DNA from: Syncephalis fuscata S228
Taxonomy: Eukaryota; Fungi; Zoopagomycota
Direction: 5' to 3'
Assembly: GCA_025786725.1 (NCBI GenBank)
Contig: JAHLTZ010000024.1
Span: 62,001-126,000 of the forward strand
Length of the DNA: 64,000 nt
Position numbers and translations under genes: made by a program. The notes beneath the pieces are model-generated. The model was given only the letters and a program-made list of their open reading frames with translations. It did no database searches and had not been told where the DNA came from. Below, in pieces: positions 1-64,000 of this stretch (positions within the stretch are counted from its first letter, which is position 1; the number at the start of each line of letters is the position of its first letter).

Positions 1-1789
1 GCTTGGCACCACGGATTCCTACCACACAGCATAGTCAAATAGACAATACCACACGACCTATTGATAGAATAATAGTAATAATTAGCTAAAAACATAAACA
101 TTTAGCGAATACACTTACCAAATATCAGCACTGCGAGCATCATGCCAGTCGTCGTTAAAGGTCTCTGGTGCCATATATGGCCGACTACCAGCCTGTCCAC
201 GGGTCATACTGATATTTCTTTCCCAGCATTGCCTGAATACTTCGGCAGAACCTAGTAAAATAATGAGCCTACTAATAATGCACCATTAACACTATAACTT
301 ACCAAAATCAGCTATTTTTACTTGGCCTTCGCTATCAAATAGAATGTTTTCTGGTTTGATATCCCTAGTATGCATATATTAATACAATAAATCTATCGTT
401 TATTCATTCATCTTACCGATGGGCCACGCCTTTGTTGTGCATATAGGCAATACCTTTAAGCATATAGTATAGAATGTGGCCAGCCTCATTTGGCTGAAGC
501 TGCTGTTTACGTATACGGCCAAAAAGATCTCCATTGGGACAGTACTCCTAGTGATATAACAGTTAAGCAACGTGGCCATTAATGCCGCACTGGCTACTTA
601 CAAGGATCTGGCACCAATGATTCTGGTCAAGACGTACTAAATCTAAAACGGGTACTAAATTTGGATGCTTTAATGTAGATTGGATACAAAATTCGGCAGC
701 TACAATCTTGCTGAATTGACGATCGGAAAAATGGTGCTGTTCACGAGTGCGGAATATTTTTTTTACAGCTAATGCACGCCCTGTGTGTGGATTATGCACA
801 GCCATACTATTCAGGTCATTAACGGTGTTTTGAGAGGCTCGTCGTTGATGCTGTACAGTTTGATATGAATGTGTAGGTTGTCCAATCGATGCATCAGATG
901 TAGAGGCCCGTCGACGTGGAAAGGCCAATCTTACCACGGATGTGGCACCTCGTCCAATAACAAGTTTCTTACGATGCCATTCATAGTCGGTGGCAAACCA
1001 GCGCTCCCCATTACAAACATCAGATAAATGGCGCTGTCCAGATCCATTGGCTATAGATGTCATGTGCATGGTTGATAACGATTTAGAAAGTGTAGGATTA
1101 AAGGTAGGCTGAACTATCTTTGGTGTTGAAGAGACAGATGGACGGCCTATAAGTAGCTTTTGCAAAAATGAACGTTTACCAGACATGGCCATCATTGTTT
1201 CAATCGATTTTGGCTCCTCTATCGGCGTTGATAATGACCGATAGGGTGCAATTTGAGCAAACTGAGCGGTCGGACTGGCTAGTTCGGGAAATTCAGCTTC
1301 ATTAGGACTTGGCTCATCACATAAAACGGGCAACTCCGTGCAAAATTCTTCGTGCATCATATGGTTTTTTAAATTGTCACTATTATGACTGCTATTGCTA
1401 TTACTTGAACCGAATAGTGCCAGAAAGCGGTTCCGAGTGCCTTCCTTTGTCGGTGCCGACCAAGTAACCCGTCTTTGCAGTCTACTTACTACGGAAGGTT
1501 GTCGTTTTACGTGTGACGACGACGATGTAGGTGGAGTAATATAGTCGGTCGGTGTGGTGATCAAGCTAGCGTCCAAGCCGTTCAAATCACTTAATGATGA
1601 TCCGGATGTTGAGTAGCCGTTAGTAGAGGTAGAATTGGTAGTGGCAGTGCAAGTGGCAGTTAATAGTATGGTCGGTGCCAGATGTTGTTGTTTAAGTAAG
1701 TTCTGCACCACAGGCATATCGTGGACGGAACAAGGCAGTCCGCATAAACAAGAACATGATTTATTCACCACGATAGGCCCAGTGTCCAT
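1..1789 (-). CDS. Ser/Thr protein kinase, HAL/NPR (Sat4/Hrk1-like) family; 3' end runs off the window
   Basis: Exon 1 (602-1789) has a long S/T-rich N-terminus, IGRGATSVV G-loop, AVKK and AEFCIQSTLKHPN. Spliced downstream exons (GT-AG introns e.g. 548-601, 365-416) give EYCPNGDLF, HRDIKPEN, ADFGSA and GSRPYMAPE. Confidence 0.9.
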
Positions 1790-3519
1790 TATTAAATAGG
1801 CTGCGCACGACGTTTAGGAACGGTCAACTAGGCCAGCGATTAATGCCAAGCGCAAGCAAGACGTAACCTAACCGGCAAATAAAACAACAATAACAATAGT
1901 CACAAAAGGGGTTTTTAAAAGTAGTAGTAACAACAATAGAAATAACAACAATAGAAATATGCTAAGGTATTAGCAACAGCGGCGTAGGAATAAAATAAAC
2001 AATTGGCCTAAAGGCCGACTTGCGTCTTCCTATCTCTTCGAAATGGAATACTCGGTCTCGACAAGGGAGACCGGCCCCCTGAAGTAAATACGTAAGCGTA
2101 AAAGTAGAAGAAGAAAAAACGCCGCCCACGTTACGCAAAACAATAAACTTCAAAAATAAACAAAAGCAGTAGCAGTGGCAGTGACAGTGGCAGTAGCAGT
2201 ATCAATAGTAGTAACAACGGCTAGTAGAACGATGGAATAGCTGTAGTAGTCAATGGTAACACTAGTAGCAAGGATGCAGTGAAGGAAAGTGAATAACTGT
2301 TGATAAATCAATAGTCTCACGCCGAGTAAAAGAATGGCCAAATGTGAGTAAAAGCGAGAAAAGGACAGAGGCCGCGAGGATCACATGTGGAGTGTGTGTA
2401 TGTGTATGTGTGTGTATGTGTATTAAATGGATGGGTGAGTTGATTACTCAGTGAACCAATAAAGTGAATGTTACAGCATAGAATAAATGTGCATGGCATG
2501 GAATAGCCGTGTTGTTGATGGTGGTGGACAAGGCATGAACCAACCAATTAACCAGCACACCATAGTACAAGTGACAATGGGTGAATGAGTGCCACGAGTC
2601 GATTGTTCTCAATACATCGAACTAGAACCTTCATTACACTAAAACAACCATGGACACCAACTATAGTCTATACTATAACACAGTACCACCATCACACCAC
2701 CTATTACTGATCATATTCATATGTTGCGCACATGACTGCGCTCGTGCTATTGGTGCATGCTTTGTGAATATACTAATTATAGCCCATCAAAAAACAGCGT
2801 ACCACATTGTTAAATGGATACGCCTAAACTATCATGATTGTAACTAGTATACTATTACTTACTACTGCGTGCGTCTATGAATATCGCATAATCAATCCAA
2901 AGTAGTAAACGATCTATCATATGCCACTCTTGCTATTATAGTCTTATTGTTTGTTAAGCGATAGTATCTACATAGTAACCTAGATCGATAACTATATATA
3001 GCTTGTTATTGATACCGTAATGGTATAAATGACGTAAAAACTATACATCATATGACACTTGCGTTTGGCTTGCATCTATAGATTACCAAAACAATCAATT
3101 ACCGAAATGGTATCGTCATCAACTCTGTATTAGCAATGCTATTCTATTAATAATGTGCATTATTAATCTGATATTTATAGTACTGAGTGCAGTATAAAAT
3201 GTTATTGATTATTAAAATAAAATTGCTATAATATAATAGCTGTTAATTAATTGTTAATTGTTAAATAAATTATTACAACAACATTATTAATATAATGTTT
3301 GCTATTATAGACACCACATGTTTAGTCACTATAGATACGAGTTGAAGGCGATTGCACCTCGTTTGTTAAAATAGGGTAACCACATGGTTAATATACGTAA
3401 TACCGCATGGTATACATACAAGCATGCCACTCCCCATTATAACAAGTTTTAATTAAGACAAAAGTGTTGCTAATCATTATTAGCCAGTCTTCCATTAATC
3501 ATGACTGTTTTTATCATTG

Positions 3520-3523
<4 letters not shown>

Positions 3524-3554
<31 letters not shown>
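3524..3554. repeat. (CTA)n microsatellite
   Basis: Run of cta units downstream of the AP-1 mu stop codon. Confidence 0.9.
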
Positions 3555-3555
<1 letters not shown>

Positions 3556-3603
3556 TTGCTATTATGGCGAATAGTGTACTCGCGCTATTTTAATGACTGC
3601 TGT

Positions 3604-5536
3604 TTATATAGGTGCCATACGTACAGGACCGCCACTAGCACTACTGCTTGTATTACCATCGGGCATTCGCAATTGATAGTCTGCCAAACATTATTGACCA
3701 CGAGTCAAGTGTTGTTAAAAGAATAGGAGCGGGCGAGTACAATGTAAGTTCGCATGCTTATGCCAAGCATCAAAGCACTTACCGCCATTTCTAGTGATGT
3801 AGCGCACCCATGGTAACGCTTGATAGCCGCTTTTTTCTACCACCTTCAAATAGCGTACTTGAATGCCACTGACCGTGAAATAAGGAATTTCAAATTGCAC
3901 ATTGATAGGTGGGCGTTTAATATCCGGTTCCTCTACAATAATTAACAAATTGGTAAATTACCTGAATAATTAGTGCAGCCAATAAACTTACCATCGCGCA
4001 CACTAGGTAGCCCAAAATGTGCTCGCATGTAGAATTCTCGCGCACCTTGGAATTGCTTAATCTTCCAAATACAGCATGATTTCTCTGGCACATAGGTTAC
4101 TGTTCCGATACTCGTCTAATGCATTACAATAAAATCATTAGTTTTTTACATCCAGTTTATTAAGTAGTCATATTGTAATAATTGCACATGCTACTTACCT
4201 TGAATTTTGGTGAATCGGCATCATCGGGTACTGGAATACTAATTTGCACGTTGTTGGCCGTTGAACGTCGTTTGAATTGTGCCTTAGCCTATATAATGGT
4301 TAATATATATACTGGCATCTACGATGTATCAAAACTGTACCTTGATCATATACTCAATTCGTGAACTGCTATGTACTTCTACCATGGCTTCACACCAAAT
4401 AAGCGGCTTTACCTATTAATTGTAGACAATTAGCTGTAGGCCCTTCAATAGCCCAGTTTTACCTGCCTGTGTATTAAGACGATAACTCATTAATTCAAAT
4501 TCACCATCTGGTGGAATAAATGAAATTGTGCGATCCGTCTCAAATCGTGACAATCGAACACATTGATGAAATTTAACATCTTCCATTTCAATTGCTTTTC
4601 CTTTGCCGGCAGCTATTGTCGATTAATATTAATAAATTAATGTTTTTATTTGTATTTTATTAAATTCAAACTTACCTCGACCGCTGCTTTCAAATAATAC
4701 TTTGTCATTTAGACCAAGACGTAGCTCAGGCATACCGGTCAAATAGCATTTCATTTTAACAGCACCTAGAATCTCACTTCGTAGTACATTGCCGGTAGAG
4801 CTGACCATAAGATTGATCGACTCGATAACATCAAGAATACTTCATTCTTTCGATATTTAATGCCTTCTGATCGCCAACTAACGGCATTTGTAACGGCATT
4901 GGGTGGTCGAACGGGTGTACGTTCAAGTTTGAATCCTTCTTGTGTTATATATCTGAACGATTATTTAGCTATACTACTGGTCTATTATTAAAACAGCAAC
5001 TTACTCTTTTAGAATCTTTGTTTCCGTAATTTGAGGAAATCCAAAATCCATCATTTCATCAAGCAGTTCATAGGTCAGAACAAAGTTGTCACGAATAGAC
5101 TCCTCTTCTAGTGTTTTGAAATACTCGGTATAGACCTGTTTAAAGTAGATGTTAATAAACGATAGCCTATGTATATAATATACCATATAGCAGCTGTACC
5201 TGTGCCAATTTGTGTAGATATAGAAGAATAGACGTGGCATTCGAGTTTTTTCGCGTCAACGCAAGCACTAAGTACGTAGCAGTCAGAGTTAAAGTATACT
5301 ATACCAATCGCTAGTCATTACGATATAGAAAGGATACAATAGACGTTGTTATGTCGAATATACAAGTAGTGCACGCCCTTATCCGATAGCACCGGTGTAG
5401 GTGTCTGGCCATCTTCCTCGAGTTCTTGCAGTATCGGCATGAATCGGTCAACGGCCGCCATATGCACATCGCCGCGATAATTGCGCGAAATAAGCACCTT
5501 GCCCTTAAGGTCGAGAATAAATACGGCCGATGCCAT
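3604..5536 (-). CDS. APM1: AP-1 adaptor complex mu subunit (multi-exon; one apparent 1-bp deletion near 4833)
   Basis: [106 protein letters not shown]|DYQLRM. Stop TAA at 3604-3606. Confidence 0.96.
5268..5337 (-). other. U12-type (minor spliceosome) GT-AG intron, first intron of the AP-1 mu gene
   Basis: Donor T|GTATCCTTT, branch ACTTTAACTC (5295-5286), acceptor TTAG. Removal restores [16 protein letters not shown]. Confidence 0.9.
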
Positions 5537-5825
5537 GATGATAAAAAGAAACGATTAAACCGGAAATGAACAAGCGTTTAGATGAACTAGAATATGAAGT
5601 GGAGAGTGGAGAGTGGAGAGTGAGTAGGAAAAGACTGGCCACCGCCTTTAAACGTAATAATACCAATTGAGTAATTTGATATGTGTATTGATTTGAACAC
5701 GTCGCTGCTATTGTTAACGTTACCGTTAATAAAACTACGATTGGCCTAGATGTATCATTGGCAGCATGTGTATCCCATGACTATTGCTATAAATGGTTTT
5801 AAATAGGAATTAGACCAGCTAGTCT

Positions 5826-6014
5826 GTGTCTTAATTAATGAGTAAGGATATAACTGACCAGAGTAACGCCTGGTCGTTGTTTGTAATGCGGTTTTCACCG
5901 CGCACAAATAACATCCTCAATATTTGGCGGGTTCACATAAAGGCGTGGCTGCTAGATTGAGCGACGCGAGTACGCAAGTACAAACGTTGCTCTCTAGTGA
6001 TTGCTGGCCTCCGT
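5826..6014 (+). ncRNA. U12: U12 minor spliceosomal snRNA
   Basis: 5' end TGTCTTAATTAATGAGTAAGGATATAAC matches the U12 signature UGCCUUAAACUUAUGAGUAAGGAAAAUAAC. Hairpin GACCAG-AGTAACGC-CTGGTC (cf. loop GGUGACGC), second hairpin 5876-5912, Sm-like site AATATTTGG 5919-5927, then a long 3' stem-loop 5927-6014. Ends are approximate. Confidence 0.88.
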
Positions 6015-7217
6015 GATACTTGATTTTTTGCTAATTTTTTTGGTAATTATGCACCAGCTTAAATAACCAAATAAAGTGTAAAAGTAATTAAATAGTTGAT
6101 TCTATTAAGTAAAGAGAGCTACCATACTTTGACTTTCACATTTTTATTTATCCATTTCACTTCTCAACACTTTTAAATACAATTAAACATTCACTCATCA
6201 CTATAACCATGTATAATATTGCATCCAACACTAATCAATTTATTTGTAATTATCAATACAATAATGTAATTAAATATGCACATTATGGTATTAGTTGAAG
6301 TTGAAATAACATTCAATAAAATAAAAGGCTTTTTACACTGAATTGTTAAACATCTTTGTTGAAATGGTCTACAGGTGTAAAAATAATAAAATAACTGCGA
6401 TTATTAAATATAATTGTTACAATATGCAAATGTAATTCAAGTAAACAGAAACAAGATAGAAAAGAAATAAATCATATAACAGTTTGATGTGCAGTATGAC
6501 AAACAAGCAACAGAAGTAATGAGTAACGACATGGAATTGCAATCATATGGTTTTTATTAATATTCGATCAATCTTTCTACACATGGCCAACAACAACAAT
6601 GATTAACCTCAATGTTTCAAAAATTAAATGGTATGTTACATTATGTATTTAAATCAATTTATTAATAGTATTTTAATAAAAAGTAATATAACTATGTTGT
6701 GCATCACAATGGCATGACTCTGATTGGAACGAATTGTGCTTTGGGGACAGATGTGGGAGTCAAATTACAATAAAACTATTGTTGTAATAAATATATTGTT
6801 GTTTGTGGCATCTAATACTAAAGTTGTAATAGTAAACTTGTATTCTTAATGAATAGTGTGTATAGTGAATATTATTGTCGTAATAATAATAGATCCAACA
6901 TATGGATCGATATTCGTGTAATAAAGTCTAATAGTGTTTAGTTTTAAGAAATAATATCATAATTTAGTCGTAGTATTGCATACTCAATGACCAGTAAATA
7001 AGTATAGATGCAATCAACGTGTTATTGAATATGCTTTAAACGATGGTCATAAGGGCGATCAATGGGTCATGACGTAGTATGATAGAGATAATGGCAGTGG
7101 GCCGTGTAAGTTTTGGTCAACAACATACAAACATACACGATTTTGTAGGTACACAAAGCATGCAAACAAGCGAAACAGGAACGAAAGGAAAAGGAGGACA
7201 GCAAGCACTGCTGGCTT

Positions 7218-7252
7218 TTCTTCTTCTTCTTCTTCTTCTTCTTCTTCTTCTT
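7218..7252. repeat. (CTT)n microsatellite immediately 3' of a stop codon
   Basis: ttcttcttc... tract. Confidence 0.9.
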
Positions 7253-9132
7253 TAATAGTCTTGAGGGAAGAAGGCTGAATCACGTCTAACAAAAGATGGT
7301 GTACGTGGCTCGTCAAATCTTGTTGCAATGGTACCGACACTGCCGCGGCGATTAGATGCACTGTCGTTGCCGCTTTCTGCGCCATCGTCATCATCGTTGT
7401 CGCCATTAGTGTTGCTGCGACCAGCGCGTGGTGGCGCATTCATGTTAGTTGGAATACCAAACATGAGTTCTGGATTAAAGTTTTCCGACATAAGTTTGGA
7501 TAAAGTGGCAGCCCGATCAATGGTTGATGGATTGTCGCGTAGCGGCATACTGCCACTGGCTTCGCCTTCTTCACTTACGGCAGTTAATGGACCGCGTGGT
7601 GACATAAAGTGAGATGGTGCATTAGACGAGACTGAATCGTTATCAAGTGAGTGACGAGCTGGTGGATCTAGCGGCTCATTGTCTAGATTGTGAAGACCAA
7701 GGAATTGGCCCTCCTCGCCTAGACTAGCATTAAGTACAGCGGTGGCCATATCACTTAGTGTTGGGCTGGCTACCGATGACGATTCGCCCATTTCACCTGA
7801 CTCAATGCGGCTAGCTGCAGCAACGGCTGAGGCAATTGTTGGATCGAATGAGTCGCCCATATTGTAACTAAGTCCACGCTTCTTTCTGGTACTTAGTCGA
7901 CGAGTAAGTGGCGATTCTGGCACTGGTAGATTGTCGCGGGAGCTGTTCTTTGAATGCCTATCGCTATCTTCCTCATCACTATCCATACCAACACGTTCTT
8001 CTTCAACTTCAGTGTGAATAGTAAGTGCTACGTGTCCCGAATTGTTCATCGGGCTTGGTAGATCGGAGTACGAGTCAGAGACACGGCGAGCATTGACATT
8101 GGAAAGGCGAAGACGGTGTGGCGTGGCTGGTTCGCTATCTAGCGTGGTAGTGCTATTGGATACTGACGAGTCGTTGTGTTTTGGCGATCCATTAGGCGAC
8201 CAGACTGGACCAGAGATCTGCAGTGGTGGTGGTGGGCCTGTTCGGTGTTCACGGATCTCTAGCGTAGGTAGTGGTGGCAATGCACGAGTACCCGCGGCCG
8301 TGGGAGGTGAATTTGGACGAGAGATAGGAGCTGGCGCCCGATTAAGCGACGACTTATGTTGTAAGAAGCCGGGTGTACGTGAAGCAGCCGCGGCAGCTGC
8401 TACAGCACCGGCAGCAATGCTACTGGATGCATTGCCTACATTGTTGTATGCAGTCGAGCTTGGTGGCAACTGGCGTGTGAACATGGTATTTTCATTGCTA
8501 GAACGGTTACTGTTGACAAATCCTTTTTCTTCAGAGCCACCACGGCCCACCGTAGCAGGGAATATGCCATTGGCTGCACCAGCACCAAATACATTTTTTG
8601 AAAAGGCGTCATGACGACGACGACGACGGTAAACAAATAGACCAACAACAATAATTGCCAATAGTAATGCACCAATAGCACCACCAACAATACCACCAAC
8701 AGCAGCTGATCCAGAGCTGGCATTATCTTCGGCACTGGCACCAATAGCAGCATTGGAACGAACATCTGTACCAGTACCACTCGATCCACTGCCTCCATTA
8801 GTTGGTGCCGTAAAACTTGGTACAGTAACCGTTTCACCAGTAGGTGGTGTCGGCGTAGTAGGTGCAGCTACAGCAGGAACACTGGGTACACTTGGTGAAC
8901 TGGATGCTGTATTGGTAGGCGTGGACGGTGACGACGACGACGACGACGACGACGAACCAGAAGACGGTGTCGATGTAGTCTGTGCCGAGCTGGACGTATC
9001 AGTTGCTGGTGGCGTCGCGGCTGTCGCTGCACCGGCAGTAGGCGTAGCCTGTGTTCCTATGAGCGTCATACCCGGTGGAGGGACAATGTCCGTCGGGCGA
9101 TCACCAGTCCAAGTTGTTTTCCAGTCAGACAT
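7252..9132 (-). CDS. Single-pass membrane protein with S/T/P-rich ectodomain and long disordered cytoplasmic tail (Mid2/mucin-like sensor architecture)
   Basis: Intronless 626-aa ORF; hydrophobic VGGIVGGAIGALLLAIIVVGLFVY followed by RRRRRH stop-transfer; no N-terminal signal peptide. Confidence 0.8.
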   Translation of the reverse strand: MSDWKTTWTGDRPTDIVPPPGMTLIGTQATPTAGAATAATPPATDTSSSAQTTSTPSSGSSSSSSSSSPSTPTNTASSSPSVPSVPAVAAPTTPTPPTGETVTVPSFTAPTNGGSGSSGTGTDVRSNAAIGASAEDNASSGSAAVGGIVGGAIGALLLAIIVVGLFVYRRRRRHDAFSKNVFGAGAANGIFPATVGRGGSEEKGFVNSNRSSNENTMFTRQLPPSSTAYNNVGNASSSIAAGAVAAAAAASRTPGFLQHKSSLNRAPAPISRPNSPPTAAGTRALPPLPTLEIREHRTGPPPPLQISGPVWSPNGSPKHNDSSVSNSTTTLDSEPATPHRLRLSNVNARRVSDSYSDLPSPMNNSGHVALTIHTEVEEERVGMDSDEEDSDRHSKNSSRDNLPVPESPLTRRLSTRKKRGLSYNMGDSFDPTIASAVAAASRIESGEMGESSSVASPTLSDMATAVLNASLGEEGQFLGLHNLDNEPLDPPARHSLDNDSVSSNAPSHFMSPRGPLTAVSEEGEASGSMPLRDNPSTIDRAATLSKLMSENFNPELMFGIPTNMNAPPRAGRSNTNGDNDDDDGAESGNDSASNRRGSVGTIATRFDEPRTPSFVRRDSAFFPQDY

Positions 9133-12100
9133 AGTGTAGAATTAAAAAGAATAGCTGTAATAACTGGAATAATCAATTAAGTAACGATCTATGACTGGTC
9201 GTTGTAGAAATTAGATTCAATAGTTGTAGTACGTGATAACTGAACACAATAGCCAATGAGCTAATGTCAAGATCAGTTAATGGATCAATATCGAGCCTGT
9301 AACACAATGAATCCACAATCCAATTAGTCTATTTAAGCAAACAATGTCACAATAATCGATGCTTTTGTGATATTGTATTAGCAATAGTAGAACTGTAATT
9401 GTAGTGTAGTAAGTGAGACGATGTAATCAGGAATTGACGGAATCAAAAAACGATATGCAATTTCTTTCGTCTACTAGGCCAAATCAATTAATTTCCTAAA
9501 TAAATTAAACAAAATTGTTATTAGTATTTATCGTATTAAAAGAGTAAATAAGGTATTAATGGTGTTAATAGTATCAATAATAATTGTATTATAATGTTTA
9601 GTGTCATAGATAAGGCGCCAAGCACTCAATGATGGTTACAAACAATTGAACACAACAATAGCCATGGTTAGCTAATAGTAACGTTGCTTCACTCTAGTCC
9701 TTTACTACTCTATAGATTCCACCTATTCTATTTATAATATCATGGAATCTACCATATAAAACAGCTATACTAGCATGTCATTGCTATAACACCACCGCCA
9801 TAAGCTTGAACGTGCTCATTTGCCCATGGTTAATTAACATACCAACCCATCAGATGCATTCGCATAGATTAATCGAAAAGTGTACGACAACTAGTAGTGG
9901 TAATATAGTGGTAATAGTAATAATAACTTGGGCTATTTTGTATTGCAAAGATAAGGGCAACGGGTGAGCGAGTGAGTGAGTGATGGATGAAGATAGAAGG
10001 ATTGGCTAGAAAATAGGCAAGGTAAGAAGCAAGGCAAGCAGGTAAGGCCTGAACTTCAAGTTTAAATTGGTGCGAGACTCTCCTCGGAGACGGCATAAAC
10101 TACCGGTTTAACTGCAACAATACCAACAACAGCAACAGTTGCAGTGATCGATAGAATAAGCACGGATTAAAGCAAATGTAAAATGAAGATATAGAAATAA
10201 AAAGACCCGACCGGTAATAATTAAGCGGTCGGAGTAAAGACAAAAATAACTACGTGTGCTCTATGCCGCTTTGTACACTAATCCACAAAAGCAGTAAATA
10301 AAAATGCCACTTCAAGATAGCAATGCAATGCAATCTTCAACAACCCATTGGTTATTTGGATGGATGTGGATAGATGAGTGAGGGTAGCACTAGGCCTACA
10401 CATCACTAACTATTACTGTCACCACTCTATTCATTCCGCTATGAATGACTAACATCTTTCACATGGCCCCCTTGGCCAAGTCGCCTCAATGAAAATAAAA
10501 AGCAAAATGTACAACTGATTGGCCACCAGGTGTGCCGTTTCTTACCAGATTTGTCTATGCTTGCTGATTATAGCTGGGTCCTTTTGAAACGGATAAGGAA
10601 ATGGTAGTGCACACAGTAATCGCTTGAATGGAAGGAAGAAAATCCACTCGAAATTAGACGGGGACAAAAGTTGTAATACTAGAATCTGTATCAATAGTAA
10701 AGATGGTCAGGCAAGCCAATGTATGGAAGGGAAGGAGATGTAATAAGAGGAGACGGCAGAGAAGTAGTAAAAGGTAGTAAAAGATGAATCGTCAGGATGC
10801 TTGCTCGTAGCGATCGTCGTCGGCGTAGAAGGTTCTTTGTAGGTGGCAGCACTATTAGTAATAGTGGCTACAGCTATTGAAACAATAGCTAGGCGTGTAT
10901 AGAAGAACAAAATGGAATAGCTACGCGTAATAGGAACCGCCACGGTAATAGTAAAAATAGCAAACGTAAAGCCCGCCAATCGATGGGTTAATACGAGGCT
11001 ATATTTATAACAGCGTGTCCGTAACCTACGCCGTAAAAATAAAAAATGATTCCGGAGAATGTATGAGAAAAGGTGTTGGCATTGACAGCTTTAGACACAC
11101 TGGATGTGTACGATAACGACAAAGGATAGTCCATAAAAGGCACGTGCTGTAACAATAACTATAACAGCGTGTTTATAACATATCTGGTTTTTACATACAA
11201 TAGATACCATATTCGACGCTATTGACAAATGGTAACATCGACAATAAAGGCATTGTTCTATGTATTTAGAAACTATACAGATGTATAGCATGCTCTATTA
11301 TGACTTTGTTACATCGACCATCGAGCAATAAGCCGTCTCATTTGTCATTTAAACAGCGCTTTTCATCTATCGTTTGCAAATGATGTCGGGTCCGACACCA
11401 GCAAATAGCCATTTGAAAACCCGAAGATGATAAGCCACGGCTATCAAGATAATCCGTTTTCTGTTTACTGATACAGTAGCTGCCTACTGGCCTATTCTTT
11501 ATGCCAACCTTGCATTAGAACAGCATTCTAGTTCCGTTTCACGGGTATGACACCATTGTAACGAATAGGCTGTATGGACACGAAACACAAACCAGAAATA
11601 CGCAGTTTCAAGTCATACTCAATATAGAACGCAACACAAACAAGCGAGCAAACAAGTAAATAGTAGACTAGTACTTACCACTACCACTAGTATGTGAGAA
11701 TAACACGCATCCAATGGCGCGTTTGGTATGAAGATCAGCTTGGCCGACACTTTAGTAATAATAAGTGAATTAAATAAAAGCGACTAAGCAGAAAACGATT
11801 AGGAGAATGTGATGGTGATGATGATGATGATGATGGTGATGATGATGTGGAGAAATACTGAAGCTAAACCAGTAAGCAACACGAACGTTGATGGGATGGC
11901 AACGACAAATAATAGAAGCGAATGACTGAATAATTGATGGATTGAATGAATGAGTAAGTGACCGGTGGGTAGACCGGCAGAGAGAGAGAGAGAAAGAGAG
12001 AGAAGTAGACTGGCTTGAAACGATGATTATTAAGCCCCCTAACGTAGGCCGTTGTAAGTGCTATGGAAGAGTAACGAGAAATACGACAATTCAAATAATC

Positions 12101-12879
12101 AAATAGTATATCTTCGGTAGATACTAGTGTGATTTAAAGCACTGATTCATGTAGTAATTAATATTAACAATATTAGCAGTATTAATGGTATTAACAGTGG
12201 GTTGTTATAATAGATCAATGTACAAGTGAAAGTGAATTAAACTGAAACAATAAAATGATGGACAAGGTCAGTGTAGTTATCACACTTGCATGATGTTCAC
12301 TCACATCAACCAGGGCCTAAATGAGTGAACATTAATAGAGAGAGAGACGAGACAAAACAAGTAAAATACCGCATGACAATGGCATCGTTTGGTCTAGATG
12401 TACGACGCATGCGGTAATTCAACATGCGAATCTATACATGCAGCCACACTACTGTCACTAGTGTTGTTGTTGTTGTGGTAGTGGTTAGTGCTACAATGCA
12501 ACAACTCTCTAAAACAGCTCAGTCGTTATACAAGCATGATTATTCGTATGTTGCACATAGACTATTGACTATTCCAGTTATTAATTACACAATAAAACGT
12601 CATTTACAATAACAACAATATGGCCATAAACTTCTATTCACATGATGCAATAGTACTAATAAAAAAAAGACTTCATTATAGATGATGGGCAAGAGAACGA
12701 AGAACAAAGACATTAAGTACTATTACTATTATCATCATTATTATCGTAATAATAGTACTTTACTTTGTTCTTTACGTTAATAAAAGACATGATGGCATCG
12801 TTAAATTGGCCGCGTTAAACCAATGAATCAGTAAATCGATGATGATTATTCATTCAAATGATTATGGATATTATGCTTG

Positions 12880-14250
12880 TTACGTTGTTTTAAGGCGTAA
12901 ATCATCAGCCGAGACAGCTGGCACATGAGGGAATTCCTCGGTGGCATCTAAATAGGCGGCATCGCTACCATAAGTACCAATATTCAACTGAGATTGATGG
13001 TGGTGGTGATTATCCGCCGCATGGAGGGCCGTGCCTGCATGCATGTAGGAGTCGGCCCGTAAGCTTTCTAAACAATAGCCAGCATCGGATACATTAACCA
13101 CGCCTGATTTGGTCAAGTCAGCTGGATGTACTACATTGGTGGTTGATGCGGCCTCGCCCATCATAGACCATCACCGTAAATATGTTCGCCAAAGATATCG
13201 TCGGACATGCCGTTATTATGGAATTCGTGACCATAATGGTCCTGGTGGTTGCTGTCATGGGTGGCAACACCTGTTGTCGTCGTAATAGCAACACCGGCTC
13301 CTGGTGATACAGTTTCACTTTGGCCGTAATGAGGATTTGTATAGGAGGCAAGAAGTGGATCCTCGGCAAATGGACTATACACTGCCGTTGGCATGGCTGC
13401 ATCATGACGTGGTAGTGGTGCACCGCCGTGTAATTTGTCAAGACCGGCAGCGGTCATATTGGCACTAGCATCAAAGATAAATGGGTCGGAAAGCTGTGCC
13501 GGTGCTGTATTATGTGTTTCATGGATGGGCATAGACGTGGCACCTGCTTCCATATCAGCTTCACGCATATAGATACTAGCGCGTTGGGTGGCACCAAACT
13601 AGGTGGTGGCATATCACGCTGGAGCATATTGTTCGTTTTATACGCAGCCATTGCTTCCTCTTGACGTCTACGACGATTACGTACCACACGAATACCCATA
13701 AAGACAAATAGTGCCACAACATCACGGCTGCTATACCAATACCTATGTAGACGGCGGTCATTGAACCAGTCTGAGCATTCTGTTCTGCCGATTGAGCACT
13801 AACATTGCTAGTATCATTGGGGAATGGATTACCAGTATTAGTGCTGGCCGATGGGAATGGTTGGCTGCTGGTCGATGGGTTGGCTGAAGCATCTGGCAGT
13901 GTATTAGTAGATTTCGTATCATCATTACTTGAGCGAGGTGACGTATTCGTATCAGCATTATTGTTATTGGTCTCTGGTGCTGGTGCTGGCTGATTATGGT
14001 CATTAGACTGTGGTGGTGGTGACGATGATGGTCCAGGCATTGGTGTCGATGGCTGCTGTGATGGCGGGAAGGGCGATGATGGCGATGATGGTGTCGATGG
14101 ACTCGCTGGTGTCGATGGTGTATCTGAACCTGTATTGGGCGGTGCTTCAGTCTTACCGTGTTCTTTATCCCAGCTCTTACAAATGCCGTTACGAATAAAC
14201 TTGACCAAATGGAAATTGGCACCACAGTATTTATCTTCAAGCCAGCCCAT
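12880..14250 (-). CDS. Second single-pass P/S/T-rich membrane protein, split into four ORFs by three apparent 1-bp deletions (about 13720, 13582, 13168)
   Basis: ORFs 13576-14250, 13454-13717, 13161-13568 and 12880-13164 join by single-base insertions into MGWLEDKYCG...PSTP-rich...AVYIGIGIAAV(x)VVALFVFMGI-RVVRNRRRR...LRLKTT. Confidence 0.7.
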
Positions 14251-15674
14251 AATGTACTATGTTAATAGAGGCAGTAACAATAGCAGCAAATTAACTAGCA
14301 CTACAAAGCTTGCTCGACAGATATACTATTTCGTAAACTAACGAAGAAAGTAATTGCTACTGGCGTTAAGCAAATACCCGGTTACTAAAACGGTCTCGTT
14401 ACTATTACTAACAACAAGACAAAAAAATAGCTATAGAGTGGAAAAGAACCACTTTACACTAGTCGTCACTGCTCCTATATTATTAAATGGACCCAAAAGA
14501 TAGTTAGAGCGTATCGTTAATATTATGTAGTTGTAGAGAGTAGGAACGAGACGGGAATAAACCAAAATGGTGGGCGTAAACGTTAAAATAAAATTTCGTA
14601 AAAGCACTTGTCGTTATAGCAATTAAAATGGCGCGCAAGAAACGTGAATAAGAAGAACGGAAGTAAGAATAGGCCAAGTTGGAAAGAAAAAGGCGAGGTA
14701 TTTCCTTTTCTTTTCTCTATAACGAATAAACCAAATAGAAATCGGAGTACGAGCCACGTGCACGTAAAAATGAGAATAGAAATACCATTAAGACTCCGTC
14801 ATTATACCAATGATGTCGCATGTCTCACGTGGTGCCAATTAAGTGTTTGTATTTAATTATAGATTAATAGCGTTGTTCCTTTTTATAACTCATAGCTAGA
14901 TTATTTCAATCAGTATACACACACATACAATTATATACTGGTTATTACCCCTATATGAATAGTGATACTGAGTGTATAACGGTTATATACACCATAGGCG
15001 ATGATATATATATATAGGTGTGTGTACAAGATAGGGGACGGTGATGGGATAACACGTGTAAAGTGTGCTCATATCATACCATGGCTTATCACAATAAACG
15101 TTACAAATAATACAAAAAGTGGGTACTTTTAAACTAAGGCATTAATTTAGAGAGAGAGAGAGAAAACGAGAGATATACCAAAATACTGTATCTGACTAAT
15201 CATACGATATAATCGTAATAATATTAATAGAAAGATGGCTTCTAAAATTTAACCAAATCAAAGAAATCAATTACTTCTTGAGTAATTGTGGCGTGATAAT
15301 TAACGCAAAACCACCAATAATAGATTATCCAACATATAAATACCTGCCTAATGATTAACTGACCAATCAATCAAGCAATATATATATATGAATATATATA
15401 TCGAATATGGTTATAAACCTTATAATCGTTAACAAAAATTCAATAAAGCACGTTAGCAATAGAAACAAGAAGGAAAGAAATACGTAGACTACGGCATTCT
15501 AAACCCGTCCTATGTTTTGTAGAAGATGATATGGTCACGAGTGCTACACTATTGTGTGTGTGTGTGTGTTCGCCTTGTTAAAAGTCGTAGTAATTAAAAT
15601 CTATCATTTTGTCTTGTCAATACAAATAACTAATTACTATATTTTATCATTAATAGAAATAAAAGTAATATTTA

Positions 15675-17879
15675 TTATAATGTTACGATTGAGATGGGTG
15701 TCGTCGTCGCCTTTGTTTTATCCATATTGGCATCTTCTTTTTCCATTGTGGTGCGTTTACGTTTAACTTGAAGAAATCCTTGAGCACCGTCAAAGTAACG
15801 ACTATTTAATTGTTGGAGCTTTTGGGCACGAGCCTCAGGATTCTCCAATTCAATGCCCTGTACAGGTGTAAAGGCCAGCGATGAAGATAATCCAGAAGTG
15901 GCACCCGATGAACCAGACCATAGGTTTTAAGGCGCCTCTGCATTGCATTACTAACATTGGCTAGAAAGCATAAACATAAGCATAAATAATAAATAATAAA
16001 TAACATGTTAATAGTATTGCTACTAATGGCTTACTTTTTGTACGAGATTCGGCGACAGCAGCACGAATACGTCCAATTTGTTTGGTCATCATGCCTAGTC
16101 CTCTTGACTCATCCATAGAAAAGCTCTCGTCTTCTAAAGCATTAAAGTGTACACGGTTCTGTTGACGTCGTAGTTCGGTCAATTCATAGGCCTCTTTTTG
16201 TTTACGCACACTATAATAGCATAAATAGTAGCACGATGTTAGTCTAGCCATCTCTACTTACCGTCGACCACCACGCTTTTTCTTAGCCGCTTCAATGGGT
16301 GCCGGAAGAGCACGCGTATTCTTATTAGGTGCTGGTTCTTGCATCTTTTCAAGTCGCTTTCTAATTCTTGTAACATTTCTTGACCATTTTCACCTAAACA
16401 CAATAAACAATAATTCTATTATTTACGCTTTAACTATTTACCGTTAGATCCTTTCTGACACCGATCAATACGTGCAGCAAGTGTACATCTAATCATAATA
16501 TAACATACAACACATTAATTAATCAATCAAATCTATGTACAAAAAATATAATAACTTACTTGGCCGCCACAATACGTGTAGCTTTTGTACGTAGATCAAG
16601 TGGGATACGCGATATAAGTTCGGAATAGTATATAAATCCTGCGTGACGTTGCATGCCAATATTAGAAAATCCCGTGCGTGCTTTGGCCGATGCACCTAAT
16701 ACCTAATTAATAGAACCATTAGAATCTAAATAGCTATATCTACTAATACTTACTTGAATATTACAAGCTGGCATTTTACTTAAAGCAGTTAAACCACCCG
16801 CTGCACCCATCATCTTTGCTGCAGTAGATGTGCCGATAATAGCCGATAAATTGGGTGCAATCAGTTGCATTCTCGATTCAACATAATTAAGTATCTAATA
16901 GCAACATTAGCCTATACAATTATTACATTTATTATATTGCTATATCTCTATTACCTTGCTGCGTGCTTCATCGAGTGACAGTGCCATAGTACATGCTTCA
17001 TCAACCAACTGCCACTCTTCTTCGCTTAAAAGACGACCACGCGTTGTAGAACCGGCCATCCTCACTACCATAATAGTCGCTGAAGGCAATACTGTATCCA
17101 AACTAAGGTTGGCCAAATCCTATCCATAATATTGCAACGAGGTTAATACATTAATATAGTAATCGTTATTCATTCATCTTACCGGTGCATTGCCAATCGC
17201 CTTTACAGTCTGTACATAATCATATGGATTCAACACTAGTGATTCCAATTCAGGAAAACGAGCAGCATAATGATCTCTAATAAACTACATAAATACATTA
17301 GAGTTGGTCGATCATAACAGTAGTAATGGTGGCGGTAGTAGTATACCGTTTAGCCATCCTACCTTATGTACAGCAAGAATCTCATTATCGACATCAGCAG
17401 TTAAATTGTTGGCTTGTACAATTGTTGTATATTCTGGATGATGTTCAACTGGCCCAGCAAAACTGGCTGCCGTTGCTTGTTGCTGTGTAAATTCTCCAAT
17501 TCGCTATACCGCCAAAAATATTAATAAACTAGATTCAGTATATTATTCGTTGTAGAATACCTGTAGAATACCCATCACTGTTCTGGTACGCAATAACTTT
17601 GCTACATCGTGTATACTCTTCGCACTAGCCACTAATTGATTAATACGTCTTTCTGTTTCTTCAGCTTCTCTTTCGAAATGGCTACTATATCGCTGCTATT
17701 GACTTGTTGTTGCAGCGTGGATTCATCGTCTTCCATAATTCATCCTGATCCACATCTAGTCCGTCTTCTCCATCGGCCATAGCATTGCGGTCAGTCGCCA
17801 GGTTGTCGTCTGATCCGGCTTCATCTAAATCATTGCCAAGATCGTCGAGATCTGCCAGTAATTCATCGGCAAGTGACAT
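15675..17879 (-). CDS. PRP31: Tri-snRNP protein Prp31 (multi-exon; apparent 1-bp deletions near 17737, 17688, 16365)
   Basis: [113 protein letters not shown]. Confidence 0.95.
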
Positions 17880-18053
17880 CGTGTAAAAGAATAAAGAAAT
17901 AAAAAGAACCACCTTCTTAATTAATTATAGGCCATTTTTTGTGGTAAAAAGAATAACATCACAGAAATTATTTTAATAATTTAAAACACTCAATCCATTT
18001 TTCATTAGCCATTGCAACAACATTAACACAGTAGCCGTAACAATAGCGCCAAT

Positions 18054-19627
18054 ATGTCTTGCACTAAAGATAACAACACAACCAATGCTTCTTGTTGCCC
18101 AACTAAAGAAGCCACACCTATGCACGATGTAGTTAAAGACTATTATGGCAAGGTACTTTCGAGTAGTAAAGATTTAAAGACATCAGGTAACTAGTTGAGA
18201 TGGATGTATACACGTATACTTACATATCATTCCTATCAATGTGACGATAGCCTGTACATCATGCACTCCTCCACCAGCTGCCGTTAAAGAAGCATTCAAT
18301 TAATCCCCGATGAAGTACTAGGTATGTCTGGATAGATTAACGCGTTCTTATTATCTAACTTTACTAAACATGACCATCTATAGATAAATTCTATGGCTGT
18401 GGTGCACCTTTACCTTCAGGCATCGATGGACTCACTGTACTGGATCTTGGATCAGGTTCTGGACGTGATTGTTATGTTGCGGCCAAACTTGTCGGTCCTA
18501 CTGGTCGAGTAATTGGTTAGTTCGTTATGTGCTAGTCAATGATTACTAATCGAATATTCACACTGCTCTAATTAGGCATTGATATGACGGATGAACAGCT
18601 GACAGTGGCCCGCAACCATGTAAATACATTTGCCACCAATCTTGGCTGGCAGCCTAATCTCGAATTCCGTACCGGATATATTGAACGTATTCATGGTAAG
18701 TTTAAGCATATTAGCCATAATAAGCAGATCTATTAACATCATATATCATATACCCTATAGAGGCAGGTATTGAAGATGAATCAGTGGACATTGTTATATC
18801 CAACTGTGTAGTCAATCTATCACCTGACAAGCCAGCGGTCATTCGTGGTGTCTATAAAGCTCTACGAAAAGGGGGCGAATTTTACTTTTCAGATGTGTAA
18901 GTAATTAATAAACATTTAAACATTTATAACAATAATACTAATTTATTAATTAGTTATGCTGACCGCCGTCTTTCTGAAGAAGCACGCAACCACGATGTTC
19001 TAGTTGGCGAATGTATTGGAGGAGCCTTATACACCGAGGTAATGATCTGCTGTTACTTATCATTGCTGTTACCCACTAATCCTTTTCTTTGTAGGATTTC
19101 CGTCGTATTTGTCAACAAGTAGGATTTACTAATCCAAGAATTATATCACAAACACCATTGACGGTCGAAGATGAAGCATTGGCCAAAGTAGTAGGCAATG
19201 CCAAATTCTACTCTATTACTTATCGTCTATTTAAAGTTGATGGTCTTGAGGACCGTGAAGAAGATTATGGTGATAGTGCTACTTATCTAGGCTCTATTAA
19301 TGATGATAATACAAACACGTATACATTAGATGGGGTAAGTGACTAGTTTATAGTTATTTATACATGTGTGTGTGCGTGTAGCTAATAAATATTTAATATT
19401 AGCACGTCCAACTTGTCACTCATCAATCAACACCGATTAGTGGCAATGTGGCACGTATTCTACAATCTAGTTGGCTTCATAATCATTTTGAGGTGAAGAC
19501 GTTAAAGGATTCATCACAACAACAGCATTATGGATTATTTAAGCCAACTACGTCATTAAACAACAACAATAATAACAATAATAATTGTTGTAGCGATACG
19601 GCCACCACTAAAGAGAAATGCTGCTAA
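18054..19627 (+). CDS. arsM: Arsenite S-adenosylmethionine methyltransferase (ArsM/AS3MT family), multi-exon; apparent 1-bp deletion near 18296
   Basis: [86 protein letters not shown]; CC pairs at both termini (ends NCCSD...EKCC*). Confidence 0.93.
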
Positions 19628-19651
19628 TTGGATCCTTCCTTCCCACTTAAT

Positions 19652-20376
19652 CTATAATCCGGCTGGCCGTTTAATATACGGCTTATTAGCATCTTCAGCT
19701 AATAATTTAGGTGGTCGTAATTCTTTACGCTTCTTATTGCTCTTCTTTCCTTTACCGCCGGCCATAAAGTCTCGCCAATTACCGACCCTTGTATCTCGTG
19801 AATCCTCCCAAGCTTTATCGGCTTGTTTCTTACGCTTACGTGTCTCAATATCTTCATCCACCTTACGCATTTCATTACTTTCTCGCTCCATTTCCTTCTT
19901 CAATAAACGACGACGCCGTAACTCTTCTTCAATTAGCAAATCCTTAAACTTATTGCGAACAGCTTCTTTAAACGCTGCCGATGTTTCATCGACTGTATCG
20001 GTGGTGGCAGTCGTGGTTGCTGCTTCTTTACCTGCACCCTTATTCATCGCTGTGTGCACTGAATGCTGTGCCTCTGACACCAATTGCAATAACCAAGTCC
20101 GTCTTTTCTCGTCATTTAACTCAGTTTCTGCCTTCTTTAACATATCAAATGCTTCTTGTGAACGTGGATGCTTGCCTTGTCAGGATGAATCAACAATGAC
20201 TTGCGTCTATAGGCTAATTTGACCTCTTTATCGGTAAATTGATAGGACAGTTGCAGTATAGCAAATGGGTCCATTTTGAAGCAGCCTAGTACACGCTCTA
20301 CTTCTTGGTCGCGTTGTAGCTGTGTGGCTTCATTCTGCAAATAAGCTTCGAGTTTCTTCTCTTCTTCAGTCTCCAT
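19652..20376 (-). CDS. DNAJC8: J-domain protein DNAJC8/Spf31 (intronless; apparent 1-bp deletion near 20174)
   Basis: EVERVLGCFKMDPFAIL...YRRKSLLIHPDK, then (after frameshift) HPRSQEAFDMLKKAE...WEDSRDTRVGNWRDF...RPPKL. Confidence 0.92.
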
Positions 20377-20518
20377 ACTTTCAAACGAATAGTAGATCTA
20401 CGATAAACAAACAGTAGTAAATAATCGGAAAAGGATTAGTGTAGTCAACGATGACTAGACGCGCGGTTCTATCCTTTTTCTTCTTCGTTCTTTATCTACT
20501 TTGTCACTATCCGTCATA

Positions 20519-20543
<25 letters not shown>
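20519..20543. repeat. (AC)n microsatellite just upstream of the LSM4 ATG
   Basis: acacac... tract. Confidence 0.9.
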
Positions 20544-20549
<6 letters not shown>

Positions 20550-20550
20550 C

Positions 20551-21292
20551 ATGGTAAGAACACTTAATAAGTGGCGTAAATAGGCTAGAATACTGATCAT
20601 ACTATAATAGCTGCCATTATCACTTTTAGTGACCTCAAAGGGTCACCCAATGGTTAGTTATTAGACTATAGGCATGGTTCATCTATTAAACTGAATGTAT
20701 CTATTGATTGATTAGTTGGTAGAGCTAAAGAATGGCGAGACATACAACGGCCACTTGGTTAACTGCGATAACTTTATGAATCTTACGCTTAAAGGCGTGA
20801 TTCAAACATCTCCTGTAAGTATTATAAATATGTATGTATATAATAGTATATTAATTACTATGGATATATTAATTAGGATGGTGATCGATTCTGGCGTCTA
20901 AAGGAGTGTTATATTCGAGGCAGTACTATTAAATATCTACGTATTCCTGATGTTGTACGTATTATAATCAATTACTTAATATCTAATGATTTAACAAATA
21001 ATATATACATATACATATATATATAATAGGCCATTGACATTGCTAAAGAAGAAGCATCAAGAAATCGTGGCAGTGGTGGTGGTCGCGGCGGTCGTGGTGG
21101 TTCTGGTGGCGGTTCTGGTCGTGGTGGCAATCGTGGCGGTGGAGCAAGTGGTGGCCGTGGCGGTAATAACAATAGTCGTGGCGGTATGCGAGGTAAGTAA
21201 ATAATACACAAATATATTACAATATAATTAATATTTAATTTATATTTAATTTATATTTAATTATCATAATTGTTATAGGTCGTGGTCGTTAA
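20551..21292 (+). CDS. LSM4: U6 snRNA-associated Sm-like protein Lsm4 (ATG-only first exon, RG-rich tail)
   Basis: M|[14 protein letters not shown]|[25 protein letters not shown]...[25 protein letters not shown]...RGGRGG repeats. Confidence 0.95.
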
Positions 21293-21398
21293 ATGCTATC
21301 CATAAAATGATTATTAATAAGCAACAAAATAGTTTATTTAGTATAGTTTTATTATAGTTAATTAATGTACAATAATACGATGACTATTATACATTCTA

Positions 21399-22109
21399 TT
21401 ATCCCCAAGCTGGTGTGATACAATAATTGATAATCAACTGACCATCGGTACTAAAACACTAATATTATACATTAGTAGTTATACTATATATTATATATTT
21501 ATATTATATATTTATATTACCTTGTGTAAATTGGACATCACTTCATCAGGTGCAGGGGCAAATGAGCTATTAATGTAAAGAAACTAATCAAATTGAATTA
21601 GTTACTTGTAATTACTATTAATAACACTTACTAATGGATCTTGTAATTTAAGTCGTAATTCTTTACGTAAAAATACGCCTACAGTATGAAAACGATGTGA
21701 TGCATTGATTTGAAATCGATTCTCTTTCATAATAGGTGCATTACCAATAGCTCGAAATCGTACTGGTACTATAAATATAATAGTTTATTAATATAACACA
21801 TATTAATAGACTCGTTCTATTTAACTTACACTTTGTAGTATTACGTTGACGTAATTGTTGTAGTGTTTCTTGAATCTGTTCAACAGTTACTTTGCTATTC
21901 TCTTCTTCCTTCTCTTCTTCTTCTTCTTCTTCCTCCTCCTCCTCTTCTTCTTCCTCTTCTTCTTCTTCCTCTTCTTCTTTTTCTAAACTTGTATCTTCAA
22001 AATTAAATGGAATTCGCAAGCCTTCTCTTTTTGTAACAGTATTAGATACATCCATATCTTCTTCGCTTAGGTTATTTGAAGATATTTTTAGTCTAATGCC
22101 TCTTTCCAT
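21399..22109 (-). CDS. ATG12: Autophagy ubiquitin-like protein Atg12 with a poly-Glu N-terminal extension
   Basis: VRFRAIGNAPIMK, FLYINSSFAPAPDE, LIINYCITPAWG* after splicing. Confidence 0.92.
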
Positions 22110-22350
22110 AGTGAATGATGATGAGTGCAGTGGAGTGACGTGTACTCTGTGTAGACAAGTGTGATAATGTGAATAAACAAATGAATCAAAGTCTACGTCG
22201 TCTTCTTCTTTCCACTACTCACCTTTTAAATACTGTAGGCATCTATCTTTTACTTAGCACAAAGACCCACACACACACACACACTATTCTATTGTCGTCC
22301 AAGTACTTTTGCTCGTATTTGATAAATATTCTTGCTTCTTGTTGACGATT

Positions 22351-23800
<1,450 letters not shown>

Positions 23801-25258
23801 GAATAAATACTTGATGTTATGACTTACAAATAGTTAATTAAACAATAATTCAACACATTGTATCATATTTGTATTTATATTGTACTATAGAATATAACCA
23901 ATAAGGTTATTACTTTTATCCAAGGTGAGAGAAAGCGCATGTTATCACCAGAGGCTATCCGGTTCCAATTGCCATATGAACGTACGTATACATGTATATA
24001 TGTATGTATGTATGTGTGGATGGATGTATGAACAAATATCGTACATTTCCCAATCTGGACACAACCATAACAAGTAGTAGAAATAGGAGTGACAATAACG
24101 ACCGCACTGTACTTTTACTACTAAATAACTACCCACCACATTTTACCATGGTACAATATCGCCAAATCCACACTAACTATTATAATTATAATAATTATAT
24201 TGAATCAATAAGTCATTTAACAAAAAAAGTGGCTATCCAATAAAGTTGTATAAATCAATCGATATTTTATTTACTTTTATTACCGCTTTCCTTTCTAATG
24301 TTAGTTTATTGATACCACACACACACACGGTCACTTTTTACTTGAATCCTTGGCTACGATAAATAGCGACTGTGACCCTTTTATTTTTATTTACATTATT
24401 ACTTTTACTTTTACTTTACTTTTATTATTTATAGTATTATTTTAATAGTCTACACCTGTGCCCCTATTCCCCTTTACTCCGTAGTCATTAGCGTCTATTC
24501 TATTTGAACCACTAGGAGGTCATTGCAAGTCATCATCTCTATAGAAGCGTGTCTATGTGTGTCGGTGTCGGTGTATGCATGTATCCATTGTGCGCGTGCT
24601 CCTTATTCTGCGGCGTTTCCTTTGTCTAGACACTATTGTCTGTGTGTGATACACGACTTGCTTTTCTTCTTGATATCCGAACCTTGTTACTGACTGAGTG
24701 TAGAAATAGTGCAGCTTAGTATTTGAATCTTAAAAGTCGTAGTATTAGTATTAGTAATAGTAACAACAACAACAGCCAGGTTCTTACTAATAGTATTAGT
24801 AAAAGTATTGGCATAGCCAGTCGAGTCAATCAGTTCAAACTGATTGTTAATCGGCTATTCTATTTATTCTTCATATTTACATATATATTTATTGATATAT
24901 ACTTACAACTACAGGTGATAGGCGTTGCTAATTAATATACAATGATGTATCAATGCTTTATGGGTCGTTGCGACACAGTATCCGTGTATTCATTTGATAT
25001 GACGACACCGACAACGACAACGACGACTGCAGCTGTTACTGCCATTGACGACCCAAATAAGCCAATGTCAAGTACGAATTCAAGTCGTAGAACATCCAGC
25101 AGAATTCCAAAAATGATGGCGATGGACCCGATTGGACAACACATCATGACATAGCAAACAGAAACAACAACGCCAATAACAATGACCATAAGAGTAGCGA
25201 TAGTACAGTCACTACTATTACTAATACACATCTATCTCGCCCTTCTTCAATTTGCTAC

Positions 25259-27127
25259 ATGGGTAACGCTCTTAGTAGTGCCTCTATACGACGGGCTGTA
25301 TTAGGACAAACACTTGATCATAATACAAATATTGTCACTACCAATTCATCTACAGGTACATCAGCCACAGGTTCAACTGCTTCATTGCCGTTTATTAATA
25401 ATGGCCACAACTCTGATGAACAACCGATTGATGAAGGTCATAGTCGGTCGGGTCTATTCCGTCGTCGTACCAATGCTGTGCCTACAACAGAATGTTCACT
25501 GGCAGCGGCTTTAATGCCTAAACGATTTGAAAAGAAAACCGATCGACTATTAAGAAAGAAGCGACTGGAACGTGCTACTCATGCTAGTAGCACATCTTGT
25601 TTACATCCACCGAAACCTGGTCGTATTAATATATTCAGTGGTATTAGAATGGGCAAGGATGATGGTGCAGCAACGGCCATGTTAGATGATCAAGATCATG
25701 AATCTAATGAAGAAGTGTTAACAGTAACACGATCAGCAACATGGAGACGCCATTCAGCCGATGCTACACCGGCCCATAGTCATACACTGTCTACATCAAC
25801 CACATTATTAACAGCAGGTGCATTAGTGACATCCAAATATCCAGCAGGGGCTTCTAGACTAGAACAAATGCTACCCGAGCTATTCTGCTGTTTAGCTGAA
25901 TTGCTATTTGCTGATCCTGTCGTGTTGGTACGGGTATCACATTTATCACGGCGCATGCGAGAACAATTATCGGAGGCCATTTGGCGACGTGCTTGTCGTT
26001 TCTGGGATGCAAGACATTTGCCAACAGGCTGGTTTTCTAATTGGCGTGAATTTTTTGTACTATTCGGTAAGTTGTAATTAGTAATGCAGCTATTGTATTT
26101 ATGTGAATGTAAATGATGGCGTAGTGTGCCCAACACGCTTTCCAAAACTGCAAGTATTACACGATAAACGCTGCTTTTCCTGTGGACTGGCTGTCCTGTG
26201 ACGGGTCGATTCCATAACAATGACCGTGGCCTAGTACCTGATCACTGGGGCAAGCGCGACTTTCTTAAATTGCATCTATCAGAGACGGGACAACAGGGCT
26301 TTGATTATTGGCGTAATGGCAATATTCTTTACTGTCCAGACTGTAAAGATAAGCAGCTACTGTCGAATGATCAGGCACCACACTGTATGTTATGTTCAAG
26401 TCCAACTGCATGTGCTTATGTACGTCTTCGAGTGATACTGTCGCGTGATGTAGCACTGCGACGACAAGCAGAACAAGCACGCGACAAAGCATTGCTAGTT
26501 TTGGATCTGCTGCTGCTGCTGCTGCATGGGGTGTTACTACTACACCCACAGTAACTACATTTGCTGAAGCAGTAACCAATACTAATCATACTATTACAAC
26601 AGCACAGCAACAACATAATAATGTTAATCAAAATACCCACTGGTTAACATCCACACTACCACACCACCACTACCACCATTAACAGATCAGTCATCTTTTT
26701 TAATAGATCATGATCCATTAGTAGAAGATATAACAACATCATTCAATGATTCATTGGATATGACAACACGTCGTTATCTCCAACTACAGCCATGCATGCT
26801 GGAATAACGAATACTACTACCAATACAACAGCATCAACAACAACAACAACGGCAAATACAGTTCCTTTATCTGTATGTACAGCACCAACACCTATAACCA
26901 CTCATGAAGATAACGATCAGTATCAACTTACATTTTGGGGACAGGTATGGAATGATACAGTGCCTTGTGCCAATGGTATTCGCTTTTTACATGGCCGCCC
27001 TGCCTTTATTAAAGATCAAGCTATTATATGCGGTGATTGTGTCCGTTCACTGGCCCGTCTCGGTCATGGTCGACTTGAAATGGCTGTACGTCATCAAGGC
27101 ACTTGGGCACTGAAGAGTGAACGCTAA
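25259..27127 (+). CDS. F-box protein with N-myristoylation-like start and Cys-rich C-terminal region (1 intron; several apparent 1-bp deletions)
   Basis: MGNALSS; F-box-like LEQMLPELFCCLAELL...VRVSHLSRRMREQLSEAIWRRAC; CxxC motifs CFSC, CPDC, CMLC, CGDC. Confidence 0.7.
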
Positions 27128-27444
27128 TACGAAAAGATGATTTGCTGTTGTCGTCGTTGTTGTTGTTTTATTACTATTCACTTTTATATATATTTTACAC
27201 TTTTTTTAATTATGATTATGCGTACAACTAACTTTATATACATTGCTTCATTTATAAATGTTCACTTTCACTTTTCTTTACTAGCTATTAATTAAATAGC
27301 TAAATTGTTATTATTAATAAACGACGACGACGACGACAGTAATGATGATGATGATGAAATAGAACACTAGATATAAATGCTATAATAAGAATAGTAAAGG
27401 CATACGCAACTTGTTTGTGAGGTACATAGTTGACTAAGCAATGA

Positions 27445-28364
27445 TTATGGCTCAGCATCCTTGGTAAACGATGCAGCTCCCAATCGACTCGAGAATGTTG
27501 TACCTTTATTTCTAATAGTAGCAATAATAATAATATATTAATTAATGATTATCATTATATTATATTGATCTATTTACCTTGGTAAACGTTTATTACGATG
27601 ATATTGTAATTGCTGTGAAGCAGGTGACATTAATTTGTCGGATGGACTTGATACCGCACTTTATTCAATCATTAATTAATTAATTAATGGTATTTAATAC
27701 TGGAATTAAACTTACTTTGCTCGATGTACAGCTTGTAACTTTAACAATGGATTCTTTAATGATGGTCTTCTCGGCAGTGCAGTAATGGTTATTCTATCAC
27801 TGCTACTACCATTGCCACTACTATCATCTTCATCTTCGCTCTCTTTATTATTCTCGGTATCGACTAGTTCCATGGATGGCATTTCATCGATAGTGGCTAC
27901 ATCATCAGACATGCCCATATCCATATCATCTACTGGTGTATCGATATAGGCCATTGAACTATCTGGATCATCTTGGGCACTTGTTCAAATTGCTGTAGTA
28001 AATTAATACCTTTAGCTCTAAACAATGAATCGATTAGTGACGGAAGTCGGAGATTAGTGCCACTCCTTTCTCTAATCACTCTCTCCTCCTCCTCCTGCTT
28101 ACTTCATAAGACTGCGTTGTCGTTGAGCGGCAAGTTGTTTGGTAGCAGGTGACATAATATTGTCGGAAGGACTTGAGAAACCGCTATTTCATTAGTGTTG
28201 TAAAGTATAGTTAGTAAAAAGCGATCTCTTTAATATAATATATATATACTTTGGTTGAGTAGTAGCGCGTAATTTCATTAACGGATTCTTTAACGGTTGC
28301 GCGGTGGCAACTGTGTAAACGTAGGTTGTTCTCCTCCGTTAGGTGCGGCTGTAGAGTCAGACAT
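27445..28364 (-). CDS. Spo12-family-motif protein with two tandem repeats (4 introns; apparent 1-bp deletions near 28300 and 27981)
   Basis: Repeat 1: LKNPLMKL...|GFSSPSDNIMSPATKQL. Repeat 2: LKNPLLKL...|AVSSPSDKLMSPASQQL. Both resemble the Spo12 SP-x-D-x-x-MSP-x-(S/T)-x-x-L motif. Confidence 0.72.
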
Positions 28365-28646
28365 TGTGTTAAATATTAAAGAATGAGTTGCTTAATTCAA
28401 TAGTTGAACAGTTAGTAATAAAATATGTCGTGTTTGTGTAAAGAAACGAAACTAAAGGGAAAAAGGGAAAATAATTGATAAATCGCGTCATTCTTAATAA
28501 ATAACCAGTAAATTCTTAACATTACTATTGACACTACATTATTATAAGCATTACTATTATTATTATTTGATTACTTTACTTTCGTGATGGGTGGAATAAG
28601 AAAGCATAGGAAAAGGGACATGTATATAGACACAAACAAATACAAT

Positions 28647-30016
28647 CTATAGTAGATGCTTGCGAATAAACGACGACACTTGATCAAATACCACGAGTAG
28701 AATGCCGCCACCAGGACCGAGACGGAGTACTTTGGGAGCAAATCCTTTATAAAGTGCACTGAATCCTTCTTCTTTAGCGATAACAGCAAGTGAAGGGAAT
28801 GACCAACCGTATTTGGTTGGCTGACCGGGCAATTGACCTTGTACACGTGTCTTGATAACATCAAATGGTGTGTTTAACATGGTACCTACTGTGCCACCAA
28901 TAGCACCAGCGACAAAATTACGGAAGAGTACACCTTCCTTGGTCTAGTCATCATATACATTATTATTATTATTATTATAGTGTTTATAAATAAATTACTT
29001 GCCTGGGCTTCAGGTAGAGCACTGCGTACACCGTGGATAACACCAAAGTAGCCACCACTCCAAATGGCATGACGCCACAAACATGATTCCAATCCTTTAA
29101 AGAATGCCGATGCACCTGGATTGCATACCATTTATAGTCATGATTATTATATGTCGTCTAATACTGCTATTCAATATTACCTTCTTCGGCGTAAATCTTT
29201 TTAACTGCATCCATTGTACCTGTATATTTGCCGGCCTTTATATGCATTCATTATTAGCGATAGATCATCTAGCTATTCTATATGTTTTACATTGTTCTTA
29301 TCTTGTAGTCGGATCTTCACCAGTTCAAATGACACTACAAGGAATGCTTCAGTAGCACCGGCACTCATACCAGTCAGAATAGATAGAGGCTGTGTTACTT
29401 TATCCATGCCAAATAGCTCCTTGTACATCTGTGTATATTGTTCGTTGGCTGCAAACTTGACTGCTCTTTTAGGTGCTTCTACAGCAATAGGTGGCAGAAT
29501 ACCACGATACAATGCAGCAGGTCTATTGTATATTATTATCAGTTAATCAAACACTTATACTTGTGCTATATTATAAATATTACCCTTCTTGACGAACAAT
29601 CTTACGAAGACAGTCCATAATCGATGTATAACCATCCTTTCCACCTTTACCGACTTGCAATTGGAAGCGCGTCTTAACCACTAGCAATGGACAAGACAGG
29701 CGGAGGTTCAATTAGATCACTGTTGCGCTCTATTTGTATATAATAGCTACCATCAAGCGGATACATCACAAGGATTTCCGATACACCGGCAATAGCACCG
29801 GCCATAAATTGATAATGGAAAGGCAATGCTATATATAGATAGATATAGATATAATACACAATTTGTTAATATTAAGCTCAACTAAAGATAATACTGTTTA
29901 TAAATAGACAATGTATACTTACGCGCAGAGGGCGATACGGGTGCCTTCTCGGATGAGATAGCAGCAGCCGCTGCCTCAACCGGAGAAGCAGACGCAGTAG
30001 TGGTATTAGCAGCCAT
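28647..30016 (-). CDS. ODC1: Mitochondrial 2-oxodicarboxylate carrier (SLC25A21/Odc1)
   Basis: LPFHYQFMAGAIAGVSEILVMYPLDVVKTR, YRGILPPIAVEAPKRAVKFAANE, RHAIWSGGYFG, YKGFAPKVLRLGPGGGILLVVF. Confidence 0.95.
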
Positions 30017-30860
30017 CGTATTATTAAATCGGTACTATTCAAAAAAACTAAGTGTTGCTGTTACTAATAATAACGAGAATAAAAGAAAAAGCAGTAAATG
30101 CTAGGAGATAAACTACGGTGAACAGCAGTAGGTACACGTAGCAATATTATTCAATAACTAATAAGCAAGGGGCAATAAACGAGATATGCCAGGAGATACT
30201 CGACAGTAGACCAATTCACTTGGTAATATGAAAAAAGCGCGAACCAAACAAGAAGCGGAAAAAGTCAAGGAGAGAGAGAAACAGAGGCGTCCACTTATAC
30301 ACAAATACACACGTTGACTAAACAAGTAGAAGCAAGTCTAAAGCGTACATTCGTGCTGTCGTCACTCATCTCCATAAATTATCGGAGCGCGACGGAACTA
30401 TTCCGAAAACACGTGATGCAGCAACACTGTCTCCATGTTCTTCTAATACAACCAGTAAACAGTATCCATTAATATTCGTTAATGTAAATAATGATATATA
30501 TAGTGTAAATACTGATAATAGGCATAAATAAATGTAATTGTATAATTAATGGTATATGATGGAATAGAATTAAAAGAAAATAGTGTTTTTATTAACTATT
30601 TGTAATATTATTTATTATCAACTTAACTGATTTAATCAAGGCTACTAATAACAAAATAATACTAATAGCTAATGAATATACCAAGCTCTAATAGTTAAAT
30701 GATTCCGTAAAGAATGATATAGACGAGTATTAATTAGCACTAGGCACGAAACTGTACTTGGAAACAAATATTTAATTTTTACGCTTTTAATTATGGTTAA
30801 TTATTATTTTAACTATTATTACTTGTTCTTTAGTGTTTTGCTTTGAATCCAACGCTTATA

Positions 30861-32216
30861 ATGCTTTCTGATCTATTACTACCCTATTTATTCGACGATA
30901 AAAACGATAATGAAGAGGCTAGTAATACTACAAATGATATCACGACTATTCGTCGTCAGTCACCTATAGTAATGACTCGTAAAGAGCGTCGTTTACAGGC
31001 TAAACTCGCTCGACGACGAGACGAGATTCATAGCTCGTTAACGCGTAATACAGGTCTGCCTATTTCCTCCATTCTATCTGATACACCAACCTGTATACTT
31101 TGTCTATTGAATGCTGCTTCAGGTGGTGTTGCTTCAGTAACCCATCAAGAATAGAGGATACACTAGCACCGCTCAATGGATTTGTAGCTGTTCATATGAC
31201 ATTGGGAAAGGTAAATAGCCATTACTAAATACACTACTATCCTACTTAGTTATACTATACTATAGCCATGTTCATTTGCAGCATTTGGTTCTATTGATAA
31301 TGCTGTATCTGCCCGTATTCAACTAGATGGCCGTATCAGCCCATTATTATGTAATGGCAATGGCAAGCTATTGCTAGTTGATTATGCAGTAGAAGACTTT
31401 AATTGGGCCAGTGGATCTACAGAAATGGCCTCTTTAGACAGCACTAATAGTTTAATATTGTCCACGAATGAGATAAAGGCTGCCACGATTAATATACCAC
31501 AAGTACCGGGTCTAGTTCTAGTAACAGAATACATCACAATGGAGGAAGAAAAGCAGCTGTTAGAAGAATTTACTTATGATAGCCATACGATGACCGATCA
31601 ATGGGATCGGGTCCAAGATCGATTTGTAGTAAGTAGTTATAGTAATTCATAATGATTAATTAATTAATATAAATATTAGCAACATTATGGTCATATATTC
31701 GACTATACTACTAATCGTGTACAAGATGCACAACATCCCATTCCTAAAAGTATAGAACAGTTACTTGACCGTCTACCGGATTACTGGCCACGACCTGATC
31801 AGCTTACTGTATCTAATTATCCGTCTGGAGCAGGCATTCCGCCTCATGTTGACTCACACCAAGCATTTGATGATACAGTCTATTCATTTAGTCTAGGTCA
31901 TCCAATTATGATGGAACTGCGACCAGCCATAGATGTCAAATCAACAACAACAACAACATTGGCAGTAGATCGACCTACATTTGTTGTCGATTTGCCACCA
32001 CGATCTTTGTTAGTGATGCGTAATGATGCACGATATTTATGGGAACATAGTATTCGGGCACGTCATTCAGATTTAATGCCTAATGGACAACTTCGTGCTC
32101 GCCAGTTACGAGTCTCGTTTACGATGCGTCCTATTAATCGACGTGGTCGGTGTCAGTGTCCATGGCCTGATATTTGTCAACTACGCAATAAAGGATTGCC
32201 GGCACGTGATGAATAA
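30861..32216 (+). CDS. ALKBH8: ALKBH8-type RRM + AlkB 2OG-Fe(II) dioxygenase + Cys cluster, with no methyltransferase domain (apparent 1-bp deletion near 31151)
   Basis: RRM-like GKPCSFAAF; PGLVLVTEYITMEEE; QHYG; PDQLTVSNYPSGAGIPPHVDSH; LPPRSLLVMRNDARYLWEHSI; RVSFTMR; CQCPWPDIC. Confidence 0.88.
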
Positions 32217-32250
32217 ATAATAAATAAATATTTTCCTTCTTTTTATTGCC

Positions 32251-33545
32251 ATGTCGGAATCGTTAACGAAAGTGTACCACCAATTATATATTGGCGAGTA
32301 AGTAGACGTGCTATACTAATGACTATAGCCACGACTTATATTAGACTGTGTTTAATAGCTATAATTCGGCACAGGATAGTAGTGGATTGAACAAGGCGGG
32401 TATTACTCATGTCATTCGTTGTCTAGTTGATGCCAATGAAGAGAAATGTCTTGATGGCGTAGGTATAAGAAGTAATACAGTATTACAAGAACTAATAAAC
32501 GAGTAATAGATTGCGTATTTAAACATTGAAGTGCAAGATTTAGAACAAGATAATCTATTACAGCATTTTAATACAGCGTGTACGTTTATTCAAGATGCTT
32601 TAGAGGGTGGACAAGGGGTACTTGTCCACTGGTAAGTAGATACCTGTGGTGGTTAAAGAATTAGTAGCACTAATATTTATATGATGACCATATATAGCCA
32701 GGCAGGTGTCTCGCGTAGTGCTGCCGTTGTTATAGCGTATATTATGAAGATGGAGCAAATGTCGTATGAACAAGCACTTGTTTATGTACAAGCTACTCGG
32801 TCATGTATTTTGTATGTAATGTAGTGCTATGAATAGTATAAATCCATTTGCTAATTATTTGCTAGGCCTAATAATGGATTCCGCGATCAATGCAAGCTAT
32901 TTGCTGAAATGAACTACACAGTTGATAAAGATCATGTTATTTATCGTCGATTTGTTAATCAATCAGGAACAGGTAAACAAATAAGAAATAGAAATAGAAA
33001 TTGGTTATAAAAATTAATTAAATTATTAGAAAATATACAACTTGTAAAAGATCCATTATTAGCCGATACATCAACTACTCAATCTACCAATACAACAGAA
33101 CAAAAAGGTTTATCTATTCGTTGCCGTAAATGTCGGTAAGTGTTACTATTTATTATTATTATTATTATGAATTACTTGATTAATTACTATTTATTTAATT
33201 CTATTTATTTATTTTATATTTATTAGACGACCACTACTTACTAATGAACACCTAATACCACATACACCTGGTACTGGACAGTCGGCCTTTTCTCCTCATC
33301 GTCGTAATCAACAATATCGTAGTCAAATGGCTGCTCCACCCGCATGCTCTTCCCACTTTATCGAACCTATGGAATGGATCGATGGCATTACCGATGGCTC
33401 TCACGAAGGCAAGATTCAATGTCCAAAATGTCTGGCAAAACTTGGCCAGTATAATTGGTCCGGTGCCCAGTGTTCCTGCGGTGCCTGGATTACCCCAGCT
33501 ATTGCGTTACATAGAAATCGCGTCGATGCCATTCCGTTAATGTAG
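32251..33545 (+). CDS. YVH1: Dual-specificity phosphatase Yvh1/DUSP12 with C-terminal Zn-binding domain
   Basis: VLVHCQAGVSRSA across a splice junction; PNNGF; RCRKCRR; CSSHFIEPMEW...GKIQCPKCLAKLGQYNWSGAQCSCGAWITPA. Confidence 0.94.
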
Positions 33546-33913
33546 AGTAATAGTATGAGCAGTGGTTGAATTCAATAAATCGAGTATGACGTGTGTCATG
33601 GGATCATTAAATGTCAGTTGATTGGATCTTGACCAGTATCAAGGGCACTCCACCGCACCCCTATTTTTGTGAGTGTCGTCATCAGCCACTCCCCACCTCA
33701 CTCGTCAATTCTCTTTTCTTTCTGTTCGCTTGTTGTACTCACTCCACTCACTCTTTCATCTCGTACTCTTTTGCTCGTTCGCTGACTCTTACTCCACTGC
33801 TTGTCCATCATCGACTGTTCCCTTGTCAACGCTTGTTGTAAAAGCCTTTCTACGCCGCTATTACACATCTTGTCTCGTCCTTTTTCCTGTGACATCTCTT
33901 TTGATCCTTCATC

Positions 33914-34633
33914 ATGACCGACTACTGCCCCGTATATGCTCCTTTCTTTGGTGCCATGGGCTGCACAGCAGCCATCGTATTTAGCTGTAAGTATGGCCCT
34001 GTTTGTTGATGGCATTATTTGTGGTCGAGAAACAGGTCTACGTTTAAGATCGTAAATGTGCATATATTGACGCAATCATTTGCTATATATAGGCTTCGGT
34101 GCTGCCTACGGTACTGCAAAGTCTGGTGTTGGTCTATCGGCCATGGGTGTGCTACGACCAGATCTTATGATGAAGGCAATTGTGCCAGTCGTCATGGCGG
34201 GTATTATTGGTATTTACGGTCTCGTGGTCTCGGTACTTATCAGTGACGGACGTAAGTAGTTGCCTATATGCTCTGCAATGTAAACAATACTAATAATCAA
34301 TGCCGATTAAACGCGTAATAGTTAAAATGAAAATGGCACTGTACACGTAAGTACCCATAAATGCACACGTCTATCCGCACGTTACTAACTCGTCTTTTTT
34401 CTAGCGGTTTCATCCAGTTGGGTGCCGGTTTAGCAGTCGGTCTAAGTGGCTTGGCCGCTGGCTTTGCCATTGGTATTGTGGGTGATGCTGGTGTACGCGC
34501 GACAGCACAGCAACCACGCCTCTTTGTCGGCATGATTCTTATTCTCATTTTTGCCGAAGTACTCGGTTTGTACGGTCTCATTGTTGGTCTTATTCTTAAT
34601 ACTAAGGCCACCGGTGGTGACGTACAATGCTAA
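33914..34633 (+). CDS. VMA3: V-ATPase V0 proteolipid subunit c
   Basis: [81 protein letters not shown]. Confidence 0.97.
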
Positions 34634-34949
34634 ATTACACTATCATCAATATTCTCTTTGAGACAACAAGATCGTCTTGCAAAACGGCACACGATGAATG
34701 CTCTTTTGAACATATAAATATATGTGTTTGCGTGTATGTTGGACTGTATGTCATCGTTTTGCCAGTTTTTTGTTTTGTTTAATGGAGTGTTTAATTGCAT
34801 ATACAGTGTATTTATACCGGTGTTAATGTAGATGTGCTTTACTATTTTGCTTGTACTAGAATAAGAAAACAAGATAATACTGCAAGCCAGTTTTATTTTA
34901 TTTTATTGGCGCTATTTTTTGATTAATTGACGGTGTATCAATCCTTATT

Positions 34950-37900
34950 TTATTGCTGTTGATCGGATGATGGCAGTTCAGGCACTGCTTGCGATTCAAG
35001 TACAGTAGCCATTAGGTAGTTAAGACGTTTTAGCATGGAGCGAGGATCATCGAGTGATCCTGCAGCAATTTGAGCATTGGCTACAATCTATAATAGATAC
35101 TATTAGCATATGAATAGTAGTAGAATAAATGTTGTATGAATAGTTACCTGTTCAGCCACTTCTTTGGCCAGTTCTGGTCGTTCATTTCGAGCATGATATA
35201 GGCCGCAAATTACGGGATGACTTGGATTAATCTCAAGATTAATAGGATTTTGAGGCAACATCATGTCTTTATTGGAACTGGATATCATTTGCATCATACC
35301 TAGAATAGATTAATCAATGTAAATAATGCTATTAATAAATAATACTAGATGTTACTTACGGCGCATTGTTGGTGATTCTGGATCAACTACAATTGCTGGA
35401 TGTGATACTAATCGTTTACTGGCCTAATTGTAATAATATTAGTTGTTTTAATTGCATTATTTAGTCAATCAATCGACTTACTTTAACAGATCGTACACTG
35501 CTGCCCAATTGACTTAACATCCAGTCGGCCAAGGCTTTTGCTTGTTCATCAGTCAATTCATTTTCCGTTGCTTTTGTCGTCTCTGTAGACAATGCATTGG
35601 ATGCTTCTTCCGAATCAATGCTAATTAAACGTTTATCGCCGAATTGGCCCAAATTATGCATAACAAACTCGTCGACTGAATCATACAAATAGAGAATCTA
35701 TATCATTATTGCATGTTAGTATTGGTATTATTAATTCAATAAAATGTACAATTATTATTGCTTACTTCAATATTTTGTTGCTTGAATCGCTCACTATACG
35801 GACTTTCCTCGCCAAACTCACGGCTAGGCGTGCACAGATAGTAGATGGCCTTTTGCTCGCTAGGCATACGGCTCACGTATTCTTTAAACGAAGTAACTTG
35901 TCCTTTGTCCAAACCTGATGATTCAAATCGAAGTAGTTTACCAATGGCATTCTAATGCATTGTATTTGTTATAAATAAATAGCCATTGAATAACACGTTA
36001 ATATCTACTTACCTTGTGTGCCGAATCAGTACAGACGCCTTCTTTAAGGAAAACACCAAAGTCACGAGAAAAGTTGTTATACTTTTCTGGATCACGACGC
36101 GATTCTTCTTCAAGCCATTTACAAATACGCTGAGTCATTAGATTACGAAGACGCATAATCAATGCACTGTCCTGTAACATTTCACGAGATAAATTCAATG
36201 GAATATCCTCGGAATCAATAACACCTAAAACAATAGAGTTAACAATGATAGTCCAATACAACTACCGCTACTTGCCTTTAATGAAACGTAGCCAAGCTGG
36301 CAATAAAGCGGTAGATTTGGACTGAATTAGCACTTTACGCGAGTAAAGACTGACACCTGGATCCATACGCTCCATGCCAAACTGTTCAGCGTGATTCTCT
36401 GGCACGTAAAGCAAGCTATTGATGCTCAATGGTGCATCAGTCTTGTAGTGAAGACGGAAACGTGGTCTGTCCCAAGCCTATTGTTTAATACGGATTGTAT
36501 TATTAATTGTATTCATTTATGTATTTAGATTGTTACCGAAGCAATAAATCGATAGAATTCCGTGTGTTGTTCGTCTGAAATACTGTTTTTATCCTAATAC
36601 AATGATTAATATTATTATCTAATAGTGCTATGCTGTGTATACTTACCATAGCCCATAATGCTTCAACTGTATTGATTTTTTTGCCATTTAAATAAATAGG
36701 GAAACCCACAAAATTGCTGTATTTAAAGACAATACCTAATTTAATTTAATTTAATTAATTAATTGTCCATTATTGTCATCATCATTATTATTATTACTTA
36801 CTCTCTACTTTGGCACGATCTGCAAATTCTAAACACTGATCGCGTAAATCAATAACAATCTTGGTGCCTACATCGACATTGTCGGCTTCAGCAATCGTGT
36901 AGGCGCCCAATCTAGTTGATAGTACAGCATATAAGTTATTATGGCCATCAATTGTTCCATTAATTAACTAGTACTTACCCATCCGAGGTCCAGCAGTAAC
37001 CTTTGGCATCTGGCTCGGCTGAACGTGTATAAACACGTACTTTGTCACCCACCATAAATGATGAATAGAAGCCAACACCAAACTGTCCAATAATCTTCTC
37101 TCGTGCATCTGCATTGCCATTGCCATTGTTATCCAGTTGCTCAATAAACGACTTTGAGCCAGAACGAGCAATAGTGCCCAAGTGCTATAATAACATGAAT
37201 TAATAAACAGTTTATTGAATTACCACCAATTACTTACATCATTCAATTCTTGCTCAGTCATGCCAATACCCGTGTCCTGTAAAAAAAAATGATATTATAA
37301 ATAGTTTGTATTATAAGATTTATATACGCTTGTCTGTATATTTACCTGGATAGTAAATGTTTTGGCCTCGGTATCGACAAACAAACGAATTTCCAAGGGC
37401 GTATCGGCAGCTGCTTCGCTCGTTTGACCGGACATACGTGTGTAGCGCAACTTTTCAAGTGCATCTGTAGCATTTGAAACAAGCTCACGTACAAAAACTT
37501 CTTTTTCCGAATATAATGAATTGGCAACAATATGGAGTAGCTTTTGTGTCTCTGTTTTAAACGTATGTGGTTTGGCATCACCTAATTCATGCCATGTATT
37601 AGTATTGCTGCTATTAATATATAATTATTAAAGCTTACCAATGACCTTTCCTTGTTATCTGCCTTGACATCTACTTCATCGGATGCCTCGTCGTTTAGTT
37701 CTTGCTCCTCGTTTACATTTGATGCTGCTGCTTCTGGTTTCTTTTGCTCTGCCTTTTGATTTGTTAGTAAAATAGATTTGACAATACAGCGTACTTACTG
37801 TCTCTGCCGAATAGTAGCGCATGCCAATAGTTTGGCTGCTGTTTGACGTGCTAGCTGCAAGTAATCGGCGTCTAGCCTATATAATGTCAGATTAGTAAAT

Positions 37901-38022
37901 AAAATACGCGAGATTCACCAATATTCCTACCGCTACTGATGATATAGACCGAACAACGCCTGAATTCAACGTCAAGCGCGAGCTTAGACGCAATAATGGC
38001 GCAAAAGAACGACTGCCTGCAT
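34950..38022 (-). CDS. TRAP1: Mitochondrial Hsp90 TRAP1/Hsp75 (multi-exon; apparent 1-bp deletions near 38014 and 37656)
   Basis: Arg/Ser-rich presequence; [26 protein letters not shown]; GTIARSGSK; [15 protein letters not shown]; [18 protein letters not shown]; [10 protein letters not shown]; no C-terminal MEEVD or KDEL. Confidence 0.94.
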
Positions 38023-38196
38023 GATAATAATAGCAATAAGACTTGGATTCCAGTAAGGATACGAAAGAACAAGTTAAAATTGGCTAACTGGATGGTTCAA
38101 AATATTTCTTTTTTAAAGTAAATTAATATTTGATTTAATTTGGTTTTGTTCAAGTATCATTCAACATGCTTACTATGTGCCTCTTTTATTTGGATA

Positions 38197-38702
38197 GACC
38201 GATGCAAACCCCCATTGTAACTTTCGGCATACTATTTGCTCTATACGCTACTTTATAGCTATTAACCTTTGTTAAATACTGCTAAATCTACAATATATTT
38301 TGTTACATATCATTTTGAATTCTAGAATCGACGAGTGCAAATCTATTAAGTTGTTTTTACAATAGCAGACTAGAGCTTACGTTAATTAGTTTAGGCACCA
38401 GAAAGCATGCTTATTGATGCACAAAAAGGCATATGTACATCGATACTTTCCGATAATCATCTGCCACAAATCATCTGTTATTTCTAAAAGCCAATGCATG
38501 TCACCATTGTGACATCCAGCATACTTGCTGGTACACAACAGATCATACATACATTGATTTCCCAAATAAAGCCATTCGTCAAAGATTGTGTCACCTGCAT
38601 TTAAACAAATCGACGCTAGTCCCGTGTAGCTTTCGACATACTTTACTCTGGTTTTGCTTTATAGCTATCAAATTTGCTAAATACTGCAACATCTACAGTA
38701 TA
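38197..38702. repeat. Diverged direct repeat of about 100 bp (about 38197-38297 and 38608-38702)
   Basis: ctttcggcatact...ctttatagctattaacctttgttaaatactgctaaatctacaatata aligns by eye with ctttcgacatact...ttttatagctatcaaatttgctaaatactgcaacatctacagtata. Confidence 0.7.
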
Positions 38703-39255
38703 CGTGTTTATGCTGTTACTAGCAAAGCAAGCATATGTAAATAGTACACATAAGTGATAAATCATATCTTAATTATTTACAATTTCGTTACTATACTAAC
38801 AACTACATTTATTCATTCACGTGTACAGCTAGCCAAGTACATCTGGTGTTCGCCTGAATAGTCAGCTACATATAATGCTCATCTGGACATTATCTTCCTT
38901 GTATTCTATTCCCTTCCTTTTAATATTATTATGTATTGAGCCATTTTATTGACCAAGAAACAAATCATTATCTTACTTTCGCTCTAGTTCAATTGCTGTT
39001 TATTTTCTTTTTAATTAAAACCACATTATCAGTTGTTTACTGTTCAACTGGCTCGATACTTTTTGTAACAAAGTGTTTCACGTATCATTATCTAGCACAG
39101 CTCTTCCATCCTGCTTGATTATACGCAATTTGTAAGTGTTATTAGCACAAGGTAACCAACACTATACCTGACTACAACACTACAAATTGTTTACTGTATT
39201 TGCTTATTATTTCTAGATTACTAAAATTGTAACAAGACGTCATCTTAATAACATC

Positions 39256-39662
39256 ATAAAGACTTATATTGCCTTTTCTGTCTGTGTCCTTGCCCTTGCC
39301 CTCATAGCCGATGTTGCTATGGCCGGTGCAAATCCAACCCGACTTCGTCGTTCAGTTAAAGTGCGCCGAGATCCGCGACCAGACGGAAATCAGAATGTAG
39401 ATATGGGAAATATGGTTGGCACCATTTCGAGTGATGCAGGTACAGGCAACATAAACCAAGATGTCGACTATAATAGCGACGCAGATAAATACAGCAACAT
39501 ATCTAATCTAAATGGAAGTGGCATGGATCAGTTAGTTTCGGTTGGAAACAATCGATGAGCACAAACTCAAGATAATAACGTGGATGATATCCAAATCACA
39601 TTCCTAGCGACGGTGGAGTTTCAAACAATGCATCTACTGTCGCAAATAGTAGCGCTAATTAA
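39256..39662 (+). pseudogene. Probable pseudogene of a small secreted N/D/G-rich precursor with dibasic processing sites
   Basis: ATA at the expected start of a signal peptide (xKTYIAFSVCVLALALIADVAMA), RLRRSVKVRR pro-region, in-frame TGA at 39556, frameshift near 39598; 5'UTR-type intron 39132-39216. Confidence 0.55.
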
Positions 39663-39932
39663 ATAAACAATGATGTCAATGCAGTGCCACAATTTAAATA
39701 ATAGTAATATGCTTTAAATGTTTTATTAGCAATTCATTGCTACTGGTATTGTTGTCTATAAATCATATTGTTACAATTAATCTTCAGCTATTCAACTGTT
39801 TAGCAATCTATAATAAATTGTTTAATATTTTGTGTTTATTTTAACAAATTGTATTAATTATTTATTCATGCTTTACTTATGCTACATTTAATTTTAATAA
39901 ACTATCCATTATTCTTATTAGATTTATCCGTC

Positions 39933-41836
39933 TTATTCATCCTGCATTTCCATGTCAGATTCACTAGCTGTCTCCTCACTTTCTTCACCACTACTATCCC
40001 AGTAAAAATTCTTCATATTGTCTAGTGTCATAATAGATGGCGGCTCTATGGCGCACCTCTAGCATCTATTTGATGCAAACGTTCTCGGCTTATTAGGCGT
40101 ACAGGTAGTTGCGGTGGCAAATAGCCTATCTTCACCGGTACTGGTGCACACCATTCAAATACATAAACCCATGCCGACTGTGGAATAGTACCAGAAAGTG
40201 GCTCGTCCAATAGTGGCATTTTCGATGAAAAATTATACTTGTCTATACTTTCTTTTTCTTCTTTCATTGTCTTTAGTTTCTTCGATGGTTTATTGTATTG
40301 AATATCGTATTTTGATTCATCAAATTTCCATATTCGTTTTGATTGATTATCTTCCGATTCAGCCTGCCAATAATGTTTCCAGGTATCTAGACTAGCATCG
40401 GCAACGTAAATCAACTGTTTTTTCATGCCATTTGAAGCATAATTCGGCAGACTACAAAAACGTAATAATTTCCATAATATTACAGCAAAATAGCCAGCTG
40501 CATTAGCATGATCACTATAAATAATAAACACCGTTATTAATGTTAATTACTATTGATTCTTAATAATTACCAAGATGTAGTAAGCCAGTACTTTCCCTCT
40601 TTACTCATTTGTGGCTGATGATTTTCGTTTAGCCAAATAAATTCTAAAAGTGCATGATTTAGCCATCAATAGCCATTCTATCCGCAATAAATACTTACCA
40701 GATAATGGCTCTTCCTGTACAGCGTTTATCCACATTGATTCTTTGGTGGTAACTGTATTATTCTTTTGTATTTGCCATAAAGTAAATAATGGATTATCTG
40801 AATGCTTTTTACCAAATTCACCGTTATAATCGAATGCAGCAGCTATCTCATTAATTGTGCTATTATCCGCTGGTTCAATTGGCCATGATAAAAAAAGTGG
40901 GCCATCTGTCGTTGTTGTTGTATCTTTAAACTCGCCACGAAACAAATGGCGTTCGGCTCGTTTATAAAGCTTATAATTGAATGTGGGGCGATTTGTCTTT
41001 ACCTTTCGGTTGTGCTGCTGCTCGTTCAAATATTTATTAAAACATGATTTTTTATGTTTATGAGCACGAAAGCATGGCTTTACTTCACGTCCTTTTTTGT
41101 TAAACATAAGTACTTTGTATAACGGACTATCAGGTGCTTTGCCTCGATATAAAACTTTCTTGTTAGATGCTAGATTATGCTTGGAAAACAACCGATACCA
41201 TGATTTTTTATCTTTAGCAATACGTTTCATTCTCTTCTTCTTTTCCGCGGCTTTTTTCGTCATCAACGCTTTTTTCGACATGTCATATTGTAGAGCCTCT
41301 TTACGACTTGGTTTATCGTGTCTTTTGGATTGCCATTGTACAACGACGGCCTCCTTAGTCGCTACATGATCGTAATATTCAAAAGGACTAATGACAATAT
41401 CGCCCCTTTTACGTTGCTTCATCTCTCGAAGTATTAATTGTGCTGTCGATAAAGGTGTATGAATTGCTTGCAAAAACGAATTTGCTATAACAAATTGACC
41501 ATGACTTGCCAGCTGCCAGGTTAGAAACAAACTGCTAGAAGGATGATTTAATCGAGAATAGCCACTCAAGTCATACTGGCATGCATAGTCGGCCATAGCA
41601 TTGGATGTTTTTACAAATGCCTTTCGCTCCTTTCGACGCTCTTTAACACTGGCCACCACTTGGTCATAGTCGATATTATTATCATGTTGTCCAATGGCCG
41701 GCAAAGGAGCGTAGATATAGGTTGTGGGAGAAGCGTGAAAGTCGACATAGAATCTCTTTAGCCAGGCCCATGCCAACTGTGTAAACCTTACTGATTCTAA
41801 AGATTCTTTTGTTACGGCTACTGTGTCGGTTGACAT
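39933..41836 (-). CDS. Orphan basic protein, 3 exons, with an internal diverged repeat (apparent 1-bp deletion near 40052)
   Basis: The 411-aa ORF splices at TCT G|GTAAGT...TTTAG|AA and TG|GTAATT...TATAG|T into the 40046-40531 frame; acidic tail ends MEMQDE* at 39933. Confidence 0.7.
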
Positions 41837-41923
41837 GTGGTCAATTACAAAAAGAAGAAGAAAATGGCACAGAATTAATAAAAATAACTTTCATAGAACA
41901 CATTAAAATTTCTTTTATTTTTA

Positions 41924-42637
41924 TTACAACGTAATTAGACGTTCACTATGTGGAAATGGCTCTTCTTGTGGAATGGCTGTTTTCTTTACTTGAATAGCCG
42001 GTGGACGTGGCATGCCTACAGGTACAACTGTTTCCTTGTTACTATCATCCACGACAATAAGATTGGCCTCGATTAATTGCTGTTGTTGTTGCTGTAACTC
42101 CTATATTCAATTATTATGATAAATAATAGATTCATACATATATAATATAGCGAAATAAAGCCATATCACTTACGGCAATGGTTTGCGTTGTAGCAATTGT
42201 TGTCAAAGCACTTTGGAACTGCTGGCTATCATTTCGAACACGTTCTTTCAAGTCTTGGTGTTGATTTTTAGTGGTTACTACTTTTTCTTGACTTTGGTCC
42301 TATGATAACAGTAGCCACAATATTAATATATAATATATAATATATAATAATATGGAATGCGATAATAGTTAATAATGCTACTCCAATTCTAATATATCTA
42401 TATCTATAGTTTTATTTACCAATTCTTTAACTAGATTCTCCTTTGCTTCCGTCGATAGTGTATAAACAGAAGTAGGAGCTTCAATCTGGCCTAAATCATC
42501 TCAATCAGTTACATGTATTAACTAGCCAATCTAATTACCAGTAGAATAGGGAGAAACAGCTCGGCCATATACTCGTGATGACGACGATAACGGTCCAGTG
42601 CTACATCACGTTCTGTCCATTGGTCGTGCTCCTCCAT
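41924..42637 (-). CDS. Small protein resembling the SWI/SNF-RSC Ssr4 C-terminal motif plus a coiled coil (4 exons)
   Basis: MEEHDQWTERDVALDRYRRHHEYMAELFLPYST, with three canonical GT-AG introns giving an open frame to TAA at 41924; absent from the ORF track. Confidence 0.7.
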
Positions 42638-42903
42638 GGTGTAGATGTAAAGTGCTACGTATTATTTAACTACGACTATCAAAAGAATTAAAATAAAGAA
42701 TTTGTTATCGATTGTTGTGAACATTAATTAAAATGATAGTGAATTATAGACAAGATTTTTCTTTTTTTTCTTTACTTGATTGCAACTAGTTATTTTTGAT
42801 TCTTCTTCTACAACGTCTGTTTGTACAATTACGCGCAAGCGTTGTCTAAGAAGCTACACTATCTTACTAGCTTGGTTGTCTTCAGAATATAATACATTTA
42901 ATT

Positions 42904-44537
42904 ATGGGAAAGTGTAAACATTCTGAAAGCAGTAGCGATAAGAAGGACGTGCTATGTCGTGTAGTCGACGAGAAGAATGGACCGGTACTCGGTAAGTAGT
43001 CGAGTCCATCGAGTATATTTATTTAACGCTGTTTATTAGTAACTATGCCTACGGTGGCACCAAGCAGTGATGCAGAATTCTATCGCTATAATAATACAAC
43101 TACTCGTCGTAGCCATCAAAGTATGGTGATGTGTGAAACGGATCGTGTATGGTTTGTTGGCAAGAATTTTGGTGAAGTACAGCAAACATCGATGTTTTGT
43201 CGGTAAGTTTAATGATAATCAATGTGAATTACAATATAATTAGCATGTGTTGTCTATTACATCATTAGTTATTTAGTGGGTGTGCGCGATAAACGATCCA
43301 ATATATTGACACTGCAACCAACGTCAGTATTTCCATTGGAAAAAACGATTAAATCACTTGTTCATGCCAAACCCATGGCCAGCTCGGATCAGAGCTCAGT
43401 AAGTTATTTATTGTATTAGAATGCCATTTATTTATGCCAATTATATCATAATCATTAGTATATGGCTGCGCGTAATCATCTACAAGAAACATTTGGTAAT
43501 AAGAAACAAAAGGCTGCCGTACGAGCACGAGAGCGTAATCAGGTCGATGTAACGCAGCTCGAGAATGTTGCCGATGTCATTCGTGACTCTATCACCGACG
43601 TTCAGCGGATATTCCTGATCGCGGTAAGTAATTATTATTTTATTATTATTATTAAATATACATAACTAATGTAATATAAATACTTGTTAATACAGAGGAT
43701 ATTGTGGAATACAGAATGAGAGTCGTCCAGTACCACCATTTAATATACAGGCAGAACGACCAGATGATATTTATTTACTTAAAGATGTGGTAACCAACAC
43801 TGAGCTTAATGCTGTACCAGTAGCCAAGATTCTTCAGGCTAAATCTGAGCAAGACTATATAAAATGGCTACCATTTACGTAAGTGGTTGATACAATCAAT
43901 TATTACTATTTATTTACTATGCTATATATATATATAGTGCTTCAGCTTATATTAATGAGCGACTTCCATTAGCAGTTGAAGCAAAGAATCAGCAACAATT
44001 ACATCTGCTTTACTATCTAGCCTGTATGTTCCAGTTTATGCGAGCTATTGGGCCAGCACCTATTACTTTGGATGCCGCCAAAGATAAATGTCCAAATGTA
44101 CCGCCATCGATTGTAGCATCGCTATTAAATCGCTTTGCCGAGAATACAGAGCGAGAGAATAAAAAGACAGGTCAAACACTGTAAGTAGCACTAATAATGT
44201 TAATAATAGCAACACTGACAATTTCAATATTAATGTTTTATATAATAGCTATCAAAAGACGGATCATTGCAAACATCGTATTATTTGTTATGCACTTGTC
44301 ATCTGTCTACATTTAGATCAATTTACGGTATTGGATCTAGTATTGGCCCACGACTTTTCAATGCCTCGTTCAAAAATGGACAACTATTTACGCGCTGTTG
44401 GTTGTGAAATACGCACATTAACTGCTGCCGAACGAGAACGTACAGGCTTGCCGGCTGGAGAAGCATCAAGTACTAGAAAGGCCACGCTAAGTGTTCCATT
44501 TAAATTTGACGACAAACTGTTCCGTCGAAAGCGTTAG
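42904..44537 (+). CDS. RPA49: RNA polymerase I subunit Rpa49/POLR1E (multi-exon; apparent 1-bp deletions near 43605 and 43709)
   Basis: FVGKNFGE, YLVGVRDK, ARNHLQETFGNKKQK, PPFNIQAERPDDIY, LRAVGC, ATLSVPFKF...RRKR. Confidence 0.88.
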
Positions 44538-45458
44538 ATAATGAGCACACTTACTACTTAAACACACAACGAATAAGATAAAACACTACTATTATTAAAT
44601 GAGAATCATTTCTTTATTTTTCTATTAGCAACAAAAATGTTATTTGCCACACAGTGCAGTTATATATTTATATGTATAAATATATAAATCATGTTTCTGT
44701 CTCTCTGTCTCTCGTCTCTGGCGAATTGAATCGAAAATAAATGGTGTTATCGACAATAGGAATCGGTCGATAGCCTTGAAGAAATAGAGTATGGAGCGAG
44801 CGTGCAATGAACGAACAACACCACAATACAAAAATACCGAGATGTTTAATGCAACATAAAGAGTTGCATGGCAAAGAATAAAAAACCGAACGTCTTATGA
44901 TCGAATTACTTTCTGTAAGCGTATTAGACGGAAAATTAATACATTGTCGTATCATCGGGTATCGGTATCATCACTAGTGCGACAAGAATAATAAACGTGT
45001 TGTTGCTATTGCGACAGTGAATGTAGGGAGTAATAAGCGTAGTGTGGATGATTCAAAAGGAGGTGTACTAGTAGTAGTGTAGTGTAGTGTAGTAGTAATA
45101 GCAGTGTATTGGTGATGGTGATGGTGATGGGATGATAGAGCGCAAAAAGTGTAAGGAAAAAAGAAAGAATAAATGTTAGAGACGAACATGTATAAACACG
45201 AAAAAGTTGGCATGTATCAAGTATTAGTAATAATAGACTAATACAAGATGATGATGATGTTAACGATGGATCATTAATAAATGTAATGTTCAAATAATTA
45301 ACATTTGATTCAATGATCATCATTGCTGTTGTAGTTGGTTGGTTGGTTGTATAGAAAAGAGTCGATAAAAATAGATGAAGTGTAGTAAGGTAGTAGTAAG
45401 TAGTAGTAGGCATTTGTTATTGCTCTGTATAACAAGTCTTGAGTAATAGTGCCAATAC

Positions 45459-47862
45459 TTATGGCCAGCAAATTGTTGCACTATCCTGTTCTTCTGTATC
45501 GTCTTCATCCTCGTCATCGACCAGGACACTGGCGGCTGCTACGTCCTCTTCGTCGTCATCGTCTTCTTCGTCATCGTTGCGATTAGCACGCTCTTCACCG
45601 TCATGGCTGGGTAGAGCAGTGCGCATATTCGTACTGGTGTGTCGGTTCTGATGACGATCCATATCGTTGTTAAGTGAGTTGGCTGAAAAGCGGAACTGCT
45701 CTTCTAACAACGAACGGCAGGTAAGTGTGCCGTCGTTACCGGCAGAAAGCGGTGCTGCACGGAGTGCATTCGATGCTTCATCGTCCTCCATATCGACCTC
45801 GCCGTAGAATAGACGAGGACGGGCACGAGCAGTGCGACGGGACGACATGGCTGCGGCTGAGGTTGCCGAATAGGATCGGGCACGCATACCAACTGGCAAT
45901 GGTGCTACAGTCAAATGACGGACTCGTGGCGAGCCACCGTCTTCTGACAAGCTAGCAGAGCTGCCACGACGCATCGACACCATACAGTCAGCGTCGTTAC
46001 TATCCTCATCTTTTGGTGAGCGCATTAATGGCAATCGCTTGCGTGGCAATTCAACAATAATGCGTCGTTTCTGTGCATTTTCTTCGCAGCTTGATGTGCA
46101 GTACCATGCACCATTGGACGGCTTAATATCATCGTTGGAAAGGCTGCCAGTGTAGCAGCTTTGATGATATGCTTTGGGACAGCCTTCGCATGATACAAGT
46201 ACATCATTGCACCATGAACCATCTGAATGGCATACAGTGCAGAAAAGCTGTAGCACTGGCCGTTCGCGGTCGTGGATTGATTCACGTTGGTATGCAGTCA
46301 AGTTAAGACGTGGCAGCTTGCAAGCAAATCCATAGCCTTTATAGTCGCAGCCATGCTTGTTGCATAGTGTACGCTTTCCCCATGGACCAGGACGCCAGTT
46401 AACACCTTCTGTAGTACCGCAATAACGGCACCAGTCGACACTGGCCTCCGTCAATTGCTCAAATACAGTTGGCCGTTGCGTCTTGCGTGGTGAAGCAGGC
46501 TCACGGTCGTCGTGAGTAACAGGAGAAGGTGTAGACTCGGCTACTTCTGCCTTGATGACCAATGGAGCTGGTTTATTGGCCTTCTTGCGAAAAGAGGCAG
46601 CAACAGGTGAATTGCCATCGGCAGAGACAATAGAGTTGGCACGGCGTTTACGTGCTGGACTAGCCTTAGTGGGACTGCGTTCACCGGATGTCAAGCCATT
46701 TGACGACTTGCGTTTACGTGATCCAGCAGTGGTATCCATGTCAACAGAAGCAGTCGATTCATGGGCCAGTTCAGTTGTAGAGTCAGTATCAAACTGCATA
46801 GATCCACGAACCGTTTCTGGCGGTGTAGGGAGTACACCAGAGCATAGATGCCGAGTTAAAGCTTGGAATGCTGCCTTTCCATTCTGACCAGCACTATCGT
46901 TGGTCTCGTTTAAGACATTAGGAACGATAGCGAGAAGTGGAATAGCAGTATGAGGAGCCAAAGGAATAAACGTCGGTTTGCCGCTTGGTGCCAATTCGTT
47001 GGCCTTTGGTGGTGTAGTAACTTCATCAAGCTTGGATACTTCTTTATGCATATATTCATCAAATTCAGCATCACTTGGCGGTGAGTTGGGTACTGGAAAC
47101 TCAACAGATTCACGCATTTCATAAGCAAATAGTGGCTCATCGGCTTCAGGCACGTCATTCAGTCTAAAATCGTTTGGTGATAGCGGTGGAGAAAGAACAG
47201 GCGAACCGGACGTAGATGGCCAATAACACCATCAATATCGGCAGTCAAATCGTCTCCTGCATAGAAGAATACATCTCCATTGCGTAGATTACTCTTTCGC
47301 AACTGAAGATGTGCTTGTAAGTAGGCAGGTAGCTGTGGAAAAGCATAGGATGCAGCATTAGCAACATCAACAGCTGGTACAGCAGTTTGAGGTAGTGAAA
47401 CAGTAGGCTGTTGCTGCTGCTGTACTTGTTGTTGTTGTTGTTGCTGCTGCTGCTGTACTTGTTGCTGTTGTACTTGCTGTTGATGTTGTTGCTGCTGCTG
47501 TTGTTGTTGTGCTGCTGTTGCTGTTGCAACTGCATATGAATATGTTGCTGCTGAAGTAATTGCTGTTGGTATAGCAATTGAGAAACAGCTTGGTTGTTTA
47601 CAGGAGCACACAAACCGGCATTAACATGATCCGCCATCATTGGCATCATTGGCATCATGTGAACACCTGGACGCATCATTTGTGGTGCAAACGATTGTGG
47701 TGTCATCATTTGTTGAGGTGGTGGTGTTAAATGCTGTTGCTGTTGCTGTTGTTGCTGTTGCTGAAAAAGCAATAAATGCTGTTGCTGTTGAAGCTGTTGA
47801 GCATGCATCATAGCAAGTGGTAGGTTGTGATTCTGTGAAGTTTGAATGCACTGAGTTTCCAT
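45459..47862 (-). CDS. Poly-Q transcription/chromatin regulator with GATA-like zinc finger and PHD finger (apparent 1-bp deletions near 47510 and 47163)
   Basis: WCRYCGTTEGVNWRPGPWGKRTLCNKHGC (GATA-like), followed by CTVC...CEGCPKAYHQSC...WYCTSSC (PHD); three ORFs join by single-base insertions. Confidence 0.85.
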
Positions 47863-48159
47863 GGCGGCGTCGGTAATGATGGCGGTAATAGTGGTAGTAG
47901 CGTTGGCGCTGTTTTAATGATCAAGCGCACAAAATACTGGTTCAGAAATGAAGCAAAACCACAAAGCCGTCCAAAAAAGACAAAGAAATGAGAGCAATGA
48001 AGTGCAAAGGACAAGGAGTAAAGATGATTGGTTACAATCTATATTTAGAACAAGGCAGAGAGAAACCACGTTCTATATGACAACAGGCCGGCCATGCAGG
48101 CCACATGTTGTTGTTAATACCACACAGACGTTACATGTATAAGTATCCGCTTGGCTTAC

Positions 48160-48267
48160 CTGAAGAGTGTGCCAGATAGTGTTATGTTGTGTGGTGTGGT
48201 GGCTGTCGTTTCTTTCCTTCTGTTATTTGCAGTGGAAAGTAAAGGTCAGCTGTTGGCCAAGGAGCGT
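48160..48267 (-). other. Probable non-coding 5'UTR exon of the GATA-PHD gene
   Basis: Flanked by acceptor GCTAAT...CTAG (48268-48270) and donor CAG|GTAAGC (48159); downstream acceptor TATAG at 48039-48041. Confidence 0.55.
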
Positions 48268-51200
48268 CTAGCCGGTAATTAAATTAGCGAAAGAACGATT
48301 ATCGTCACAAACGGTCAGCAAGTGCGAGAGCATATATAGGTGTATATGTATATGGATGGGCGGATTTGTGCCAAACGTATCTATCCACTGTTCAACCAAC
48401 GCTAAATACAATCAACGAAAGTCTCAAGTGTAGTATGCAGGCTATATGCGTACGCGCAATAACAGACCGGTGATAGCGACAGTACACAAATAAGAGAAAA
48501 AAGGATGGTGTATAAATAATACCAATAGTAATAGTAGATATAATAAAGGGAATAAAATGTAGTTTTGGCACTAGTTGTAAATTAAGAACAAAGAATATCA
48601 ACGAGCGAATAATAAGTGAAAAGTATTAACGTAGACAGTGCGTGTTTGTGTGTTGTGTTGTGTGTGTGTGTAGTAACTATTAACGAACGAGGAAACAGGT
48701 AAAAGTGAATGAAACTTGGGAGTACAGATGAGGCACCCCAAAAAGTGTTTATATGTATATGACCGGTCAGTCCGCGTGGTGGCTTGAAAGCATAGATAAC
48801 ATGCGTTTAACGCATGCACCAACATGTACACCAATGATTACACGGTAATTATATCGATAATAAGAAAAAACGGGAATGAATAGCAATGTTCAAGTATTAA
48901 GACCGTTTATCAGCCATTCATATGCTAGTCATGCTTATTAAACATACAAGTGCAAGCCTAGCACCTAGCATGGCACATAGTATCGTGCTATTAGTCTGCC
49001 TTGTCTTGCTGGTAGATAGCACAGCACATCGGACGTTGCGATGTTATATTTCTTGTTTTTATAGCTTTACCAACAAACAACAAAAGAACGCAGAGTATGA
49101 CGTATTGTAATATATACAAACATGACAAGGCAGACTGACTGCTGCACATGGCTGATTGTACAATGTGAATCCAAGTCACAAGCAATAGCAACAGTTGCCG
49201 GTAAATATAATAGACCATCCATCCATTAAAGCAAGCAACAAAGGCCACGACAATCAACGCTATAGAAACGACCACTTACCGAATAACCAACTGATTGGCT
49301 AGCGGGTGTGTTGGTAGGTCGGTTAAACCTCAAAGAGTGTAATGTAAAAGGTGTGTTGTTGTTGTTAATAATAATAAAGGCAATGTAGGATATCAGATAG
49401 CCACAGGCTGAACGAAACCTTGAGATACGAAGAAAGTAATAGTAGATAAAGTGAGTAGAAAGAAAGTAAGGTATATCTTGGTGGTCAAGTCTATAAAATA
49501 CAAGTTAGTATTAAATTCAAAGAATAAAATAATAATAATAACAATAATAGTATTAGATACTATTGTTATTACATAGGCAACAACAATATAACAATGAAAA
49601 GTTTAGCTTATAATAAATAGTCAAAGCAGTAAAATGTCACTTGTCCTACGCTAGCCACAAACATCAAAATGGCAATTACAAAGAACCAATAAGAAGATGG
49701 CCGTAACACGTTTGCCCTGGTACAAGAACATGTGATCACCACATGAATATGACGACATGAATAACACCAGCATATCCATAATGGCAACACGACAACACGC
49801 AGTACAAGAACGATAGGTTGCAAAACAAATAAAAAACAAAAACGCACTTACGTCTGCTCACTCACTCACTCACTCACTGATAGATAAATAGTGAAGGAGG
49901 CGTTATAATGATATGCAATAAAATCAATTACAATGATGGTCGGCACTTTAACATGCCAAGAGCTTACTCGGTGAATAAGTAAAGTAAAATACAGTGTGTG
50001 TATGTGTGCGGTTCAAATAAACAAAGTCAACAACACACTGCTTTAAAGAATAAAGAAAGAAATACAGCTAGAAAACGTAATGAGTGGACGGTACGAGTAA
50101 AATAGCGAAACGTTAAAAGGTGCGTTGAATATGCAGGCTTTTAAGTCGGTGGATACAACGCGCGCGCAAGGAATAAGAGCAGTCGAGGCAATGTTAAAAG
50201 GGGTATGGTTTGCCGAGACAGTGGGCGAACACGATGAACAGCTGTATTTATGCTTTACGAAGCAACAGGATGCTAAGCAGCGCACGTGAGAACTCGACAA
50301 GTCAAAGACCAAAGAATAAAGAGAAAGAGAGAGAAGGAAGGCAACAATAAGGAGCAACCATCAGAGTGGCGGTTTAACAAAGGGCGGTAGCTCAATGATA
50401 AAATGGAGGACAGAAAGCGATAGAAAAAGAGAGCAGCGTAAGACTACGATGCCGATGATGCGACGACTGGCGTGACGTCGATCAGCTGGTTAACACGCGC
50501 TCTTGTTATGCGTCTTTTGTGTATTTAGCAGGGGAAGCTGTACCTGAATAACTCGTGCGATAACGTACTGTAATAATAAATAGGTTTCAATCCAATAGCA
50601 ATGCTAATAAAGGAGATATAAGAGAATCCTTGGGGTCACAATAATAGCCGAAATACGACACAATCAATGGACTATCAATCAATCAATTGTACCCATACGA
50701 GTGTAACACGGAGCTGTCGTGTATACAAGTAGCAATAAATAAGCAAAAAATGGCTTTGGCTAAGAAAAAGAAGAGTGTTGACCACGCACAGTTGTGGCGC
50801 ACTAATATAAATATAAATATGACTGTGGTCCTGGTTGGCCGGAAACGTAGGATGATCGGTGGCCCGTTCAATCGTTTCCGGTTAAAGAGAGCGTCATGCC
50901 GAGCACTCGGATGAGGCTTGTCCATAACCAGACAGAGCAAGAGAGCAAGAACGAGATGGTACTCGTGGACCATCATAGCAGTACGCATCCAATCGTAAAA
51001 CTACATTTACCAGACTCAAACAAGGGGTATGGTATGGGCATGGCATGGCCGATAGATAATCTATTGCCGTGCTTACCTGGATAGCGTGTCGCTACGTTGG
51101 CAACAGCAACAGCTGTGACGTGACAGAAATAAGATAAATAGGCGGTAGGTAAATAGGTAAATGGTAGAAAGCTGTAGACGAAAAGATAGAAAGAAAATGA

Positions 51201-53114
51201 AAATCAATAATGGCACCTAGCCGTGTACAAAAATGTTACCACAATTTATCAATACTATTTAATTAGCTATCTGCAAATCAGCTAATTAGGCGGTAACAGT
51301 GGCTATGTTGTGAATGATCAAAATAGATAGCGCAATTAACAAAGAGCCTGCTTATTTTGAGCACTGACAACACGTGGTCACGCCGCATAATAAGACTATT
51401 AGCCATATTGAACAGGACAGGAAAGCCAAGACTCATGCTACCGCCATTTGAAGTAACAATTACCGCAACGCATCCATGTCTATTGCTTGTACAATAGACT
51501 ATAACTTACAATCAAAGTATCAAAGTGGAGATACAAATAATCTATTGTTGCAAATGAACAAAGGTATTTGTAAAACCACAGTGAATTAAAATAGCGCAGT
51601 GGTGACAATAATGACATAATGCGGTAATAATAATAATAATGATAGACGTGTAGATTCAAATAGGACCAACAAAATTGATAGTAGTTATAGTTATTGAGTG
51701 GGGACAGGAAATAAAGAGAGTGGATTAAACAGAAAATGGCGATTCAAATATGCCATATTTCAGACTAAATAGTATGCATTAACATAGTAAATCCGCACTT
51801 TTGATTCCCCGTCAATGGATGAGCGAACAAATAAAGAAAATACATCGGAACAGCGATATATTCACACAAAAAGTATCAGCAGGAGCACAAATTAGCCATT
51901 TCAGTATCAACGACAATGGGAATTTAGTATCAGCTTCAATAGCTGTTCTTTCTTTCTTCATGTATTCAATGGCGCCATCGATTGGGAATTATCCCATTGA
52001 TCTTGGCTACCGGTGTGTACCCATACACACACCTATACAAATATATACAAATACATCTATCTACGTCCATATATGTGTATATAAAGCTAGATAGGTCATT
52101 GATGAGAATAATAATAGTAGACAATCATCATCATCGCTGCATCCAATTTGCGCCACTTAAAGAATAAACCCAGTCACATTGGGAACTTGATCAGTTTCAG
52201 TGTAGTGGTGCGCGCTCGCGCCTTATTTGCCCATTTCACGCATCATTACAAGAATAGATGGATTTATACGGACTCTTGAGGCTTAACCGCTGCTGCCTCC
52301 TTTCCCTACTTCTCCGCACATACCCGCTCACGTATACACCAGCCATACAAGGACTAATGGATGTTGTTCGTGGTTGCAATAAAAGCTAAATGAACGTGGT
52401 CAACACCGCTAACTAGAGGCCAGTCTGGCCGATTCAACATCAGTACACCTGTGTTTGAAACATGGAGTCAAGCACTGCGCACCAATAGGACCTTTACAAA
52501 AGGTACCGCCATCTTGTAACAATGGATCAACCATAGGACAGACAGCACGTATACACGAATATATATTGGCCTGATAGGCATGATATAGGCATAGTAGACA
52601 CAAGCTATGCTATACACAACCTCGTCATGATAGACAACATGGGGTGGGATAACGCTTGAACGTCGCTACTTACCAATTCTTTAATATAAAGCTAGTAGTG
52701 GATAATAAGTGTGTAGTGGCTTTTAGCTGTTTAATAATCCAATTAAATGGTTAATAATGGTCTATTAAGGTAGACTAAGCGTTTATACGTGTTTTTTGTA
52801 TGTTTTATGGGTTCAATGGTTGATATATCAACCAATATCTGATCTAAAATGGATATACTGAAGGATAATAGTCCAACAAGTAAGTTAAACGAAAGTGTAA
52901 AGGAATAAAATGTAAACTAGTTTAAAAATGAATGCGTGCCATTTTTATATGGTTTATCACGTGATTATATATAGCTACATAGTCTTTGTGTGTACAATGC
53001 CATTCGATTTATGATTTGTATTATCATATTGTATATATAATCTCTTCAATTAATTAACTAAAGATAAGCATTCTTTTGAATGAATTGAAATTTTCATTAG
53101 CTATTTAATGTGAT

Positions 53115-53922
53115 TTGGGTGTTAAATGGCTAAACTTGATAACATTTACGCAGCTGAACTAATATTTAACCTATTGAACATGATGATGGATAGTGAATGA
53201 CGTCAGTGATTAAAATATTCATCGTAGATTCATTATCCAGCATGCATATATCCTTATTCACAAACATCATTTTCATACTATTCTACACTACTATATATCA
53301 TTCTACGATATACTAAATACATTTTATTTATTATATGTTTCAATACACTTTACTCATTCTACCCATTGCGCTATATGCACATAACTTCGATAGCATTTTT
53401 ATACTATTCGTATTATATATTTATTTTATTCTATATTATTTTATGCTTATCCAGTCTTCCTCTACCCAAACTGTTTCTATTTTTATTCTAGCTTTATTAT
53501 TCATAAATGCCAGCTAATTCCATTCATTGATCATGCATACATACTCAATAACTTTAACATAGCTAATCGTTGTTAACCGTATATTCCTTATATTGTATAC
53601 CGTTTATCGTCTAGTATACACACACCATCTATTGCAGTCGTCCTTTTTGTTCTAGCTTTATTATTAATAAATCTCACTTTATTCGCCCCATTCATTCAGC
53701 AAATTATATGTAATTGGAATTTATAACAATAAATGTATTCAGTATAGTATAAATGCTATATAATAGTATAAGTATACAGAGTTAATGATTATATACACTG
53801 AATATATGCATACTGGATAATGAATCTATGATGATGAGTGTTTGATAAGTATGTCACTCACCACCCATCATCATGTTCAATAAAAGAATGTTATTAAATG
53901 TTAGTCATTTGACCACCAAAAA
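53115..53922. mobile_element. Non-coding foldback/MITE-like element with imperfect inverted arms of about 220 bp
   Basis: Left arm about 53115-53348 (attgaacatgatgatgg...catcgtagattcattatccagcatgcatatat) is the reverse complement of right arm about 53706-53922 (atatatgcatactggataatgaatctatgatg...ccatcatcatgttcaat). Internal direct repeat ttctagctttattatt near 53485 and 53650. Confidence 0.7.
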
Positions 53923-54124
53923 ACAAACAATGCGATGATGTAATGATTAAATAATAAATGAATCATTGATATTATTGTTAAAATGAACAGTTTCAATGTA
54001 ATTATATTAAATGTAACTAACTGCAATATGTTATCTGTAAAAAATTATATATAATTAATAATAAGATATATAATAACATATTATTACTATTCTACTTGGA
54101 GTAAAATAAAACATATCGCTAACA

Positions 54125-55418
54125 CTACACTAATCTTGAATGATCTGTAATAAAGCTTGTAAGCAAATGTCGTGCTTCACTGGCCGGTATCCATCCGCAG
54201 AGTGGCGTTCGCCCTGGCACGTAGTGTGTACGACGATGTACGAGCAATACACCGTCTGGGTTTGTTTCATTAGCTTCGGCACCAATCGATATTTGTTGCA
54301 CAATCTGTTCTAGATGTGCCAATGTAGCCTCGCCTGATGGCAGTGCTTCAAACTTGTACAGCTGCGCCTGTTGTGTGCCTGACGCGACAAGATCGGCCAG
54401 TTGAGTTTGTAGCCAGAATAGACTGTTATCCATTATTATTATTATTGTTATTATTGTTATTATTATTATTATTATCTAGTCTTTTATTAATATATACACT
54501 ATAACTTACCGGAATTCAGTATCACAATTAAAAAACGGATGTCCTTTCCAGCACATAAGATCGAGTATGTAATAGGTGAATGTTTGCTCGACATAGATAC
54601 AATCGAGAATACAATAGTCGCTACTCCGATTACCACTAATGCTGAATTATTATACAATATATATTTGATTAATAAACCTTACCGATAAGCACGACTACCT
54701 GCAGGTAAAATAGATTCAAAATTGGCCAAAGTGGCTCCTAATAAACACAATGAGCTATTAATGTGGTAACATGCATAGACATAACTCACCATTACGCAGA
54801 CGACTTATCGTTCTTCCAGCCACTGACACGACCCAACAGCGTTTGCCCACTGGACATAAGGTGGCATACCAATCAGTGGATAAATCGGTTGGTAGCATGT
54901 TAATTGATTCGCCCTCCATTAATGGCTGACGCTTTACGCGTTTACGCGGTGTCTTTGATCGATGTTTCTTTGGATTGGGCAGCGACGTGTCTTCGACCAC
55001 GTCTTTTTCTGTATCAGATAGCACTTCATCTTCACTATCGGTCGATGCGTTGTCAAACGACACTAATCGTCGAAGTTGCGCGGTATAGTCTTGTTTACGC
55101 TAGCCTTTATGTTAAACATTATATTATATATACAATAGTAAACCGTTACCTGTTGCTGTGCTTCTAAATGGCGCTGTCTTCGTAATGCTTGTGCCTGTTG
55201 GGCAGAAACACCGTGAGCTTTAACTGAATTACGTGGAGCTGTAAGACACGTTGCCGTCGATAATTGCTCAACAAGTCCATCCACGTCAGCAGTAGCAGTA
55301 GCAGTATCAAAAGTATTAATAGGGTTTTATCTATTGTAGCCTGCTTGTTCACTTCATCCTTTACTGCAACATTCAAGCTATCACCGAGTGGCGGTGTGTT
55401 ATCAACGGGTAGTGACAT
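54125..55418 (-). CDS. SNUPN: Snurportin-1 (m3G-cap snRNP import adaptor; apparent 1-bp deletion near 55325)
   Basis: IBB-like [25 protein letters not shown]; [24 protein letters not shown]; FESILPAG; YCILDCIY; [26 protein letters not shown]; [22 protein letters not shown]. Confidence 0.92.
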
Positions 55419-55543
55419 TGTAAAAATGTAAAGAATACAAAATAAAGGTTAAAAAGTAAATAAAATAATAAAACCCACTACGAGTATTAACACTTCTTTC
55501 TTGATCTACTACACCTATTGAATTCGCGTTCATTTTATACATT

Positions 55544-57365
55544 ATGGCTACTTATGGTGGAGGTAGGCTAAATTCTGCATTGAATTTACTAAATTGTCTG
55601 TAATAATCGCGCTGATCTCTCCGATCGTCTTTAGATGAAGTCTCGGCTTTGGTAATCGATGTGGGAGCAGGCTGGACTAAAGCCGGCTATGCTGGTGAGG
55701 ATATGCCAACTGCTTTCTTCTCCTCGAACCTAGGTGTAGTTGCCGGTGAATCGGCAGAACAGAATAGCAATACGGCCATGGAAGTGGATACGACGACTGA
55801 ATCGACAAATAACGATGGCCAGCCAGCCGCTACAAACAATAACAACGCTAGCTCACAATCCCGCTATTACATCCACAGTGGAGGTGCAGCACCTCAATGG
55901 CGCGAGAATATGGAGATTCGTAATCCAATTAAAGATGGTTTAGGTGAGTTACATAGTATTTATTAGTACAGTATAGACTGCAATTAACAACAATACTCTA
56001 GTTGAAGACTGGGATGCATTAGAACAGATATGGGACCATATTTTTAATTCAGCATTACGTGTTAATCCAGCAGAACATCCACTACTTGTCTCTGAATCAT
56101 CGTGGAACAAGCCAGAATGTCGCGAAAGATTGGCAGAATTGGCCTTTGAAAAGTATAGAGCACCAGCATTCTTTGTATGCAAAGATGCCGTATTAACCTC
56201 GTAAGTAGCAATAATACTTGTGATATCTGATAAATTAAACGTACTATAATGGAATAATACGATAGTTATTCTACCGGACGCGCTACAACGTTAGTTGTCG
56301 ATGCCGGCGCCGGTTCTACACGTGTAGTGCCCGTTTATGATGGCTATGTTATGCACAAAAGTAAGAGACTAAATAGATGCATTTTTATAGATTCTAATAA
56401 TAATTCGAAATAGATATTTCTAAACAGTTACTGGGTGCACAAATGCTATCGAAATTATTCTTAGTCAAATGGAAACGGAAATGAACATTAGTGTAACGCC
56501 TCAGTACAAAGTTAAACAAAAAGTGGCTGTCGATGCTGATCAGCCAGCCAAAGCAGTTCTATATGATCGACCAAATACCACAGATAGTTATGATCATTTG
56601 GCAAATTAGTAAGAAGACTATTAATAATAACAATACAGTTATAATAACTAATCCTCCAACAGCAAGTTATTGAGGAATACAAAGAGTCAGCCTGTCAAGT
56701 ATTTGAAACCATTTGGGATAAAACGTAAGTAATAAATTAATATTTTATTTTATTAATTAATTAACTATTGTTATTATTATTAGAGCGGTACGCAGTCGTC
56801 CCACAAAATCATTTGAATTCCCCGATGGTTATAATCGATTCTTTGGTATGGAACGATTACAAGCACCAGAAATATTATTCCAACCAGAAAACTTTTTACC
56901 ACAAGTAAGTAGTTAAATCCAATGTATTATTACAAACACTAATCATTTACTATACTATTAGACATGGCCTAAACGTGATACATACCGTGGTCTACCCAGT
57001 CTTATCTACACTAGTGTATCAGGCTGTGATGTTGATCTACGCCCCCACTTACTTAATAATATCATTGTTACTGGTGGCAACTCACTATTTACAGGCTTTG
57101 TTGACCGTCTTCAACTTGAACTATCCATGATGGCCCCATCCGTAGGTGGACCATTACTAACTAACTATTAACGTAACTAATCACCCTCTCTTACTTGTAG
57201 AGTAAAGTACGTATTCACGCGGCACCTAATAGCATTGAGCGCCGCATTAGTAGCTGGCAAGGTGGCTCTGTTCTCGCCTCACTCGGTACTTTCCATCAAA
57301 TGTGGATCTCTCGTAAAGAATTTGAAGAACAAGGCGCGCAAATTGTCCACAAGAAATGTCAATAA
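55544..57365 (+). CDS. ARP4: Nuclear actin-related protein Arp4/BAF53 (multi-exon; apparent 1-bp deletions near 56451 and 56604)
   Basis: MATYGG|[11 protein letters not shown]...AGYAGED; FEFPDGYN; [21 protein letters not shown]; [28 protein letters not shown]...KKCQ*. Confidence 0.96.
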
Positions 57366-57555
57366 TAATTCATAGCACTGATGCCCGTTTATCAAAACAA
57401 CGCTAGGATTAAACTCTTATTTTTACTAGCATTCATTATATTAATATCATTTACTAATAGTACAAACATTCAAATAATATCTAAGTGGTAATAGTAGTTA
57501 TGATCATACATATATATATATGTATATATATATGCTTATATGCACTAATAACTCG

Positions 57556-59590
57556 CTATGAGCGTCCAATAACGGCCTTGGCACGGAACCGTGTCATACA
57601 ATCCTTGACGAATTTCTTAACTCGGTTTCGATATGCTTCATCAAAGTCTGGTAATTTGCCAGCCCGAATAGGTTCACCGCGTCTTTCCTTCTCTACCATG
57701 ACTTCAGCCATCTATTACGGGGGTTATTAATTTTTGATCACCAATATTATTCTATACTTTACCTTTTTTGCCTCTTTCTTAAACCGTTCTGTATCACCAA
57801 ATTCCACTTTATATTTACTAAGACATTTTACAACAATTTCCGACACTTTAACCCGTAACTCTCGAATCAATCGTTCATCTTGCTGTGTAGGCAATGGTGA
57901 TGACGATGTCGATGCATGATTCAATGCAGATCCATTTGATGCAGTCGGTCGTCGTTTCCGGCCTCGTCCAATTCCTCCACTTTGACTACGACCCTGACTC
58001 GTAAACGTATTAGTCTTGTCACTGCTATGATCCTCGGTGGATAATGACGATTGTTTACGCTTAGTATGTAATATAGTATTTGTCGTTGATTCTTTGCCAT
58101 TCATGTTATTTGTCGTTTCATCCTTTGATAAAGTATATGTTGCATTAAATGCACTATTACGTTCCTCTATTTCAGTTCTCTTCTTTGCCTCTTCGTTCAT
58201 CTCTTCCCTCTGTTCTTCCTCCTTGTTGGCTGTATCCCATTCAGGCCGAGACCATTGTGTCTTGCCCGTCACTGTATTATAATAATAGACACCATCTGGA
58301 GAAGTAGCCGATTTCCAATTAGGTGGCAATAATTCGGATGAACGTGTTGTACCATTAGTACTACCATTAGCATTACCATTAGTATGAGTAGTAGTAGTAG
58401 TGTCGCTCTTTTGACTACGACTATCATTATTATTGCTAATACTATTATGGTTATTATTATAAGCAATAGAATCAGCCGATGCACTTGGTGTATTAGGCGT
58501 ATAAACCACCGATGCACCACTTGAATAGCCTATCATCTCATCATTAATCGGTGGGGATGCTACACTTGATGTTAACGATTGAGCGTTATAATGACGAGGA
58601 GAAGCAGGACTAGACGATAATGGATGTGGTGGGTGATAGCCTGTAGTAGATTCTCTATAACCACCATTACTATGACTTGACTCTCTATAGCCATTATTAT
58701 TATTGTTGTTGTTGTTACTACTTGATCCATAGTGTTTATGTGCATCAGGACTATCTTTAACCATCATCATAGTCATCATTCTAGATGAAGATGAAGTAGC
58801 ATTCGTTGATCCATTGGTCGATGCATAATGTCGATGTGAATTGAGTGGTGGTGGCCGTGACGGTGAGGGTGGCGCACTTCTATTCAGTGTAGGTGAAGAT
58901 GAAGACTGAATTGTATGATTCTGTGATAATTGTCGCATGGCCAATGGTTCACGCGGTAAATTGGCTTCATCAAATTCAGTAGCTGCATAACTAATGGGTG
59001 GTCCATTGTGATGGGTAGTACTTGAGGACTTTTGATTATATCGCGTTGAATATGAATAGTGTGGACTTGGATAAGTGCGATGATATGAAGCTGAATGAGC
59101 AGTGTTGGAAGAAGAAGAGGATGTCGGTGGTAGGGGCGGTGGTGGTGGTGGTCCTCCTCCTCCTCTTCTATAATAACTAGAATTGTAATTGGATCTAGAA
59201 TATGATGAATGGTGATGATTATGGTGATGATTATGCCCATGATGATGGTTATGATGACTATGCTGTGAATGCGAATGACTAAATGGAGATGTTGGTCGAT
59301 GATAAGTAGATGTAGAATCATAATGACGAGAATAATAATGATGTTGATTATGGCTACGATGAGTCCAAGGTCTAGGTGAACCATATTGACTATTGTTATT
59401 ACTATTATATTGATAATGATTTGAATAGTCATCATCATCTACATCATCTAATAGTTATAGTATTAATTAGTCAATCATATTAATTAGTTAATTATAATGG
59501 TTACATTACCTAATGAATGTCGATCAGAATAGGATTGATGCTGTTGATGCTGTTGTGTAGGAGAAGAGTGTATAGAAGGAGATGAAGGTA

Positions 59591-59621
<31 letters not shown>

Positions 59622-62139
59622 CTGTTGTTGTGCTAATTCATTAGTTGAATGTACTCCATTTGATTTTGAGGATAATTTACTGCGTTTAGGAATCTTGTAA
59701 ACAACTTTAAGCTCTTTCCAATCATCGATTAACTAGAACAATTATCAATATAAATATAATAAACTATATATGTATATTCATTCTATACCTTGGTGGCCAT
59801 TTCTGAAATGGTGGCATCCTCATGTGAAGTAAAAGTATCCACAACATGATCAGCACCACAAGCATTAATTGTATTACGTATAGTGATTGGTAATCGACCC
59901 ATTAATCCCAATACCTATTTAATAATTAATATTAATATTAATACTAATATTATTTAATTAATCCATTAATCCATTAATTACCAATTGACACAATTCATCA
60001 TTTTTATGATGATATTCAACTAAATATAATTTAAGTACTTGAAGACCATGCGTATTCATAAACTTTCTTAATAAAGCCGGTGATTCAGTCATCTATATCA
60101 ATAGTGTTATTATATCATATCATATCAATTATAAATACCAATATGTTACTAGACTTACATTAAGAAACATTAATAACTTTTGCGCATAATCTAATTGATT
60201 CGCATATTTCATCATTAATGGTACAAATTTCTCTACTTGTTCAATGGTCTGTAATCCACGTGGTCGATGCTAATAAAAAGTTAATTAATTAGTTAATATT
60301 TCACTATATCGATAATAATAATAATAATAATAATAATGTTATTTACCTTTGTAGATGTCCTTATGTCATCTTCATCCTCCTCTAATTCATCTTCGTATTC
60401 ATCTTCTTCATAATTCTCGTTATCTTCATCTTCATCCGATTCATCATCCATTAGACGACGACCACGACCACGACGACCTTTTGACAGTCTGCCCCGTCTA
60501 CGACGAATTGGCACTGCCGCCTCCATATCCATTTCTCCATCAGCCGATAATGAGGCATCGGTAGACAGAAAGGCTATACAGAGTAATACCAATATTATTA
60601 TAATTAGTATCCATCATGACTATATCTATTCAATTTAATCCAATAATTACCAAAATCCAATTCCAGGGTCTTTTGACTTGATTTTGCTTCTCCACCAATA
60701 AAACCTTTACAATTGGATTCACCACAGTAACACGGCTGTGCTTCCGCTCTATTAAATATTAATATTATTAATTATTAATTATTAATTATTAATTATTAAA
60801 ACTATACTTGCCCATAACGTTGAAATTTATAATCAAATGTCAATTCTTCTCCTTGAAGAACGCGTCTTAATGTGAAGATACCCATACGTGTCCGAGCACC
60901 TACTGTCCACTTTTGTAATACACAGTTAGGATTACAACTATGATTAATGAAACGAGCATAAGAGCCTTTTTTAGTTGCATCAATATACTGATAAATTAAA
61001 TATTAGTATGGTGCTAATACCAACATCAATATCAACATCAATACTCACCTCCTCACTATTAAGTGTCATAAAATAATGATGAGCAATGCCTTCTTGTGCA
61101 TATTGGCGGGCTCGTTTCACAAACCAGGACTGTGGTAACACTTCACCCACATATTCCATAACAAAGGCATTACTAATAAAGTATTAATACAGTTAATATA
61201 GCATCGACATTGATAGTTACCTTTCAATTCCTTCAATGGCTTGTATACCATAGCCTTTCTTGTCCGTTTTAATCACTTGAACTGATGCGTATTCTTTTAA
61301 TTGGAATCTATTAAACAGTCAGTATCCATTGCCTACTATCCAGTATCTATACCTACCTTCTATTTAAACAGTAATTGCCACAGGGACAGTCTTCAGGATT
61401 ACATTCAATATACAAGTGCCGGTTAACACAGTTTGAATCTTCTCCACACGCCACCTCACGATCATCAACATCTAATCCATTATGGCCATCAATGACTCTA
61501 CTATTATTATTATGGCAATTATATGGATATTAATCATTACCTGGTTCATATTGGCACTGACAAGGAAAGCTTTCACTGCCAAGCATACCCTCGGCTCTTC
61601 CCTTGGCCCCTCCACGGAATAGACACGCATTGATTGGTTCAAATAGTTGTGCTGCTTCCTTATCTGCATTAGGCAGTATCGAATAAGCATGATGCGGCAA
61701 TGGCGATGCAGGTGAAGATGATCGTGCTCGTCGTGGTGGTGATATTGAAGCATACGTAGAATCTTTTTAATTAATACAGCATTATTAATAACAAGCAATA
61801 TTGAATAGTATTATCTATATCTATATCTATATATACCTGGTGTATATGTCGCATAAATAGCATGTTCATCTCTTTCGTGTTCATCTTGATACGGCGATAA
61901 TTGACCCGTATGGAATATATCTATTATTGATCAGTTATTATTAAGTAATTCGCCCCTTTATTTGTCTATCTATGCCATTGTCATGCCAATATCCCTAGAC
62001 TTGGCAGCTTACCTGATCCATGAACCAATAAGTCGGTTGAGACTACATTATTGCCGCCACCTCCATCGCCACCACTGCTATTGTTACTGTTGTTGCCATG
62101 GCCATTACCGGTAGGAATCATGGCCGTGGACACCTCCAT
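57556..62139 (-). CDS. SET2: Histone H3K36 methyltransferase Set2 (AWS-SET-postSET, WW, SRI)
   Basis: CGEDSNCVNRHLYIEC, KKGYG, EYVGEV, IDATKKGSYARFINHSCNPN, GEELTFDYKF, CYCGESNCKGFIG; WW LPPNWKSA...YYYNTVTGKTQWSRP; SRI VVKCLSKYK...RVKKFVKDCM. Confidence 0.95.
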
Positions 62140-62380
62140 CGCGCTGTCTCGTATACTGCCTGCCTGTCTATGCAATAGCCCAATGGCAGATAGGTAATAG
62201 ATCCAAGATGAATCGCCGTGAAGCTTAATTGGTAATATATTATATAAATAGATAGATATAACAAATATTCATATACGCTATTGACACTGAATGGTCGATG
62301 ATGAAAGTATATGTAGTCAAAAAGTTTAAGATGATTCAGTAAGACCACAAGGATCGTCAAGGGGTGTGAGTGTGAATAGA

Positions 62381-62403
62381 TGTGTGTGTGTGTGTGTGTG
62401 TGT
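62381..62403. repeat. (TG)n microsatellite upstream of SET2
   Basis: tgtgtg... tract. Confidence 0.9.
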
Positions 62404-62908
62404 CTCTTACTCAGACGCTTCTTTCCTTTAAACGATGTGTGAATAAAGTATGGACACGTGAAGCATAACCAATCAATCGATTAATGTTAATTGCTTTGAT
62501 TGCTATTATAGTTGCGCTATCAATACTATGTCAATCAATATTACTTTTGGTTACTTTCTATTTATTATAAATACTATTTGGTAGTTGCTACACTTGCGAA
62601 TGACACACTCGTCTTATCCTCATCTATTCCAAGCCTATAAGTATTCTGGTGGTACTAGCTATAACATGTAGAATCAACTAACATAAACTATACTGGAAAA
62701 GTTATCGGTGGCAAGTCAAGAAGTACTGCGTAGACATGAACAGTTAAAGCGACAAGACAATAGAGTTGTTCGTTTATCGATTCATCTGTCTGAGACGCTA
62801 CCTGGAAGTAAAGTTGCACTAGAAAAAAGTGAAACGTCATTTGATTCTATTGCTGAATCAGACACAGAAGACAAGTAGCCAACTCTTCTCCTTTAACTGA
62901 TCATAACA

Positions 62909-63218
62909 ATGGTAAATATTGCAATGTATATAATGAATACAATATTTATTATATTTACTATAATAGAGTAGCAATAACAATAATAGCCAATTTACAAAGA
63001 ACAGTAGTAGTAGTAGTAGTAGTAGTAGTAAGATGTCAGGAAAGCCAGCTTGTCAAAAAGAAGCATGCGATATTCAAGCTTGTTTACAATCCAATGGATA
63101 TAACGAAATGCGTTGTCAGAAATTTATTAAAGCGTTACGTCAATGCTGTCAACAATTACAAGAAACTGGTGGCAATTCGCCTGTTTGTCCTAAACAGCGT
63201 ATTCAATCCTCTTCGTAA
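62909..63218 (+). CDS. CMC4: Twin-Cx9C mitochondrial intermembrane-space protein Cmc4/MTCP1-like, probably with an ATG-only first exon
   Basis: CQKEACDIQACLQSNGYNEMRCQKFIKALRQCC...SPVCP; ATG|GTAAAT...TAATAG (62912-62966) splices in frame. Confidence 0.88.
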
Positions 63219-63325
63219 ATATTAATAAATATCAATAATCAATCAGTAATTAATTAATTTATTATTATTATTATTATTATGGTCAGTGCTCTTATTTACT
63301 ATAATCATACTAAATAGATACGTAT

Positions 63326-64000
63326 TTATTGAGAAAGTAAGCATTTGGACATGTATGGGCCATCCAATTCATAGCCTAATTTACGGTAATAATGACGTGT
63401 ACCCACACCTAATAGTTAATGTAATTAGTACTACTTTTCATCATTATATTACTATTGCTATCTAATAATTACCGCTAATAATGGCTAGTTTGACACTGCC
63501 ATGTTCTTCACGAGCAATTCGCTCTGCTTCTTCCATAAGTAAAGTACCAAATCCTTGATGTTGGAACTTTGATGGATCGCGGCTATGCACAGGCACTACA
63601 CTGCCGTAGACATGCAATTCTCGCACAATTGAGCACTGTTCACGTTCAGCTGCCGATGTTCGTGTTGCAGCTGATTTACCATGATCAAGAGTCGCCCCCG
63701 CAATACGATGGGTCAATAACTCGGGACGGAAGGTTTCCGGTGAACATTTACGTAATCTTAATAAGCCGATAAGAATATCTTGTTCTGGGTCTTCATAGGA
63801 CAAGAATGTTTCCCATCCACCGTTGGCTGTATAATCTCGTCTAATCAGCTCAACCTATACGATTGATTAATAAATAGCGTATTCTTTTACTACTAATCAC
63901 TTGCCTTTTCTGGTTGAACCTTACTATGAATATCGACAATGCCTACTTCACGGGTACGTACATCACGGCATTCAGTGCCCAAGTCTTTCATCCTCTGTAG
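63326..64000 (-). CDS. ELP3: Elongator subunit Elp3, 3' part (5' end outside the window)
   Basis: [75 protein letters not shown]. Confidence 0.97.

Follow-up and report, generated by a model that had tools for sequence, protein, structure and literature searches.

A head-to-head U12 snRNA/AP-1 mu gene pair in Syncephalis fuscata and its recurrence in three subphyla of Zoopagomycota

Within the window analyzed here, a stretch of 64,000 nucleotides of the Syncephalis fuscata genome, a gene for the U12 snRNA and an AP-1 mu gene that itself carries a U12-type intron diverge from a short spacer. The arrangement raises the question of why a component of the minor spliceosome should be encoded beside one of its own substrates, and whether the substrate has any part in keeping the two genes together. 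The initial annotation had placed a U12-like RNA on the plus strand from about 5826 and an AP-1 mu gene on the minus strand with its ATG at 5536, head-to-head across about 290 bp. Both positions are correct, and the divergent spacer, from the AP-1 mu ATG to U12 +1 (5537-5825), measures 289 bp, well within 1 kb.

The U12 snRNA gene and the AP-1 mu gene

The RNA gave a match to the Rfam U12 family (RF00007) at 5826-5997 (+) that covers model positions 1-151, the full length of the model, with a score of 34.6 bits and E-values of 3.6e-5 locally and 4.1e-4 genome-wide. It is the sole RF00007 match reported across the genome, and the gene is single-copy. The score falls short of the gathering score of 53 bits, as it does in all five species in which the gene was found, where the orthologues score 22.8-46.9 bits. 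A scan of the whole window at Rfam gathering thresholds brought no family to threshold; the gene was detected in the window with an E-value threshold instead. Folding carries the 3' stem on to about 6022 (z-score -4.2), and the family match together with this extension gives a U12 snRNA gene at 5826-6023 (+) with an enlarged product of about 198 nt.

The 5' end of the RNA is GUGUCUUAAUUAAUGAGUAAGGAUAUAAC, and its layout comprises stem-loop I, stem-loop IIa, an enlarged stem-loop IIb, an Sm site (AAUAUUUGG) and a long 3' stem-loop. The branch-site-binding hallmark AUGAGUAAGGA is present exactly at 5838-5848 and is identical in five of five species; the Sm site, which lies between stem-loop II and the 3' stem-loop, is likewise kept in all five. 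The 3' tail GAUUGCUGGCCUCCGUG..AUACUUGA is kept in the three Syncephalis species. Compensatory changes were found in 11 of 41 consensus pairs, among them four consecutive pairs of stem-loop IIa and pairs in stem-loop III, and RNAduplex predicted that the RNA pairs with both U6atac and the branch site. On the basis of the full-length match, the hallmark motifs and the covarying stems, the identity can be accepted despite the sub-gathering score, and 5826-6023 is confirmed, at the level of sequence, as the genome's real and single U12 snRNA gene.

The RNA resembles the RF00007 family and the U12 of the minor spliceosome of early-diverging fungi (PMC10639083; Davila Lopez et al. 2008, PMC2396436) in its 5' end, its branch-binding GUAAGGA, its order of stem-loops, its Sm site and its long 3' stem-loop. 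It departs from the family in being enlarged by insertions in stem-loops IIb and III, to about 198 nt here and up to about 257 nt in Syncephalis plumigaleata, and in the form of its Sm site, here AAUAUUUGG, besides its score.

The AP-1 mu gene occupies 3607-5536 (-) and has about 10 exons. Exon 1 (5338-5536, -) contributes 66 codons plus 1 nt, reading MASAVF...IRHNNVY. An internal exon matched solved chains of AP-1 mu1 (2e-24) better than those of AP-2 mu (3e-15). In the assembly its reading frame appears to shift by 1 nt at 4832, and the intron at 4413-4466 is probably of the GC-AG type. A second copy of AP-1 mu was considered as an account of the frameshift and rejected, the gene being single-copy in the genome. 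Protein searches with exon 1 returned mostly short fragments of at most 65% identity; the contigs of other Syncephalis species were reached via the neighboring 626-aa open reading frame, and the other fungi via named full-length AP-1 mu proteins.

The U12-type intron and the minor spliceosome

Intron 1 of AP-1 mu (5268-5337, -) is a GT-AG intron of 70 nt in phase 1, with the donor GTATCCTTT at 5337-5329 and the branch CTTTAAC at 5294-5288. Its removal restores the reading frame, and the resulting junction ...HNNVY/LLALTRKN agrees with the orthologues; its phase fits the tendency of minor introns to avoid phase 0. The branch region reads CTTTAACTC (5294-5286), and RNAduplex pairs ACTTTAAC with GAGUAAGG of the U12 RNA through 7 Watson-Crick pairs and 1 G-U pair, just as the initial annotation had described. 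The branch A lies 21 nt from the AG, a long distance for this class, since a U12-type branch usually lies about 10-15 nt, and up to about 20 nt, from the 3' splice site; the distance is 8-18 nt in the consensus minor introns of the same genome and 18-31 nt in the orthologues of the AP-1 mu intron.

The same donor was found at the same site and in the same phase in S. plumigaleata, Syncephalis pseudoplumigaleata, Basidiobolus and Rhizophagus. The 9-mer GTATCCTTT is thus invariant in five species of two phyla, and the rest of the intron sequence is unconserved. Within the window the motif RTATCCTT occurs five times against 5.7 expected, which is no enrichment, and the case for the intron therefore rests on exon context and conservation among orthologues and not on motif counts. 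The four other matches were rejected as U12-type introns: one is the complement of AAGGAUAU in U12, and the remaining three have no branch consensus nearby. The proposal that intron 1 is the only U12-type intron of the window thereby held up. We regard it as an old U12-type intron and a candidate substrate of the minor spliceosome, by which it would be spliced in vivo.

Parts of that spliceosome could be traced in the genome. U11 (47.5 bits) and U6atac (37.8 bits) score above their gathering thresholds, and an exon of the PDCD7/59K family scores over its cut-off. Genome searches gave no match to U4atac (RF00618) or to the zf-U11-48K zinc finger. The pattern RTATCCTTT..YCCTTRAY has 22 genome-wide matches against 4 in the control, and a relaxed donor/branch pattern has 146 against 51; compact introns of the form RTATCCTTT...YTTAAC are numerous, and we estimate about 60-100 minor-type introns in the 29.4-Mb genome. 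The expectation that other minor snRNAs would be present was therefore borne out for U11 and U6atac and not for U4atac. The wider claim of a working minor spliceosome is probably right on the strength of U11, U6atac, the PDCD7 exon, the minor introns and the covariation in U12, with the missing U4atac and U11-48K zinc finger standing against it.

Minor introns have been reported before from Zoopagomycota, in Basidiobolus (n=249), and from Glomeromycotina, in Rhizophagus (n=205) (Larue & Roy 2023, PMC10639083); Syncephalis is unnamed in the main text of that survey (PMC10639083). The co-occurrence of U12 with U11, U6atac and RTATCCTTT introns conforms to the minor spliceosome described for fungi (PMC10639083; PMC2396436).

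These data also bear on a deflationary reading of the locus, in which the RNA would be no functional U12 at all but a pseudogene or a fortuitous match, and the intron would belong to the ordinary U2 type despite its unusual donor. The sub-gathering Rfam score would suit such a reading, as would a U2-like CTGAC that intron 1 holds 15 nt from the AG and that could serve as its branch. We nevertheless find it scarcely credible, since the RNA is the sole reported candidate in a genome that also encodes U11 and U6atac and has minor introns of consensus type by the dozen, and since it is kept across subphyla with compensatory changes. All five species share the 9-mer donor unchanged, and in GTATCC position +5 is C and not G, which matters because this base pairs with U1.

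Conservation of the gene pair among fungi

A U12 gene was found upstream of and opposite to AP-1 mu in S. plumigaleata (spacer 305 bp; U12 27.4 bits), S. pseudoplumigaleata (319 bp; 33.1 bits), Basidiobolus meristosporus (277 bp; 46.9 bits) and Dimargaris verticillata (416 bp; 22.8 bits plus exact motifs). With S. fuscata, the pair is present in five species from all three Zoopagomycota subphyla, each sampled by one to three species. This synteny speaks against coincidence. The comparisons demonstrate the identities of the two genes, their geometry, and the conservation of both the pair and the intron donor. No description of the linkage was found in the literature, in agreement with the initial annotation, and its recurrence in two other Syncephalis species, Basidiobolus and Dimargaris appears to be new here.

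Motif searches and Rfam detected no U12 near AP-1 mu in Piptocephalis, Rhizophagus, Cunninghamella, Lobosporangium, Batrachochytrium, Allomyces or Entomophthora, and a motif search alone detected none near AP-1 mu in Neoconidiobolus; for these eight fungi, the absence refers to the surroundings of AP-1 mu. A metagenome scan with an AP-1 mu alignment yielded 80 loci, mostly intron-less or from Dikarya, and the U12 motif was present in none.

The pair and the intron do not coincide in their distribution. In Dimargaris the pair is present and AP-1 mu lacks an intron at that position. In Rhizophagus the reverse holds: the U12-type intron is there, and no U12 gene lies within 10 kb. The link between U12 and its own substrate therefore looks incidental, and the idea that it matters for the partner to be a U12 substrate was not sustained.

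Genes about 300 bp apart could be retained in part neutrally, and the pair might be no more than the leftover of an ancestral accident, with a spacer of 300-400 bp presenting a tiny target for rearrangement and with no regulation shared. Some neighbors do show lingering association: PRP31 adjoins AP-1 mu on its upstream side in Batrachochytrium and is still upstream of it, at about 10 kb, in Syncephalis, and SRP-alpha is downstream of AP-1 mu in both Piptocephalis and Basidiobolus. The spacer, too, is unconserved save for three short blocks. Against a purely neutral origin, the immediate called neighbors otherwise all differ among the three subphyla, AP-1 mu being the sole Pfam family common to them, and the pair occurs in every sampled Zoopagomycota species with a U12 detected near AP-1 mu or a surviving U12-type intron. 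Marz and colleagues are also said to have noted in 2008 that animal snRNA genes rarely hold their position over long times. We consider such a leftover unlikely.

The divergent spacer and the probable basis of the pairing

The three conserved blocks are an ATTGG, a TCCCAY box and a TATA-like box. The TCCCAT box at 5773-5778 (+), at -53 of U12, resembles the PSE/USE elements of snRNA promoters. A TCCCAY box was present upstream of all snRNA genes examined in the genome (U1, both U2 genes, U4, U6, U11 and U6atac), and ATCCCAY is invariant in a four-species alignment of the spacer. The TATA-like box TTTAAATAG lies at 5798-5806 (+), at -28 of U12; comparable boxes precede U6 (TTTATATAG, -28) and U6atac (TTAAATAG, -29) of the same genome and are absent at -28 from its U1, U2, U4 and U11 genes. 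Basidiobolus and the other Syncephalis species also have the U12 box. In its promoter layout, with a TCCCAY box at -53 and a TATA-like box at -28, the U12 gene matches U6 of the same genome.

In plants, snRNA promoters combine the USE RTCCCACATCG with a TATA box, and in vertebrates a PSE is found with or without TATA. The Syncephalis promoters are similar in having a TCCCAY-containing upstream element, joined in some genes by TATA at about -28, and in that the presence or spacing of TATA splits the snRNA genes into two classes. The spacings of the elements depart from the plant rule. U12 is a Pol II gene in plants and animals, whereas in Syncephalis it falls with U6 and U6atac in the class with TATA at -28. 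A T6 run at 6024-6029 (+), directly past the 3' stem, could be a Pol III terminator or mere AT-rich flank. The RNA runs straight into T8 in S. plumigaleata and into T5 in Basidiobolus; in S. pseudoplumigaleata a T5 follows after a few bases. The feature is non-discriminating because U1 and U2 of the S. fuscata genome also precede T5.

ATTGG (5740-5744), which is CCAAT on the AP-1 mu strand, lies in mid-spacer, with a second copy at 5757-5761. In the three Syncephalis species a CGATTGG precedes the TCCCAY box by 33-34 bp; Basidiobolus has CGATTAG. Nearer to AP-1 mu, at about 5600-5630, the spacer is purine-rich, with a (GGAGAGT)n tract that reads as CT-rich on the strand of AP-1 mu.

A second snRNA gene of the genome has a comparable setting. 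The U1 gene is head-to-head with a La-domain gene 225 bp away, and the first intron of the La-domain gene is a classic example of the U12 type, again in phase 1. With some 80-100 minor introns in 29.4 Mb, about 0.03 are expected at 500 bp or less from the 5' ends of eight snRNA genes and two are seen, an estimate made post hoc from two cases and confounded because minor-intron genes and snRNA neighbors are both old housekeeping genes. Together with the persistence of the pair across three subphyla, this second case would favor a functional coupling, in which U12 and a minor-intron gene on one bidirectional promoter keep the supply of the machinery co-regulated with its substrate and, more broadly, in which the snRNA genes of the lineage are preferentially paired with minor-intron genes. 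Such coupling sits poorly with Dimargaris, where the pair outlasts the AP-1 mu intron, and with Rhizophagus, where the U12-type intron has no U12 nearby, and we judge it improbable. An snRNA of the Sm class normally undergoes maturation at a distance from its gene and then acts in trans, and we know of no cis benefit for an snRNA gene that adjoins its substrate gene. Only slightly more probable is the bolder proposal that Zoopagomycota snRNA genes are selectively tethered head-to-head to minor-intron housekeeping genes (U12/AP-1 mu, U1/La-domain) with which they share regulatory DNA, U12 being transcribed from a U6-type, possibly Pol III, promoter in a Pol II/Pol III bidirectional unit.

The reading we prefer, with a probability of about 0.7, is that a single U12 gene with its own compact promoter forms with AP-1 mu an ancient head-to-head pair that is kept by packed, probably shared regulatory DNA. 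U12 would use a compact snRNA-type promoter of its own, with the TCCCAT box at -53 and the TATA-like box at -28, and the minor spliceosome retained by Syncephalis would remove AP-1 mu intron 1. The divergent arrangement would go back to before the three Zoopagomycota subphyla diverged, if not further. The most likely reason for its retention is the compactness of the region, where two promoters occupy, and probably have in common, a few hundred bp with a mid-spacer CCAAT element: a break between the genes would harm either the single-copy, essential U12 gene or AP-1 mu. Selection is thus the presumed cause of retention, and a shared bidirectional promoter its probable basis. Since the pair outlives the intron, the status of AP-1 mu as a substrate is most likely incidental.

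Divergent pairs of non-coding and coding genes with bidirectional promoters are known in human, namely PARP2-RPPH1, MED16-U6.9 and RPS29-7SL, and human U12 snRNA is itself listed among divergent pairs less than 1 kb apart (Anno et al. 2011, PMC3082894). The Syncephalis pair is like these in that a housekeeping protein gene lies head-to-head, at a few hundred bp, with a gene of snRNA type whose PSE/TATA promoter is external. It differs in its partner, AP-1 mu, in being kept across fungal subphyla, and in its putative shared element, a CCAAT block where the human pairs have Staf/ZNF143 sites (PMC3082894).

The AP-1 mu intron, U12-type in two fungal phyla and elsewhere turned U2-type or lost, is useful for studies of intron-type conversion, and the region upstream of AP-1 mu offers a positional marker for divergent U12 genes that fall under Rfam thresholds in these fungi. 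The U6-like promoter of U12 and the U1/La-domain pair raise a testable question about the regulation of snRNA genes. To our knowledge, snRNA genes usually move freely, and the three Zoopagomycota subphyla split several hundred million years ago; an snRNA gene held beside one protein gene across all three offers a concrete and testable case of putative constraint through promoter sharing.

The U12 snRNA gene and its divergent neighbor

The full Rfam U12 model, RF00007, matches the plus strand at window positions 5826-5997 with a score of 34.6 bits (E = 3.6e-5), where the initial annotation had placed a U12 RNA from about 5826. The score lies under the Rfam cut-off for this model (gathering score 53), and for this reason a default Rfam scan of the window was empty. 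In a search of the whole genome with RF00007 this gene was the sole match reported. The RNA begins with GUGUCUUAAUUAAUGAGUAAGGAUAUAAC and has a stem-loop IIa, an enlarged stem-loop IIb, an Sm site (AAUAUUUGG) and a long 3' stem-loop, the stem of which reaches ∼6023 as judged by folding (z-score -4.2) and by a 3' tail conserved in the three Syncephalis sequences. A T6 run follows directly. Compensatory changes were found in 11 of the 41 consensus pairs of a four-species alignment. The length of U12 ranges from ∼155 nt in Basidiobolus and Dimargaris to ∼257 nt in S. plumigaleata (related-species loci L008:11891-12147 and L009:7665-7888), a range that reflects extra sequence inserted into stem-loop IIb and midway along the 3' stem-loop.

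The AP-1 mu gene lies on the minus strand, with its ATG at 5536, its stop near 3607 and ∼10 exons by minus-strand translation. An internal exon matches Pfam Adap_comp_sub and, among solved chains, AP-1 mu1 (2e-24) better than AP-2 mu (3e-15). Exon 1 (5536-5338, minus strand; peptide ending ...IRHNNVY plus one base) occurs once in the 29.4-Mb genome. A spacer of 289 bp separates U12 +1 from the AP-1 mu ATG, which confirms the figure of about 290 bp originally proposed. Intron 1 (5337 to 5268, minus strand) is 70 nt long, in phase 1, and ends in AG. It has the donor GTATCCTTT and contains CTTTAACTC, with 21 nt from the presumed branch A to the terminal AG. Its excision restores the reading frame and gives the same junction peptide as in the orthologues. 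The minor donor and the putative branch sequence claimed for this intron are therefore present, and RNAduplex predicts the pairing of the branch sequence with U12; with these, every point of the initial observation is confirmed.

Two further features of the gene concern its reading frame and splicing. At 4832 the gene as assembled has one base fewer (window TTCTTGATGTT; S. plumigaleata TTCCTCGATGTC), such that ...KNEVFL and DVIESINL... have one G in common in different frames. The frame is intact at the matching site in S. plumigaleata and Dimargaris. Because AP-1 mu is single copy and otherwise intact, the deletion is probably an assembly error or indel. The intron at 4466-4413 (minus strand), following ...YRLNTQ, opens GCAGGT and appears from its sequence to be of the GC-AG kind, with GT (GTAGGA) at the same site in S. 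plumigaleata.

Conservation of the pair and of the intron

Contigs carrying AP-1 mu orthologues were scanned for U12 with Rfam and with the AUGAGUAAGGA motif, and the intron site was inspected in each. The divergent pair accompanies a U12-type intron in the window, in S. plumigaleata (spacer 305 bp, RF00007 27.4 bits) and in S. pseudoplumigaleata (319 bp, 33.1 bits), all Zoopagomycotina, as well as in Basidiobolus meristosporus (277 bp, 46.9 bits) of the Entomophthoromycotina in the broad sense. Dimargaris verticillata (Kickxellomycotina) has the pair (416 bp, 22.8 bits) and no intron; its U12, though low-scoring, carries an exact copy of the 5' motif, an identical Sm site and a 3' stem-loop. 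No pair was found in Piptocephalis (Zoopagomycotina; ∼10 kb covered; U2-type intron, GTATGT), in Neoconidiobolus by motif search only or in Entomophthora (both Entomophthoromycotina, no intron at the site), in Rhizophagus irregularis (Glomeromycotina; U12-type intron, GTATCCTTT), in the 1.7 kb examined upstream in Cunninghamella (Mucorales), or in Lobosporangium (Mortierellomycotina), Batrachochytrium (Chytridiomycota) and Allomyces (Blastocladiomycota), the last four having a U2-type intron.

The synteny comparison suggested in the initial annotation thus shows the linkage to be conserved in five species from three subphyla, which speaks against coincidental adjacency. As judged from gene order, the adjacency is old, being common to all three subphyla of the Zoopagomycota, whose split published dates place hundreds of millions of years back. 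On the same comparison the intron site predates the pair, because a U2-type intron occupies it in chytrids and in Allomyces; by splice-site sequence the intron belongs to the U12 type in two phyla and has undergone conversion or loss elsewhere.

Apart from AP-1 mu itself, the Pfam families of the called AP-1 mu neighbors include none common to the three subphyla, and the pair is therefore not merely part of a large conserved block. Some old neighborhoods are also visible. PRP31, a protein of the U4/U6 and U4atac/U6atac snRNPs, is encoded by the gene next upstream of AP-1 mu in Batrachochytrium (L017:7220-9286) and by one ∼10 kb upstream in the same orientation in Syncephalis (L008:1-2016; window ∼15961-17912, minus strand, with a Prp31_C match), an old neighborhood common to chytrid and zoopagomycete. 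Another old adjacency is that of SRP-alpha (SRP receptor), just downstream of AP-1 mu in Piptocephalis and Basidiobolus (L010:14751-17122 and L012:12798-15131). Adjoining the U12/AP-1 mu region is a Ser/Thr-rich ORF of 626 amino acids (7252-9132, minus strand), the only relatives of which are in S. plumigaleata (65% identity) and S. pseudoplumigaleata (56%), together with one JGI protein (61%); these matches assign the window to a species of Syncephalis (Zoopagomycotina).

Evidence for a minor spliceosome and minor introns in the genome

The claim of a working minor spliceosome has support at the level of sequence. U11 (47.5 bits) and U6atac (37.8 bits) were found elsewhere in the genome, each over its gathering score, as was an exon of the PDCD7 (U11/U12-59K) family over its cut-off; genome searches for U4atac and the U11-48K zinc finger found neither. 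RNAduplex predicted the expected pairings of U12 with the branch site and with U6atac, and of U11 and U6atac with the 5' splice site. Inspection by eye showed U12 AAUUA opposite U6atac UAGUU, a compensatory change relative to human, where AACUU pairs with AGGUU. The strict pattern RTATCCTTT-N15-200-YCCTTRAY gave 22 matches versus 4 in a reversed control, and a relaxed pattern 146 versus 51, many of the relaxed matches being compact 50-80-nt introns with ATCCTTAAC. We estimate 60-100 minor introns in the genome. A minor spliceosome is very likely present in this Syncephalis, as far as sequence can tell.

For several consensus minor introns the genome has two or three copies that are nearly identical (e.g. 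contig positions G000:C13:521139, 605781 and 619639), and some minor-intron genes therefore sit in recent segmental duplications. At G000:C112:800554 (L107:3555, plus strand), in the second gene over from U6 and 2.5 kb upstream of U6, is a candidate minor intron of the AT-AC kind, ATATCCTTG...CGCTTAACTACTATAC.

The genome has a second pairing of an snRNA gene with a minor-intron gene. The U1 gene (90 bits) is head-to-head with a La-domain gene at 225 bp (G000:C306:263074-263600; L103:1078-1665). Intron 1 of the latter (L103:1139 to 1078; 62 nt, phase 1; GTATCCTTTT...TGCCTTAAC...TAG) is U12-type by its sequence and splits the La motif at about position 30 of the Pfam La profile. For the eight snRNA loci, two pairs of this sort far exceed the ∼0.03 expected within 500 bp of 5' ends, an expectation that derives from the density of minor-intron matches, was calculated post hoc and has gene age as a confounder.

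Promoter layout and persistence of the pair

A TCCCAY box is found at -52 to -72 of every snRNA gene examined in the genome: U1 (-61), both U2 copies (-62), U4 (-69), U11 (-72), U6 (-52), U6atac (-64) and U12 (-53). The first four have no TATA-like box near -28. Among these genes only U6 (TTTATATAG, -28), U6atac (TTAAATAG, -29) and U12 (TTTAAATAG, -28; with the TCCCAY box, window 5773-5806) have the T(T)TA(A/T)ATAG box, and the predicted promoter layout of U12 groups with theirs and not with U1, U2, U4 and U11. Both other Syncephalis U12 genes have the same geometry, and the Basidiobolus boxes are at -61 and -27. Given the conserved positions of the two boxes, the proximal promoter of U12 is predicted to be self-contained within ∼60 bp. 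Of the remaining spacer only a CGATTGG motif is conserved, which reads CCAAT in the AP-1 mu direction and stands 33-34 bp upstream of the U12 TCCCAY box; a CT-rich tract (AP-1 mu strand) lies close to the AP-1 mu ATG.

The U6-type layout, with T runs directly 3' of U12 in the window, S. plumigaleata and Basidiobolus and slightly further downstream in S. pseudoplumigaleata, faintly suggests that U12 may be made by Pol III in this lineage. Since U1 and U2 also finish in T5, a terminator is not discriminating evidence.

The initial annotation had proposed that U12 may share a bidirectional promoter with one of its rare substrates, an interpretation that is supported in part. The pairing itself is conserved, but the substrate link is probably incidental, to judge from the species comparison: Dimargaris keeps the pair without the intron and Rhizophagus the U12-type intron without the pair, so the link is not needed for retention. 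We favor the view that a common promoter space probably constrains the conserved pair. A single-copy, highly transcribed U12 gene would lie in the open promoter region of AP-1 mu, a constitutive housekeeping gene with which it probably shares the central spacer element, and selection would act against rearrangements inside the 280-420-bp spacer. From this arrangement we infer that the two genes may be regulated together. It is of the same kind as the human divergent non-coding/coding pairs, those <1 kb apart including U12 snRNA and two of them, PARP2-RPPH1 and MED16-U6.9, having been tested functionally (PMC3082894).

U12 has been known in early-diverging fungi since 2008 (PMC2396436), and minor introns and minor snRNAs have been published for Zoopagomycota and Glomeromycotina (PMC10639083); the U12 RNA and the U12-type intron are therefore new examples of kinds already known. 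Full-text literature searches turned up no paper that names AP-1 mu among minor-intron genes, describes a U12/AP-1 mu linkage or treats fungal snRNA-gene synteny. Both the deep conservation of the pair and the resemblance of the U12 promoter to that of U6 are new variations of a familiar theme.
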